DNA from: Ferruginibacter sp.
Lineage (GTDB): Bacteria; Bacteroidota; Bacteroidia; Chitinophagales; Chitinophagaceae
Assembly: GCA_039920245.1 (NCBI GenBank)
Contig: JBDSEE010000120.1
Coordinates: forward strand, 27,036 to 91,035
Direction of reading: 5' to 3'
DNA length: 64,000 nucleotides
Shown: in pieces, positions 1 to 64,000 of the stretch
Layout: the number at the start of each line of letters is the position of its first letter
Position numbering within the stretch: position 1 is the first letter of the stretch
The notes under the pieces: generated by a model
Told to the model about the DNA's origin: nothing
Database searches by the model: none
The model's input: only the letters and a program-made list of their open reading frames with translations
Position numbers and translations under genes: made by a program

Positions 1-1
1 T

Positions 2-499
2 CATGTTATAAATGCGATGAGAAAATGTAATAAACTGATCATTGCACGTGTGCAAGGCAAGTGTGTGGGCGGAGGCGTAGGGCTTGTATGTGCAGCAGAT
101 TATGCCATTGCAACCGACAAAGCGGAAGTGAAGCTTAGTGAATTAGCCGTGGGTATCGGGCCATTTGTTGTAGGGCCGGCAGTAGAAAGAAAAATAGGTA
201 CAGCCGCCTTTAGCGCACTGGCTATTGATGCTAATATGTGGCGCAATAGTGACTGGGCACGCAAAAAAGGAATGTTTGCTGAAGTGCATGAATCAATTGA
301 AAATATGGATGAGTCGGTTCAGCGCCTGGCCGACACTCTTGCACATTCCAATCCATTGGCAATGGCAGCGCTGAAGAAAATTTTCTGGAAGGATACAGAT
401 CATTGGGATTCCCTGCTTCATGAGCGGGCAGCCATCAGCGGTAAACTTATCCTGAGTAGTTTTTCAAAAGATGCCATTCAAAAATTTAAGAGCCGCTAA
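2..499 (+). CDS. Enoyl-CoA hydratase/isomerase (crotonase) family protein, 5'-truncated by the window edge
   Basis: Frame is open from base 2 (HVINAM...). Crotonase motifs GKCVGGGVGLVCAADY and LSELAVGIGP. Confidence 0.9.
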   Translation, partial: HVINAMRKCNKLIIARVQGKCVGGGVGLVCAADYAIATDKAEVKLSELAVGIGPFVVGPAVERKIGTAAFSALAIDANMWRNSDWARKKGMFAEVHESIENMDESVQRLADTLAHSNPLAMAALKKIFWKDTDHWDSLLHERAAISGKLILSSFSKDAIQKFKSR

Positions 500-504
500 A
501 AGCA

Positions 505-526
505 AATCCCCTCAAGAGAGGGGATT
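505..526. terminator. Hairpin between convergent genes
   Basis: AATCCCCTC-AAGA-GAGGGGATT, a perfect 9-bp stem just after the stop at 499. Confidence 0.7.
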
Positions 527-600
527 ATATATCTATTTTTTCCATTGGTTTATCTAATGATTCGTAGGTCCAGGCGATAGTTTAATTATATGATGAATGA

Positions 601-1077
601 TTAGTTGAAGTCATATATCCTATGTGCAGGTGCGAAAAAGAGATTGTTAAAAGCATACAGGATCTTGTTCTTCAATCCCATAGTTTCAACAGGTTTATTC
701 TCAAAGTACTCAGCCTGCATAATTTTCATCTTTACCAATACTAACCTGTTAGCGGTACTCTTGCTATAGTTACTCATATCCAAAAACTTGTCTTCTTCGT
801 CTTCAATAATTACAGCTCGTCCTCCCAGTTGCAAACGACAATCAGTCCCTTTTTTGTAGTAATCAAGATAAGCGTAAAACGATTTATCGATCTGTTGTTT
901 GTAATCACCTGTGCATGAAGTCAGGAACCAAATATTTCCTTCATCATCCACCTTTAATGTTTGAATTATATTATTTGGTAGTTGTAACTCAGAGTTGATT
1001 TCTGATTTAAACAATGCTACTTTAATATCATCAATTTTTGATTTAAGGAATCCCAGGTTTTCGTCGAAGTGTTGCAT
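601..1077 (-). CDS. Pyridoxamine 5'-phosphate oxidase-like / general stress protein 26-like FMN-binding split barrel
   Basis: LKSKIDDIKVALF...TLKVDDEGNIWFLT...LQLGGRAVI pattern; 158 aa. Confidence 0.7.
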   Translation of the reverse strand: MQHFDENLGFLKSKIDDIKVALFKSEINSELQLPNNIIQTLKVDDEGNIWFLTSCTGDYKQQIDKSFYAYLDYYKKGTDCRLQLGGRAVIIEDEEDKFLDMSNYSKSTANRLVLVKMKIMQAEYFENKPVETMGLKNKILYAFNNLFFAPAHRIYDFN

Positions 1078-1106
1078 AAGGCGTGTTTTTAATTACAGAT
1101 TAAAAT

Positions 1107-1121
1107 TCAAAGCATGTACCA
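1107..1121 (-). promoter_or_regulatory. Sigma54-like -24/-12 element (TGGTACATGCTTTGA)
   Basis: GG-N10-GA, 30 nt upstream of the ATG at 1077; one of about 10 similar elements in the island. Confidence 0.5.
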
Positions 1122-1160
1122 ATTCTTTTGATGAGTTTTTATAAAGTTTTTTTGATTCTT

Positions 1161-1178
1161 TGTAGAAGCTTTTCCTCA
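1161..1178. promoter_or_regulatory. Palindromic candidate enhancer (UAS) TGTAGA-AGCTTT-TCCTCA
   Basis: Same 18-bp motif recurs at 6099, 15476, 19150 and 25272. Confidence 0.55.
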
Positions 1179-1398
1179 TGCTGTGTATTATGAATAGTTA
1201 AAAGCCAATACCAGTTCACGTTTCGGGCAATTAAAAAGAAAATAAGATTCAAAAGATGATGATTTCAGGAAAATGGAAGTGAGGTTTTATTAAGGATAGG
1301 ATGCCTGTTATATTTTTCCAAGAGTTATTTATTCCAGGTTTCGCTGCTTTAGGAATGATTATTAATCATTTGTTCATTTTAGGTTGCGCAAATAAATA

Positions 1399-1413
1399 AG
1401 GCATAGAACTTTC
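1399..1413 (+). promoter_or_regulatory. Sigma54-like element (AGGCATAGAACTTTC) upstream of the topoisomerase IB-Ku-LigD operon
   Basis: Nearly identical to AGGCATAAAAATTTC at 6177; the -12 is non-canonical. Confidence 0.4.
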
Positions 1414-1465
1414 TATACAAAAAAGAAAAGTTTTTAAAAAGCTGGCGCAATAATAAACTTGTAAT

Positions 1466-2554
1466 ATGACAACAACCGAAATAGTAGAAAGCCTGTCACC
1501 AAAAGCAATAGAGAAAATTGTGGATGATCCTGAAAAAACAGCCAGGGCAATAAAACTTGTTTATGTTAATGATGGCGATCCCGGAATTACCCGTGAAAAA
1601 AAGTGGAGCGGCTTCACATATTTTGATGGCGAAAATAAAGTAACCGATGAAGCGACCCTTGCCCGTATAAAAAGCCTTGTATTGCCTCCGGCATGGGAGG
1701 CTGTGTGGATATGTAAAAAAGAAAATGGTCATTTGCAGGCGACTGGTTTGGATATTAAAAAAAGAAAACAATACCGGTATCATCCTTCATGGAATGCATT
1801 ACGGAGTCATACAAAATTTTTTAGAATGCAGAAGTTCGGCACTTTGTTGCCAGCTATCCGTACACAACTGGAAAAAGATCTTTCGCTCCAGGATATGCCA
1901 CAGGACAAGATTATGGCTGCTATTGTTTCGCTGATGGAACGAACCAATATAAGAGTAGGAAATAATGTTTATGAAAAATTATACGGTTCCTTCGGGCTCA
2001 CGACTTTGAAAAACAAGCATGTTGCTGTTAACGGCACCGCTATTCAATTTTCTTTCAAAGGCAAGAAGGGCGTGCAACATAGCATTGAACTCAAAAGTAA
2101 AAGACTGGCTAATATCGTAAACAAATGCCGGGAGATACCAGGAAAAGAATTATTTCAATATATAGATGAAAACGGCGAAAAGCATGCGGTGGATTCTGGT
2201 ATGGTAAATGAATACATTAAAAATATATGTGAGGAGAATTTCACTGCAAAGGATTTTAGAACTTGGGCTGGCACCGTTCATGCATTTTTAGCTTTAAAAG
2301 AAAAAGGATTTGCAGAAACAGAAACAGGCGCAAAAAAAATAATGGTGGAAGCATTGGATAGCGTGGCAAAAAACCTGGGAAACACCCGAACAGTTTGTAA
2401 AAAATATTATGTGCATCCAAGCCTGATGAATTTATACGAGACTGGGGACCTGAAAAAATATTTTAATCAATTGGATGAAATTGAGACTACTCAAGAAAAG
2501 ACCGGCCTTACTTCGGAAGAAAAAATTATCATGAAAATATTAGAAAAACACTAA
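1466..2554 (+). CDS. DNA topoisomerase IB (bacterial, poxvirus-like)
   Basis: RKQYRYH, IRVGN, KDFRTW, LGNT and VCKKYYVHP catalytic motifs; 362 aa. Confidence 0.95.
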   Translation: MTTTEIVESLSPKAIEKIVDDPEKTARAIKLVYVNDGDPGITREKKWSGFTYFDGENKVTDEATLARIKSLVLPPAWEAVWICKKENGHLQATGLDIKKRKQYRYHPSWNALRSHTKFFRMQKFGTLLPAIRTQLEKDLSLQDMPQDKIMAAIVSLMERTNIRVGNNVYEKLYGSFGLTTLKNKHVAVNGTAIQFSFKGKKGVQHSIELKSKRLANIVNKCREIPGKELFQYIDENGEKHAVDSGMVNEYIKNICEENFTAKDFRTWAGTVHAFLALKEKGFAETETGAKKIMVEALDSVAKNLGNTRTVCKKYYVHPSLMNLYETGDLKKYFNQLDEIETTQEKTGLTSEEKIIMKILEKH

Positions 2555-2565
2555 CCATTAACAGC

Positions 2566-2817
2566 ATGGAAAACATAGAAATAACATTAAACTACCGGGG
2601 AGCAGATATCGATATCTTAATAACAGCAGAAGAATATTGTAAGGGCAATATTTATCCCGTAGAAATGAATGGCAGATATGCATGTACGATTTGTATGGAT
2701 GAAAATGAAGATTGGACCATCATGCGTGAAGCAGATGGAACCACACCGTTTATAGAAGGAGATCTTTTAAAACCGCTCTTGAAAAAACTGCAATATGAAT
2801 TACAATATGCAGCTTAA
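2566..2817 (+). CDS. Small acidic hypothetical protein between topoisomerase IB and Ku
   Basis: 83-aa ORF with 11- and 10-nt gaps to its neighbours; resembles the C-terminal half of ORF 24659-25144. Confidence 0.75.
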   Translation: MENIEITLNYRGADIDILITAEEYCKGNIYPVEMNGRYACTICMDENEDWTIMREADGTTPFIEGDLLKPLLKKLQYELQYAA

Positions 2818-2827
2818 ATAAAATATT

Positions 2828-3604
2828 ATGAGACCATTATGGACAGGTGCAATAGGTTTTGGACTGGTTAATATACCCGTCAAACTTTATAGCGCTACAG
2901 AATCAAGCAATCTTGACCTGGATATGCTGGACAAAAAAGATCACAGCAATATAAAATTTAAAAGGGTAAATGAAAAGACAGGCCAGGAAGTAAAATTTGA
3001 AAATATTGTAAAGGGATACATGATCGGCAGCAAGTATGTAGTGCTGGATGACAAGGATTTTGAAAAAGCAAATGCCGTAAAAACAAAGCTGATAGAAATA
3101 AGTGATTTTGTAAATGAATCAGAGATTGACAGTATGTACTATGAAACACCTTATTACCTGGCTCCCGACAAATCCGGAATGAGGCCGTATGCATTATTGA
3201 GGGAAGCATTGATAAAAACAAAAAAAGCCGGCGTGGCAAGTTTTGTAATGAGAAACAGAGAGAACCTGGCGATATTAAGAGCGTCGGGCGATGCAATAGT
3301 TCTTAACAGGATAAGATTTGAGGAAGAGATACGGGAAACAAAAGATCTGGAACTTCCCAAAAAGACGGAAGTGAAACCTGCAGAATTAAAAATGGCTGTA
3401 AGCCTTATTGATCAACTGACAGCGAAATTTGATATTTCAAAATATAAAGATACCTATACCGAAGCGCTGTTGAAACTGATACAGGCAAAATCGAAAGGTA
3501 AAAAAATTGCAACGCCTACTTTAAAGGTTGTGCACAGCAAAACGCAGGATCTTATGGAACAATTAAAAGCAAGTCTTACAACAAAGCGTAAAAAAGCATC
3601 CTGA
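2828..3604 (+). CDS. ku: Non-homologous end-joining protein Ku
   Basis: [31 protein letters not shown] and [10 protein letters not shown] motifs with a basic tail. Confidence 0.97.
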
Positions 3605-3606
3605 TC

Positions 3607-4224
3607 ATGAGCCTGGCAAAGTATAAAGAAAAAAGAAATTTTAAAGTTACCCCGGAGCCATCTTCGGTTAAGAAAGTTGCGACAAAAAAACTTTCTTTTG
3701 TTGTGCAAAGGCACAAAGCTTCGCACCTGCATTATGATTTCAGGTTAGAGATGGATGGGGTTCTTAAAAGTTGGGCGGTACCAAAAGGTCCCTCTTTAAA
3801 TCCTGCTGATAAGCGGCTCGCCATGATGGTAGAGGATCATCCATACGATTATAAAGATTTTACAGGCATTATTCCTGAAGGCAATTACGGCGCAGGCATC
3901 GTGGAGATTTGGGACAAAGGAAGTTATACGGCATTAACAGACGATGCTAAAGCAGATGATGAAAAATTATTGAAAGCCGGTCTGAAAGCAGGCAGCCTGA
4001 AATTTGTATTGAAAGGTAAAAAGCTAAAAGGCGAGTTTGCCCTTGTAAAACTAAAGAACAATAAGGCAGGAGATAATTCCTGGTTACTGATAAAACATAA
4101 CGATGCATTCGCCGTGCAGGATGAATATAATAGTGAAGAAGAAACTCCCGCCAGTTCTCCCATAAATAAATGGCTTGCTGAAAATAAGAAACCTGCAAAA
4201 AAAAAAGCTTCTTCACAGCAGTAA
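3607..4224 (+). CDS. ligD: LigD 3'-phosphoesterase (PE) domain protein, possibly the N-terminal part of a frameshifted LigD
   Basis: FVVQRHKASHLHYDFRLE, LKSWAVPKGPS, EDHPYDY and GNYGAG. Confidence 0.93.
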   Translation: MSLAKYKEKRNFKVTPEPSSVKKVATKKLSFVVQRHKASHLHYDFRLEMDGVLKSWAVPKGPSLNPADKRLAMMVEDHPYDYKDFTGIIPEGNYGAGIVEIWDKGSYTALTDDAKADDEKLLKAGLKAGSLKFVLKGKKLKGEFALVKLKNNKAGDNSWLLIKHNDAFAVQDEYNSEEETPASSPINKWLAENKKPAKKKASSQQ

Positions 4225-4259
4225 AATCTAGTCGGAAACTTACATCATATATTAAACCA

Positions 4260-6095
4260 ATGCTTGCCAAAGAAACGGACAAGCCATTTGATAATGAAGA
4301 ATGGATATATGAAATAAAATGGGATGGTTATCGAGCCATAAGTGAAATAAATAATAATGCCGTAAAACTCTATTCACGCAATGGCAATGATTTTTCTGGC
4401 AAGTTCCCTCTTATAATAAATGATTTAAAAAAAATAAAACATGATGCTGTTTTAGATGGAGAAATCGTTGTGCTAAATGAAGAAGGTTTTCCTGATTTTC
4501 AGAAAATACAGGATTATGAATCAAACACCCATTTTCCCCTGATCTATAATGTATTTGATCTATTGTCGCTGGACGGAAATGATTTGTACCATATCCCATT
4601 AATTGAACGTAAGGCCCTCTTAGAAAAATTACTGAAGAAAAATGAAGTAATCAAATACTCAGATCATGTAACGGGAAACGGTAAAATCTTTTTTGATGCG
4701 GCTGCGGAAAAAAACCTGGAAGGAATAATGGCTAAAAAAGCTGACAGTGAATATCATCCGGGTGCAAGGTCAAATGATTGGTTAAAAATAAAAAACCATA
4801 AAACTGCAGATGTAATTATAGCAGGTTATACTGAGCCAGGCGGATCGAGGGAATATTTTGGGTCGCTTGTATTGGGCATGATGAAAAAGGGTAAATTGGT
4901 TTATGCCGGCAATGCAGGAACTGGCTATAATGAAAAGACACTTGCAGACCTTCATGGGTTGATGCAGAAAAGAATTATCAAGCAGTCTCCATTCACCGAA
5001 AAAATTCCAGGCAGTCAATACATCAGCTGGGTAAAACCGGAGTTGGTTTGCGAAGTTAAATTCACTGATTGGACAAAAGATGAAAAATTAAGGCACCCTG
5101 TTTTTTTGCAATTAAGAAATGATAAACCCATAAAAGAAACTGACATGGAAAAGCAAAAGCCCGTTAAGCTAAAGAAAGAGCCATCATCTGAATTAATCAT
5201 TACGCAAGGGAAAATAAAAGTACCTGTTTCCAATCCGGGCAAATTATATTGGCCTGAAGAAGGGATTACAAAAAAAATGCTGGTGGAATATTACCAGGAG
5301 ATTGCTTCATATATTTTACCATTTTTGAAAAACAGGCCGCAGTCATTAAAGCGAAATCCGAACGGAATAATTGACAATGGATTCTTTCATAAAGATGCAG
5401 GAGAAAAAGCACCTGAATTTGTAAAATCATTTCCTGTGCAATCAGGATCAGCTGATAAAATAATTGACTATATCATTTGTAATGATAAAGCAACTCTTGC
5501 ATATTTAAATAATCTTGGTTGTATAGAACTTAATCCATGGCATAGCACGATTAAATATCCTGGCAAACCAGATTACATGATTATTGATATTGATCCTTCT
5601 GATGAAAATACTTTTGACCAGGTAATTGAGTCTGCTTTAGTATTTAAAAAATATTTAGACAAGGCTGGTGTGAAATCATTTTGTAAAACTTCGGGCGCAA
5701 CCGGCTTACATATTTATGTTCCGATGGCACACAAATATGAATATGAAGAAGTAAAGAATTTTGCACAGATTTTATGCATGATCGTAAGTGAAGAACTTTC
5801 TTCTTTCACCACAGTTGTTAGAAATTTAAAGAAGCGTGGTAATGATAAAATCTATTTAGATTTTCTACAAAACAGGAGCGGGCAAACCATATCTTCAGTT
5901 TATAGCGTGAGGCCAAAACCGGGTGCAACTGTTTCAATGCCGTTGGCCTGGAAAGATATAAAAGAAGGACTTTCCCCTCAGCAATTTACCATACATAATG
6001 CAGCAAAAATTATCAAAAAAAGACCTGATATTTTTAAGGGTATCCTGGGTCCTGGAGTTAGCATCAATAACTGCCTGAAAAAGCTAAATGCCTGA
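4260..6095 (+). CDS. ligD: DNA ligase D, ligase plus primase-polymerase domains
   Basis: EIKWDGYR adenylation motif, EGIMAK, WLKIK, then a POL domain (SNPGKLYWP, IDIDP, KTSGATGLHIY). The frame is open upstream to 4188. Confidence 0.96.
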   Translation: MLAKETDKPFDNEEWIYEIKWDGYRAISEINNNAVKLYSRNGNDFSGKFPLIINDLKKIKHDAVLDGEIVVLNEEGFPDFQKIQDYESNTHFPLIYNVFDLLSLDGNDLYHIPLIERKALLEKLLKKNEVIKYSDHVTGNGKIFFDAAAEKNLEGIMAKKADSEYHPGARSNDWLKIKNHKTADVIIAGYTEPGGSREYFGSLVLGMMKKGKLVYAGNAGTGYNEKTLADLHGLMQKRIIKQSPFTEKIPGSQYISWVKPELVCEVKFTDWTKDEKLRHPVFLQLRNDKPIKETDMEKQKPVKLKKEPSSELIITQGKIKVPVSNPGKLYWPEEGITKKMLVEYYQEIASYILPFLKNRPQSLKRNPNGIIDNGFFHKDAGEKAPEFVKSFPVQSGSADKIIDYIICNDKATLAYLNNLGCIELNPWHSTIKYPGKPDYMIIDIDPSDENTFDQVIESALVFKKYLDKAGVKSFCKTSGATGLHIYVPMAHKYEYEEVKNFAQILCMIVSEELSSFTTVVRNLKKRGNDKIYLDFLQNRSGQTISSVYSVRPKPGATVSMPLAWKDIKEGLSPQQFTIHNAAKIIKKRPDIFKGILGPGVSINNCLKKLNA

Positions 6096-6098
6096 CAC

Positions 6099-6116
6099 TG
6101 TGGAATTATGTCCACA
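6099..6116. promoter_or_regulatory. Palindromic candidate enhancer TGTGGA-ATTATG-TCCACA
   Basis: Perfect 6-bp arms, about 70 bp upstream of the sigma54-like box at 6177. Confidence 0.6.
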
Positions 6117-6176
6117 TTCAATTTCCGGGTCTAATATTTTGAAAGCCTGGAAGCTATGTGCAGTAAGGGCTAAAAA

Positions 6177-6191
6177 AGGCATAAAAATTTC
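6177..6191 (+). promoter_or_regulatory. Sigma54-like element (AGGCATAAAAATTTC) upstream of tamB
   Basis: 60 nt before the ATG at 6251. Confidence 0.4.
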
Positions 6192-6250
6192 TTATTATTA
6201 CACAACCTGTTGAATATTAATCATTGAGCAATTCACAGGGATTCATTTTC

Positions 6251-9200
6251 ATGGCAAATACGAAGCTTATTTTACGCAAGACCGGAAGGGTGTTTTTATA
6301 CATCCTGTTATGCGTTTTCATGCTTGTACTCCTTGCATATATTTTTATAAATCTCCCTGTTGGTAAAAGAGTAGTTAGAAATAAGGTTCAAAGTTTTTTG
6401 CAGGAAAAACTGCATACAAAGGTGGCGATTGGCAGTGTTGATTACAGCCTTCCTCAATGGCTAAAGATAAAAGGAGTTTATATTGAAGATCAGCAAAAAG
6501 ATACCCTTGCTTATGGTGAAGAAATTTCTGCCGATCTTGATATGATCAAACTTATGTTTGGTTACACAGACATTGAGAAGTTATATTTTAAAAATATTTT
6601 GTTGAAAGTTAATCGGGGTGAAAATGATACTTCTTTCAATTATAGATTTGTGTTGGATGCATTCACGGGAAATAAGTCGACTACATCAATTCCTGATACA
6701 GCTGCTCTAAAACTTACATTAAATCACTTGGTCTTTGATAATGTTGCCTTGCATTTTTCTGACGAAAAAGTAGGAACAAATTTCAAAGCAAGTATAAAAG
6801 TGCTTAATGCAACGCTCACAAGATTTCAACCCGATCGTGTTCAATTTGGCCTGAGTGATTTTTATGCAAAGGGTATAAATTTCAAAATGAATTCATACAA
6901 GGAAATTATTCCAGACACAACTGTAATTGCTCCTCCAGATTCGATGACCTTACCGGCTTATGCCTTGTTTATTACGGCAAAGAAATTTAACCTGCAGGAT
7001 GTAAATGTTTCTGTAAGCAATTCTGTAAATGGAATGGATTATGGAAACAACATCAACCACCTTGGATTTAGTAATGTCATTTTTAGTTTGGGTCAGTCCA
7101 TTGCTATTGCAGATAGTGCAGTACTTGATAGTTCAATAATAAAGCTGGCGCTGCCCGTCACTGCAAAAAATAATAAAACAGATACGGTTGTTAGTCAGCC
7201 ATGGCTTATTAAACTTGGCCAATTAAATATGCGACAGAATGAAATTGCGTTTGATGATATTAATGAACCCAAGAAGGGTGGCTTCGATGCATTTCATATC
7301 GATCTGCAAAATGTAAATACGGATATTCAATCTTTTCTCTACAGTTACGATACTTTGAAAGGTACGGTACGTAATTTTTCCTTTAAAGAAAAAAATGGCT
7401 TTAGTGTAGACAGCCTGCATGTAAATTATTTACAAACTCCTACTCAACTTACTGCTACCGAATTATATTTTAAAACTCCCCAGACCCTGTTGCGTGATAA
7501 AATTGAATTAACTTTTGATACGGCATCTGCAACCAAAGCATTAAGAACAAAAAACAGTATTGTAGCAGCCACCATAAGTAATAGTGTAATTGCATTTAAT
7601 GACCTGTACCAGGTGATGCCATCCATAAGATCCAGTTTTCCACCTTCAAAATTTGCAAACCTTAGTCTTCATATCAACACAGAACTAAGAGGAAATCTTG
7701 AACATATTTATTTGCCATACCTGCAACTAAGCGGCCTTACAGGTAGCAGCCTGAGTGCCCACGGAAATCTATACAATGTTTCAGAACCCCGTTTCTTTTC
7801 TTACGATCTTATTATTGAGAAAAGCAGGATAACAAAATCTGACCTGCTCAAGTTTATACCGGCAGGAAATGCAGCTGCCATGCAAAAGATCCCTTCCGTA
7901 TTTTCATTAAGTGGTCATATAACCGGCAACTCGAATAACGTTGTTGCTGATGTAAAAACATCGGCCCAAGGTGCATCATTCAATGGCAGGATTGCTTTAC
8001 ATAATATTTCAAATCCTGCATTACTTACCTACGATTTGGATATCAGGTCGGCAGATATCAATAAGAATTTTATCATGGCATTTTTGCCTCCCGGATCAAT
8101 TCCTTCGCAAATAAACCTCCCGGAAAATATTAAGGCAACCGGTACTATAAAAGCAACGGATAACAGCGTAACGTTGAACACCAGGTTAAATACAAGTTAT
8201 GGCAAGGCAAATGTAAAAGGCTACCTGAATAATTATAAAAACCCTGAGCTGGTAAAATACGATCTTGATATGAATCTCGCAGGCTTTAATGTAGGAAGGC
8301 TGATAAGACAGGATAGTATACTTGGATTAGTGAGCGGTCATGTAAATGCAAAAGGCAGGGGATTCAATTATAAAACTATGGTATCGGATATTAATGGAAA
8401 CCTGGATGCATTGACATACAAAGGCTATACATACCATGATATTTTATTTACTTCCAGCTTTAAAAACGGAATTATTAATAGCGAAGGAAAAGTAAATGAT
8501 GATAATCTTCGCATGAAATATAATTTGCTGGCAAATGTACAAGGTGAATATCCTACAGTAGATGCTAAGGTAAGAATTGATACAGTACAGCTACAGGCAT
8601 TGCATTTTTACTCAGACACTTTGAATGCATCTTTTACTGCAGACATAAAAATGAATGATACGAGGCCAAGAAACCTTGATCTGCATGTAATCATCGACAG
8701 CACATTCCTTCAGTTAGGCACAGAAAAATCATTCTTGGATAGCATGGTGCTTGTGGGTACAAGCAGTGCAGGAATTGATGATATCAGGTTCACAGCTCCG
8801 TTTGCTGAAATTCATGCAAATGGTGCATTTGATTATGATAAGGTAGGCACATCGCTGGCACAATACATTAATAATTATTATAAATTCTCAAATACAAAAC
8901 CCGTTACTATTCCGGATCAGCAGTTAACTTTCGAGGCCAATATTCAACGCCACCCCATTGTATTGTATGTTGTACCTGGTTTGTACGATTATAAGGATAT
9001 AAATATCAAGGGAAGTTATTCATCAGCATTGCAGGATAGTGCATTGAATTTTACAGCTTCGCTGCCTTATGTTTTTTATGGCGATTACATTTTACGATCA
9101 GGAAGAATAAATGTTGCATCCAGGAATGAAAAATTGAATTACGATTTAAAATTGGACACGTTAAGTTTTTCTAAGTACACCTTTTATGGGAATTCGGTTA

Positions 9201-11479
9201 AAGGATATGCAGCGCATGATAGTCTTGCTATAAATGCATTAACACAGGATAATAAAGGAGTAGATTGGTTTGGGGCAAATGCATCAGTTGCAATTAAAGG
9301 AGATGAATACAACTTCAGGCTAAATGATAATTTATTATTGAACTATGAACGATGGAACGTAGCGCCGGATAACTTGATAAGTTATTCTCCACGTGGTTGG
9401 CTGGTAAACAATTTCAGGATGAATAGTGACACTGCAAGTATTACTATCAATAGCCGGCAGCAAGTGCCCAATAGCCCTATAGATGTTAAGATAGATAACT
9501 TCAACCTGAAAAGTTTAAGTGCATTGATAAGTAATGATACTCTATACACAAGCGGCATCATGGATGCCACATTAGTCGTGGATGAATTAGATAAGAGCAT
9601 ACCGGCATTTACAGGAAATGCAGAAATTACAAACTTTGCTATTAACCAACAACCTATTGGAAATATAAAAGCACTATTACAGAAGAAATCTGAAAATACA
9701 ATTACAGGTAGTATAACCCTTACCGGAAATGGGAACGATGTAGAAGCAACGGGTGATTATTTTCTAAATAATCCGGCTGAAGATTTTCGGGCAAATATAA
9801 ATATGCGAAAGATGAACCTTAAGACCCTCCAGAGTTTTACAGCGGGTTTAATACAAGATGCTTCAGGTTCTATCAATGGTAATATTGTATTGAATGGCAA
9901 GTTCTCAGAACCACATTGGCAGGGTCAATTGAATTTTGATACTGCCCGTTTTACTTTATCAGAGTATGGTTCTGTATTGCGATTAAACCAGCAGCACATC
10001 AACCTAAATTACCCCGATATCAGTTTTGATAATTTTATTATCCTGGATTCATTATCTCATGAGGCAAAGCTTAATGGAAAAATTACCGCACTTTCTTTAA
10101 ATGAGTATGACCTGAACCTTGATGTAAATGCTAAAAATTTCATTGTAATAAATACACCAAATGCCATCAACAACGAGATATATGGTTATGCTGCTGTAGA
10201 TGCAGATATGAGGATAACCGGAAATTCAATTTCTCCAAACCTGGATGGAAACGTATTAGTGAATGATGGAAGCAAAATAACGATTGTAATACCAGAACAA
10301 AGTTTTAATAAAGATGCAGCAAAAGCAGTGGTGCGTTTTATTGACAGGGATACCTTTGCGATAGACCCGCCTAAAACTGCATTTCAACCTGTAGCAGACC
10401 AGGCAGTAAATTTTGCACGGTACCTCAATTATAATTTTAATATCGAGGTACATAAGAATTCTACGTTTACAATTATAGTAGATCCTGCTACTGGAGATAA
10501 AGTGGTAGCACAGGGTGATGCACAATTAAATGCAGGCGTTGATCCCGGTGGTAATCTTGTACTGGCAGGAAATTATGAGCTGGATAAGGGAACCTATGAA
10601 TTAAACTACCAGTTCCTGCAACGAAAATTTAAATTGATGAAAGGTAGCAGTATTTCATTTGCTGGCGCACCTATGAATGCAAGAGTAAATATTACTGCTG
10701 AATACACAGCGCTAACTTCTTCCCGTGATCTATTAAGCAATGAAGTAACCGATGTGAGTCCAAGACTTGCCAACTCCTTTAACCAGAAAATTCCCTTCAG
10801 GGTTATTTTATATTTAACTGGCGAGCTTAGCAGGCCGGATATTAATTTTAATATTGAGTTGCCTGAAGAAAGCAACCTGCTCACCGGTGACCTGAGAACT
10901 ACTATAGAAAACAAGCTTGCCCAGTTGAGGAGTGACCAGGCAGCAACAAATAAGCAGGTATTTTCTTTGTTGCTTTTAGGCCGTTTTGTAGGTGAACAAA
11001 GCAGCGACTTTTTTAAAGGAAACGGAAGCGATTTCTCTGACCTTGCCCGGCAAAGTGTAAGCGAGTTTTTGTCAGCTGCATTAAATGAAATTGCCGCCAA
11101 TCTTTTTAAAGGAATAGATGTAGACCTGAATTTAAATACTTATCGTGATTTCAGTAATGGTGGAAATGCACAGCGTACGGATCTAAACGTTACCTTAAGC
11201 AAATCTTTCCTTGATGACAGACTTGTTATTAGTGTGGGTACAAACTTTGGGGTTGAAGGACAGGATCCTGCAAGAAAAGCAGGTACAAATAGTAATAGCT
11301 TTATGCCAGATGTTGCTGTTGCTTATAAACTTACCAAGGATGGCCGATATATGATAAGAGCCTATAGAAAAAATCAGTTTGAAGTCTTGTTAGATGGATA
11401 TGTGGTGGAAACCGGTATTTCATTCATAGTTACTATGGACTATGACAAATTCCATGAACTGTTCAGGAGAAAAAAATAA
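6251..11479 (+). CDS. tamB: Translocation/assembly module TamB (AsmA-like) protein
   Basis: About 1740 aa with an N-terminal TM anchor, repetitive beta-rich body and DUF490-like C-terminus (GNYELDKGTYELNY...YKLTKDGRYMIRAYR). ATG 6251 preferred over TTG 6224. Confidence 0.9.
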   Translation: MANTKLILRKTGRVFLYILLCVFMLVLLAYIFINLPVGKRVVRNKVQSFLQEKLHTKVAIGSVDYSLPQWLKIKGVYIEDQQKDTLAYGEEISADLDMIKLMFGYTDIEKLYFKNILLKVNRGENDTSFNYRFVLDAFTGNKSTTSIPDTAALKLTLNHLVFDNVALHFSDEKVGTNFKASIKVLNATLTRFQPDRVQFGLSDFYAKGINFKMNSYKEIIPDTTVIAPPDSMTLPAYALFITAKKFNLQDVNVSVSNSVNGMDYGNNINHLGFSNVIFSLGQSIAIADSAVLDSSIIKLALPVTAKNNKTDTVVSQPWLIKLGQLNMRQNEIAFDDINEPKKGGFDAFHIDLQNVNTDIQSFLYSYDTLKGTVRNFSFKEKNGFSVDSLHVNYLQTPTQLTATELYFKTPQTLLRDKIELTFDTASATKALRTKNSIVAATISNSVIAFNDLYQVMPSIRSSFPPSKFANLSLHINTELRGNLEHIYLPYLQLSGLTGSSLSAHGNLYNVSEPRFFSYDLIIEKSRITKSDLLKFIPAGNAAAMQKIPSVFSLSGHITGNSNNVVADVKTSAQGASFNGRIALHNISNPALLTYDLDIRSADINKNFIMAFLPPGSIPSQINLPENIKATGTIKATDNSVTLNTRLNTSYGKANVKGYLNNYKNPELVKYDLDMNLAGFNVGRLIRQDSILGLVSGHVNAKGRGFNYKTMVSDINGNLDALTYKGYTYHDILFTSSFKNGIINSEGKVNDDNLRMKYNLLANVQGEYPTVDAKVRIDTVQLQALHFYSDTLNASFTADIKMNDTRPRNLDLHVIIDSTFLQLGTEKSFLDSMVLVGTSSAGIDDIRFTAPFAEIHANGAFDYDKVGTSLAQYINNYYKFSNTKPVTIPDQQLTFEANIQRHPIVLYVVPGLYDYKDINIKGSYSSALQDSALNFTASLPYVFYGDYILRSGRINVASRNEKLNYDLKLDTLSFSKYTFYGNSVKGYAAHDSLAINALTQDNKGVDWFGANASVAIKGDEYNFRLNDNLLLNYERWNVAPDNLISYSPRGWLVNNFRMNSDTASITINSRQQVPNSPIDVKIDNFNLKSLSALISNDTLYTSGIMDATLVVDELDKSIPAFTGNAEITNFAINQQPIGNIKALLQKKSENTITGSITLTGNGNDVEATGDYFLNNPAEDFRANINMRKMNLKTLQSFTAGLIQDASGSINGNIVLNGKFSEPHWQGQLNFDTARFTLSEYGSVLRLNQQHINLNYPDISFDNFIILDSLSHEAKLNGKITALSLNEYDLNLDVNAKNFIVINTPNAINNEIYGYAAVDADMRITGNSISPNLDGNVLVNDGSKITIVIPEQSFNKDAAKAVVRFIDRDTFAIDPPKTAFQPVADQAVNFARYLNYNFNIEVHKNSTFTIIVDPATGDKVVAQGDAQLNAGVDPGGNLVLAGNYELDKGTYELNYQFLQRKFKLMKGSSISFAGAPMNARVNITAEYTALTSSRDLLSNEVTDVSPRLANSFNQKIPFRVILYLTGELSRPDINFNIELPEESNLLTGDLRTTIENKLAQLRSDQAATNKQVFSLLLLGRFVGEQSSDFFKGNGSDFSDLARQSVSEFLSAALNEIAANLFKGIDVDLNLNTYRDFSNGGNAQRTDLNVTLSKSFLDDRLVISVGTNFGVEGQDPARKAGTNSNSFMPDVAVAYKLTKDGRYMIRAYRKNQFEVLLDGYVVETGISFIVTMDYDKFHELFRRKK

Positions 11480-11480
11480 A

Positions 11481-13772
11481 ATGTTGATGAAAAGATATGG
11501 GATCATAATATTGTTTTCAATGCTGTGCATGGTTTCGTGCAGTGTTCAGAAATATCTGCCGCCGGGCGAAAGATTATATCGTGGTGCAACAGTGCATGTA
11601 GAAAAGAGCACAGAGGTAAAAACAAAATCCCGGCAGCTAAGAAACACCATAGCACTTGCTGCCAAGCCGAGAGCAAATAAATTTCTGCTGGGTCAGCCAT
11701 GGAAAGTCTGGTGGTATTTTAAATTGGGTGAGCCTGAACATGACCGGGGCCTAAGAAGATTTTTAAGAAATAAATTAGGTGAAGCACCTGTGCTAAGCAG
11801 TCGTGTGAATGCTGCTGCAACTGCAGAGAATATGCAGGCATTACTGGAAAACCTGGGATATTTTCACAGCACCGTTTCTGGTGATACTACAGATTATAGT
11901 TATTTCACAAAAGCAGTGTATACGGCAAAAGTGCAGCCTCAATATTATCTTAATGAAATTAAATGGGTAAATGATAGTTCCCAGTTAATGAAAATATTAC
12001 AAAGCACACAGGCCAGGAGCGTTTTGAAAAAAGGTAACCCTTACAGGTTGAGTGATATAACGGCTGAAAGAGACCGGCTGGATCTATTTTTAAAAACAAA
12101 GGGCTATTATTTTTTCAACCCTGATTATTTAATGGCTTACGCTGATAGTACCATTGGGGGCCGAAAGGTAGACTTGTTCCTGAATATCAAAACAACCACG
12201 CCGCCGGAAGCAAAACACGCCTACCGTATAAATAGCATTGTTGTTTTTCCAAATTATACACTTACATCTACCCAGTTAGACACTAGCCGGTATGGCGCTG
12301 AATATTATGAGGGCCTCTTAATTAAAGATACCATTCATAAATTCAAGAGTAGGTTATTTGCCACAACAATTACTTACAGGCCAGGATCTGTTTATAGCAG
12401 CCGGTCTCAGAATTCAACCCTTAACAGATTTATAAATCTCAATACTTTCAAGTTCGTTAAGAATCGTTTTGAACCTTTGCCTGCAACAGATACCAGCCAT
12501 GTTATGGATGTATATTATTATCTCACACCGGCCAAGAAAAAATCAATACAGGCGCAAGTAGATGCATTCACAAAAGAGAATAGCTATCTAGGTAGCCAGG
12601 CAAGCGTTTCCATAAGAAATAGGAATACGTTTAAAGGTGCAGAGCAAATGAGTTTAAAGGTTTATGGCGGATTTGAAACTTCTTATGCTGACTCACTAAA
12701 AAATAACAACTATCGCCTCGGCGCTGAAGCAACCCTGAAATTTCCCCGGTATGTGGTTCCTTTTTTTCATATAAAAGAAAATAATTTTTACCCTCCCAAT
12801 ACCAGTATGACCGCAGGTTATGAGTGGTTTAGAAAAGACTTACTGTATACAAAAAACTTTTTCCGTTTTCAGCATGAGTACAGTTGGAAACCAACTTACA
12901 GGGAACAGTATAATGTATCCCCGGTTTCTATCAGTTACCTGAATGCATCACAGGTTACAGATTCATTTTATAAGCAAGCATTAATTACGCCGGCAATTAT
13001 ATTGAATGTATATGATGAAGCAATCCTGGGATCATTTATCTCCTATACTTATAATACAATGCGGCCAAAGGCATTAGAAAAATGGTATTTCAATACGAGC
13101 CTCGATGTTTCCGGGAATGTGGCAGGACTGTTAACCGGTGCTAAACATTTCAGAGAAAAGAAAATTTTTGGAACCCCTTTCGCTCAATACCTGAAACTGG
13201 ATTTTGATGTGCATTATACAAGAAAACTTCCCGGCAATCTTGAGTGGGCAAACAGGGTACAAGTTGGTATTGGATTGCCATATAATAATTCAAACCTGCT
13301 GCCATTTGCAAAGCAATACATCATTGGCGGAAGCAATTCAATTCGTGGTTTCAGGGTAAGAAGTGTGGGGCCAGGAACGTACAAACCCACAGCTACAGAT
13401 CAACGTTTCTTCCAAATCATCGGGGGTGATTATAAATTTTTGGTGAATACCGAGCTAAGGATTCCTTTCACTCCTAAAATTTCATTCGCAACTTTTGTAG
13501 ATGCCGGAAATATATGGACAAAGGATACGTTACTTTTTGGAAAAGCGGGGCAATTAAGTAAAGAATGGATAAAAGAATTGGCTGTGGCTACTGGTGTGGG
13601 AATGAGGTTTGATGCAACTGTGATCTTGATTAGAGTAGACCTGGGAATACCATTGAGAAAACCTTACTTGCCCGATGGACAACGATGGGTATTGGATAAG
13701 ATCAACTTCGCCAGTGGGCCGTGGCGTGGTGAAAACCTCATTCTGAACATTGCGCTTGGCTTACCTTTTTAA
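11481..13772 (+). CDS. BamA/TamA-family Omp85 outer-membrane lipoprotein (TamL-like)
   Basis: Lipobox MVS-C, POTRA region, GGSNSIRGF, FVDAGNIW and C-terminal LALGLPF-type barrel end. Start set at the ATG just after the tamB stop. Confidence 0.9.
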   Translation: MLMKRYGIIILFSMLCMVSCSVQKYLPPGERLYRGATVHVEKSTEVKTKSRQLRNTIALAAKPRANKFLLGQPWKVWWYFKLGEPEHDRGLRRFLRNKLGEAPVLSSRVNAAATAENMQALLENLGYFHSTVSGDTTDYSYFTKAVYTAKVQPQYYLNEIKWVNDSSQLMKILQSTQARSVLKKGNPYRLSDITAERDRLDLFLKTKGYYFFNPDYLMAYADSTIGGRKVDLFLNIKTTTPPEAKHAYRINSIVVFPNYTLTSTQLDTSRYGAEYYEGLLIKDTIHKFKSRLFATTITYRPGSVYSSRSQNSTLNRFINLNTFKFVKNRFEPLPATDTSHVMDVYYYLTPAKKKSIQAQVDAFTKENSYLGSQASVSIRNRNTFKGAEQMSLKVYGGFETSYADSLKNNNYRLGAEATLKFPRYVVPFFHIKENNFYPPNTSMTAGYEWFRKDLLYTKNFFRFQHEYSWKPTYREQYNVSPVSISYLNASQVTDSFYKQALITPAIILNVYDEAILGSFISYTYNTMRPKALEKWYFNTSLDVSGNVAGLLTGAKHFREKKIFGTPFAQYLKLDFDVHYTRKLPGNLEWANRVQVGIGLPYNNSNLLPFAKQYIIGGSNSIRGFRVRSVGPGTYKPTATDQRFFQIIGGDYKFLVNTELRIPFTPKISFATFVDAGNIWTKDTLLFGKAGQLSKEWIKELAVATGVGMRFDATVILIRVDLGIPLRKPYLPDGQRWVLDKINFASGPWRGENLILNIALGLPF

Positions 13773-13822
13773 GTAGGGAAAAATAATTTTTAATTCCTTC
13801 AGCTTGTCTAAAATACCAGCAT

Positions 13823-13854
13823 AAAAAAGACCGGCTTAATAACCGGATCTTTTT
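13823..13854. terminator. Bidirectional intrinsic terminator
   Basis: AAAAAAGA-CCGG...CCGG-ATCTTTTT, between convergent genes. Confidence 0.6.
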
Positions 13855-13881
13855 CTAAAAATATAAATATATTTTATTCTT

Positions 13882-14202
13882 TTATTTCATTCGGGGAGTT
13901 TCCTGCTGTGTTTTCTCTGCATCTTCTTTTCCAATTTCAGGGGGATCCTGTGTATCACTATTATTTCCTATTCCTTCCTGGTAGCGTTTTTCACCCGTTT
14001 CGCCGTTATGAGAATCATCATAACGCTGGCTTCCGCCATTACTCATTTTAGGGACTGAGTCTGCATTAGTTGTTTCATTGCTCTCATCAGAATTTGTAAC
14101 ATGGTTTCCTTCCTGTTGATTTACAACTTCTTCTTCACGGCCCGGCAGTGAAGTATCTTTTGACCTATCAGTTCCTGATTGTGAATTTTGTGTCTGTTCC
14201 AC
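13882..14202 (-). CDS. Hydrophilic, acidic, probably disordered hypothetical protein
   Basis: 106 aa, GTG start, rich in E/D/Q/N/S/T/G and almost free of hydrophobic residues. Confidence 0.65.
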   Translation of the reverse strand: MEQTQNSQSGTDRSKDTSLPGREEEVVNQQEGNHVTNSDESNETTNADSVPKMSNGGSQRYDDSHNGETGEKRYQEGIGNNSDTQDPPEIGKEDAEKTQQETPRMK

Positions 14203-14264
14203 GCTATAAATTTTTTTATGTGAAGAAAAAAAATGCTGGAGAAGATGTGTGAATGAGAATATGA

Positions 14265-14657
14265 CTAAGCTGTCCTCTCTGACTTTTTAATAAGATTGTG
14301 GTAAATAGCAAGACCATATGCCTTCAGCCTTTCTGCCTGGCTAAATATTGTACCTGTAGTGGTTAAATTTAATGCAGTGCCTAATATCTTTTTAGGTAAT
14401 GAGTGTGCTTTTCCTAAAAGTAATTTTTGAGTTAGAAATCCCATACTTAATCCCCCTACTGCTTTCATTATCATTCCCAGTGGAGATTCAGGATCTGCTA
14501 TTTGGTGCACAGCATTCTTTAAAATATTTTTTGGCTTAAAGCTTTCCTTGGTTTCATGCCATTGAGATACGACAATAGTTTTTTGAATAACCAGCTTTTT
14601 CTCATACTCAATTATCGCAGCTTCCAGTTCATGTGAATTTGTTATTTGCATGGCCAT
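14265..14657 (-). CDS. Hypothetical membrane-associated protein (YqjK-like position)
   Basis: 130 aa; start abuts the stop of the upstream holin-like gene; amphipathic central segment. Confidence 0.7.
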   Translation of the reverse strand: MAMQITNSHELEAAIIEYEKKLVIQKTIVVSQWHETKESFKPKNILKNAVHQIADPESPLGMIMKAVGGLSMGFLTQKLLLGKAHSLPKKILGTALNLTTTGTIFSQAERLKAYGLAIYHNLIKKSERTA

Positions 14658-14998
14658 TAGCTATAAATTTTTTTGATGATAGCATGAGTTACAGGATCTT
14701 TAACCCATTTGTTTTTGAAAGCAGAAAAAATAAGTCCGGCGATAAGATAAAAACCAGCCAAAGCTAAAAATCCATAGTAGGGCTTTCCAAGCCATTCACC
14801 AAGGAGGAGCGCTATGCCAATATTTACTAGCATTACAAATAGCATCAATAAGCAAATCGAGATCAGCTTTGAAGCTATTGTCGAAACTATATCTGATGAT
14901 TTTTGCGTAGCTTTTAATTTCCACAGTTCAACCCTTGTTTCAAGGTAGTCCCCTGCTTTTTCGAATAAAGATTCAAAATTGTTTGGCTGATTATCCAT
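14657..14998 (-). CDS. Phage-holin-like (YqjE-type) two-TM membrane protein
   Basis: MDNQPNNFESLFEKAGDYLETRVELWKLK followed by two TM helices. Start reassigned to ATG 14998. Confidence 0.75.
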   Translation of the reverse strand: MDNQPNNFESLFEKAGDYLETRVELWKLKATQKSSDIVSTIASKLISICLLMLFVMLVNIGIALLLGEWLGKPYYGFLALAGFYLIAGLIFSAFKNKWVKDPVTHAIIKKIYS

Positions 14999-15053
14999 TA
15001 TGATAGTTTTATCCCCGGACTTTATTTTTTCTAAAACTGATATGCTGTGAGTA

Positions 15054-15365
15054 TTAAGCAAACGTACGCTTTGTTTCGTCTTTGAAATTCTGGCCGTTTC
15101 CTTTGGTTGCACCTGCAGCTGATTGAACTGCATCTTTTCCTTGGTCCATTATGTCTTTTGCCTCTCCACGAATGTTATCATATTTCTCCTGCAGTGCTTC
15201 TCCTAGCTCATTAAACTTGTTCTTTACAGAGTCGCTTAAATCGCCACCTTTTTGGGCTAATTTTTTTCTTGTTTCAGTTCCTTTTTCTGGTGCGAATAAT
15301 ACGCCTAATACAGCGCCGGCAGCAGCACCTAATAATATTCCGGATAATAATTTACTTGAGCTCAT
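15054..15365 (-). CDS. YtxH-domain general stress protein
   Basis: LLSGILLGAAAGAVLGVLFAPEKGTETRKKL signature. Confidence 0.9.
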   Translation of the reverse strand: MSSSKLLSGILLGAAAGAVLGVLFAPEKGTETRKKLAQKGGDLSDSVKNKFNELGEALQEKYDNIRGEAKDIMDQGKDAVQSAAGATKGNGQNFKDETKRTFA

Positions 15366-15409
15366 AGTTTTAATTTTTTTTATTTTATAAATAGTGTATA
15401 GATGTTATT

Positions 15410-15424
15410 GCTAAAATGCTGCCA
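15410..15424 (-). promoter_or_regulatory. Sigma54 -24/-12 promoter (TGGCAGCATTTTAGC)
   Basis: Canonical GG-N10-GC spacing, 45 nt upstream of the ytxH-like ATG. Confidence 0.65.
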
Positions 15425-15475
15425 ATTGCTAAAGCTGATGTATTCAGTAATTGCCCGATTTCCATACGAAATAGT

Positions 15476-15493
15476 TGAGTAATTATTTCTACA
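15476..15493. promoter_or_regulatory. Palindromic candidate enhancer TGAGTA-ATTATT-TCTACA
   Basis: Lies between two divergent sigma54-like boxes. Confidence 0.5.
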
Positions 15494-15556
15494 AAACAAT
15501 AAATAAAGGCCTTAAATATTCAAAAAATACTGTATGTGGTTAAACAATTGGCTAAC

Positions 15557-15571
15557 TGGCATGTTTATTTG
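15557..15571 (+). promoter_or_regulatory. Sigma54-like element (TGGCATGTTTATTTG)
   Basis: 58 nt upstream of the ATG at 15629; non-canonical -12. Confidence 0.35.
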
Positions 15572-15628
15572 ATTTCATTCCATATCATTTTTCCAGGCTC
15601 ATTTTGGAAACTCCTAAAAAAATATTTA

Positions 15629-16831
15629 ATGGACTTAACAGGTGGATATCCTTACTGGCTGATCAGATCAGGCCTGCCATTTGACTACAATGTTTTACAA
15701 AAAAATATCGAGGTAGATGTAGCAATAATTGGTGGTGGAATATCGGGTGCCCTGGCGGCCTATTTTCTCTCGGAAGCAGGAATTGAATGTGCTGTTTTTG
15801 ATAGACGTACTATTGGCCTTGGCAGTACTGCTGCAAGTACTTCGCTATTACAATATGAATTGGATATGGGCCTGAGTAAATTAAATAAAACTATTGGCCA
15901 ATTTAAGGCTGCACTTGCTTACAAATGTGGTGTGGAAGCGATTGCCAAACTGCAGGCTATAAGTAAAAAAATAAAATTTAATGAAATGGAGCTATGCAAA
16001 AGTCTCTATTTTTCTGCCACAAAAAAGGATGTTAGCTTTTTGGAAAAAGAATTTGAAGCCCGTAAGGAAATTGGGCTAAAGGTGAAGCTGTTAAAAGGGA
16101 GGGAGATTTATAAATATGCCGGATTTCATGCAGAGGCAGCAATATTATCTTCTACAGCTGCCCAGACAAATGCATATAAACTCACTCACCAGCTTTTACA
16201 ATACTGCATTGTAAAAGGCGTAAAAGTATATGATAGAACTAATGTAAAAAATATACAGCATGGAAAAAGCAAAGTACTTTTTGAAGCAGGAGAAGGCTTT
16301 AAAGTAAATGCTGGCTTTATTGTATATGCAACAGGATATGAAGCCATAGATTTTATTGAAAAAGGAATAGTAAAATTACAAAGTACCTATGCTTTAAGTA
16401 GCGAACAATTTATTAAGAATCCGCTCCCGCTACGGGAGCCAATGGTTATATGGAATACTGCAGATCCATACTTATATATGCGATGCACAAAAGACAACAG
16501 GATATTAGTAGGCGGCAGGGATGAGCCGTACTATGATCCTAAAAAAAGAGATGCATTGATGGAGAAAAAAACCAGGTTATTGTCCAGGGACTTTAAAAAA
16601 TTATTTCCTACAATCGAAATGAAGCCAGAGTTTTCCTGGTGCGGAACTTTTAATACTACCAAATATGCACTGCCACTTATTGGGAATTATAAAAAACTGC
16701 AGAATAGTTTTTTTGCGTTAGGTTATGGTGGTAATGGTATAACCTTCAGTTTAATTGCGGCAGAGATTTTGAAAGATAGCATAACTGGAAAAAAAAATAA
16801 ATACCAGTCGTTGTTTTCTTTTGATAGATGA
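15629..16831 (+). CDS. FAD-dependent oxidoreductase (DAO/PuuB-like)
   Basis: DVAIIGGGISG Rossmann motif, GSTAASTSLL and ALGYGGNGIT. Start reassigned from GTG 15536 to ATG 15629. Confidence 0.9.
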   Translation: MDLTGGYPYWLIRSGLPFDYNVLQKNIEVDVAIIGGGISGALAAYFLSEAGIECAVFDRRTIGLGSTAASTSLLQYELDMGLSKLNKTIGQFKAALAYKCGVEAIAKLQAISKKIKFNEMELCKSLYFSATKKDVSFLEKEFEARKEIGLKVKLLKGREIYKYAGFHAEAAILSSTAAQTNAYKLTHQLLQYCIVKGVKVYDRTNVKNIQHGKSKVLFEAGEGFKVNAGFIVYATGYEAIDFIEKGIVKLQSTYALSSEQFIKNPLPLREPMVIWNTADPYLYMRCTKDNRILVGGRDEPYYDPKKRDALMEKKTRLLSRDFKKLFPTIEMKPEFSWCGTFNTTKYALPLIGNYKKLQNSFFALGYGGNGITFSLIAAEILKDSITGKKNKYQSLFSFDR

Positions 16832-16878
16832 TAACTGGTGCACAAACAATTTTGACACATAAACCTAAATCAAAAAAC

Positions 16879-17055
16879 ATGAAACAGTTAACAAACATTT
16901 TCTACAGTATTATCATCTTATTAGCTATTACAGTGAGTATGACGAGTTGCGAAGCAATCGCAGGCATATTTAAAGCTGGTATGTGGAGTGGTATTATAAT
17001 AGTAGCTCTTATTGTAGGACTTATATTATATTTTGTAAGCAGGTCAAGAAAATAG
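16879..17055 (+). CDS. Small membrane lipoprotein-like protein (58 aa)
   Basis: Signal peptide with lipobox MTS-C, then EAIAGIFKAGMWSGIIIV TM helix and a basic tail. Confidence 0.75.
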   Translation: MKQLTNIFYSIIILLAITVSMTSCEAIAGIFKAGMWSGIIIVALIVGLILYFVSRSRK

Positions 17056-17072
17056 AAAAGGCGAATTACTCG

Positions 17073-18224
17073 CTATATTGTATCAGATGGAGTGTTAGAA
17101 ACGGTAGTCACTACCGTTTTTCTTTTTCGGGAAGCCAGCCTTTCAATACTCCTGGCAAGTTTTCCTTTTTGGCCGGCAGTATCATCTCCCATCAGCATGC
17201 CCCAGGGTTTAAGATCATCTATCCTGTCAAAAATTATTTTTAATATTGCAATAGTAGGAAGTGCCAGGAATACTCCAGACAAACCGATGAGAGTTCCACC
17301 AATCACTACTCCCACAATAGTCACGAGCGCATTTATTTGCACCTTACTTCCTACTATACGAGTCATCAGGAAATTACTATCAATAAAATGTATTATTTCA
17401 AAACTGAGAATGATCCATGCGATATCGCTTAGATGAGTAGAAGTAGTAAGCGTTACAAGAGAAGCGAAAACAATACCAGTAAGTATACCCACATATGGAA
17501 TGATATTTAAGATAGCAGTAAAAATTCCGAGAAAGATTGCATACTTCACTCCAATAATAAGCAGTACTGTGGAATTAGCTACTGCTACTATGGCCATTTC
17601 AGTAATAAGGCCCAGCATGTATTTTTGCACAATGCCCTTTGATTCCTGCAACACCTCATGTATCTGGGGTTCGTGCGCCTTATTAAAAACAGCGAGTAAA
17701 AACTTTCTTATCATATGCCTGTAATGCAAAATAAGGAAGGTGTATATGGCTACCATAATAATGTAGATCATAGTACGGGTGATAGTAAAGACAGTTTCAC
17801 CAAGGACTTCGGAGCCACTCTTTACATCAGCGGTGGCTGTTTCAATCATGGATGTCTGTTGTTTTGCAGTTACATTAAATTTCTGCTGGATCCATTCCTG
17901 TAGTGTGTTATAATGAGCGTGCAGGTGCCGGCGTATAGAAGGAATATCCTGTAAAAAACTGGCCATCTGGTGGGAGAAAAAATAAATTATACCACCAATG
18001 ACACATAAGGCAAAGATGATAGATACAAGGTTTGCGCCTGCTTTTGGAAAGCGTAATTTATTTTCCAGGAAATTTGTAACAGGTAATAATAATATAGAAA
18101 GCAAGATGGCAAATGCTAGCGGCACAAATACATTTTGTCCGTAGGTAATAAAGACTACCAACAGGGTAAGCATCAAAAGTTTAATAGTAAATTGGATGTA
18201 AAAAGGAAGCAGCTTAAAGTTCAT
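17073..18224 (-). CDS. AI-2E (PerM/YhhT) family transporter
   Basis: Multi-TM; VPLAFAILLSILLLP, LNIIPYVG and GVFLALP motifs. Confidence 0.92.
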   Translation of the reverse strand: MNFKLLPFYIQFTIKLLMLTLLVVFITYGQNVFVPLAFAILLSILLLPVTNFLENKLRFPKAGANLVSIIFALCVIGGIIYFFSHQMASFLQDIPSIRRHLHAHYNTLQEWIQQKFNVTAKQQTSMIETATADVKSGSEVLGETVFTITRTMIYIIMVAIYTFLILHYRHMIRKFLLAVFNKAHEPQIHEVLQESKGIVQKYMLGLITEMAIVAVANSTVLLIIGVKYAIFLGIFTAILNIIPYVGILTGIVFASLVTLTTSTHLSDIAWIILSFEIIHFIDSNFLMTRIVGSKVQINALVTIVGVVIGGTLIGLSGVFLALPTIAILKIIFDRIDDLKPWGMLMGDDTAGQKGKLARSIERLASRKRKTVVTTVSNTPSDTI

Positions 18225-18260
18225 CTCTATATTTCTTTTTTCTATTGTAAGAAATTATTA

Positions 18261-18503
18261 TCAATTAAGCAATGTACCTTTTAATCCATAATTACTTGCT
18301 TCTATTGCATAAAGAACTACATTTTTTTCTGGCTCGGTCCTGTTCTCATAGCGATATGCTTCCGTTATTTCCAGTTCATGAGTCTTGAAATTCAAGTCTT
18401 TTTCCGGGCAATGGAAATAGTTATTTTTTTTTATAAAATGGTGGGTATATCCTTCATTTTGTAAATGTTCCAATGCATTTTCTATACTGGTGTAATCGGT
18501 CAT
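18261..18503 (-). CDS. Small Bacteroidota-family hypothetical protein, short form (paralog of 22795-23148)
   Basis: MTDYTSIENALEHLQNEGYT...YRYENRTEPEKNVVLYAIE...GLKGTLLN, ending in TGA TAA TAA. Start set at ATG 18503. Confidence 0.7.
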   Translation of the reverse strand: MTDYTSIENALEHLQNEGYTHHFIKKNNYFHCPEKDLNFKTHELEITEAYRYENRTEPEKNVVLYAIEASNYGLKGTLLN

Positions 18504-18546
18504 ACTTCTATAATTAAAGAGAAGCCCAGCCTCGATAAATTTACTA

Positions 18547-19002
18547 TCAGGCGAAACGGGCATTATTTAGCATTTTAATTTTCATAAAAGAAATTCTCAA
18601 GGCGTTTAACTGGTACAGCATTATATTTCTAAGGTTTGCAAGAGGTAGGTATTCATTTAAAAGATCATTATAAGCATTAATAATGCTGTTTTCAGAATTG
18701 GTGCAAATATTAGTAAGCTCATTCCCTTTGCCGGGAATATATGATGGGCTGGTATTTTCAAATCTTTCGAAGTAATCCATGAGGATATCTGTATCAAGCC
18801 GGTATGGAATACCGTAGGTTTTAAGTTGCGCAGTGATTTCATCTGCATATTGAATGCTTTCTGCTGATAAGCCATATAGAGCTGTTCGAAGATTACAATC
18901 TTCAACTTCTTCTGCTACAATTTCAAATGCAGCCTTATTACTGCATAAAAATTTTAGAAGTCCGCATAACTTATCAGAAACGCTGTTGTTTAAAACTTCC
19001 AT
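18547..19002 (-). CDS. Divergent ferritin-like four-helix bundle (DUF2383/PA2169-like)
   Basis: AFEIVAEEVEDCNLRTAL and SENSIINAYNDLL helical pattern. Confidence 0.6.
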   Translation of the reverse strand: MEVLNNSVSDKLCGLLKFLCSNKAAFEIVAEEVEDCNLRTALYGLSAESIQYADEITAQLKTYGIPYRLDTDILMDYFERFENTSPSYIPGKGNELTNICTNSENSIINAYNDLLNEYLPLANLRNIMLYQLNALRISFMKIKMLNNARFA

Positions 19003-19064
19003 GTGGAATGGGGGAATTTATAGTTTACATATTCAATGGCAATCACTCTCCACTAAGATTCAAT

Positions 19065-19079
19065 GAATAAACTATGCCA
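19065..19079 (-). promoter_or_regulatory. Sigma54-like element (TGGCATAGTTTATTC)
   Basis: 63 nt upstream of the ATG at 19002. Confidence 0.4.
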
Positions 19080-19149
19080 CTATATTTAAGAGATACAAGT
19101 GGTTAATACTAAACAAAAAAAGGAATTTTTAAAAATAGGAGGAAGTGGA

Positions 19150-19167
19150 TGAGGAAATATTTCTACT
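19150..19167. promoter_or_regulatory. Palindromic candidate enhancer TGAGGA-AATATT-TCTACT
   Basis: About 80 bp upstream of the 19065 box. Confidence 0.55.
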
Positions 19168-19179
19168 TATTGAGGCGAT

Positions 19180-19584
19180 CTAATTTAGTAGCTGTTCTAC
19201 AGTTTTATAAATAACGTCCCTGGTAAAAGGTTTACCAATAAAATAGTCGGCACCTGCTTTCATTGCCTGGTTTCTGTCAGCGGCTGTGTCATGTGCAGTA
19301 ATCATAACAATTTTTACAGTTGGATAGTTGCTCTTGATAAACTGAATAAAGTTCATTCCCTGTCCATCAGGAAGGTGGTTATCAAGAAAAATTATTCCTG
19401 GTGTTTCGTTCTTCAATGCTACAGCAGCGTTAGATAGTGTAGTTACGTACTCGGCTTCTAAATTTTTTTGCTTTAAAAGGGTACTTAACAGATAGCATAT
19501 ATCCGTTTCGTCATCTATAATTAAGACTTTCAAAATATCATCTTTTATATAAGTGTGGGATTTTGTTGTTTCATTAGTTTTCAT
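19180..19584 (-). CDS. Single-domain response regulator (CheY-like receiver)
   Basis: VLIIDDE, IFLDNHLPDG, MITAH and FIGKPF. Confidence 0.93.
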   Translation of the reverse strand: MKTNETTKSHTYIKDDILKVLIIDDETDICYLLSTLLKQKNLEAEYVTTLSNAAVALKNETPGIIFLDNHLPDGQGMNFIQFIKSNYPTVKIVMITAHDTAADRNQAMKAGADYFIGKPFTRDVIYKTVEQLLN

Positions 19585-19597
19585 AAACTATAAAAAG

Positions 19598-19612
19598 TCA
19601 ATTTTATTGCCA
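19598..19612 (-). promoter_or_regulatory. Sigma54-like element (TGGCAATAAAATTGA)
   Basis: GG-N10-GA, only 14 nt from the ATG at 19584, so the leader would be very short. Confidence 0.45.
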
Positions 19613-19856
19613 ACGACATTTTTATAAATTTATAAATTATAGATATATCTTTATTCGGGTAAATTTAACAAAAAGCATACCCTGTCCAATGTCTGTATTA
19701 TATTGAACTTCAAACTTTAAACAATCTTCGTTACTTGTTATTAGGTAAAAGACGCTTTAAAATATTTACCCGTAAATATGAAAAAAGTAAAAAATTTTAC
19801 GTGATGGGAATCTTGATTGAGGAAAATATGACAGGTGATGTGAGGAATTTGTTACA

Positions 19857-19871
19857 TGGTACAATTATAGC
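19857..19871 (+). promoter_or_regulatory. Sigma54 -24/-12 promoter (TGGTACAATTATAGC)
   Basis: Canonical GG-N10-GC, 25 nt upstream of the yihY-like ATG; likely also drives the NtrC-type gene. Confidence 0.6.
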
Positions 19872-19895
19872 AATCAATGCATTGATTGGTTAAGA

Positions 19896-20822
19896 ATGAA
19901 AAAAAAAATTTGGTCTTTTTTCCGATTTAATAAGCAGGTATTTACAGAATTCATAGCAGACAATGTGCTTAAGTACAGTGCTTCTTTGGCCTATTATACA
20001 ATATTATCATTGGCTCCTCTGCTTATTATTATTCTATATATCTGTGGTTTATTGTTTGGAAAAGTGGCTATCTCAGGCGAATTATATAATCAGATGAAAG
20101 ACTTGGTAGGGAATTCTGCAGCACTTGAAGTCCAGTCCGCTATTCAGAACATTCATTTAAGTAAAGGGAATGTATTGGCAACATCGCTGGGTGCAATAAT
20201 ATTGTTTATAGGAGCTACGGGTATATTTGGTGAAATGCAGGATTCATTAAATAAGATTTGGGGATTGCGTACAAAAACCCGGAAAGTTTGGTGGAAATTA
20301 TTATTAGACAGAGCTATTTCATTCTCGTTAATTATTAGTCTCGGTTTTGTACTCATCGTTTCATTACTTATTAATGCGTTAGTTGCGGCTATAAGTACCA
20401 AAGTAGGAAGTATTTTCCTGGGCACCGGAGAAGAAGTTTTGATGATATTGGATAATATTACCTCTGTTGCCATCACAACTTTATTATTTGGTACTATTTT
20501 TAAAGTATTGCCTGATGCAAAAATAAAATGGAAAGATGTAATGATCGGTGCCCTGATTACATCATTGTTATTTATGCTGGGTAAATATGCAATAGGCTAT
20601 TACCTGGTCAAATCAAATCTTGCAGATATATACGGGGCAGCAGGATCTGTTATGATTATGATGATTTGGGTTTACTATAGTTCAGCTATTTTGTACCTTG
20701 GAGCAGTATTTACAAAAGTGTATGCAAGTAATTTCGGTGGCAAAATTTATCCGAGCGATTTTGCTGTATGGATAAAAATTGAAGAAGTGCCGGTACCTGA
20801 TGTTACTTTAAATGAAAAGTAA
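19896..20822 (+). CDS. YihY/virulence factor BrkB family membrane protein
   Basis: SASLAYYTILSLAPLL, LNKIW and YGAAGSVMIMMIWVYYS motifs. Confidence 0.93.
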   Translation: MKKKIWSFFRFNKQVFTEFIADNVLKYSASLAYYTILSLAPLLIIILYICGLLFGKVAISGELYNQMKDLVGNSAALEVQSAIQNIHLSKGNVLATSLGAIILFIGATGIFGEMQDSLNKIWGLRTKTRKVWWKLLLDRAISFSLIISLGFVLIVSLLINALVAAISTKVGSIFLGTGEEVLMILDNITSVAITTLLFGTIFKVLPDAKIKWKDVMIGALITSLLFMLGKYAIGYYLVKSNLADIYGAAGSVMIMMIWVYYSSAILYLGAVFTKVYASNFGGKIYPSDFAVWIKIEEVPVPDVTLNEK

Positions 20823-20854
20823 AAAATTACCCATATAAAAAATAAATAATAATT

Positions 20855-22303
20855 ATGAAGAAAAAGGTACTTATTATAGATGATGATCTGGATATGTGTA
20901 CACTTTTAAGTCGCTTTCTTACCCGTAATGGATACCAGGTTGACTCGGCACATTCAGGCGCAAAAGGGATTTTAAAATTTAAAGAAGAAAATTTTGATAT
21001 CGTGATATGCGATTATCGCCTGGGAGATAAAGAAGGCAAGGATGTACTCCAGGAAATTAAAGCTATTTCGCCACGAACTATTGTATTAATAATCACAGGA
21101 TATTCAGATATCAAAACAGCTGTAGATGTTATTAAAATGGGTGCATATGATTATATAACAAAGCCATTGGTGCCAGATGAAGTACTGACAGTTTTGAATA
21201 ATGCGCTGAATAGTGTTAATGACGGTGGTTCTGCATCTAATGCCGCATTAAATGCAAATATTAAAGGCATTACTTCAAAACTTTCCGGTGCAAAACATCT
21301 CACTATAAACAATGAGTTTCTGGTAGGAGAAGCGGGAACAACAAAGGATCTGTATAACCAGATAGAAATAGTTGCTCCAACTAATTACAGCATCATTTTA
21401 TATGGAGAGAGCGGCACCGGTAAAGAAGTTATTGCAAAAACAATCCATAGCCTTAGTGACCGGAGAGATAAACCATTTGTGGCAATGGATTGCGGTACGC
21501 TATCCAAAGAACTTTCGGGTAGCGAACTTTTTGGTCATGTGAAAGGAGCATTTACCGGAGCGCTTACAGACAAAGAAGGACATTTTGAACTTGCGAATGG
21601 AGGTACCTTATTTTTAGACGAAGTAGCAAATCTTTCTTATGAAATTCAGGCATCTCTGTTAAGGGTGATACAAGAACGAAAATTTAAAAGAGTTGGTGGC
21701 AATAAAGAAATGCCGGTGGATGTTCGCATCATTGTAGCCTCAAATGAAAACCTTCAGGAAGCTTACAGGAAAGGCAAGTTCAGGGAAGATCTTTATCATA
21801 GGTTCAATGAATTCTCCATTAATCTTCCGCCACTAAGAGAAAGAAAAAAAGACATTCCATTGTTTGCAAATTTCTTTTTGCAAAAAGCTAAGGCAGAATT
21901 AAACCGGGATATAGATGATTTTGATAATGAAGTAATGCAAATGTTTACAAGCTATTCATGGCCTGGAAACCTACGGGAGTTTAGGAATGTAGTTCGCAGG
22001 GCTGTTCTTCTTACACAGGAAGGAAAGATCAGTGCAAAAACACTTCCCTGGGAAATTACCAATCCATCAGATTCGCCGCTGTCTCATACACCTCACCCCG
22101 GTTCCATAGCCGAGGAACAACCCGTAATTTTTGTTAAAAAAGACTATGACCTTAAAGATGCTGCCAGCAAAGCAGAATACGAAGCCATCATGAATGTCCT
22201 GAAAGAAGTGAATTTTAATAAAACCAAGGCAGCAGAAATATTAAAGATCGACCGTAAAACACTTTATAATAAAATAAAAAGTTTTGAAGAATCGAATAAC
22301 TAG
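20855..22303 (+). CDS. Sigma54-dependent response regulator (REC-AAA+-Fis HTH, NtrC family)
   Basis: REC domain, GESGTGKE, intact GAFTGA, LFLDEV, WPGNLRE and a C-terminal KAAEILKIDRKTLYNK helix-turn-helix. Confidence 0.96.
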   Translation: MKKKVLIIDDDLDMCTLLSRFLTRNGYQVDSAHSGAKGILKFKEENFDIVICDYRLGDKEGKDVLQEIKAISPRTIVLIITGYSDIKTAVDVIKMGAYDYITKPLVPDEVLTVLNNALNSVNDGGSASNAALNANIKGITSKLSGAKHLTINNEFLVGEAGTTKDLYNQIEIVAPTNYSIILYGESGTGKEVIAKTIHSLSDRRDKPFVAMDCGTLSKELSGSELFGHVKGAFTGALTDKEGHFELANGGTLFLDEVANLSYEIQASLLRVIQERKFKRVGGNKEMPVDVRIIVASNENLQEAYRKGKFREDLYHRFNEFSINLPPLRERKKDIPLFANFFLQKAKAELNRDIDDFDNEVMQMFTSYSWPGNLREFRNVVRRAVLLTQEGKISAKTLPWEITNPSDSPLSHTPHPGSIAEEQPVIFVKKDYDLKDAASKAEYEAIMNVLKEVNFNKTKAAEILKIDRKTLYNKIKSFEESNN

Positions 22304-22324
22304 GCTTAATCATATATACGGTTA

Positions 22325-22465
22325 GCATCTTGCCTGGTTACACACGAGGAAAAGCCACTTTCTATTCTATGCATTAGTAATGATACAGGCCCCTCATTTT
22401 ATTAGTGGGGTCGTCGATGGTATTGTGATTTAATAAATAGCCAAGCTGTAACCAGGAGGGTAAGA
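22325..22465. ncRNA. Candidate structured non-coding RNA (6S-like rod)
   Basis: Perfect 10-bp closing helix CCTGGTTACA (22333-22342) / TGTAACCAGG (22447-22456), internal helices and an apical CCCC/GGGG stem. Strand not resolved. Confidence 0.45.
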
Positions 22466-22794
22466 AAGGAAAAATGTTATTGCGTTGAGATCCAATAATT
22501 TCTTTCATCATATTGCAGACAAGGTTGTATTATATCTGCAATCAATGCGGGTAAAAATTAATTGCTACAGTTTAAATTCATCAGTATGGTTTACCGCCTG
22601 TAAATTAGGATCTACCATTTTTTTTATTTGTGTAATCAAAGATGGTCCTTTACTGCTTTTAGGAGTTGTGTGCTCTTAATTTCTTATTTACAGCTATATT
22701 AAAATTTCGGGAAAACCATTACATAAAAAGCGGTATAAATTTGGATAATAAAGCGAAGTAACCCCGATTTCAGAACCAGATAAAATTATAAGTT

Positions 22795-23148
22795 ATGTCA
22801 AATACTTCTCATGATGAAATGGATACTCTAAGTACGGTTATGGAAAAACTGAGGCTTAAAAAACAAGACAATGAATTTCGAATGCTGGAAAAAGGATTTG
22901 GTAGCGGGAATGGAAAATATTATCAGCCCAACGAACTAAAAATAATTCGCACCTATCGTTTTGAAGGAGACTCAAATCCTGCAGATAATAGTATTCTTTA
23001 CCTTATCGAAGCAAACGATGGTAAAATAGGATATAGTATCGATGCCTATGGTGTATATAGTAACAACGATGATGAGCGATATGATGATTTTATCAGGAAA
23101 ATTCCTATGGAAGAAAGAGATGAGCAACAGATCTTTGGTGAAAATTAA
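22795..23148 (+). CDS. Conserved Bacteroidota hypothetical protein (YRFEGxSNP...DAYG family)
   Basis: TYRFEGDSNPADNSILYLIE...GYSIDAYGVYS; paralog of 18261-18503. Confidence 0.8.
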   Translation: MSNTSHDEMDTLSTVMEKLRLKKQDNEFRMLEKGFGSGNGKYYQPNELKIIRTYRFEGDSNPADNSILYLIEANDGKIGYSIDAYGVYSNNDDERYDDFIRKIPMEERDEQQIFGEN

Positions 23149-23219
23149 CATGGGGTTTAGCAAGATTTTATAGATACGTAAATTGCCAGTACCTTTTAAG
23201 TGGATAGAAATTAAGCAAT

Positions 23220-24674
23220 ATGCAAGCAACTGATTGGGCTTTAAAGATTTTGATAATAGATGATGATGAAGATGATTTTTTTATTACCAGCGAATATATC
23301 CGCAGCATACCAGGTAATAAATACAAGATAGACTGGTGTTATAAATATGATGAGGCGCTTGCACATGTACATAAGCGGCAATATGATCTTTACTTCGTAG
23401 ATTATCATCTTGGTGCCCGCACAGGATTGGATCTCATAAAAGAAGCTTCTCACCAAAAAATAGAAGAGCCTTTTATTTTGCTTACAGGAAAGGGTAATCA
23501 AAAAATTGACATTGAGGCTATGCAGGCAGGAGCTGTAGATTACCTGGTAAAATCTGAAATGGATACTGAAAAAATGGAACGCTGTATAAGGTATTCCATT
23601 GAGCGGTCCAGGGCAGTAAAGGCATTAAAGGCTAATGAACGAAAGTTTAGAAAGATATTTGAACGATCAACCGATGCAGTGTTTTTAATAGATGAAAATT
23701 TTGTTTTCGTTGATGTTAACGATGCTAGCACACGCCTGTTTGAATATAGCCATAAGGAAATTCATCAGCTGAACTTATTTACACTCTTTGATAATGAAGA
23801 GGACATTGCCTTAGTACAATCGCAATTGCAGTATTCAAAAGAGGTAGAAGATAAAGAAGTGCTGATGAAAACTAAAACGGGTAATTTAAGAAACTGCATA
23901 CTTTCTTTATCGCAGGAAAAAAATCAAAATGGGTTTTATTACCAGGGGTTAATACATGACATAACTAATCTGAAAAAAGCAGAGAAGGCAATGTTGCGTA
24001 CAGAAAAAAGAAATGTTGCAGACAGGCTTGTACACGTTCTGGCACATGAGGTTAGAAACCCCTTGAATAATATTAATCTGTCTCTTGAACAGTTATCCCC
24101 AGACGTTCTGGAATCTGACAATAGAATTTTCATAGACATCATACAACGGAATAGTAAGCGTATTGAGAGCCTGATAACGGAACTTTTAAATAGTAGCCGG
24201 CCTGCATCAATTAAGCTTGAAGAAATCTCTTTGCAATACATAGTAGAAGAAAGTTTAGCTGTGGCAAAAGACCGGCTTACGCTGAAGAAAATTTCATTAA
24301 TGAAAGTTTTCCCAGATGAAGATTATACCATAATGGCTGATGAAGAAAAACTGAAAATAGCAATACTTAATATTGTACTAAATGCTGTAGAGGCAATGAC
24401 AGAAGGGGATGGTAAACTTACGGTTGAAATAAGGAAGGAATCAGGAAAGATTCAGTTAACAATATCAGACAATGGGTGCGGTATAAGCGATGAAAATCTG
24501 CAGAGATTATTTGAGCCTTACTTTACAGCAAAAAGAAATGGTATGGGCCTGGGCCTGGCTACTACTATTAATATTTTGCAATCCCATAAAGCAGAAGTAG
24601 AAGTTAAATCTAAACTTGATGAAGGAACAAGCTTTATTTTAAGCTTTTTTGAAACAGATCAAATGAGCGAGTAA
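23220..24674 (+). CDS. Hybrid sensor histidine kinase (REC-PAS-HisKA-HATPase)
   Basis: ILIIDDDEDD REC, a PAS domain, LAHEVRNPL H-box, NAVEA and GMGLGLA. Confidence 0.95.
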   Translation: MQATDWALKILIIDDDEDDFFITSEYIRSIPGNKYKIDWCYKYDEALAHVHKRQYDLYFVDYHLGARTGLDLIKEASHQKIEEPFILLTGKGNQKIDIEAMQAGAVDYLVKSEMDTEKMERCIRYSIERSRAVKALKANERKFRKIFERSTDAVFLIDENFVFVDVNDASTRLFEYSHKEIHQLNLFTLFDNEEDIALVQSQLQYSKEVEDKEVLMKTKTGNLRNCILSLSQEKNQNGFYYQGLIHDITNLKKAEKAMLRTEKRNVADRLVHVLAHEVRNPLNNINLSLEQLSPDVLESDNRIFIDIIQRNSKRIESLITELLNSSRPASIKLEEISLQYIVEESLAVAKDRLTLKKISLMKVFPDEDYTIMADEEKLKIAILNIVLNAVEAMTEGDGKLTVEIRKESGKIQLTISDNGCGISDENLQRLFEPYFTAKRNGMGLGLATTINILQSHKAEVEVKSKLDEGTSFILSFFETDQMSE

Positions 24675-25144
24675 AGCGGCAATACTTCTACCACATGCTG
24701 AATAAATTTTGAATCCAAATTTTGAATATTCATTGAGCTGTTACCCATGATCTGCCATTCTTCATTTTCCATTTCTACCAGTGTGTATAAGTACTTTTTA
24801 TTTGAGTTATATATTTCGTACATCTTGTGATTTCCTTTTAGAAATCCAACAAATCCAAAAGATACTAATTTGCCCTGCATATGTTGTTTATGCCAGGTTA
24901 GCATTTTTGGTACGTGTACAGGCTGGCGCATAAACGGCCGGATACCTGATCCTATCATTTGTGCAAGCTCGGAAAACCCAAGATCTTCCTCAATCCATTT
25001 ACCTGTTTCCACATCTGTGAAAAATATATTTTCGTAACCATTCTCAAAAAATACCTTATACATACAATGATGTCTGTTAAAGATTTCTTCAAACCACGCA
25101 CGGGTTTCTATTTCCCCCATCTTGATTTTTAAAACTTTGTTCAT
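24659..25144 (-). CDS. Hypothetical protein, apparently two tandem small beta-meander/helix units
   Basis: 161-aa ORF; the C-terminal half resembles ORF 2566-2817. Confidence 0.7.
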   Translation of the reverse strand: MNKVLKIKMGEIETRAWFEEIFNRHHCMYKVFFENGYENIFFTDVETGKWIEEDLGFSELAQMIGSGIRPFMRQPVHVPKMLTWHKQHMQGKLVSFGFVGFLKGNHKMYEIYNSNKKYLYTLVEMENEEWQIMGNSSMNIQNLDSKFIQHVVEVLPLYSLI

Positions 25145-25166
25145 ATAATGGTTTATTAAAAATATT

Positions 25167-25181
25167 TCACAAATCCTGCCA
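25167..25181 (-). promoter_or_regulatory. Sigma54-like element (TGGCAGGATTTGTGA)
   Basis: GG-N10-GA, 23 nt upstream of the ATG at 25144. Confidence 0.5.
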
Positions 25182-25271
25182 ATAAATAGTTATAAAATTT
25201 TGTGTATTTCTTGTTTTTACAACCCAATTTTTCAGGATTTTTATTATAAATAGTTACTTATTTCCTTTGTT

Positions 25272-25289
25272 TGTAGAATTAATTTCCCA
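25272..25289. promoter_or_regulatory. Candidate enhancer TGTAGA-ATTAAT-TTCCCA
   Basis: Lies between divergent sigma54-like boxes; two mismatches in the right arm. Confidence 0.45.
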
Positions 25290-25330
25290 GTTCATTTTAC
25301 ATTTATTCAAGGTCAGCAATGAAATATGGT

Positions 25331-25345
25331 TGGCATAAAAGATGA
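25331..25345 (+). promoter_or_regulatory. Sigma54-like element (TGGCATAAAAGATGA)
   Basis: GG-N10-GA. No ORF follows, only a short terminator-ended segment. Confidence 0.5.
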
Positions 25346-25356
25346 ATTATGCCTAT

Positions 25357-25418
25357 TAGGTTTTTCATAGGATATTGGATTTAAAACGGGGCTTAATTTT
25401 TATTAGGGCCCCTTTTTT
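25357..25418 (+). ncRNA. Candidate ~60-nt small RNA
   Basis: Bounded by the sigma54-like box and a GC hairpin plus T6; the 5' end is inferred from promoter geometry. Confidence 0.5.
25388..25418 (+). terminator. Intrinsic terminator
   Basis: GGGGCTTAAT-TTTT-ATTAGGGCCCC followed by TTTTTT. Confidence 0.8.
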
Positions 25419-25556
25419 ATTTTATGGCTTAATAAAAAAATAGTGATTTGTCAGAACTCGTAATCAAAAAAAAAATTCATAACATGCCCTTACGTTGTAA
25501 TGTGAAGCCAACACTAGGTTTTTATGTTATTTACTTAATAAGTTTTCTTAAAAAAT

Positions 25557-25590
25557 GCTTTGATTAATGAAAATCTGCGTATTATTGCAG
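25557..25590 (+). promoter_or_regulatory. Probable housekeeping promoter of rho (-33 TTTG / -7 TAnnTTTG-like)
   Basis: TTTG...TATTATTGCAG, a near match to the Bacteroidota consensus. Confidence 0.45.
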
Positions 25591-25721
25591 TGGAATAGGT
25601 TGAGAAGCATATCCTAATTACATTACTTCAGCATTAACCATTTCCAATCAGATAAATTTTCAACTTCAATTTTTTATTACATCAGACCGGATTTTATTGG
25701 GAAACCATTTTCTAAGACTTT

Positions 25722-27347
25722 ATGTACGATATTTCACAACTAAACGATCTGCTCGTTCCTGAGCTCGTGGATATTGCAGAATCACTTCAGATTGACCACG
25801 CAAAAAAATTAAATAAACAGGATTTAATATACAAGATCCTGGATAAACAAGTAATTATGAACACAGAAAATAAGGGGCAGGATGCTGATAAGCCAAAACG
25901 CAAACGTATTGTAAAAGACTCCGCTGCGGAAGCAACTGCACCAGCAGAAAAACAGGAGGCTCCTAAAAAGGAGGGAATGGCCACCCGTCCAAAAAAGGCA
26001 GAGGCAGATAAAAAGCCATTGAAAAAAAATAAGCCTGAAGCGGAATCACAAATAGATGAGGAGGAAGAACTTCAGCCCATAACAAGCGAGCAAACTACCA
26101 TCCCGGCCGCTATTGCTCAAATGCTGCAAGAAGAAGATATACAACAGCCGGAAATTGAAATGGAAGAAGTGTCTTCACAACCAAACTTTCCCAAACCTCA
26201 AAGAAGAGAACAACCGGTTTTCAACATTGAATTTGATGGCGTAGTGCTGGGTGAGGGAGTTTTGGAAATGATGCCTGATGGATACGGTTTTTTACGCAGT
26301 AGTGATTACAATTATCTGTCTTCGCCCGATGATATATATGTATCTCCTTCTCAAATTAAATTATTCGGGTTAAAAACAGGCGATACTGTTTATGGGTCTG
26401 TTCGTCCGCCTAAGGAAGGGGAAAAATATTTTGCTTTATTGAAAGTAGAAACGATTAATGGCAAAAGCCCGGAAGAAGTTCGGGATCGTGTGCCCTTTGA
26501 TTATCTCACACCATTATTTCCATTTGAAAAATTGAATTTATGTACTAAAGGGGATAATTATAGTACCAGGATTATGGATCTTTTTACGCCAATAGGTAAA
26601 GGACAAAGAGGCCTGATCGTAGCACAACCTAAAACAGGTAAAACAATGTTACTGAAGGAGCTTGCAAATGCTATTGCCGAAAATCATCCGGAGTGCTACC
26701 TGATGATTGTGCTTGTTGATGAGCGCCCTGAGGAAGTTACTGATATGGAAAGAAGTGTAAGAGCTGAGGTAATTGCATCAACCTTTGATGAACCGGCTGA
26801 AAAGCATGTAAAGGTGAGTACGATAGCCTTGCAAAAAGCAAAACGTTTGGTAGAATGTGGTCATGATGTGGTGATACTTCTGGATTCAATTACCCGTCTT
26901 GCACGGGCACATAATACAGTTGCTCCATCTTCAGGAAAAGTATTGAGTGGTGGTGTGGAAGCGAATGCTATGCAAAAGCCAAAACAATTTTTTGGCGCTG
27001 CACGCAAAATTGAAAATGGTGGGTCGCTTACAATTATAGCAACAGCTCTTGTAGATACTGGTAGTAAAATGGATGAAGTTATTTTTGAAGAATTCAAAGG
27101 AACAGGTAACATGGAATTGCAATTAGAACGCAAGCTTTCTAATCGCCGTATCTATCCAGCTATCGATATTGTTTCTTCTTCTACTCGTAGAGATGATCTT
27201 TTGCTGGATAAAGATACTTTCCAGCGCATGTGGGTTTTAAGAAAACATATTGCAGATATGAATCCTGAAGAAGCAATTAATATGTTGCTAAAGAATATGA
27301 AGGGTACGAAAGATAATGCTGAGTTTCTTATAAGCATGAACAGTTAA
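25722..27347 (+). CDS. rho: Transcription termination factor Rho with N-terminal insertion
   Basis: [37 protein letters not shown] and FKGTGNME. Confidence 0.98.
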
Positions 27348-27370
27348 ATTTTCTAATTTTAAAATAATCT

Positions 27371-27402
27371 AAAGCACTGGTTTAATCGCCAGTGCTTTTT
27401 TT
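27371..27402 (+). terminator. Intrinsic terminator of rho
   Basis: AAAGCACTGG-N8-CCAGTGCTTT followed by a T tract. Confidence 0.85.
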
Positions 27403-27577
27403 ATAAATACTTTAATCCGCTGAAAGCCAGTGCCAGACTTAACTATAGCCTTATTCATCCTTAATAAAATCTGTTAAAGAAAAACAAATAAATTTTTTGT
27501 TTGATGGGCGGTAACATTTCAGTTGGCACCACGTTTACTTTCGTATAAGTATTTTTTATAGCCAAAAAAGTATAGCC

Positions 27578-29998
27578 ATGATTTTAAAACTCTTAACGGG
27601 TATGAGTATAATTATATGCTCAAACCTGCCGGTTTTTTCACAAACAACCGCCCCAAAAAAGTTAAACGCTCAGCGCCTGACTGGCACCATTAAGCTTGAT
27701 GGTAATCTTGATGAAACTGCCTGGAAAGATGCTCCTGTTGCAAATAATTTTGTTGAGTGGCGCCCAAGTGCGGGAACTGCAGAAGCTAATTCAAATCGTA
27801 CTGAAGTGTATGTACTTTATGATAATAATGCCATCTATGTAGGTGGATATTGTCATGAGCAAACAGGCGATAGTGTGTCAAGAGAATTGGTAGGCAGAGA
27901 CCAAGTAGGAGCCAATGATTTTGTAGGAATAATTTTCGATACCTATAACGACAAGATCAACGCTTCCGGGTTTTATGTAACTGCACTGGGAGAACAATAT
28001 GATGCAAAATATTCAAATACCGGCGGCGAAGACGGATCATGGAATGCAGTGTGGGATAGTAAAGCTCACATTGTGAAAGATGGTTGGACCTTCGAGATGC
28101 GAATTCCATACAGTGCTTTGCGATTCAGCAAGAACACTACAGAATGGGGAATGAATATAAGCCGTAAAAGAAATAAAGCGGGTAAACAATATATGTGGAA
28201 CCCGGTAGTGCCTACAATCAATGGCTTTGTGAACCAAGAGGGTTTATGGACGGGTATCAGTGATATTAAACCTCCAGTGAGACTAGCTTTTTCTCCCTAC
28301 TTGTCTTCTTATGTAAATCATTATCCTGCTAAAGGAGCAGCATCAAATGGAATCACAGCTTCGGTTAATGGTGGTATGGATGTTAAGTATGGTATAAACC
28401 AGAACTATACTTTGGATATGACACTGATCCCTGATTTCGGTCAAGTGCAAAGTGATAAGGAAGTTTTGAATCTCACGCCCTTTGAAGTAAAGTATAATGA
28501 GAACCGTGCATTTTTTACTGAAGGAACAGAACTATTCAATAAAGGAAACTTATTTTATTCAAGGCGAATAGGCGGCGCACCGATACATAAGTATGATGTG
28601 AACCCGGGGCCTAATGAAAAAATTACGGATAATCCTTCGGAAACAAAACTGATAAATGCTACTAAGATATCGGGCAGAAACCAAAAAGGACTTGGGATAG
28701 GATTGTTTAATGCCATTACAAAATCTATGTATGCTGAAGTGCAGGATATTACTACCAAAGAAATACATGAAGTGCAAACCAGTCCACAGACAAATTATAA
28801 TATCATAGTCTTTGACCTGACATTGAAAAATAATTCTTCGGTATCACTGGTTAACACTAACGTGTTGCGTGAGGGAAAAGATTATGATGCCAATGTAACA
28901 GCCTTCGTGTTTGATATTTATAACAAAAAAAATATTTACAACTGGTATGGACAAACAACGGTAAGTAATAAGAGTGCATCGGGAACTAATACCACGGGAT
29001 ATTCACATAGCTTGGGATTTGCAAAAACAGGGGGCCGGTTTAATTTTAATTTGAACCAGGATATGGCTAATATAAGATTTGATAAAAATGATATGGGAAT
29101 ACTTTTTAACAACAACTATATAGATCATTACCTGTGGCTTGGATATAAATGGATAAAACCTAAAAGCTTTTACAACAGGCTTTACCTCAATATAAATAAT
29201 AATCTCAGCCATCGCTTTGAAGACGGCGCTTACCAGAGTTTAAATGTAAATGCGAATATCAATGGCCAACTTAAAAACCTTTGGAATGCGGGCATTGAAG
29301 TATATCATAATTCAGTAGGACACGATTTTTACGAGCCAAGAAAGCAAGGCCGTGTATTTAATACTTCGCAAAGCACGGGAACTGGTTTCTGGATATACAG
29401 TAACACAGCAAAAAAATATTACTTAGGAGGTAACTTGTCTGGAACATTCAAAAAATTATTTGCAGGCAAGAATTATTATGCCGGCATTGAACAGCGATAC
29501 CGTTTCAATAATAAATTGTCAGTATCTCAAAATGTGTCTTACACACCGGCAATAAATGCTGTTGGTTTCGCAGGTTTCGAAGGAAATGAAGTTGTGTTTA
29601 ACAGGCGTAACCGTAACACAGTAGAAAATGGCCTGGGAATAAAATATAATTTCAGCACAAAGTCGGGCCTTACCTTAAATGCGAGGCACTACTGGAGTGC
29701 TGTAGAATCTCAGCAATATTATACCCTGCAGCCAGATGGAAGCCTTTCGGAAAATAATAGTTTCAATAAAAATTCAAATTATAATGTGAACCTTTTTAAT
29801 ATTGATATGGTATATACCTGGCAGTTTGCTACAGGCAGTTTTATGTACATCGTTTGGAAAAATAATATTCAGAATACTGAATCTGCAGATGGGTATTTTA
29901 AAAACTTGGGAAACACGCTGGGAACTATGCAAAACAATAATTTGTCGATTAAGATACTTTACTACCTGGACTATTTAAAAATAAGGAAAAGAGTATAA
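27578..29998 (+). CDS. DUF5916 outer-membrane protein with N-terminal CBM9-like domain
   Basis: Signal peptide, IKLDGNLDETAW, GGMDVKYG, PDFGQVQSD and ENRAFFTEG. Confidence 0.85.
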   Translation: MILKLLTGMSIIICSNLPVFSQTTAPKKLNAQRLTGTIKLDGNLDETAWKDAPVANNFVEWRPSAGTAEANSNRTEVYVLYDNNAIYVGGYCHEQTGDSVSRELVGRDQVGANDFVGIIFDTYNDKINASGFYVTALGEQYDAKYSNTGGEDGSWNAVWDSKAHIVKDGWTFEMRIPYSALRFSKNTTEWGMNISRKRNKAGKQYMWNPVVPTINGFVNQEGLWTGISDIKPPVRLAFSPYLSSYVNHYPAKGAASNGITASVNGGMDVKYGINQNYTLDMTLIPDFGQVQSDKEVLNLTPFEVKYNENRAFFTEGTELFNKGNLFYSRRIGGAPIHKYDVNPGPNEKITDNPSETKLINATKISGRNQKGLGIGLFNAITKSMYAEVQDITTKEIHEVQTSPQTNYNIIVFDLTLKNNSSVSLVNTNVLREGKDYDANVTAFVFDIYNKKNIYNWYGQTTVSNKSASGTNTTGYSHSLGFAKTGGRFNFNLNQDMANIRFDKNDMGILFNNNYIDHYLWLGYKWIKPKSFYNRLYLNINNNLSHRFEDGAYQSLNVNANINGQLKNLWNAGIEVYHNSVGHDFYEPRKQGRVFNTSQSTGTGFWIYSNTAKKYYLGGNLSGTFKKLFAGKNYYAGIEQRYRFNNKLSVSQNVSYTPAINAVGFAGFEGNEVVFNRRNRNTVENGLGIKYNFSTKSGLTLNARHYWSAVESQQYYTLQPDGSLSENNSFNKNSNYNVNLFNIDMVYTWQFATGSFMYIVWKNNIQNTESADGYFKNLGNTLGTMQNNNLSIKILYYLDYLKIRKRV

Positions 29999-30027
29999 GT
30001 TGCCCTGGAGACTAATTTTTATAAAAC

Positions 30028-30056
30028 AACAGCCATAGAGAATATGGCTGTTTTCT
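30028..30056 (+). terminator. Intrinsic terminator
   Basis: AACAGCCATA-GAGAA-TATGGCTGTT followed by a T-rich tail. Confidence 0.8.
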
Positions 30057-30162
30057 TTTAAGAAATCCCATCCATTTAAAGAAACTCCTGCGACAGGAAA
30101 TATGAAAAAATAAATTACTATCTTTCCTTTCCTGCAAAAACAAGTATATAAAACAAGTTACT

Positions 30163-30906
30163 ATGATCATAATAGCATTATACAATCTTAAAGGCGGGGT
30201 AGGTAAAACTGCTTCCTGTGTAAATTTTGCTTACCTGGCTGCAAAAGATGGATATAAAACCTTGCTCTGGGACATTGACCCACAGGGGTCCACTTCATTT
30301 TATTTTAAGGCGAAACCAAAAGTTCAGCCAGGGATAAAAAAAATGGTAAGTAAAGATGCAAATCTTGAGAACGTTATACTAGCTACAGATTATGAAAACC
30401 TGGACTTGATACCGGCAGATGGCTCAGCCAAAAGTCATGATATTATGATTGAAGAAATGAAAGGAAGTAAAACCAGGCTTAAGTCAGTTCTGAAACAATT
30501 TGACGGTGAATATGATTTTGTCTTTATTGATTGCCCACCAGGATTTTCAGCTTTGAGTGAAAATATTTTCAATGCCGCTGATATTGTACTTATGCCCATC
30601 ATCCCAACGACATTAAGCGTTCGCACTTATAATATGGTAAAAGATTATTTCAAAGAAAAAGAACTTGACAGTAATAAGATGATGTGTTTCTTTACCATGA
30701 CAGATCTGCGGAAAAACATGCATAATGAAATAATGGAGCAGCTTTATAAAGACAAGAAATTTTTCCAGAATTATATTCCCTATTTATCTGATGTGGAAAA
30801 AATGGGTGTTCACCGCATGCCTATTGAAGGATTTGCACGCAGCAGCTATGCGGCTAAGTCTTATCGTGAGCTATGGACAGAAATTACGGAAGGAGTATTG
30901 GAATGA
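30163..30906 (+). CDS. ParA/Soj-family ATPase (orphan)
   Basis: NLKGGVGKT deviant Walker A, DIDPQG and FIDCPP. Confidence 0.92.
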   Translation: MIIIALYNLKGGVGKTASCVNFAYLAAKDGYKTLLWDIDPQGSTSFYFKAKPKVQPGIKKMVSKDANLENVILATDYENLDLIPADGSAKSHDIMIEEMKGSKTRLKSVLKQFDGEYDFVFIDCPPGFSALSENIFNAADIVLMPIIPTTLSVRTYNMVKDYFKEKELDSNKMMCFFTMTDLRKNMHNEIMEQLYKDKKFFQNYIPYLSDVEKMGVHRMPIEGFARSSYAAKSYRELWTEITEGVLE

Positions 30907-31005
30907 GGAGTTTGGACGGTAATCCCGATAGCTACCGAAATATGAATTAAGAGTGATAAATTATGAATCGTAGTGTTTTAGTTTTACCACTTAATACTAT
31001 TAAAA

Positions 31006-31737
31006 ATGAATAGAGAATTATTTAGCTGGTATAGCCCGGCACTGGCCACAGACATGCCTATCGCAGCCTATGGAGACTACGGCTTTGCATTATTGCTGGT
31101 TCCTACTGCAGCAGCAGATTACCTGGAGTATGAGCGCTTCCAGCTTATGGAAACTTTAGCGCCGTATATCAATAGTGGTAAAGTGAGAATATTTTCCATA
31201 AACAGTATTAACAATGAAAGCTGGCTAAATAAAGAAATGGCCGGTGAGCACAAGGCAATCAGGCAAAACCAGTTTAATGATTATGTTTTTAATGAAGTAG
31301 TTCCTTTTATAAAAACGCATACATCTAATGAAACACCTATTATAACATGCGGCGCTTCTTTCGGTGCTTTGCACAGCATGAATTTATTTTTAAAACGTCC
31401 GGATTTAATAGACGGTGTAATTGCAATGAGCGGTGTGTATGATCTTACCGAGTATACCAAGAGCTTTTATGACGAGCAAGTTTATTTCAATTCTCCCATA
31501 CATTATCTTCCCAATCTTACAGATGAAGGGTATTTAAAAAATATTCGCAAGAGTAACCATATACACATACTTACCGGTAGTGGAGATTATGAAGATCCAC
31601 AGGCTTCACGAAACTTTTCAAAAGTGCTCTATGATAAATACATACAGCATGAACTTGATGTTTGGGATGAAAGCTGGAAACATGATTGGCCAACCTGGAG
31701 GGCAATGCTTCCTCTATACCTTGAACATAAATTTTAA
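31006..31737 (+). CDS. Putative esterase, alpha/beta-hydrolase fold
   Basis: GASFG nucleophile elbow, MSGVYD and HDWPTW. Confidence 0.85.
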   Translation: MNRELFSWYSPALATDMPIAAYGDYGFALLLVPTAAADYLEYERFQLMETLAPYINSGKVRIFSINSINNESWLNKEMAGEHKAIRQNQFNDYVFNEVVPFIKTHTSNETPIITCGASFGALHSMNLFLKRPDLIDGVIAMSGVYDLTEYTKSFYDEQVYFNSPIHYLPNLTDEGYLKNIRKSNHIHILTGSGDYEDPQASRNFSKVLYDKYIQHELDVWDESWKHDWPTWRAMLPLYLEHKF

Positions 31738-31762
31738 TTGCTGTCTTAGGTAAACCCAATAT

Positions 31763-33019
31763 TTACTTCGCTTCCTGGATAATTAGTTCCGTTTGCGAAC
31801 TCACATACATGGTAGGTGTACCATTAGTGTTTAAAACTTTCCCTTTTACACAAATTGTTTTTCCTTTCATTACTTCAATAAGATTGAAATTAAAATTTAC
31901 AATATCTTCTTTCTTTACAAATACTGTAAACACCTGGTTCGGAAACTGCTTGTCAAGGTTTATGAGGACGTTACCAGCTTTACTTATCCTTGCTCCTACT
32001 ACGGTGCCACACACATGTATCTCGTCATTTTTATTTACATAGTTTTTAGCAATGATGCTGTTAAAATAATTGCGGGGCATTAACTCCTGGCTCATTGGTT
32101 CTGCATCTGCAAGATTTTTTTCAGGCAGCCAGTAAGTTGCGTCATGCTGATTTTCTAATACTTCTTGTAAAGCAACCGGTAGTTTATTGAAAAAATCCAG
32201 GTTGGTTATTGCTTCTATGGTTTTGATATCAACTGCATAGCTTGCTAAAGGCTTTTCAATTGCTATATTGGGCATTAAAAAACCAATGGCTTTTTTTGAT
32301 TCAAGGTCCAGTGCTACTTTCCAGAATTGTTTGGGTATGGCTACTTTATGAATTCCTCTTTCAATTCGCAGTAAGCTGTCATTTAATAACGGCCCTGTAA
32401 CAACATATAATTGGGAACCTGGATGTGTATAAACATAAGCCCGTATGGCATCTTCCAAATCTCCCCAGCCACCACGATTAAAGTCTGCAACCTGTGGGCT
32501 CATGTTAGAATAAAAATAAGATTCCGAAAGAGCAGTTTTAGACCAGCGAAAATCAGCGGAAGGTGCCAGGTGGCCACGATCGTATCCAAATGCATCATAG
32601 CTAAAACTTCCATCGGCCTTTTTTATTTTCGTAAAGTAATCTGCTTCATCTGCGCTGCCGGTGCTTACCAGGCTATCGGCCCTGAAGTCGTTTGTCCTCG
32701 TGATAACGCCATTTAAAATGTCTGGAGAAATAATGTGGGCTACCCAGCGTGCCTGCTCATATTTTTCTACATAAGAAAGAGTATAGGCTGCATGTTGTAT
32801 CAATTGCTCGCCGGGCCGCACTGCTGGCAGGCCTATTTGTATTAAGTCAGCCTGGATCTTCTCAAGTTTATAAGCTTCTAAAAGTTCGGCAACCTGTTTT
32901 TTTTGAATATCCAGTTGGGTAAGCTGCAAGCTTGCAGCTTTTATTTTTTCACCCAGCGATTGCCCATAAAAAGTTACAGAGGCTATTGAAAGCAATAGGC
33001 CTAATACAATTTTTTTCAT
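31763..33019 (-). CDS. Secreted DNA/RNA non-specific endonuclease with C-terminal OB-fold-like domain
   Basis: Signal peptide, DRGHLAP, SNMSPQ, FNRGGW and a C-terminal CGTVVG...NLDKQFPNQVFT...VKGKV segment. Confidence 0.9.
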   Translation of the reverse strand: MKKIVLGLLLSIASVTFYGQSLGEKIKAASLQLTQLDIQKKQVAELLEAYKLEKIQADLIQIGLPAVRPGEQLIQHAAYTLSYVEKYEQARWVAHIISPDILNGVITRTNDFRADSLVSTGSADEADYFTKIKKADGSFSYDAFGYDRGHLAPSADFRWSKTALSESYFYSNMSPQVADFNRGGWGDLEDAIRAYVYTHPGSQLYVVTGPLLNDSLLRIERGIHKVAIPKQFWKVALDLESKKAIGFLMPNIAIEKPLASYAVDIKTIEAITNLDFFNKLPVALQEVLENQHDATYWLPEKNLADAEPMSQELMPRNYFNSIIAKNYVNKNDEIHVCGTVVGARISKAGNVLINLDKQFPNQVFTVFVKKEDIVNFNFNLIEVMKGKTICVKGKVLNTNGTPTMYVSSQTELIIQEAK

Positions 33020-33064
33020 GCTTGAAATTAGACCTGCAAGATAGAATTATTGTGGCTATGAATG

Positions 33065-34351
33065 TCAGGCGGCAATCTCTTTCAAAGCTTTGATCAATTT
33101 GTCCAGGTCACTGATGCGGGTGTAAACATGTGGGGTGATGCGAACACAACTTATATTTTCCCATACGATACCCACCGTATGTATTTTATATTTTGTAAAT
33201 AATGCGCTATCAAGTTCCGCCGGCGTCATTCCTTGTATGGTAACACCACATATTGCGCAGGAATATTTTGGATTTAATGAAGTATGTAACTTTATTTTTG
33301 GATTGTCCTTTACAGCAGAAGCCCAGTAATTTTTAAGGTAATGAATGCGTTGTTGTTTGCGTGCAGCACCGATAGCATTATGAAAATTAAGCGCTTCCCC
33401 AATGGCCTGTTCAATAGGAAAACTGCGGGTTCCAAGAGATTCAAACTTTCTTATGTCATCGCTTTCTGGTTTGTCATTACAGAGTAATGGCCATAGTTCG
33501 CTTATCTTATTTTTCTTAACCCAAAGCATTCCGCTTCCTACAGGTGCGCTTAGGAATTTATGCAAGCTTGCTCCAAAATAATCGGCACCAAGGTCAGGTA
33601 TTTTAAAATCCAGCAAGCCAAATGAATGTGCACCATCTACCAGCACTTCTATTCCTTTGCTATGGGCCATGTCAGCAATTTTTCTCACAGGCATGATCTG
33701 GCCGAGCCAGTTAATGATATGAGTTATATGAAGGAGTCTTGTTTTAGGCGATATAGCTTTTTCAAATGCACTTACAATAGCATCATCATCTTCTATAGGA
33801 AAATTAAAACTGAGTTGTTTATATACGATCCCATCCCTTTGTTGCCTTTGTTTCCATGCATTAATCATGTTTGGATAGTCCTGTTTGGTGCCAATCACTT
33901 CATCTCCACTTTTCAGGTGCAGGCCATAAATTACGGTATTCAAGGCTTCAGTAGAATTGCGGTTAATGGCGATCTCTTCTGCTGAAGCCCCGGCCAGCAA
34001 TGCCAGCTTTTCTCTTAAAGGTTCACGGCCCTGGTCCAGTATTCTCCACATAAAATAAGAGGGGCCTTCATTGGCCAGTTTGTTATACCGGTCCAATGCA
34101 TTTTGTACCACAAGAGGGGCAGGACTTACGCCTCCATTATTCAGGTTAATGATATTTGGATTTACAGTATAAGCATCCTGTATTATCGTCCAGTAATCTT
34201 CATCGGTTGTTATTTGTTCTGCTGTTTTACCGAGGATGTTTTTATTGGCTACATCAAACGATGCTGCATGCAGTTCATTAAAGATATTGCCAGCCGAAAA
34301 TGCACCGGTGAGTAATCCTAACTTTTGCAAAAATTCACGGCGATGTTGCAT
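33065..34351 (-). CDS. Aminotransferase class V PLP enzyme (isopenicillin N epimerase-like) with Tat signal
   Basis: RREFL twin-arginine motif, NLNNGG, DGAHS and SLHKFL PLP lysine. Confidence 0.88.
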   Translation of the reverse strand: MQHRREFLQKLGLLTGAFSAGNIFNELHAASFDVANKNILGKTAEQITTDEDYWTIIQDAYTVNPNIINLNNGGVSPAPLVVQNALDRYNKLANEGPSYFMWRILDQGREPLREKLALLAGASAEEIAINRNSTEALNTVIYGLHLKSGDEVIGTKQDYPNMINAWKQRQQRDGIVYKQLSFNFPIEDDDAIVSAFEKAISPKTRLLHITHIINWLGQIMPVRKIADMAHSKGIEVLVDGAHSFGLLDFKIPDLGADYFGASLHKFLSAPVGSGMLWVKKNKISELWPLLCNDKPESDDIRKFESLGTRSFPIEQAIGEALNFHNAIGAARKQQRIHYLKNYWASAVKDNPKIKLHTSLNPKYSCAICGVTIQGMTPAELDSALFTKYKIHTVGIVWENISCVRITPHVYTRISDLDKLIKALKEIAA

Positions 34352-34398
34352 AAAAAATGTTTTAAGAAAGGTAAAACAACAATTGCTATAAGTAATAA

Positions 34399-34429
34399 AA
34401 AAAGCTATCTCTTTTGAAGATAGCTTTTA
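34399..34429 (-). terminator. Intrinsic terminator after the M28 peptidase
   Basis: AAAAGCTATCT-N7-AGATAGCTTTT with an A tract on the plus strand. Confidence 0.8.
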
Positions 34430-34454
34430 ATTATTCCGGCAATGCAATTGGCAG

Positions 34455-36035
34455 TTACTTTGTCATAGTAGGGATCGGTTTGTCTCTGACAAGCATCTTA
34501 TCCCTGTTAGCCATATCCCATGCGGTGTAAAAAACCATTCTCGCTCTTTTTTCATAAAGACTAAAATTGATCTTATCCACTGTGTCAGTAGGTTTATGAT
34601 AATCAGCTTTCAGCATACCATCATAAAAGAACAAAACAGGCACGCCTTTTTTGGCAAAATTATAATGATCGCTGCGAAAATAAATTCTCTCCGGATCTGC
34701 AGGGTCATCAAATTTATAATCCAGTGTAAGGTTGGTATTTTTTGCATTTACTGCTTCATTTATCAGGGTAAGTTCACTGCTTAATTTATCATGCCCTACC
34801 ACATATACATAGTTAAGAGTGTCATCTTTTTTTCTTTCAGTATCTACACGACCTATCATGTCAATATTTAAGTCAACTGAAGTTTTGTCTAAAGGATACA
34901 CGGGATTGCTACCGTAATATTCGCTTCCCAGTAAGCCTTTTTCTTCACCACTAACGGTCATAAAAACCATTGTGCGTCTTGGGCCATGTCCTTCCTTTTT
35001 TGCTTTTGCAAATACTTCTGCCATTTGTAAAACTGCACAAGTACCACTGCCATCATCATCTGCACCAAAATAGATCAAGCCATTCCTCATACCAAGGTGA
35101 TCGTAATGACCTGTTACGAAAACATACTCGTCCTTTTTATCGGTGCCTTCTACTACTCCCAACACATTACTTGCGTTGGTAATGGTCCTGTATTTTTCGA
35201 ATTCAAATTTGGTCTCCGCTTTTTTATCGAAAAATAAAGTTGAATTAAATAACCTGCTTCCTTTAGCAATTGCGATAATACTATCAGCATTGGCACCCAA
35301 TATTTTTTTTGCAGACTCGTGAGTAAGAATAGCATAGTTTAATACTTTAGCTACCGGTGGCCTTGGGTAGTACATATTTGTTTTTCGGCTATTGTCTATG
35401 CTGCGCTGGTTAAATGTTTCCTGGTTTGGACTTACAACTAAAACTCCTACGGCTCCTTTGCTGGCAGCTAATGCCAGTTTTTTATTAAGCCCGGGAAAAG
35501 TCCAATCGCTGGTTTTCTCTGTACCAGATACCAGGTATTTTTTTTCAACCCTTGGTTCACCAAGAAATATTATTACGATCTTATTCTTTACATCCAGGTT
35601 GCTGTAGTCGTTGTAACTAGCATCTTCAATACCATAGCCTGCAAATACTAATTGTTTCCCTTTGAATTTTCCGCTCTCATTTGTGTTGGCTGGAGCAATA
35701 TAATCTGTTCCGTAAGTAAGCTTGTTGTCATCTATTTTCAGATCTACTGAAATCGTGCTATCTGTATATAACGGATAAAATTGCTGGTGGCCTTTTAATG
35801 CTGCCGGAAAAGTCAAGCCAGCACTTTTAAATTGTGATTCAATATATGCTGCAGCTTTTCGCTGTCCTTCTGTGCCAGTTTCACGGCCTTGCATTTCTGC
35901 ACTTGCGATTATTGTAAGGTGTTTTTTTAATGCATCGCCGGTTATCATACCGGCATAGTGGCTTGCATCAGATTGGGCATAAATACCCATTGATATTATT
36001 AAAAAAGGGAGAATTAAGAAAAGTTTCTTCGTCAT
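34455..36035 (-). CDS. M28-family metallopeptidase with PA domain
   Basis: GHYDHLG, GADDDGSG, GEEKGL, NIDMIGR, RSDH and DYHKPTD. Confidence 0.93.
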   Translation of the reverse strand: MTKKLFLILPFLIISMGIYAQSDASHYAGMITGDALKKHLTIIASAEMQGRETGTEGQRKAAAYIESQFKSAGLTFPAALKGHQQFYPLYTDSTISVDLKIDDNKLTYGTDYIAPANTNESGKFKGKQLVFAGYGIEDASYNDYSNLDVKNKIVIIFLGEPRVEKKYLVSGTEKTSDWTFPGLNKKLALAASKGAVGVLVVSPNQETFNQRSIDNSRKTNMYYPRPPVAKVLNYAILTHESAKKILGANADSIIAIAKGSRLFNSTLFFDKKAETKFEFEKYRTITNASNVLGVVEGTDKKDEYVFVTGHYDHLGMRNGLIYFGADDDGSGTCAVLQMAEVFAKAKKEGHGPRRTMVFMTVSGEEKGLLGSEYYGSNPVYPLDKTSVDLNIDMIGRVDTERKKDDTLNYVYVVGHDKLSSELTLINEAVNAKNTNLTLDYKFDDPADPERIYFRSDHYNFAKKGVPVLFFYDGMLKADYHKPTDTVDKINFSLYEKRARMVFYTAWDMANRDKMLVRDKPIPTMTK

Positions 36036-36182
36036 ATAAAAATAAATTTAGTAAGCTAAAATAACGGAAAGCATGACGCAGTATGCATCAAATTATACAA
36101 GTGGTAGTCAGCAGTGAAGTGATAATAATAAATAGGCAGCAATTTTTTCAACCTTGCTTGCATATCGGCTACCGGAAAAATA

Positions 36183-37460
36183 TTATTTCAACACGAAAAT
36201 TTCATTCCACCTGCTGGTATATCTTGGGCTGCGAAGTTCCTGCCGCATTTTCCAGTTTCGGGTAGTTCCTGAAGCTGCAAACTTTATAATGTCATCACGC
36301 ATGGCAAAATTCATATTGTCGATCATATCCATGAGGAGGCGATTACTGTTATGTAACTGCGGCGTAAATAAATTTGCCTGAATATTTTCATCTGGCACCA
36401 GCCCGCTAAGCATTACACCGGCTTTTTTATATATCCGTCCTTCTTCAAAAAGCTGTGCGGCCATTTGGGTAGCTGCCTTTATTAATACACTCGTATCGGA
36501 AGTTGCCATCGGAAGTATGCTGTATAAGCTTATGGTGGGGCCATGGCGAAAATGTTTTCCAGTACTTATTTCTTTGGGTACCACAAAGACATGAATAATA
36601 TTAGCAGCGCTTTGCTGTCGTCGCAATTTTTCTGCAGCCCGGGTAGTGTATGTTGCTACTGCTTCCTGAATATCCGAAAGCGTTTTGGCAGGCTTTCCAA
36701 ACATGCGGGTACTGGCGATCATTTTTTTGTTTACCAACTGATCCTGCAAATCAGTTGACGGTTCACTCTTGAGTTCCTTTAATAACCTCACTCCTGTTAC
36801 ACCACCAAGATTGGCCCGGGCCCAGGGCTCATTTTTTTTAACGAGATCAAAAGCTGTAAATACCGCAAACATTTCCACGAGTTTTTGTGCATACTGGCGA
36901 CCTATACCCCACACTTCGCCAATAGGAGTATGCTGTAATGCTTCCTGTATTTTTTCTTTTGTGTCAAGCACCACTACGCATTGTGTTTCCTGCTTATTTT
37001 TTTTTGCAAGATGATTGGCCACTTTGGAAAGCACCTTGGTAGGAGCTACACCAATGGACACTTTTATACCTGTCCACTGTTCAACCGTTTTTCTTATATG
37101 CATAGCGGTTGTATGAAAATCGTCGTTGTCACCAAGTTGGAGGAATGCTTCGTCAACGGAATAAACTTCTACCTTTTCAGCTCCAAGTATCATCCGCAGC
37201 GTTTCCATTACCCGCCAGCTCAGGTCGCCATAGAGATTATAGTTGGAAGAAAACGTAGCTACACCGAATTTTTCTATTAGGGGCCGGGCCATAAAATATG
37301 GACCAGCCATTGCCACGCCGAGTTGTTTTGCTTCATCGCTTCGGGATATGATGCAGCCATCATTATTGCTAAGCACTACCACCGGCTTATTATCCAGGTC
37401 CGGGCGAAATAGTCTCTCGCAGGAGCAGTAAAAGCTATTGCAATCTATTATGGCTATCAT
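36183..37460 (-). CDS. umuC: Y-family DNA polymerase V catalytic subunit (UmuC-like, C-terminal DUF4113)
   Basis: IDCNSFYCSCE, VVLSNNDGC, YSVDEAF and WKMRQELRSPRYTS. Confidence 0.93.
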   Translation of the reverse strand: MIAIIDCNSFYCSCERLFRPDLDNKPVVVLSNNDGCIISRSDEAKQLGVAMAGPYFMARPLIEKFGVATFSSNYNLYGDLSWRVMETLRMILGAEKVEVYSVDEAFLQLGDNDDFHTTAMHIRKTVEQWTGIKVSIGVAPTKVLSKVANHLAKKNKQETQCVVVLDTKEKIQEALQHTPIGEVWGIGRQYAQKLVEMFAVFTAFDLVKKNEPWARANLGGVTGVRLLKELKSEPSTDLQDQLVNKKMIASTRMFGKPAKTLSDIQEAVATYTTRAAEKLRRQQSAANIIHVFVVPKEISTGKHFRHGPTISLYSILPMATSDTSVLIKAATQMAAQLFEEGRIYKKAGVMLSGLVPDENIQANLFTPQLHNSNRLLMDMIDNMNFAMRDDIIKFAASGTTRNWKMRQELRSPRYTSRWNEIFVLK

Positions 37461-37494
37461 ATAAAAGAATTAGAGGATGACAGAATTTATAGAC

Positions 37495-37926
37495 CTAAAC
37501 CTGCTTTATTACATAAGTTACTACACCCCAGATCTTGAAATCATTAAATTCCGTGATGCTTATCGGCGATAGCCGTGGGGTTTCAGGTATCAAAGTAAGA
37601 CTGTTCATCGTTTTGTGGTAGCGGCGAATGAGCATCTCCCCATCAATGATAGCAATTACGATCTTGCCGTTTTGTGGTTTTATACTCCGGTCCACAATTA
37701 CAATATCGCCGTCGCTAATGCCGGCACCCACCATACTTTCGCCGCTTACCCGCATGAAAAAAGTAGCGGGCTTATTGGCTATTAATTGCTCATTCAGGTC
37801 AATACCCCGTTCCATATAATCATCTGCTGCTGCCCCAAAGCCGGTTGCGTTTGCATGGGGTACATCATGTTGGGTAAATCGTTTTGATCCACCATAGCTA
37901 CTGCCGAAAAAATTTTCCACCTCCAT
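37495..37926 (-). CDS. umuD: UmuD-like S24 family protein, catalytic Lys replaced by Arg
   Basis: DDYMERGIDLN, ATFFMRVSGESM, GDIVIVDRS and WGVVTY; directly upstream of umuC. Confidence 0.85.
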   Translation of the reverse strand: MEVENFFGSSYGGSKRFTQHDVPHANATGFGAAADDYMERGIDLNEQLIANKPATFFMRVSGESMVGAGISDGDIVIVDRSIKPQNGKIVIAIIDGEMLIRRYHKTMNSLTLIPETPRLSPISITEFNDFKIWGVVTYVIKQV

Positions 37927-37947
37927 AAAAAAAGAATTTGTACAAAA

Positions 37948-37983
37948 CTAAATAATTTAGTAATTTTATGCTAAATAATTTTG
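37948..37983. promoter_or_regulatory. Two tandem SOS-like operators (CTAA-N5-TTAG)
   Basis: CTAAATAATTTAG (37948-37960) and CTAAATAATTTTG (37971-37983), between divergent repair genes. Confidence 0.7.
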
Positions 37984-38069
37984 CATTATTTTATTAACAG
38001 CCCGTGTTTAACCGTACCTGCCATACTTAAGTTGTACAGTCTTTGTTTGAATGCTGTAAAAAAACCTTT

Positions 38070-38681
38070 ATGAAAAACAATACAATCATTCCGGGTTATA
38101 AAACATATGAGTACCTGCTTGTGTTAAATCCGCACGAAGAACTCCGTAATAAGATCATGCAGGTGAAAGAACAGTTTGCAAAGGATTTTCAAACCAGTTT
38201 TGCTGTACACAGTAAGCCACATATTGCGCTGGCTACATTTACACAATACGGCATGATAGAAGAAAGAATTATTAACCGCCTGCATGCAATCGCAATGGGA
38301 TTTCCGCCTATTAAAATTGAGTTGAAAGATTATGGCAGTTTTCCTACACACACTATTTTTATTAATGTATCATCAAAACTTACCGTCACAAACCTTGTGA
38401 AACAAATACGCACCTATGCACAGCGCCTGATGAAACTGGACGCAGACAACAAACCACATTTTCTGCTGGATCCTTTTATACCAATTGGCCGCAAACTTTT
38501 GCCATGGCAATATGAAAAGGCATGGCTGGAATATAGCCACAAACACTTCACGGGTAGATTTATAGCCGATGGAATGTTATTATTAAAAAGGCCGTCAGGA
38601 GAGTTGAATTACCAGATAGTGCAGCGATTTGAATTTCAAAACCTGCCGGTGAATACTGTACAAGCAAGTTTGTTCACTTAA
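38070..38681 (+). CDS. 2H phosphoesterase / 2'-5' RNA ligase-like protein with degenerate motifs
   Basis: YEYLLVL, KPHIALATF and GSFPTHTIFINV. Start reassigned to ATG 38070. Confidence 0.75.
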   Translation: MKNNTIIPGYKTYEYLLVLNPHEELRNKIMQVKEQFAKDFQTSFAVHSKPHIALATFTQYGMIEERIINRLHAIAMGFPPIKIELKDYGSFPTHTIFINVSSKLTVTNLVKQIRTYAQRLMKLDADNKPHFLLDPFIPIGRKLLPWQYEKAWLEYSHKHFTGRFIADGMLLLKRPSGELNYQIVQRFEFQNLPVNTVQASLFT

Positions 38682-38696
38682 AATCTACAGAAAAAA

Positions 38697-39806
38697 ATGC
38701 CAGAGAAGTTGAAACAGGATGCTGTGCCTGTAAGCACAAACACACAGCCGGAAACAGCACAATACCTGCAGGGAAGAGGTGCACAATTCAATACTAAAAA
38801 CAAGTTTATTAAAAATGAAATTGTAAAAGAACATATTGAATCTATTGATGATTGGGAAGAAGTGAATAGCCGCACTCAATATATTGAGATGGAATCAAAA
38901 ACCATAGTTAATAAGGTGGAGAGCCCGGATGTGGGAATGAGCTATAGTATGAATCCTTATGCAGGTTGCGAGCATGGTTGCATTTATTGTTATGCCCGAA
39001 ACGTACATGAATACTGGGGCTATAGTGCAGGTCTTGATTTTGAAAGAAAAATTTTGATTAAGAAAAATGCGCCGCAATTGTTGCGCAAGTTTTTGATGCA
39101 TCCTAAATGGATATGTGCGCCCATAATGCTAAGCGGTAATACAGATTGTTATCAGCCTGCAGAACAGCAATATCGTCTTACAAGAGGTCTGCTGGAAGTG
39201 TGCAATGAGTTTAACCAGCCGGTAGGAATACTTACCAAAAATTCATGGATTTTAAAGGACAAAGATGTGTTGCAGGAGATGGCCCGGAAAAATATTGTAT
39301 CGGCAATGGTAAGTATAACTTCTTTTAATGAAGACTTACGCAGAACTATGGAGCCGAGAACCACAACTGCCAGGCAAAAACTGAAAGTGATAGAAGAGCT
39401 GAGTAAAGCTGGCGTAAGAATGGGTGTTATGATGGGGCCAATGATCCCAGGTCTGAATGAACACGAAATGCAACGGATAATGAAAGCAGCCGCAGAAGCT
39501 GGTGCAACTTTTACTGCATATACTTTTATTAGGTTAAACGGGACGATAAAATTTTTATTCCAGGACTGGCTGTATAAAAATTTTCCTAACCAGGCTGATA
39601 AAGTATGGCATCTTATAGAGCAGAGTCATGATGGTAAAGTGAATGATAGCCGCTGGGGTGTGCGTATGCGTGGCGAAGGAAGCATTGCGCAGATGGTGGC
39701 ACAACAGTATAAAAAATATGGTAAGATATATAACATGAATGCTGAACGGTGGGACCTGGATTGTACAAAATTTAGAAGACCGGGTGGGCAGGGTAAACTG
39801 TTTTAG
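38697..39806 (+). CDS. PA0069-family (SplB-like) radical SAM protein
   Basis: NPYAGCEHGCIYCYAR CxxxCxxC motif, SGNTDCYQ and C-terminal QGKLF. Confidence 0.93.
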   Translation: MPEKLKQDAVPVSTNTQPETAQYLQGRGAQFNTKNKFIKNEIVKEHIESIDDWEEVNSRTQYIEMESKTIVNKVESPDVGMSYSMNPYAGCEHGCIYCYARNVHEYWGYSAGLDFERKILIKKNAPQLLRKFLMHPKWICAPIMLSGNTDCYQPAEQQYRLTRGLLEVCNEFNQPVGILTKNSWILKDKDVLQEMARKNIVSAMVSITSFNEDLRRTMEPRTTTARQKLKVIEELSKAGVRMGVMMGPMIPGLNEHEMQRIMKAAAEAGATFTAYTFIRLNGTIKFLFQDWLYKNFPNQADKVWHLIEQSHDGKVNDSRWGVRMRGEGSIAQMVAQQYKKYGKIYNMNAERWDLDCTKFRRPGGQGKLF

Positions 39807-39872
39807 TTGGTAATAGCATGACATATTTTTATAAAAAATGCAGATCATAAATTTTGAGTAATAAATTTGTTC

Positions 39873-41426
39873 ATGGCTGCTTTTAAAAACGGAATATATC
39901 AGCGCTACCCTGCGCTGATCCTCTTAGGTATTATCCTGCTGAAATTTATCTTTCAATATACCCTGCTCAATCCCGCATATGAACTGCAGAGGGACGAATA
40001 TTTACATCTTGACCAGGCCAATCATCTTGCATGGGGTTTTATTTCAGTGCCACCCTTTAGTTCCTGGATTGCATACATGATCAAACTCTTAGGAAATGGG
40101 ATTTTCTGGATCAGGTTCTTTCCGGCAGCATTTGGGGCATTGACAATTGTTTGCACCTGGCATATAGCAAAAAGATTGAAAGGAAGTTTATATGCTTGTG
40201 TACTGGCCGCAATTGCAGTCTGCTTTTCATCACTGGTGAGAATAAATACCTTATTTCAACCTAACTCTTTTGAAATCCTTGCCTGGACTTTTATTTTTTA
40301 CAGCCTGGTTAGTTTTGTCGAAACCGGTAAAAATAAATGGCTCTATTTTACAGCTATCACTATTGGAATTGGCTTTCTTAATAAATATAATATTGTTTTT
40401 CCATTGATAGGTTTGTTCGCAGGATTGCTTATTTCCTCACAACGAAAAGTGTTTTTTAATAAACATCTTTATGTTGCCTTAATAATTTTTATACTGATTA
40501 TTTTACCAAATATTGGCTGGCAGTTTTTTCATGGGTTTCCTGTTATACAACATATGAAAGAGCTTTCAGCAACACAGCTCGTAAATAATGAGCGTGGGAA
40601 TTTTATTAAAGAGCAACTACTTTTTTTTATCGGTTCAATAATCCTGATCATAATATCATTTTTTGGCTTTGCATTTTACAAGCCTTTCCACAAGCATCGC
40701 TTTTTATTTTACAGTTATATAATTACCATCGTCTTCTATATTTATTTGAAGGCAAAGGGCTACTATGCATTTGGGCTTTATCCAGCACTAATTGCATTCG
40801 GCACTGTATATTTTGAATATCTTTTTTCCGCAGGATGGAAAAGGCTGCTACGAGGGATAGCCATCGCTGTTGTAGTGTTGATGTTTATACCTTTTATAAA
40901 TATTGGAATGCCACTAAGCAGCCCCATGGAAATGAAAAAACATAACAAAGCATTAAAGGAGATGGGCCTATTGAGATGGGAAGATGGCAAAGATCATGAC
41001 CTGCCACAGGATTTTGCAGACATGCTTGGATGGAAAGAATTGGCGCTTAAGACAGATAGTATATATCAAACTTTAAAAGATAGAGATCACACTCTAATAC
41101 TCACAGATAATTATGGCCAGGCAGGTGCAATAAATTTCTATGCACCTCACATCAAGCATGCGGTTTCGTTCAACGCAGACTACGCTACCTGGTTTCCCGA
41201 CTTAGATAGTATTTCAGCTATCATTTTAATTAAAGAAGCCGGTGAACAGGCACTTTCTCCAGAAGAAGCTAAGCATTTTAAAAAAGTTATTACTGCAGGG
41301 ATAGTAACAAATCCCTTTGCAAGGGAGTATAAAACTACTATTAGTCTGTTATTAGGTGTAGATAGTACGATCCTGCCTTATTTAAAATTTAAGGCAATAC
41401 AAGAAAGGAAAAAATATATGCACTAA
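39873..41426 (+). CDS. Glycosyltransferase family 39 (ArnT/PMT-like) membrane protein
   Basis: YELQRDEYL, multi-TM, GFLNKY, KAKGYY and NYGQAGA. Confidence 0.85.
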   Translation: MAAFKNGIYQRYPALILLGIILLKFIFQYTLLNPAYELQRDEYLHLDQANHLAWGFISVPPFSSWIAYMIKLLGNGIFWIRFFPAAFGALTIVCTWHIAKRLKGSLYACVLAAIAVCFSSLVRINTLFQPNSFEILAWTFIFYSLVSFVETGKNKWLYFTAITIGIGFLNKYNIVFPLIGLFAGLLISSQRKVFFNKHLYVALIIFILIILPNIGWQFFHGFPVIQHMKELSATQLVNNERGNFIKEQLLFFIGSIILIIISFFGFAFYKPFHKHRFLFYSYIITIVFYIYLKAKGYYAFGLYPALIAFGTVYFEYLFSAGWKRLLRGIAIAVVVLMFIPFINIGMPLSSPMEMKKHNKALKEMGLLRWEDGKDHDLPQDFADMLGWKELALKTDSIYQTLKDRDHTLILTDNYGQAGAINFYAPHIKHAVSFNADYATWFPDLDSISAIILIKEAGEQALSPEEAKHFKKVITAGIVTNPFAREYKTTISLLLGVDSTILPYLKFKAIQERKKYMH

Positions 41427-41430
41427 CCTT

Positions 41431-42057
41431 TTACAAGTTGTACGAATTAGCCAGTTCCTTCAGTTCCAAAATATTGGTCACTTTCAGCTTATCAAAGATC
41501 CTTGCTTTATGCGTGCCAATAGTTGACACTTGTAAGTTCAATGTATGGGCAATAGAACTCAATGTTTGGCCACTCAATAGCAATGAAACAATCTCAAATT
41601 CCCTGGCCGAGAGGCTGTTCCATAGATTTCCATCTTTATCTTTTCCGCTGCTTTCTGCCAGCATATCTATCATTGCTTCGCTGATATATTTTCTGTCATT
41701 CAATACGAGGTCAATGGCTTTTTTTATTTCATCAAGCGGAGCATCTTTGCTGATAAAGCCACGGGCGCCAGCTTTTAAAAAACGTTTGGCATAAATATTT
41801 TCAGGGCTCATTGAAAATACCAGCACTTTAAGCTGCGGATACTTTACTTTAAAATATTCCATCAGGCCGAAAGTGTCCGTTTTAGGCATTTGAATATCCA
41901 GCATTACCAGGTCATATGTGTTTTCTTTCACTTTTGCCAATGCACTATCGCCATCCTGAGCCTCATCAATCACAGATGGTTTATATAATTCAGATAAAAG
42001 TATTTTGATGCCGGACCTTACTACAACGTGATCATCTATCAACAAAAATTTTTTCAT
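41431..42057 (-). CDS. NarL/FixJ-family response regulator
   Basis: IDDHVVVRSG REC plus LuxR HTH (LSAREFEI...TIGTHK). Confidence 0.95.
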   Translation of the reverse strand: MKKFLLIDDHVVVRSGIKILLSELYKPSVIDEAQDGDSALAKVKENTYDLVMLDIQMPKTDTFGLMEYFKVKYPQLKVLVFSMSPENIYAKRFLKAGARGFISKDAPLDEIKKAIDLVLNDRKYISEAMIDMLAESSGKDKDGNLWNSLSAREFEIVSLLLSGQTLSSIAHTLNLQVSTIGTHKARIFDKLKVTNILELKELANSYNL

Positions 42058-42236
42058 AGTAATTAAATAAGTGTTTAGAATTTATTCGATGGAATTAACT
42101 TATTGCTGCTACAAAAAATGCAAGTAAAGTTACTCAACTTTGCTCCTGTTCAGGAAACCATCTATAAGGTAACTAACTTATCTTCAATTTGCTTTATTTT
42201 TTTTAGATATTTCGTGTTCACAGCTATTATTAAAGG

Positions 42237-44162
42237 ATGAAAAATCATATAAGGAGTTTTAATCTATATAAAGAGAAATTAACTGATTCCGATGCTTCGG
42301 AATTCCTGATGCTGATCTTAGAGCATAGCCGGGAGTTATTAGTTATACTAGATGCAGACCTTAAAATTATAGCATTCAACAAAAAGGCTGCAGAACTATG
42401 TCCCCAAATATTTAATGCTAACCTTATTATTGGCCAATCGATTTGGGAATATGTAGCGGAGGAGCGGTTGGCTTTTGTATTACAGGTTGCTGAAAAACTA
42501 AAAAGTGGGCAGTTCATTGAATACACACATATTTTGCCAAACAAAGACAGAGATGCTTTTTATACCTATCAAATAAAATTTGTGCCTATTCTTGACCAGG
42601 CAAAAAAATTGAATAAAGTTATTTTTAGCGGGATTGATATATCCAAAGAAGCCAAACTAATGCAGGATGGTGAAGCAAGTAAAAATTTACTTCAGCATGC
42701 GGAAGCCATTGCCGGAATAGGAAGCTGGGAATGGGATATAATAAGCGATACCGTTTTGTGGAGTGATGAGTTCTGCCGTATATGCGGCGTAGTGCCAGGA
42801 AAGATAATCCCATCAAAAGAAAAAGGTTTTGCTTTTATACATCCTTCCGACCGGGAGATGGCAGAAAAAATATTAGAAAATAGTTTTAAAACGGGCAATC
42901 CTTATAGTGTACAATTAAGACTTATAACTAATGACGGAGCGCTTAAATATATTCATTCAAGGGGCATAATCATTCGAAATGAAGCGGGCAGGAATGAAAA
43001 ATTTATTGGTACTTTTCATGATATTACTGCGCTGAAGATGCTGGAAACTTCCATTGAGCAAACTCAATTAAAATTTCAACATCTGATTGAAAATAGTGTT
43101 GATGTTATGTTGCTTGTGAATGATAAAAGAGAAGTGATATTTGCCAGTCCTTCTGTACAAACCATGATGGGTTATCATCCCGAAGAAATTCTCGGCATAC
43201 GTTTAGCCCAATTAGCAGCAAAAGAAGATCTTCCTGAAATGCTTATTCATTTTGAAAAAATACTGTCTTCCCCATCCGTACCATATACTTTAGAATATCG
43301 GGTAAATACCAAGGAAGGCAATCTCAAATGGGTGGAAGGAACCATCAACAACCTTTTACATGTGGAAGGCGTTAATAGTATTGTTATCAATCAGCGGGAT
43401 ATTTCTAAACGGAAAGAAACCGAAAAACTCCTACAGCAACTTAATGAAAGTCTTGAAAAACAAGCAATCGAACTTTCTGCTTCAAATGTTGAACTGGAAA
43501 AATTTGCTTACATAGCTTCCCATGATCTTCAGCAGCCATTACGCATGGTAAATAGTTTTTTAAAATTACTGCAAAAAAAATATGAAGATCAGTTGGATGA
43601 AACGGCTCAGCAGTACATTAATTATGCAGTAGATGGTGGCGAAAGAATGAAAGAACTTATTAATGCGCTAATGGAATATTCCAGGCTGGGAACAAAGAAT
43701 CTTTCATGCGAACAAATTGATATGAATACTATTGCCCATTATGTTGTGAATTTATTCAGTAAGACCATTAAAGAATCTAATGCCTTGGTACAAATTCACA
43801 ATTTGCCCATACTTTATGCAGATAAAATTCGAATGCGGCAATTGTTGCAAAACCTTCTGGGTAATGCATTAAAATACAAAGCAGACAAATTTCCACAAAT
43901 TGATATTAGTGCAGAAAATAAAAATGGCTCTTGGGTATTCTGTGTTGCAGATAATGGTATTGGAATAAAGGAAAAAGACAGTTCTAAGATTTTCGAAATA
44001 TTTAGGCGACTGCATACCCAAACTGAATATGAAGGGACGGGTATTGGGCTCTCTATCTGTAAAAAAATTGTGGAAGCCCATGGAGGAAAAATATGGATAG
44101 AGCCAAATGAACCTATGGGAACCAAGTTCTTTTTTTCTATTAAAATATTAGGGGATGTATAA
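42237..44162 (+). CDS. PAS-domain sensor histidine kinase (3 PAS, ASHDL-type HisKA)
   Basis: FAYIASHDLQQPLR, NALKY, DNGIG and GTGIGL. Confidence 0.95.
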   Translation: MKNHIRSFNLYKEKLTDSDASEFLMLILEHSRELLVILDADLKIIAFNKKAAELCPQIFNANLIIGQSIWEYVAEERLAFVLQVAEKLKSGQFIEYTHILPNKDRDAFYTYQIKFVPILDQAKKLNKVIFSGIDISKEAKLMQDGEASKNLLQHAEAIAGIGSWEWDIISDTVLWSDEFCRICGVVPGKIIPSKEKGFAFIHPSDREMAEKILENSFKTGNPYSVQLRLITNDGALKYIHSRGIIIRNEAGRNEKFIGTFHDITALKMLETSIEQTQLKFQHLIENSVDVMLLVNDKREVIFASPSVQTMMGYHPEEILGIRLAQLAAKEDLPEMLIHFEKILSSPSVPYTLEYRVNTKEGNLKWVEGTINNLLHVEGVNSIVINQRDISKRKETEKLLQQLNESLEKQAIELSASNVELEKFAYIASHDLQQPLRMVNSFLKLLQKKYEDQLDETAQQYINYAVDGGERMKELINALMEYSRLGTKNLSCEQIDMNTIAHYVVNLFSKTIKESNALVQIHNLPILYADKIRMRQLLQNLLGNALKYKADKFPQIDISAENKNGSWVFCVADNGIGIKEKDSSKIFEIFRRLHTQTEYEGTGIGLSICKKIVEAHGGKIWIEPNEPMGTKFFFSIKILGDV

Positions 44163-46764
44163 AAGAAATCATGATGAAATAGACAATGCCGTAGAGGATA
44201 TACATAATCCTCCCATGGCCATCCTGATCATAGAAGACAACTTAGGGGATGTGGTTTTACTTAAAGAAACCATCAGTGAAACTTCTCTGAATATTGGTTC
44301 TATTGAACACACTCAAACCCTTGATCAGGCAATTCATTGTCTCAAAGAAAAAACGCCAGATATTATTTTTCTTGATCTATCGCTCCCTGATAGTTCGGGC
44401 CTTGAAAGTTTCAATCAATTACAACAATATAGCGGCGAAACTCCAATTATAATCCTTACAGGAATTAAAGATACCGGCATAGCACTGGAGGCAATAAATA
44501 AAGGAGCGCAGGATTTTTTATTGAAGAGTGATCTGGATGAAAACTTACTTGCCAAGACAATATTATATAGTATAGAAAGAAAGCGGATTTCTGAGTCATT
44601 ACGCAGAAGTAATGAGCGATACAACCTCGTGGAAAAAGCTACAAATGATATGGTGTGGGATTGGGATATGGTTAATAACAAGATATTTCGCAGCACTGCC
44701 GGATGGAACAGGATCATTGGCCCGGTTGATAATGAAGAATACAATTACCCGGATGCGATCTGGAATAGGATGCATCCTGATGATAAGGAAACGAACAATA
44801 AGGATATTGCCCGGTTACTTGCAGACCCGGCTACCACCAGGTTTGAAGTAGAATTTAAGGTGCATCGTACCAATAATACATATGCTAACATAGTAGATCG
44901 TGGTTATATAATTCGAGATGAAAATGGGGTTGCGGTCAGGCTCATTGGCGCCAGCCAGGATATAACAGAACAGAAAACAGCGGAGATAGAATTAAGAAGA
45001 CTTTCCCTAATCGCAAAAGAAACGGTTAATGCGATCATAATTACAAATGAAACCGGCATAGTACAATGGACAAATGAATCGTTTGAAAATATCACAGGGT
45101 ACAAAGCAAAGGAGATTGCTGGAAAATTGTTATATGATTTCCTGAAGCTGGTTCATGCAAGTGCAATATTAGTTCGATATGCCAGGATGAACCTAAAAGC
45201 GAAAAGATCCTTTGGGTGCGATATAAAAATGCGCAAAAAAAACGCAGAGGTATGTTGGCTTCGGCTCCAATGCCAGGTGCAACAAAACTCACGGCTGGAA
45301 GTAACAGGTTTTTTTGCAATAGCAACTGATATAAGTAAAGAAAAAATTGCGGAAGAAAAACTTGTGTTAAGCGAACAAAGATTTCGGTCTATTATTGAAA
45401 GCAGCAGTGAAGGAATAACCCTCATAAATAAAAATGGAGATGTAATTGAAACAAGTCCTGCTGCAAAGAAAATGCTTGGATATAGTTCTGAAGATTATGT
45501 GAGCCTTGAGAATAAGAATTTAATTCATCCTGAGGATAAAGAAAGAGTTGCGTTAGCATATGATGAAATAATTGCAAATGAAAACCATGTAAAGCAACTC
45601 GAATACCGGTTTAAAAAGCTTGATGGAAACTATATCTGGATAGAATCTACTTTTCATAATTTGCTTCATGAGCCTGCCATTGAAGCTGTAGTTATCCACT
45701 TCAGAGATATTTCTTCCCGAAAATCATTTGAAGAAATATTAAAAAGCTCCGAAGAAAAATACCGTAAATTTTTTAATAGCAATCCATCGGCTATTGTTAT
45801 ATGGAATCCACAAAGTTTTGAAATAATTGAAGTTAACGAGGCTGCAATTCATCAATATGGATATAGAAAAAATGAGTTCTTATCCTTAAGTTTTATTGAT
45901 CTGTTAACCACTGGCCAGGTAGGTTATTTTAAAGCGCTTTCCCAAAATATGTTGTTAAATGAAAACTTCAAAGCAAAAGCAATAGTTACACACAAGATAA
46001 AATCGGGTGAGATACTTTATATGGATATTGCTTACCAGGTAATAGATTATTATGGAAAAAAAGCTAGCCTTGCCATTGCAAATAATATAACAGATAAAAT
46101 AAACCTGGAGAAAAAGCTGGCCGAAGAACGCCAGAAAAAACAACAGCAGATAACAGCAGCTGTTATTACTGCACAAGAACAAGAACGGGAAGAATTAGGG
46201 AGAGAACTGCATGATAATATAAACCAGATATTAGCCACAACAAAACTATACGTGGAATATGCCATAACTAATGATGACATGAAGGAAACCTTGCTTAACA
46301 GTGCAAAGGATTTTATTATTTCCGCAGTAAGCGAGTTGAGAAGGCTCTCGCAAACCCTGTCTCCACCATCATTGGGTGAGGTAGGGATTGAAATGGCATT
46401 GAAGGAATTGGTTGAAAACCTGCAGGTGATCAATAAATTTAAATTTCACACGGATTGGCAGGAATTAGATAAGACAAGACTTTCAGAACAATTCCGGCTT
46501 ACGATTTTCAGGATAGTGCAGGAGCAATTAAATAATATTATCAAGCATGCAGATGCAAAAAATGTGTGGATTATAATAAAACTTAAAAATAAACGTTTGG
46601 CTATTACCATTAAAGATGATGGGAAAGGCTTTAAACTTAATGACAGAAGCAGAGGTGTTGGGTTGAAAAATATAGGAAGCAGGGCAGAGCTACATAATGG
46701 AACAATGCAGATTAAAACTGCTCCAGGAAAAGGATGCGAATTAAATGTGCTATTTAACTTATAA
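44155..46764 (+). CDS. Hybrid kinase REC-4xPAS-HisKA_3-HATPase
   Basis: ILIIEDNLGD REC, RELHDNINQ and DDGKGF. Confidence 0.93.
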   Translation: MYKRNHDEIDNAVEDIHNPPMAILIIEDNLGDVVLLKETISETSLNIGSIEHTQTLDQAIHCLKEKTPDIIFLDLSLPDSSGLESFNQLQQYSGETPIIILTGIKDTGIALEAINKGAQDFLLKSDLDENLLAKTILYSIERKRISESLRRSNERYNLVEKATNDMVWDWDMVNNKIFRSTAGWNRIIGPVDNEEYNYPDAIWNRMHPDDKETNNKDIARLLADPATTRFEVEFKVHRTNNTYANIVDRGYIIRDENGVAVRLIGASQDITEQKTAEIELRRLSLIAKETVNAIIITNETGIVQWTNESFENITGYKAKEIAGKLLYDFLKLVHASAILVRYARMNLKAKRSFGCDIKMRKKNAEVCWLRLQCQVQQNSRLEVTGFFAIATDISKEKIAEEKLVLSEQRFRSIIESSSEGITLINKNGDVIETSPAAKKMLGYSSEDYVSLENKNLIHPEDKERVALAYDEIIANENHVKQLEYRFKKLDGNYIWIESTFHNLLHEPAIEAVVIHFRDISSRKSFEEILKSSEEKYRKFFNSNPSAIVIWNPQSFEIIEVNEAAIHQYGYRKNEFLSLSFIDLLTTGQVGYFKALSQNMLLNENFKAKAIVTHKIKSGEILYMDIAYQVIDYYGKKASLAIANNITDKINLEKKLAEERQKKQQQITAAVITAQEQEREELGRELHDNINQILATTKLYVEYAITNDDMKETLLNSAKDFIISAVSELRRLSQTLSPPSLGEVGIEMALKELVENLQVINKFKFHTDWQELDKTRLSEQFRLTIFRIVQEQLNNIIKHADAKNVWIIIKLKNKRLAITIKDDGKGFKLNDRSRGVGLKNIGSRAELHNGTMQIKTAPGKGCELNVLFNL

Positions 46765-46780
46765 CACCTAGGATCAAGAC

Positions 46781-47410
46781 ATGGAAAAAATTTTATTGGT
46801 AGATGACCATACAATTATCAGGACAGGACTAAAAATTTTAATGGGCAGCGATCTTAAGAATTACAGTTTTGATGACGCTGAAAATGGTGAATCCGCCCTG
46901 GAACATGTAAAAAAAACTGAATACGCTCTGCTTGTCCTCGACGTAAATATTCCCGGTACAGATACGTTTGATTTAGCATCAGAATTACTTGCATTACAAC
47001 CAGATCTGAAAATTCTAGTTTTTAGTATGAATGAAGAAAACATTTATGCCAAGAAATTTTTTAAGATGGGGGTTAAAGGTTATGTGCGTAAAGACGAACC
47101 GGCAGAAGAAATCAAAAAAGCATTTTTTACTGTTTTAAATAACCGTAAGTATATAAGCAAATCTTTTAGCGAGTGTCTTGCTGAGACGATGTTTGATAAA
47201 AAATCTGATAACCCTTTTGAAAGGCTGTCTCCCCGGCAGTTTGAGATCACTCAATACCTTATGCAGGGAAAGTCAATAAGTGATATTTGTAATAAAATGA
47301 ACCTGCATAGTTCAACAGTCAGCACACAAAAGAACAGGATATTTGAGAAGCTAAAAGTCACAAGCCTGGTTGAATTATATTCAATGAAAAAAATGCATGG
47401 AGAAGCCTAA
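46781..47410 (+). CDS. NarL/FixJ-family response regulator
   Basis: VDDHTIIRTG plus LSPRQFEI...TVSTQK. Confidence 0.95.
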   Translation: MEKILLVDDHTIIRTGLKILMGSDLKNYSFDDAENGESALEHVKKTEYALLVLDVNIPGTDTFDLASELLALQPDLKILVFSMNEENIYAKKFFKMGVKGYVRKDEPAEEIKKAFFTVLNNRKYISKSFSECLAETMFDKKSDNPFERLSPRQFEITQYLMQGKSISDICNKMNLHSSTVSTQKNRIFEKLKVTSLVELYSMKKMHGEA

Positions 47411-47665
47411 TTAGTTTTTTTCTTTTGAATTATACTACCCTGCGGAAATGAAATATTTAGCCTGCATCCCTCCCCAGGCTGAGTGAAAAAAATTACTTCT
47501 CCTTTATATAATGCCGCCCGGCTGAAAATATTTCCAATACCCATTCCTTTACTATTTCTTTCAATAAAATCAAATCCTACTACATTATCTTCAATATTCA
47601 AGATTACCTGTCCTGTCTAGGTTTTTATTTCTATGATAACATTTCTGGCTGTACATGCCTTATTA
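47407..47665 (-). pseudogene. Remnant of a HisKA_3-type HATPase_c domain
   Basis: Reads ARNVIIEIKT*TGQVILNIEDNVVGFD...GMGIGNIFSRA, with an in-frame TAG at 47617-47619, DNG changed to DNV, and no H-box or sensor. Confidence 0.75.
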
Positions 47666-47813
47666 TGATGATAAGGCCAATTTAAATAATTACGCATTTT
47701 TATTGTTTTTACAACACTCAATATATTCCTGAATTAGTAAATATGTGCATGATTTTGGAACTGCCTTTTTTTTATTGTACTTTTTGTATTCTAAGCAGTC
47801 ATCTTTTACCTGC

Positions 47814-50800
47814 ATGAAAAATATTCAACAGAATAAAATAATAAGAATTGCTTTTGTAATAGCCATTTTCAGCATCAGCTACCTGGCCTATGCTACATAC
47901 GTGAATATGAAAAATGCTATTGTAGCAAACAATAATTTAAAAATATCTCTCGACACCCAATTTCATCTTGATTCAATCCTTACAGATATCCAGGAAATTG
48001 AATCTAATCAAAGGAGTTTTATTATTTCAGGGAATGAAAAATATGTGAATGATTATCACACCGGCCTGAATAAAATAAAGAAGGATACTGCATTTGATGA
48101 AACATTAAATTTCCATGAACAACAGTTTCAGGAATTATACGAACAGCTTGTCAGGCTTATTACACATAAAATAGAAAATATAAATTATACACTGGAGTTA
48201 AACAAGATATATGGGCTGGATTCCGCCCGCAGATATATAACCAGGGGTAAGGGAAAATTATTAATGGATTCAGTGAATGTTGCTATTGTAGCATTGAAAT
48301 ATAAAACGCAGCTCAAACTTACACAGGCAAATAATTATAAAAATAACTTCATCAGAGAAGCATTTTTCACTTTTTCAATGGTTTGTTTATTATTCATAAT
48401 CATTTTAGGGGTTAATTATTTTCTTAAAAGCCGGGATAATAAATTATTACTAGCCTCAGAAAAACGATTAAAATTTAATGCATCTCTTATCAGGAATATT
48501 TCTGATCCGATCATAACTACTGATGCCGCATTCAGGATTACAAACTGGAATAAGTATGCTGAAGAATTGTATGGTTATACAGAAGAAGAGGTAAGGGGCA
48601 AAGAGATAAATAAAATTTTAAAAATTGAATACCCAAAGCATAACCAGGACAAAATTCTTAAAAATTATAGCAAGGTTGATTACTGGAAAGGCGAAGTAAT
48701 TCATTATAATAAAAAAAATGATCCTTTAGATGTGGAGGTAACTACTTCTTCCATAAAGGATGAAAAAGGTGAAAAGGCCGGAACTGTAACGGTTATCAGA
48801 GATATTACCAGCCGTAAAAAGGCAGATGAGAAACTCAATAGACTAACGACAACCCTCCAGGAGCAGGTGGAATTGAAAACTGCAGAACTGAGCAAAGTGT
48901 TTGAAAGAATAACGGACGCATTTATCGCCCTGGATAATGACTGGAAATATACTTATGTAAACACCAGGGCAGCACAAATGCATGGAAAAATACCAGCGGA
49001 TCTTCTTGGAAAAAATATCTGGGATGAATTTCCAGATGTAGTGAACGAACCTTTTTATGAAGCATTGCACGAGGCAAAAAAAACACAGCAAGCATTAAAA
49101 CTTCAGCTCCCTTACTCAAAAACAGGCCGCTGGTTTGAAGATCTGATTTATCCTTCTGATGATGGTATATCAGTTTATTATCATGATATAACAGAAGAAA
49201 AGAGAGCTCAAATAGCATTGGAAATTGCACATGAGCGTCTGAATAATCACATTACAAATACTCCTCTTGCAGTGGTAGAATATGATGCTGATCTGGTAGT
49301 GCTTCAATGGAGTGAAAAAGCAGAGGAAATGTTTGGATGGAATAAAGAAGAAATTTTAAATAAACCATTAATACCTGAAGGGTTTGTACACCACGATGAT
49401 GTGGCAAAAGTAAAAGAGCAACTTGCCAGGTTAAACAACAAAGATGTTAAAAGCGGGACATTACATAACCGCAATATTACTAAGGACGGCAGGGTGATCT
49501 ACTGCGAATGGTATAACTCTGTATTGAAGGACGAAGAAGGAAATAGTATTGGGGTATTATCATTAGTTCAGGATGTAACAGGCCGCACGCTGGTAGAAAT
49601 AGAATTGCAGGAAGCAGAAGCTAAATTTAGAAACCTGGTTGAAAAATCCCTGGTAGGTGTGTACATTATACAGGACGGGAAATTTGTGTATGTCAACCCC
49701 ATGTTTGCTCAATTGTTTGGATATAAAATGGATGATATCCTTGATAAGGATGTCAATATCATTGTATATGAAAAAGATAAGGAACTGGTGGAAACAACTA
49801 TGCAAGATCGTTTTTCCGGTTTAAATAAAAGCAGCCATTACGAATTCAAAGGATTGCATGCTGCAGGTTATATTGTTGAAGTGGAAGTATATGGAACGCT
49901 TACTCAATACAAGGGCAACAAAGCCATCATCGGTACACTTATAAATATTACAGAAAGAAAAAAAGCATTGCAATTATTGGGAGATACTGCAAAAAAACTT
50001 GCTATCAGTAATGAACGGTTTAACCTGATAGCTAAAGCTACTAACGATGCCATCTGGGATTGGGATATGGAAACTAATAACATGTGGGGCAATGAAATTT
50101 TCCGGAACATTTTTTCACTTCATAAAGGCACAAAGCTTGCCTATGGAGATTTCCTTGAGCGCCTGCATCCGGATGACGCACCAATACTACTTGAAAATTT
50201 CAAAAATGCGCTGCGAAATAAAGTTACTTTTCTCTCAGAGGAATTCCGGTTTAAAATGGCCGATGGAAATTACCGGAGTTTGTATGACCGGGCATATATT
50301 GTTTATGATGAAAAAGGAAGAGCATATCGCATGGTGGGTGCAATGCAGGATGTAACTATACAAAAGCGCTTCCAGGAACAGATCATCCTGGAAAAAGAAT
50401 TATCCGATTCAATAATCAACAGCTTGCCTGGTATATTTTATTTATTTAATTCGCAAGGTAAGTTTAGCAGATGGAATGATAATTTTGAAAAGGTTTCAGG
50501 CTACTCATCTGAAGAAATAAACAACCTGAATCCACTCGAATTATTTGACGAAGAAGAAAAAGACCTGTTACAGCAAAAACTTGCAAATGTTTTTGTTGCA
50601 GGAGAAGATAATGTGGAGGCACATTTTCTAACAAAGTCAGGCGAAAAAATTCCTTATTATTTTAATGGGATGGTAATAAAATATGAAGGTGAAACCTGCC
50701 TGTTGGGAGTAGGTATCGATATTAGTGACCGGGTGATAGCCCAACAAAAAATTGAAGAGAGCGAAGAAAAATTCCGCATGCTTATTGACCAGGCATCGGA

Positions 50801-52145
50801 TGGCATTTTTATAAGCAGCCAGGCAGGTAATTATGAAGAGGTAAACAGAAATGCCACGGAGCTAACAGGTTATACGAGGGAAGAATTACTTAATATGACG
50901 ATGACCGACCTTGTGTTGAAAGAAGATTATGAAAGCAACCCATTCATGCTGGCAGAACTAATGAGGGGAGAATCGGTTATTAATGAGCGAACTTTTCTTA
51001 GGAAAGATGGCAGCTTATTAGATGTAGAGATCAGTGCCAAACAATTGCCCGATGGTAGATTTCAGGGTATTGTAAGAGATATTACAGAAAGGAAGAAAAC
51101 GGAAGAAGCATTAAAACTTTCGGAACATAAGTACAGGCTTTTGTTTGACCAAAACCCGATGCCCATGTGGATGATCTCTCTCCCGGAAAGAAGATTCCTG
51201 GATGTAAATACTGCTGCAATTGAGTTCTATGGTTATTCAAGAAAAGAGTTTTTGGAAATGACCGTAAAAGATATCAGACCGCCTGATGATATTCCAGAAT
51301 TTCAGTCACGGTTAAATACCTATCGTTCAGGGATAAACAATGCAGGGATCTGGAGACACAAAAAGAAAAATGGAAGTATTGTAAAAGTCAGTATCATAAC
51401 TCATGATGTGATCTTCGAGGGGCAGCACGCAAAACTGGTTTTGGGAACAGATGTTACTGAAAAACTGATTGCAGAAGAAAGCCTGAAAAAATCGCATGAG
51501 GAATACCGTCAATTGGCTACACACCTGGAAACAATCCGTGAAGCAGAGCGAACCCATATGGCTAGGGAAATACATGATGAACTAGGCCAGCAACTTACTG
51601 GTTTGAAAATGGATATATCCTGGATAAACAAACGCCTGAAATCGGAGGACAATGAAATAAAACAAAAGATAAAAGAAACTATACAACTAATAGATACTAC
51701 CGTAAAAACAGTTCGTAGAATAGCTACTGCACTAAGGCCAAGTATACTGGATGACCTTGGATTGATTGCTGCTATGGAATGGCAAAGTGAAGAGTTTGAG
51801 AAGCGCTCGGAGATCAAGTCTATGTTTAGCAGTAATGTGAATGTAGTAGAAATAAACAATGAAATTGCAACAGGTATATTCCGTATTTACCAGGAAAGCC
51901 TTACCAATGTGCTCAGGCATGCGGATGCAACCCAGGTAAATGCTTTTATGCAAATTAAGGACAACGTTCTTATTTTAAATATTTCAGATAATGGAAAGGG
52001 ATTTAACGCCGTAGAAATACAAAACAAAAAAACGCTTGGGCTCCTTGGTATGAAAGAAAGAACCATGCTGATGGGGGGAAGCTATGAGATAAACAGTAAA
52101 CCGGGCAAAGGAACGGCGGTGATTATTATTGTACCTTTAACCTAA
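47814..52145 (+). CDS. Membrane sensor kinase CHASE3-8xPAS-HisKA_3-HATPase
   Basis: Two TM helices flanking ESNQRSFIISG (CHASE3-like), eight PAS repeats and REIHDELGQQL. Start reassigned to ATG 47814. Confidence 0.93.
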   Translation: MKNIQQNKIIRIAFVIAIFSISYLAYATYVNMKNAIVANNNLKISLDTQFHLDSILTDIQEIESNQRSFIISGNEKYVNDYHTGLNKIKKDTAFDETLNFHEQQFQELYEQLVRLITHKIENINYTLELNKIYGLDSARRYITRGKGKLLMDSVNVAIVALKYKTQLKLTQANNYKNNFIREAFFTFSMVCLLFIIILGVNYFLKSRDNKLLLASEKRLKFNASLIRNISDPIITTDAAFRITNWNKYAEELYGYTEEEVRGKEINKILKIEYPKHNQDKILKNYSKVDYWKGEVIHYNKKNDPLDVEVTTSSIKDEKGEKAGTVTVIRDITSRKKADEKLNRLTTTLQEQVELKTAELSKVFERITDAFIALDNDWKYTYVNTRAAQMHGKIPADLLGKNIWDEFPDVVNEPFYEALHEAKKTQQALKLQLPYSKTGRWFEDLIYPSDDGISVYYHDITEEKRAQIALEIAHERLNNHITNTPLAVVEYDADLVVLQWSEKAEEMFGWNKEEILNKPLIPEGFVHHDDVAKVKEQLARLNNKDVKSGTLHNRNITKDGRVIYCEWYNSVLKDEEGNSIGVLSLVQDVTGRTLVEIELQEAEAKFRNLVEKSLVGVYIIQDGKFVYVNPMFAQLFGYKMDDILDKDVNIIVYEKDKELVETTMQDRFSGLNKSSHYEFKGLHAAGYIVEVEVYGTLTQYKGNKAIIGTLINITERKKALQLLGDTAKKLAISNERFNLIAKATNDAIWDWDMETNNMWGNEIFRNIFSLHKGTKLAYGDFLERLHPDDAPILLENFKNALRNKVTFLSEEFRFKMADGNYRSLYDRAYIVYDEKGRAYRMVGAMQDVTIQKRFQEQIILEKELSDSIINSLPGIFYLFNSQGKFSRWNDNFEKVSGYSSEEINNLNPLELFDEEEKDLLQQKLANVFVAGEDNVEAHFLTKSGEKIPYYFNGMVIKYEGETCLLGVGIDISDRVIAQQKIEESEEKFRMLIDQASDGIFISSQAGNYEEVNRNATELTGYTREELLNMTMTDLVLKEDYESNPFMLAELMRGESVINERTFLRKDGSLLDVEISAKQLPDGRFQGIVRDITERKKTEEALKLSEHKYRLLFDQNPMPMWMISLPERRFLDVNTAAIEFYGYSRKEFLEMTVKDIRPPDDIPEFQSRLNTYRSGINNAGIWRHKKKNGSIVKVSIITHDVIFEGQHAKLVLGTDVTEKLIAEESLKKSHEEYRQLATHLETIREAERTHMAREIHDELGQQLTGLKMDISWINKRLKSEDNEIKQKIKETIQLIDTTVKTVRRIATALRPSILDDLGLIAAMEWQSEEFEKRSEIKSMFSSNVNVVEINNEIATGIFRIYQESLTNVLRHADATQVNAFMQIKDNVLILNISDNGKGFNAVEIQNKKTLGLLGMKERTMLMGGSYEINSKPGKGTAVIIIVPLT

Positions 52146-52167
52146 CTTTTAAATATCTATTTTCAAT

Positions 52168-52797
52168 ATGGTTCGATTTTTAATTGCAGACGATCATACC
52201 ATTGTAAGAAGAGGGATACGCCAAATTCTTCTGGAGGGATTTCCGACTTCACACATTGAGGAAGTAGGAGATGCGGAAGATATGATAAAAAAAATCATAC
52301 AGGCAGAATGGGATGTAGTGATAAGCGATTTAAGTATGCCTGGCCGAAGTGGCCTGGAAGCATTGCAACAAATAAAACAAATTCGTCCTAAACTTCCTGT
52401 TCTTATTCTTAGTATTCATCCGGAAGAGCAATATGCGCTTAGGGTTTTAAAAGCGGGAGCAGCGGGGTACTTAAGTAAAGACCTTGCTCCGGACGAACTG
52501 GTGAACGCAGTTCAAAGAGTACTGCTCGGGAAAAAATATATAACGGCTAGCATTGCAGAAAAACTTGCTTCAGTTTTAGATAATGATAGCGATAAGCTTC
52601 CGCATGAGTATTTATCCGACAGGGAATTTAGTGTACTAAAACTACTGGCCTCCGGAAAATCAGTTTCAGATATTGCAGAAACGTTGTTTCTTAGTGTAAC
52701 TACTGTTAGTACATATAGGGCACGCATCATGGCGAAAATGAACATGAAAAGCAATGCAGATCTTACTTTGTATGCAATTGAAAACAAGTTATTGTAA
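52168..52797 (+). CDS. NarL/UvrY-family response regulator
   Basis: ADDHTIVRRG plus LSDREFSV...TVSTYR. Confidence 0.95.
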   Translation: MVRFLIADDHTIVRRGIRQILLEGFPTSHIEEVGDAEDMIKKIIQAEWDVVISDLSMPGRSGLEALQQIKQIRPKLPVLILSIHPEEQYALRVLKAGAAGYLSKDLAPDELVNAVQRVLLGKKYITASIAEKLASVLDNDSDKLPHEYLSDREFSVLKLLASGKSVSDIAETLFLSVTTVSTYRARIMAKMNMKSNADLTLYAIENKLL

Positions 52798-53063
52798 CGC
52801 CTTTTTATACCGATTTCATTTATAAAATAATCCAATACTTTTCTAGCAGCATTTACCCAACCCTTCCGCACAAAAAGCTATACGAAATTTCTGCCACCAC
52901 ACTTTTTCCTAAAATGCATTTCTATTTGGTATTATAACGCAAATTTCAGTTAATACCTTCAGTTTTATTAAATACAGTAGTACAAATTCTACAAAGGCTG
53001 CATACAAATCCTTACAAGACCCCCTTTATAACTACACTAATTTTACAGCAAGAAGATTACCGT

Positions 53064-53438
53064 ATGAATAATGGACGATTAAAAGTTTTAATAGTAGATG
53101 ATGCAGAACTTGTAATAAACAGGGTGATTGAATTATTGAAAGAAATGACGGTAATAGAAAATATTTTAGGTGTAGGGTCCTTCAACCAGGCAATACAGAG
53201 TTTATCTGTTGATGTACCCGACCTCGTTTTATTGGACATTCAACTTCCGGGAAAAAGTGGAATTGAATTGTTGACCCATGTAAAACAGCATTACCCAAAA
53301 ATAAAAATCATCATGCTTACTAATAAGGCTGGCCTTTATTATAAAGCCATTTGTGAAAAAGCCGGCTGTGATCATTTCATTGATAAATCGAGTGACTTTG
53401 AAAAAATACCAAACATTATAGAATCGTATGCCTGCTAA
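53064..53438 (+). CDS. Single-domain response regulator
   Basis: VLIVDD, LLDIQLPGKSG and FIDK. Confidence 0.92.
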   Translation: MNNGRLKVLIVDDAELVINRVIELLKEMTVIENILGVGSFNQAIQSLSVDVPDLVLLDIQLPGKSGIELLTHVKQHYPKIKIIMLTNKAGLYYKAICEKAGCDHFIDKSSDFEKIPNIIESYAC

Positions 53439-53530
53439 AGATATTTTACTATGAATTGTCCCTAAACGCTTAATGATAGAACCAAACTAACTGCTATTTT
53501 TTCAATTTTGTTCAAGTTTCAAGCATGAGA

Positions 53531-53555
53531 AGCCGGTGTGAAAACCGGTTTTTTT
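53531..53555 (+). terminator. Intrinsic terminator
   Basis: GCCGGT-GTGAAA-ACCGGT followed by a T tract. Confidence 0.7.
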
Positions 53556-55332
53556 ATTTGTAGATACGCCCAATAGCATGCTCGTATTTTTCCATTATCA
53601 CCTTGCGCTTTAGTTTTAATGTGGGTGTAAGCTCTCCTGTTTCAATGGTCCACTCCTGGGGGATAAGTTCAAATTTCTTTACCTGCTCCACATGGTTAAA
53701 GAATTTATTAAAAGACTCTATCAATTCTTTATAAAGCTCCAGCACTTTTGGATTATGCAATGCATCTTCAATAGTAATAAACGGAATTTCTTTAAGCCGC
53801 ATCCATTCTTTCAGGTTTGGAATGGACGGAACAATTAATGCTCCGACAAATTTCTGTTCGGCACCTATGATCATCATTTGTTCAACAAAGGGCGACTCCT
53901 TCATTTTATTCTCGATGGGTTGTGGTGCCACGTATTTGCCGCCGCTGGTCTTGAATAATTCTTTTTTACGATCCGTTATTTTTAAATACTTTCCTTCTTC
54001 AAATACACCGATATCACCAGTATGCAACCAACCATCAATTATTGTTTCAGCAGTTAGATCAGGTTTTTTATAATAACCTAACATAACGCTTGGCCCTTTC
54101 ACACAAATTTCACCATCAGCTTCCAGTTTCACATCCTGTCCGTCTATAACCAATCCTACCGTACCAAACTTAGTTCCTCCTTTCCGGCGGCAATTCACAC
54201 TTATTACCGGGCTGTTTTCTGTAGGTCCGTATCCTTCATAAATTGGTATGCCGGCAGCATTGAAGATGCGTAACAAACGTACCTGGCAGGCAGCACCGCC
54301 AGTAATGATACATTCAATATTATTTCCCAGCGCTTCTCTCCATTTATTAAAAATGAGTTTATTAGCAATGGCTAACTGAAGTTTATAAGTTGCACTCTTT
54401 CCCCGGTTATCATATTCATTTCCTAAGGCTACAGCCCAGTTGAAAAGCTTTCGTTTTATTCCGGATAGTTCTGCACCCTTTGCCATAATTTTTTCATATA
54501 CTTTTTCAAGCAGGCGGGGCACAGTACAAAATAGCGTTGGCTTTATTTCTTTCAGATCCTCTCCTATGCTGTCCAGGCTGTCGGCATAGTAGATGGATAT
54601 TCCGCTCACAATGTATATGTAGGAAACCATCCTTTCAAAAATATGGTTCAGGGGTAAAAAACTTAATGCCTTTGCTTTAGAGTTATCTTCAAATGGAAAT
54701 GTAGATTTTGAATTCATGACATTGCTTACAATATTTTTATGACTAAGCATTACTCCTTTTGGTAAGCCCGTAGTACCAGAAGTATAAATGATTGTTGCAC
54801 AATGCTGCGGCTGAATATTTTTTTTCAGCAGTTCAACTTTCGTTTTATTTTCAATGCTTACATTATTTAGTAACTCCTTCCAGTAAATACTTCCTTTCAT
54901 AGCATCAAATCCAAATACTCCCTGCAATGTTGGTATCCTTTCTTTTATGTCGTTCACTTTTGCCAGTATATCATCTCCACTCACAAATGCATATTTAATG
55001 CTTGCATCATTAAAGATAAATTCCAGCTCATTTACATTTGTAGTTGGATATATTGGGCAAAGTGCAGCACCTATTTGCTGGCATGCCATGTCTAAGATCA
55101 GCCACTCAGGCCGGTTGCGGGAGATTAAAGCAATCTTATCCTGGTTTTCAATCTGCATATCATTTCCACTAACACCTAATTGCAGTAAAGCTGCACTCAG
55201 TAAATTGACATGATCTATTACGGCATGGGTATTTAATGGTGTCCATACAGTATTCACTCTTCCTGTAAGCATATCGTCTTTTGGAAAATGCTCTTGCTGA
55301 TAATACAGGAAATCAAATATTCTTTCGATCAT
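53554..55332 (-). CDS. Long-chain fatty acid-CoA ligase (AMP-dependent synthetase)
   Basis: YTSGTTGLPKG, YEGYGPTE, WLHTGDIG and ITDRKKE. Confidence 0.94.
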   Translation of the reverse strand: MIERIFDFLYYQQEHFPKDDMLTGRVNTVWTPLNTHAVIDHVNLLSAALLQLGVSGNDMQIENQDKIALISRNRPEWLILDMACQQIGAALCPIYPTTNVNELEFIFNDASIKYAFVSGDDILAKVNDIKERIPTLQGVFGFDAMKGSIYWKELLNNVSIENKTKVELLKKNIQPQHCATIIYTSGTTGLPKGVMLSHKNIVSNVMNSKSTFPFEDNSKAKALSFLPLNHIFERMVSYIYIVSGISIYYADSLDSIGEDLKEIKPTLFCTVPRLLEKVYEKIMAKGAELSGIKRKLFNWAVALGNEYDNRGKSATYKLQLAIANKLIFNKWREALGNNIECIITGGAACQVRLLRIFNAAGIPIYEGYGPTENSPVISVNCRRKGGTKFGTVGLVIDGQDVKLEADGEICVKGPSVMLGYYKKPDLTAETIIDGWLHTGDIGVFEEGKYLKITDRKKELFKTSGGKYVAPQPIENKMKESPFVEQMMIIGAEQKFVGALIVPSIPNLKEWMRLKEIPFITIEDALHNPKVLELYKELIESFNKFFNHVEQVKKFELIPQEWTIETGELTPTLKLKRKVIMEKYEHAIGRIYK

Positions 55333-55416
55333 GAAGTTAGGTTTAGCAGGATTGCAGGCTTTTTGCCTCGTCAGTTTGGTTCATAAACAATCGCTTTAAT
55401 GCAAACTAAGGTATAT

Positions 55417-55448
55417 AAAAAAAGCCATCCACTAAAAAGCAGATGGCT
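55417..55448 (-). terminator. Intrinsic terminator after the yceI-like gene
   Basis: AGCCATC...GATGGCT stem with an A tract on the plus strand. Confidence 0.65.
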
Positions 55449-55468
55449 CTAAGGCATTTATTAAGAAT

Positions 55469-56119
55469 TTATTTTTTCGTAGCTTTTAAATTAAGCTTAA
55501 TATTTACTGTTTTGCTTATAAACCAATCTTGGGGATTATTAGGTCCTTTATAATTCATCCCCCAACTTGTTCTGTCAATATTAAAATCTGCAGAAGCTAC
55601 AAGAGACCGGGAATCTATAGTAACCTTTGCAGGGAATGAAATATTTTTTGTGCTGTCTTTTAATGTAAGATTTCCTTTTATTAAGTGGGTGTAACCAGAA
55701 GCCTGGTTAGTACTATCAGCAATATAGGGTTCAACAGAAGTGATAGAAAAATTTGCAGTTGGGTATTTAGTTATGTCAAAAAAATCGGGACTTTTCAAGT
55801 GGCCTTCCAGCTTTCCTTTATTTTCCGGATCGGAAGATAGATCCACATCTGTCAGGCTGGTTATATCAATAACAAAATTTCCTGCGCTGATAGTAGCATC
55901 ATTAACAACTACATTCCCTTCCTTGATATTAAAATTGCCGGTATGTTTCCCTGTAGGTTTGCTTGCGGTCCAGCTTAGTGAAGAACTGCTATCAACGATA
56001 TAATGTTGACCATTGGCGCTTAATACTGCTTGTTTATCTGCTGTTTCAGATTTACTGTCTTTGTTATTACATGAGCTCAATATCAATAAAGCCGATGCAA
56101 AAAAGAAAAGGTTTTTCAT
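55469..56119 (-). CDS. YceI-family lipoprotein
   Basis: Lipobox LSS-C, HLKSPDFFD, GNLTLK and IDRTSWG. Start reassigned to ATG 56119. Confidence 0.9.
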   Translation of the reverse strand: MKNLFFFASALLILSSCNNKDSKSETADKQAVLSANGQHYIVDSSSSLSWTASKPTGKHTGNFNIKEGNVVVNDATISAGNFVIDITSLTDVDLSSDPENKGKLEGHLKSPDFFDITKYPTANFSITSVEPYIADSTNQASGYTHLIKGNLTLKDSTKNISFPAKVTIDSRSLVASADFNIDRTSWGMNYKGPNNPQDWFISKTVNIKLNLKATKK

Positions 56120-56183
56120 TGAAAAAATTTTGAGAAGCAAAGATAAGGTAAAAGTTATTAATTAATGTTTAAACATTAAAAAT

Positions 56184-57185
56184 TTATTTATAATACTGGC
56201 CGGATGGTATTTTGAAGATACGGCCCGATTGGAATTTACTAAACGATTCTGCTTCCCTCGCATGCATATTTATCCATGACTGGTAAGCAGATAAATTCTG
56301 TGAGGCACCAAAAAGCCATTGATTATAAGCTTCAAACAAGCCTTCCCTAAGCAATTGCTGTTGCTGTTCAAAAAGCCGGTATGGATATTTAGCATTTGTT
56401 TTATCATTATACCAATTCAGTATGAAACGGGTTCTTATCATGGACAACGATTCTGCATTTATTCCCGTCTCTGCAATAGGCATTTGCTTGTTCATGCCCT
56501 GCAGGTATTTTTTTACAAAAGCATTTTTGTCTTTGTTGCCTTGTTCCATATCTGCATCTGTATATATTTTTTTGTAGCTGTCTAAAAGAATTTGTTTTAT
56601 CTCGGGTGTGCGGGAACTCAATGGCTCCATGTTGACAAAAATTTCGCCGTATAAAATACTCCATACTTTATCTGTTGTGAGAAAATAGTACCGGGAAGCA
56701 TTGTAATAATTCTTGGAGTATGATGGATCCTGTTCTATTCCTTTTTCCCATTGTTTGATGGCTTCAAAATTTTTTTGTGACCATAGTAATTCACCCAGGT
56801 CGTTGTATAAAGGACCATTGTCAGGGAATTTTTTCAGGGCCTTCTTATATATTTTTTCTGCCTCCTTAGGCTCATCAGATTGCTTATAGATATTTCCTGC
56901 GATCTGGTAAGCCTGGTCATCTGCATCATCACGGTCAAGTAATAGTTTGATCGTTTCGAGTGCTTTGCCATTATCCTTTTGTAAATAATAACTGAGTGCC
57001 AGGTCTTTTATTATGGCGGCATTTTTTGGGTCAGATTGCAACGCCCGGTTCAATACAAGGATTGCATTTGAATAATCACCTTGCCTCAGAAAAGTTTTGC
57101 CAGTCTCATGCAGTTGTTTATTATCCTGTGCAGTGGTAAAAACAAAAGCAAAAATTACAAAAGGGAGTAGAAAGATTTTTTTCAT
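56184..57185 (-). CDS. Exported tetratricopeptide repeat protein
   Basis: Signal peptide followed by several TPR-like helical repeats. Confidence 0.85.
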   Translation of the reverse strand: MKKIFLLPFVIFAFVFTTAQDNKQLHETGKTFLRQGDYSNAILVLNRALQSDPKNAAIIKDLALSYYLQKDNGKALETIKLLLDRDDADDQAYQIAGNIYKQSDEPKEAEKIYKKALKKFPDNGPLYNDLGELLWSQKNFEAIKQWEKGIEQDPSYSKNYYNASRYYFLTTDKVWSILYGEIFVNMEPLSSRTPEIKQILLDSYKKIYTDADMEQGNKDKNAFVKKYLQGMNKQMPIAETGINAESLSMIRTRFILNWYNDKTNAKYPYRLFEQQQQLLREGLFEAYNQWLFGASQNLSAYQSWINMHAREAESFSKFQSGRIFKIPSGQYYK

Positions 57186-57276
57186 TTGGAACTCATTTGT
57201 TTAACCTATGCTTTTTGCATGAAAAATAAATTGCCGTGTTTTCGTATTTCTCAATTTTTTAGAATGCTTAAAGATA

Positions 57277-57307
57277 AAAAAAGAGGCGATGTAACAACGG
57301 CCTCTTG
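57277..57307 (-). terminator. Intrinsic terminator after DUF1015
   Basis: AAGAGGC...GCCTCTT stem with an A tract on the plus strand. Confidence 0.6.
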
Positions 57308-57335
57308 AAAAAGAATATCTTAATTAAACATTAAA

Positions 57336-58565
57336 TTAATCTATAAGATGCGTAAGTAATCCATCTCTCAGCTTTGGTTCAAACCAGGTGCTTTTTGGCG
57401 GCATCACGTTTCCACTGTCTGCTACATCAAATAATTGTTGTATGCTCACGGGGTAAAGGCTAATTGCAAGTTTCATTTCTCCACTGTCCACTCTTTTCTC
57501 CAATTCTTCCATACCTCTAATGCCACCTACAAAATCAATCCGCTTATCTGTTCTTTGATCTTTAATATTCAAAACTGGTTCCAGTATCAGTTCCTGCAAA
57601 ATATTGATATCAAGCACACCTAAAACATCTTCCTTAAATGTGCCTGGCTTTGCCACAAGTTTATACCATTGCTTGTCCACATAAATACCGAACTCATGTA
57701 AGGATGCAGGTTTAAATGCATCAGCCTTTTTTTCAATTCGAAAATTTTGCTCAAGCGCTTTAATAAATTCTTCTGTTGATAATCCGTTCAGGTCTTTTAT
57801 TACCCTGTTGTAATCCATTATCTGCAATTGATTGCTGGGAAATAAAGTTGTTAGAAAATAATTACCATTTTCTGAAGTAACCATGCCGGATTCATTTCTA
57901 ACCTTAGCGGCCGAAGCTGCCCTGTGATGCCCGTCGGCAATAAAACTAGCCGGCACGTACTTTTTAAAGAGCTTGCTAATATTTTGTATCGCTTCGGCAT
58001 CACTTACGATCCAGATTGTATGTTGCACACCATCATCAGATATGAAATCATACTGGGGACTTTTTTGTTCGATCCAGTTATTGAAAAGATTGTCAATCTC
58101 AGGTACATTTTTATAAGCAAGAAATACATTGCCCGTTTGTGCGCCGGTCGTTTTAATATGATTAATGCGATCTAATTCTTTTTCCGGCCGGGTAAATTCA
58201 TGTTTCTTTATCAGGCCATTATCATAATCATCCAGCGAACTTACGCATACCAGCCCAGCCTGGCTACGACCGTTCATAGTGAGTCGGTAAATATAATAGC
58301 AAGGTTTATTTTCTCTGAATAAAATGTTGCGGCTTATAAATGCTGATAGATTTTCTTTTGCCTTTTCATAAACTTCCTGTGAATGAATATCGGTGTTTTC
58401 TGCTAAGCCAATTTCACTTTTCGTGATGTGTAAAAATGAACGGGGATTTCCCTGCGCTTCTACTCGTGCTTCTTTCCTATTAAGCACATCATAGGGTCTT
58501 GATGCAACTTCTTTTGCAAGTTGTGGCTCTGGCCTTAATGCTTTAAAGGGTTGTATTGTAATCAT
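57336..58565 (-). CDS. DUF1015 family protein
   Basis: SRPYDV, IKKHEFTRPEKE, IADGHHR and MPPKSTWFEPKL. Confidence 0.92.
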   Translation of the reverse strand: MITIQPFKALRPEPQLAKEVASRPYDVLNRKEARVEAQGNPRSFLHITKSEIGLAENTDIHSQEVYEKAKENLSAFISRNILFRENKPCYYIYRLTMNGRSQAGLVCVSSLDDYDNGLIKKHEFTRPEKELDRINHIKTTGAQTGNVFLAYKNVPEIDNLFNNWIEQKSPQYDFISDDGVQHTIWIVSDAEAIQNISKLFKKYVPASFIADGHHRAASAAKVRNESGMVTSENGNYFLTTLFPSNQLQIMDYNRVIKDLNGLSTEEFIKALEQNFRIEKKADAFKPASLHEFGIYVDKQWYKLVAKPGTFKEDVLGVLDINILQELILEPVLNIKDQRTDKRIDFVGGIRGMEELEKRVDSGEMKLAISLYPVSIQQLFDVADSGNVMPPKSTWFEPKLRDGLLTHLID

Positions 58566-58628
58566 AACTGCAAATTCATAAAAAGGGAGGCAAAGATACA
58601 GGCATCTAATCCACTTAACATGCTAAAT

Positions 58629-59687
58629 TCAATTATTAAAATCTCTCATCGCTTTCACCAATACCTCCACACTACTTAAAGGCAACGCGTTATATAAGGA
58701 TGCCCTGAAACCGCCAACACTGCGATGTCCTTTGATACCAACAATATTGTATTTTTTAGTGTGGGTAAGAAATTCTTTTTCAAGAGATTCATTTTCCATA
58801 ACAAAACAAACATTCATTTTACTTCGGTCCTTCGTTTCTACAGTGCCGGTAAATAAAGGGTTTCTATCTATTTCCTTATGGAGCATTTCTGCTTTTGCAT
58901 TATTTATTTTTTCTATTGCGGCAACGCCGCCTTGCTCCTTAAGCCACCTTAACGTAAGCATACACACGTACACAGCAAATACCGGCGGCGTATTCAGCAT
59001 ACTTCCTTCTTTAATATGGTTTCGATAATCCATTATAGTTGGTAAGACTCTTTTCACTTTGCCTAATATGTTTTTATTTACTACAACAAGGTTTACGCCA
59101 GCTGGTCCCATGTTTTTTTGCGCCCCGGCATATATCAGGTCAAACCTGTTAAAGTCCAGCTCCCTGCTGAAAATATCACTACTCATATCTGCAACCAACG
59201 GGATACTGCTATGCGGAATTTGTTGCCATTGACTACCATAAATGGTATTGTTGGTAGTAATGTGTAAATACTTTGCATCGTTTGGTATAGCAAAATCATT
59301 AGGGATATAGGTATAATTTTTATCGGCAGATGAACACACAATTTCTACCTTACCAAAAAGCTTTGCTTCTTTTATAGCTTTAATGCTCCACACGCCGGTA
59401 TCGGTATAGGCTGATGTTTCTTTGCTGTCCAGCAGATTCATAGGTACCTGCATGAATTGGGTAGATGCGCCGCCATGTAGAAATAAAACTTCATGATCAT
59501 GATCAAGTTGCATTAGGTCTCTCACCAGGTTCCTGGCTTCTTCCATTACTGCAGTAAACTCAGGCGTTCTGTGGCCGAACTCGAGAATAGATAGCCCTGT
59601 ATTGTCGAAGTTTAAGATTGAAGCTGCCGCCTGTTCAAAAACTGTTTTTGGCAGAATGGATGGGCCTGCATTAAAATTATGTATCAC
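58629..59687 (-). CDS. serC: Phosphoserine aminotransferase
   Basis: NFNAGPSILP, DMSSD, YAGAQKNMGPAG and GHRSVGGFRASLYNA; GTG start. Confidence 0.97.
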   Translation of the reverse strand: MIHNFNAGPSILPKTVFEQAAASILNFDNTGLSILEFGHRTPEFTAVMEEARNLVRDLMQLDHDHEVLFLHGGASTQFMQVPMNLLDSKETSAYTDTGVWSIKAIKEAKLFGKVEIVCSSADKNYTYIPNDFAIPNDAKYLHITTNNTIYGSQWQQIPHSSIPLVADMSSDIFSRELDFNRFDLIYAGAQKNMGPAGVNLVVVNKNILGKVKRVLPTIMDYRNHIKEGSMLNTPPVFAVYVCMLTLRWLKEQGGVAAIEKINNAKAEMLHKEIDRNPLFTGTVETKDRSKMNVCFVMENESLEKEFLTHTKKYNIVGIKGHRSVGGFRASLYNALPLSSVEVLVKAMRDFNN

Positions 59688-59795
59688 GTCTTTAGTTAGA
59701 TTTTTAAAAATTAAGTCTTTTAATAACCAAGGATCATTTTGTCAATAGTGAATGCCTGTTTCTTCCTGGTCAATTAACGCATTATCAATTATCCA

Positions 59796-60764
59796 TTATT
59801 CTTCCTCCCTTCCAATCATCTTTGCCCCTGCTTTCCATTTGCTATTTAGCGTTTCAAATTCTTTTGTATCTGCTTCAGAAAAACTTTGATTCACCAGGCC
59901 TTTCAAATCAGGCTGGCCGGCATTTATCCATGCTGTGTACCAGAATGATGCTATTGCCCCAATTGATTGACGCATTCTTCGCTCTATCATACCATCCAGC
60001 TTTTTGTTGAAGGCAATGGTAAAGGCAGATGAATATTGTCTTATAATAACCCCGTTCCTTTCTTCAAAAGAAAATTTCTGATCTGCCGGAAATTGTTTGC
60101 TGAGTTCTCTTTCAAAATTCAGTACGCTATCACTTGCCTTTGCACTTTCCAATACTCTTGCCCATATAAAGTCACCAGGATTTTTTATGTAAGTAGCCTT
60201 ACCAATAAAAAAGTCCCATTCTTTTTCTGCCAGCAATTCGGGCACCCGGCTTTCCCAGAATCCATGTATACCTTTCTGATTGGTAAATTGCCCGTTGTGA
60301 TTGCTGTTGGCGTGTAATGGCACATGTGCATCGGCAATATAATGGCCCAGTTCAGCGCTGTTTTTCATTATACGGCTAAAGTTCTTTTCCTTAAAAGCAC
60401 TTGTTAGCCTTGCCAGCATTACCTGCACATGCCAGGGAACAATTCCTTGTGACATTAAGGTATCTAAAGAATATTTGGCAACAGCACTATCCCATTTCCT
60501 TGGCAATGCATCAAAGGGGTATTTACCATAATAATCAATATCTATAAAATGACGTGGCCCTTCATCTTTTACTGCATATCGTCTTTTATCAGGGTCAATT
60601 GCATGCTCAGATATAAAACTGATATTAGGTTTATACAATGCCATCATCTCAGGTGGCAGCAGGAATACAGCATAATAATTAATTTTTTGGTGGGCATAAA
60701 ATCCCCAGCAAAAGCATTGAATGAAGCTGAGTAACAGAGCTGAAGTGATAAGTATTTTTTTCAA
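59796..60764 (-). CDS. Zn-dependent phospholipase C / S1-P1 nuclease family protein
   Basis: Signal peptide then WGFYAH, GHYIADAHVPLH and HGFWES. Confidence 0.85.
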   Translation of the reverse strand: MKKILITSALLLSFIQCFCWGFYAHQKINYYAVFLLPPEMMALYKPNISFISEHAIDPDKRRYAVKDEGPRHFIDIDYYGKYPFDALPRKWDSAVAKYSLDTLMSQGIVPWHVQVMLARLTSAFKEKNFSRIMKNSAELGHYIADAHVPLHANSNHNGQFTNQKGIHGFWESRVPELLAEKEWDFFIGKATYIKNPGDFIWARVLESAKASDSVLNFERELSKQFPADQKFSFEERNGVIIRQYSSAFTIAFNKKLDGMIERRMRQSIGAIASFWYTAWINAGQPDLKGLVNQSFSEADTKEFETLNSKWKAGAKMIGREEE

Positions 60765-60794
60765 AGTTGATTTTATATGCGTTAAAGATAACGA

Positions 60795-61406
60795 TCAATG
60801 GATATCTTCAGTTACATGAGTTACGCCGCCACTCACAGCAAATTTCATGGTCTGTGCACTGCTGATATGTTCAATTGGTTTCACCCTTTCTTTTGGGATC
60901 ACATATACATTACCTGCAACTGAATAAGCCATAGGAATATAAACTGCCACATAATCAGTTAAACCAAAATCACCCATATTTTCATTAGTAATAAAACCAA
61001 GACGCCATACATCATTATCATCTACATTGGCCAATACATTTTTTGTGAACTTTTTTTTATCCCCTGCAAAAGCTTCAAAAAAATCACGTGTGGTGGTATA
61101 TATATGCTTAATGCCTGGAGTTTTTTGCATGAGCCGATCCATAAAACTTACGATGCGGCTGGTGATAAAGAACGAGCTAAAATATCCCAGGATAATGATC
61201 GCAGCAATGATAATAATGAATCCAACGCCATAGTTCTGCACGTGAACCGTTCCTTTTTCATCTGCAAAAGTAAAAATTGGGATCCACCCATCAATTGTAG
61301 ATACTACAAAATAGAGAGCATAAACTGTAATAGTGATTGGTGCCAATATTAATAAGCCCTGCAGGAAATATTGTAAGAGCCTTTTATAATCAAATGGTTT
61401 TTCCAT
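60795..61406 (-). CDS. DUF502 family membrane protein
   Basis: FLQGLL..API.IT, VYIPMAY..AG and MKFAVSGG; ATG 61406 preferred. Confidence 0.88.
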   Translation of the reverse strand: MEKPFDYKRLLQYFLQGLLILAPITITVYALYFVVSTIDGWIPIFTFADEKGTVHVQNYGVGFIIIIAAIIILGYFSSFFITSRIVSFMDRLMQKTPGIKHIYTTTRDFFEAFAGDKKKFTKNVLANVDDNDVWRLGFITNENMGDFGLTDYVAVYIPMAYSVAGNVYVIPKERVKPIEHISSAQTMKFAVSGGVTHVTEDIH

Positions 61407-61510
61407 GACTAACAAATTTTAAAAACAAAGATAATTGAAGCGGGAACTTTACTCGGTCAAATCTTATACTCAGGGCCAGGTTTTCTTTAGGATGAATGGT
61501 AAAAAAACTT

Positions 61511-61550
61511 TATGGAAACTTTGGTCACATAAAAAGTTTCCGTAGTTTTG
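61511..61550 (+). promoter_or_regulatory. TetR operon promoter with overlapping inverted-repeat operator
   Basis: TATGGAAACTTT-N10-AAAGTTTCCGTA overlapping TTTG (-33) and TAGTTTTG (-7, exact TAnnTTTG). Confidence 0.75.
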
Positions 61551-61559
61551 CATCTCATC

Positions 61560-62198
61560 ATGGCAGAAATAGAAATCAAAGATCGGATACAATTAGCGGC
61601 ACATGATCTTGTAATGCAATACGGGATTCGTAGTGTGAGCATGGATGATATAGCTACCCAACTTGGTATGAGCAAAAAAACCATTTACCTGTATTTTAAG
61701 GATAAGGATGAGTTGGTAGAAGCGGTAGTGGTTGCGGTGCTTAATAAAAATCAACATGCCTGCACCCAGGACAGGGATAAAGCGGAAAATGCGGTTCATG
61801 AAGTTTTTCTCGCCATGGATATGATGGTTGAAATGTTCAGCTCTATGAATCCATCTATCATTTTTGACATGCAGAAATACCACCCGGCAGCTTTTCAAAA
61901 ATTCCTGGCGCATAAAAATGAATTCCTGTACAATACAATGAAACACAACCTTGAGAGAGGTGTGGCGGAAGAACTCTATCGCCCGGAGATCAATGTAGAA
62001 CTGATGGCAAGATTTAGGGTGGAAAGCATGTTGCTACCATTCAATCCTGAGTTTTTGCGTAAAGTAAAATGTAACCTGCTGGAAGTGGAGCAACAGGTCA
62101 TTACCCACTGGGTGTACGGCCTGGTTACCAGCAAAGGCTACAAAATGGTTTTAAAATATATTCAGCAAAGAGAAAAAGAACTTGCAGGCAAAAAGTAA
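61560..62198 (+). CDS. TetR/AcrR-family transcriptional regulator
   Basis: GIRSVSMDDIATQLGMSKKTIYLYFKDKDEL HTH; ATG 61560 preferred. Confidence 0.95.
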   Translation: MAEIEIKDRIQLAAHDLVMQYGIRSVSMDDIATQLGMSKKTIYLYFKDKDELVEAVVVAVLNKNQHACTQDRDKAENAVHEVFLAMDMMVEMFSSMNPSIIFDMQKYHPAAFQKFLAHKNEFLYNTMKHNLERGVAEELYRPEINVELMARFRVESMLLPFNPEFLRKVKCNLLEVEQQVITHWVYGLVTSKGYKMVLKYIQQREKELAGKK

Positions 62199-62225
62199 AA
62201 TATAAAGAGAACAGAAAAAATTATT

Positions 62226-63569
62226 ATGAAAACAGTTTTGAAAAGAGGTCTTGTTTTTACATGTCTCAGTTTGGTCACACAATTTATAGTTGCACAGTCG
62301 GTCAATGAATTTACTATACAACAGGCCGCAGATTATGCTATTAAAAATTCGGTGCAGGTGCGTAATGCTTTGCTGGATCTAAGAATTCAACAGCAGACAA
62401 ACAGGGAGATAACATCAGCAGCATTTCCTCAGATAAATGGCTCTGCCAATTTGAATGACTACCTGGAAATACCTACAAGCCTCATTCCGGCCGAATTTGC
62501 TGGTGGCGCTCCTGGTACTTACATTCCCCTGAAGTTTGGTACCAAGTATAATACCACTGCCGGTGTGGATATTTCCCAACTTTTATTTGATGGGCAAGTT
62601 TTTGTTGGCCTGCAGGCACGCAAGGCAGCCTTACAATTTTATACAAAGCAAGCAGATGTAACTGCAGAAATGATAAAGGTTAACGTGATGAAGATCTATT
62701 ATCAGTTGGTAGTAGGCAGGCAGCAAATGACGTCAATAGATGCTAACATAACCCGTTTTCAAAAATTATTGAATGACACAAAAGAGATTTACAAAAATGG
62801 CTTTGCAGAAAAACTGGATGTTGATAAAGTGAATGTACAGTTGAACAATTTACTCACCGAAAAAATAAAAATAGAAAATCAATTGGAAGCAGGCATGGCA
62901 GGATTAAAGTTTTTGATGAATATGCCACAGGCAGAAAAGCTTGTATTGAAAGATACCTTATCTGAGGACCAGGTAAAAAGCAATTTGCTCGATGCGTCAT
63001 ATCAGCATGAGAATCGTAAAGAATACCAGCTTTTGCAAATAGCACAGGAATTAAATAAATACAATATCAAAAGATATAAATTAAGTTACCTGCCAACCCT
63101 TTCTGTATTTGGAAATTATAGTAAAAATGCACAGCGCAAAGATTTCAGTTTTGCAAAAACCGGCAGTGATTATCCATGGTTCACCACGGCTCTTGTAGGC
63201 GTTCGATTGCAGGTGCCTATTTTCGATGGGTTTGCAAAAGCAGCCAGGATAAGCAAAGCAAAGCTAGAACTGGAGAAAACTACAAACAACATAGAACAAT
63301 TAAAATCATCTATTGACAATGATGTTGCACAAGCACGCCTGAAAATTTCATCGGCGCTGGCCACCATGGATAACCAAAGAAAGAATATGCAACTGGCAGA
63401 ACAGGTATTTAATTCAACCAAACTTAAATATGAACAGGGCCTTGGCAGCAACCAGGAAATATATAATGCACAGACAGAATTAAAGGTTGCACAAAACAAT
63501 TATTACAGTTCATTGTACGATGCTATTATCTCTAAAATTGATTTCCAGAAAGCCACCGGGACTTTATAA
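62226..63569 (+). CDS. TolC-family outer-membrane efflux protein
   Basis: Signal peptide, two OEP repeats, YLPTLS and VPIFDG. Confidence 0.93.
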   Translation: MKTVLKRGLVFTCLSLVTQFIVAQSVNEFTIQQAADYAIKNSVQVRNALLDLRIQQQTNREITSAAFPQINGSANLNDYLEIPTSLIPAEFAGGAPGTYIPLKFGTKYNTTAGVDISQLLFDGQVFVGLQARKAALQFYTKQADVTAEMIKVNVMKIYYQLVVGRQQMTSIDANITRFQKLLNDTKEIYKNGFAEKLDVDKVNVQLNNLLTEKIKIENQLEAGMAGLKFLMNMPQAEKLVLKDTLSEDQVKSNLLDASYQHENRKEYQLLQIAQELNKYNIKRYKLSYLPTLSVFGNYSKNAQRKDFSFAKTGSDYPWFTTALVGVRLQVPIFDGFAKAARISKAKLELEKTTNNIEQLKSSIDNDVAQARLKISSALATMDNQRKNMQLAEQVFNSTKLKYEQGLGSNQEIYNAQTELKVAQNNYYSSLYDAIISKIDFQKATGTL

Positions 63570-63638
63570 AAAATTAACCAACTAACATAAGGAATGAAAA
63601 GAGCCTTCATGGCGAATTCATAACAATAAAAAAGACAA

Positions 63639-64000
63639 ATGAAAAAGATAACCAAACTGTTTACGCTTAGTTCACTTGTGTTGTTACTGGCATCATGCAG
63701 TAACAGTAAGAAAGACAGCAATGCAGAACTGAATGATAAAAAAGTAAAGTTGGAAAAATTAAAGACAGAAAAAACCGGCCTTGATGAAAAGATTCAAACT
63801 TTGCAAGCAGAGATCGATAAAATTGATACGAGTGCAGCCAATGCTTCCAAGGTAAGGCTTGTAGCAGTTCAGCAAGTGAGTTCACAGAACTTCCAGCATT
63901 TTTTAGACCTGCAAGGAAAAGTTGATGCAGAAAATATTTCATACATATCACCACGTATGGGTCCTGCACAGGTAAAAGCTGTTTATGTAAAAGAAGGCCA
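63639..64000 (+). CDS. RND efflux periplasmic adaptor (MFP) lipoprotein, 3'-truncated by the window edge
   Basis: Own translation: MKKITKLFTLSSLVLLLAS-C, a coiled coil, then FQHFLDLQGKVDAEN...VKAVYVKEG. Not in the ORF track because it has no stop. Confidence 0.9.
   Translation, partial: MKKITKLFTLSSLVLLLASCSNSKKDSNAELNDKKVKLEKLKTEKTGLDEKIQTLQAEIDKIDTSAANASKVRLVAVQQVSSQNFQHFLDLQGKVDAENISYISPRMGPAQVKAVYVKEG

Follow-up and report, generated by a model that had tools for sequence, protein, structure and literature searches.

The gene discussed here lies at positions 37495-37926, on the minus strand, of the window, which is the whole stretch of 64,000 nucleotides of Ferruginibacter sp. DNA that was analysed. 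It encodes a UmuD homologue of 143 aa (P0001) that matches Pfam Peptidase_S24 (PF00717; E 7e-26) and, at 141.8 bits, exceeds the 110-bit cut-off of the NCBIfam model for the [quoted passage not shown] (NF007621). Comparison with the PDB by HMMER retrieves E. coli UmuD/UmuD' (1umu, 8gmt, 1i4v, and 1ay9) at E values of about 1e-24 to 1e-25, with UmuD' at 5e-25. On the same strand and 34 nt 3' of umuD lies umuC (36183-37460), which encodes a Y-family polymerase of 425 aa with the Pfam domains IMS, IMS_C, DUF4113, and IMS_HHH, and in which the motifs DCNSFY, SVDEAF, and QANLF (clamp-type) can be read directly. This gene looks intact, and in most relatives, too, a umuC follows umuD in the same orientation. 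The protein therefore has the S24 fold and the umuC operon expected of the UmuD family; the Lys general base is absent, its position being occupied by Arg101, and the Ser and the Thr-Gly site can be read either way.

In many related loci an extra gene is lodged between umuD and umuC. The inserts, identified by eye from their motifs as HUH-type transposases, are of two kinds, RAYT-like ORFs of ~197 aa (YFHIYNRGVNGE...LLKNHFHLLV) and Y1 transposases of the IS200/IS605 type (~145-156 aa; HVHCLISL), and they occur at L034 1177-1878, L042 3516-4109, L073 3569-4159, L093 3501-4100, and L112 3540-4139, as well as at L046 3566-4036 and L082 2850-3284. No transposase gene separates the two genes here, where the gap is 34 nt.

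The region 5' of umuD carries a perfect CTAA-N5-TTAG palindrome (CTAAATAATTTAG; 37948-37960), 34 nt from the umuD start, which is the sole perfect match within the 64-kb window. A second box with one mismatch (CTAAATAATTTTG; 37971-37983) lies 23 bp from the first, a spacing common to many relatives and to the region before the LexA-like gene of the same genome. The proximal box is overlapped by TAGTTTTG (37943-37950, minus strand), a candidate umuD promoter element, as it fits TAnnTTTG, the Bacteroidetes -7 promoter consensus. Nearly all related loci have a CTAA-N5-TTAG box at most 200 nt upstream of umuD, most often at ~30 nt. According to Sanchez-Osuna et al. (2021; PMC8565304), this motif is the operator of the non-canonical, CI-like LexA of Bacteroidetes and is found upstream of umuDC, recA, splB, and other genes, with splB belonging to the core of the regulon. 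In the window, a divergent operon on the plus strand (38043-39806) uses the same control region and consists, by Pfam, of a 2H-phosphoesterase-like gene (38043-38681) and a SplB-like radical SAM gene (38697-39806); a single perfect SOS box lies between this operon and umuD.

A search of the genome for another S24 protein, proposed in the initial annotation, returned only one further S24 gene and no canonical UmuD, the assembly being 95.5% complete. The product is an HTH-S24 protein of 250 aa whose motifs KAAAG, GDSM, and YKR constitute an intact Ala-Gly site and Ser/Lys dyad, and its gene (L002 1210-1962) is preceded, just 5' of the start, by two CTAA-N5-TTAG boxes 23 bp apart (L002 1167-1202). 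An ssb-like gene (146 aa, ending in DDDLPF; L002 2031-2471) follows directly 3' of it. Because the umuD operator, the LexA-like gene with its own boxes, and the intact site and dyad are all present, the transcriptional SOS circuit looks complete, and umuDC looks like a member of the non-canonical LexA regulon, with a predicted operator and a cognate HTH-S24 repressor.

The HMMER alignment to the solved structures of E. coli UmuD pairs T28-G29 with C24-G25, S64 (GESM) with the nucleophile S60 (GDSM), and R101 (MLIRRY) with the general base K97 (FTVKKL). The corresponding codons, read on the minus strand, are ACC (37843-37845) and GGC (37840-37842) for T28 and G29, AGT (37735-37737) for Ser64, and CGC (37624-37626) for Arg101. 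The initial annotation had placed the Arg 37 residues after Ser64 and the Thr-Gly pair 35 residues before it, and the alignment bears out both positions, the latter spacing being 35/36 residues. It had also argued that CGC, at least two changes away from a Lys codon, is no single-base error. The codon is indeed two changes from AAA or AAG, and a sequencing error or a private allele is ruled out as the source of Arg101, since this residue is present in 121 of 121 sequences of at least 78% identity (the query and its best 120 database homologues, which are 78-92% identical). G29 and S64 are likewise found in all 121, and position 28 is occupied by Thr (112 sequences) or Ser (9 sequences).

The fixation of Arg extends well beyond these close homologues, as had been suggested for examination in the family. 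Arg occupies the position equivalent to 101 in all ~95 Chitinophagaceae loci. Every copy carries it in 17 of the 21 genomes sampled from this family, as well as in 80 named loci of species-representative genomes, including Ferruginibacter, Lacibacter, Terrimonas, Puia, Niastella, Chitinophaga, and many Chitinophagaceae MAGs. Across this clade all six Arg codons are in use at position 101, and the four Thr codons and the four Gly codons are each represented at positions 28 and 29, respectively. Such turnover of synonymous codons without a change of residue indicates that Arg101, T28, and G29 have been held by selection over a long time. Canonical UmuDs from other Bacteroidota families read S/A-A-G-F-P-S-P-A ... 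G-x-S-M ... V-K-R.

The history of the nucleophile position is less simple. Outside the Ferruginibacter-like subclade, members of the Chitinophagaceae clade read G-D-A-M, with Ala at the nucleophile, so that the majority of the clade are natural double substitutions equivalent to S60A and K97R, and one nested member (L064) has Asn. All 10 sampled loci from Balneolaceae (Balneola and Gracilimonas; the family was named by exact look-up) also combine T-G with Ala and Arg. In the IQ-TREE phylogeny the Chitinophagaceae clade has support of 100/99 and the Balneolaceae are its sister at 97/87, a placement flagged as the join of two long branches; the clade is also monophyletic in another tree (SH-aLRT 99). 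Fitch parsimony requires one K-to-R change on the tree and places Ala at 64 both at the common node of Chitinophagaceae and Balneolaceae and at the base of Chitinophagaceae, the ancestral combination being T-G/Ala/Arg. Ser is reconstructed as derived in the subclade of the UmuD studied here and, separately, in two single rows, which amounts to at least three Ala-to-Ser gains.

The codons at position 64 agree with this reconstruction. Among 39 sampled canonical UmuDs the Ser codon is TCN in 34 and AGY in 5, the Ala members of the clade use GCN, and 34 of its 35 Ser members use AGC or AGT. TCN cannot become AGY without a non-Ser intermediate, which is the classical "two serines" argument of Brenner. 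Passing from TCN to GCN takes one step, and from GCN to AGY two, via Thr or Gly. From the AGY codon and the Ala placed at the ancestral node by parsimony, Ser64 was most likely gained secondarily, the ancestor of the lineage having lacked both catalytic residues. A Ser is present at the S60 position, but the word "retained", used for it in the initial annotation, is misleading, and the codon and tree analyses led us to reject, as the default reading, a half-active enzyme that has kept its nucleophile. Furthermore, three clade members (P0147, P0165, and P0186) have a destroyed cleavage site and still carry the Ser, which shows that Ser does not track a cleavable site.

Two segments precede the C-domain, namely the N-terminal arm (residues 1-24, MEVENFFGSSYGGSKRFTQHDVPH; 37855-37926, minus strand) and the former cleavage-site region (residues 25-37, ANATGFGAAADDY; 37816-37854, minus strand), in which T28-G29 occupies 37840-37845. 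Among 61 clade members, Y11, G13, and Q19 of the arm are invariant and K15 is nearly so. No segment of the protein is more conserved than the ANATGFGAAADDY region, whose mean column entropy is 0.21 bits compared with 0.90 in the C-domain. Pairwise dN/dS is about 0.09-0.11 for the whole of umuD, about 0.2 for the arm, and about 0.02-0.03 for residues 25-37; because dS is saturated (about 1.5-2), these ratios are rough and are read only as lying well below 1. The gene is under purifying selection, which is strongest in the former cleavage-site region, and a pseudogene or a decaying gene is ruled out by these ratios together with the residues fixed through synonymous codon turnover. The Thr-Gly pair was at first counted as a sign against cleavage, an argument that had to be given up since two homologues whose Ser/Lys dyad is intact (P0230 and P0220) have Thr-Gly as well. 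The pair is therefore not diagnostic, and in principle the bond may be cleavable; L026 reads SATGFPSPA, in an ambiguous register.

An AF2 model of the monomer, computed from an alignment of 61 clade sequences, gives the C-domain a pLDDT of 80-92, and the best PDB folds for this domain are UmuD' (1umu) and UmuD (8gmt), followed by weaker matches to 2fjr and 4n31. Residues 1-50 are left unplaced (pLDDT <55), so that docking of the arm in the cleft draws no structural support from this model, which is of the monomer only. In E. coli UmuD, Y52, residue 54, F94, D91, and E93 form the pocket for RecA L2 and an acidic patch (PMC9926225). The equivalent residues here are F56, M58, M98, D95, and E97; the character of these positions is kept, and contact with RecA* is therefore still plausible.

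Taken together, these observations favour, with somewhat better than even confidence, a full-length, non-proteolytic accessory subunit of Pol V that is controlled through transcription. The protein would be a pseudo-protease belonging to a distinct Pol V (umuDC) lineage. Its S24 fold, N-terminal arm, and dimer-type C-domain have been kept, but Ser-Lys autoproteolysis would no longer remove the arm, and the full-length form would be the working one. The damage signal would enter via transcription, with the CI-like LexA acting on the CTAA-N5-TTAG operator, which overlaps the putative umuD promoter, and leaving it upon its own RecA*-stimulated self-cleavage; direct contact of RecA* with the UmuD2C complex probably adds to the induction. 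The former cleavage-site strand ANATGFGAAADDY may serve as a binding element, docked like a pseudo-substrate in the inactive cleft of the other protomer, on RecA or UmuC, or both, and such a role would account for its being under the strongest constraint in the protein.

In E. coli, S60A abolishes UmuD cleavage (PMC3901139) and K97A, the standard cleavage-dead form, was used to block it for cryo-EM (PMC9926225). RecA*-stimulated autoproteolysis to UmuD' is predicted to be absent from the protein studied here. The proposal of the initial annotation that it probably cannot self-cleave is strengthened by an Arg that is clade-wide and under selection and by the loss of the Ser nucleophile in most relatives, and its suggestion of control by transcription only gains support from the perfect non-canonical-LexA box 34 nt 5' of umuD. 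An active full-length form would call for compensating changes, because uncleavable UmuD fails in mutagenesis in E. coli. It also counts against the favoured reading that Ser64 seems to be held, since AGC and AGT alternate without a change of residue and all 121 close homologues have it, and that a cleavage site still in use would be expected to show the same extreme conservation as T-G and the residues around it.

Some Chitinophagaceae genomes contain a canonical umuD with A-G, Ser, and Lys (L155, from genome G347 of the same genus; L154, L156, L157, and L113/L153). In four of the five genomes examined (G347, G267, G043, and G315) it occurs beside the dyad-less operon, and in G159 instead of it. 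In three genomes the canonical umuD is followed by a umuC ~40% identical to the present one (L156 ends at a contig end), and in three of the genomes examined it has its own CTAA-N5-TTAG box. The canonical and the dyad-less umuDC are two paralogous Pol V lineages.

Other arrangements were encountered among the relatives. The Balneolaceae UmuDs (L129, L130, and L133-L140) read E-T-G-F-P/V-S-P-A ... G-N-A-M ... I-R-R, with a more canonical FPSPA strand, and no CTAA-N5-TTAG box was found upstream of their umuD genes. The Balneolaceae lineage is reported to use a canonical LexA. Eight proteins of 250-285 aa (P0127, P0134, P0136, P0137, P0140, P0150, P0156, and P0159) are tandem double UmuD-like S24 proteins, in which the first domain has an AGFPSPA site and a degenerate dyad (often Ala/Arg) and the second has Ser/Lys and no site; their architecture resembles a UmuD dimer joined covalently from a "substrate half plus enzyme half". 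In the canonical-type loci of family f5 (L020-L023, L025, L027-L029, and L032) umuC precedes umuD, so that the usual gene order is inverted.

The constraint on the cleavage-site region is also the main argument for a different explanation, namely that the arm is removed at Thr28-Gly29 in trans by another protease, with UmuD acting as a substrate only, since G29 is invariant and T28 has been kept through all four of its codons. Cleavage of E. coli UmuD is intermolecular (PMC9926225, citing McDonald et al. 1998), some Chitinophagaceae genomes, one of the same genus, have a second, canonical umuDC operon, and the LexA-like S24 protein encoded in the present genome has its dyad intact. Possible proteases are therefore this non-canonical LexA, which is the obvious one, a canonical UmuD paralogue where present, or a housekeeping protease. 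However, the genome (95.5% complete) has no canonical UmuD, which leaves reliance on such a paralogue in the same cell unsupported for this organism, and the LexA-like site VKAAAGY is little like ANATGFGAAADDY. In addition, LexA and CI-type repressors cleave themselves intramolecularly; trans cleavage by them was reportedly obtained by Kim and Little in 1993, in vitro only. An arm with invariant residues and under purifying selection is not expected of a discarded peptide either, an argument tempered by the fact that the arm of E. coli UmuD is functional too. We regard cleavage in trans as unlikely, though worth keeping in mind.

A more doubtful possibility is that UmuD works as a brake or manager only, like the full-length UmuD2 of E. 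coli, holding UmuC, or else DinB or the replisome, in a checkpoint state that is not mutagenic, or that the operon is decaying. The additional canonical umuDC of several genomes could supply the mutagenic activity that such a brake would withhold. Here, however, the operon is the sole umuDC of the genome, so that a polymerase brake that is never released seems wasteful, and control by an SOS box fits better with an induced, active function. Decay is excluded by strong purifying selection and by a umuC that is co-linear and intact across two families.

It is improbable, in our estimate, that the Ser-bearing, Ferruginibacter-like subclade has kept or regained a weak self-cleavage in which Ser64 attacks Thr28-Gly29 under RecA* stimulation, with Arg101 or another group as the base. 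The fixation of Ser64 in 121 of 121 sequences through alternating AGC and AGT looks selected, and Thr-Gly is compatible with intact dyads elsewhere; moreover, Lin and Little are said to have found in 1989 that autodigestion of LexA persists in the K156R mutant when the pH is very high. At physiological pH, however, Arg is a poor general base, and the Ala of the sister lineages and the Asn of L064 indicate that the position tolerates non-nucleophiles. The three proteins that keep Ser despite a destroyed site point the same way, and at least three Ala-to-Ser gains are what a near-neutral exchange of small residues would produce.

Less probable still, and put forward as speculation, is that the Ferruginibacter-like subclade has re-evolved processing at the old site, either through the Ser64-Arg101 pair or through the side chain at position 28, where Thr, Ser, and Asn occur, all of which can self-cleave the backbone via an N-O acyl shift or succinimide formation. 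If true, autoproteolysis would have been regained by catalytic means that are not known from family S24.

In the textbook view, SOS mutagenesis is switched on post-translationally when RecA* triggers the self-cleavage of UmuD, and for this reason pipelines name umuD genes "autoproteolytic subunit". Public records apply this name to the proteins of the clade as well, for which the residues of the clade offer no support. Literature searches on Bacteroidota and Balneolota found no published account of a UmuD that lacks the dyad. In a clade that is rich in species and comprises two families, Chitinophagaceae and Balneolaceae, umuDC has long been maintained by selection although the catalytic dyad is missing, which suggests that Pol V-type polymerases can run without the cleavage switch. 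The clade is therefore a natural system in which to ask what cleavage is for, be it the unmasking of a surface, timing, or the control of degradation, and what role an uncleaved but conserved "cleavage-site" strand has. Moreover, the switch between TCN and AGY serines offers a clean case of a catalytic position that has passed via a non-catalytic state.

Among known systems, the closest is E. coli UmuD/UmuD' (S24; 1umu, 1ay9, 1i4v, and 8gmt), with which the protein shares ~43% identity over residues 28-142, the same fold, a place in the umuC operon, SOS-type control, and an arm followed by a G-F-x-x-x-A-x-D-Y strand. The E. coli protein differs by having K97 where Arg is found here, Cys instead of Thr at P1, FPSPA instead of FGAAA, and S60, whereas the ancestor of the clade had no Ser; the arm described here is unrelated in sequence, yet conserved within the clade. 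The laboratory non-cleavable forms of UmuD, S60A and K97A, hit the same two positions as the natural substitutions do. These mutants are defective in mutagenesis (PMC3901139), in contrast to the natural dyad-less clade, whose purifying selection beside an intact umuC implies a working protein.

With regard to its control, the locus resembles the non-canonical Bacteroidetes LexA regulon described by Sanchez-Osuna et al. (2021; PMC8565304), as the same operator is found upstream of umuDC, splB, and the repressor gene, and the repressor is of the same type (HTH_XRE plus S24, Ala-Gly, Ser/Lys). In the passages of that paper that were searched, UmuD homologues serve as markers for motif discovery, and the dyad is discussed for the repressors and not for UmuD. 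YolD/YqjX, the proposed Gram-positive analogues of UmuD (PMC6511836), are likewise small non-proteolytic partners of a UmuC-like polymerase under SOS control; they belong to an unrelated family, whereas the protein described here is a true UmuD homologue. Finally, in other naturally non-cleaving S24 proteins, such as coliphage 186 CI and the SipA-type homologues of signal peptidase, the S24/S26 fold has likewise been kept for binding or dimerisation after loss of the dyad, with the difference that these proteins are repressors or pilus-assembly factors and the one found here is a polymerase subunit.
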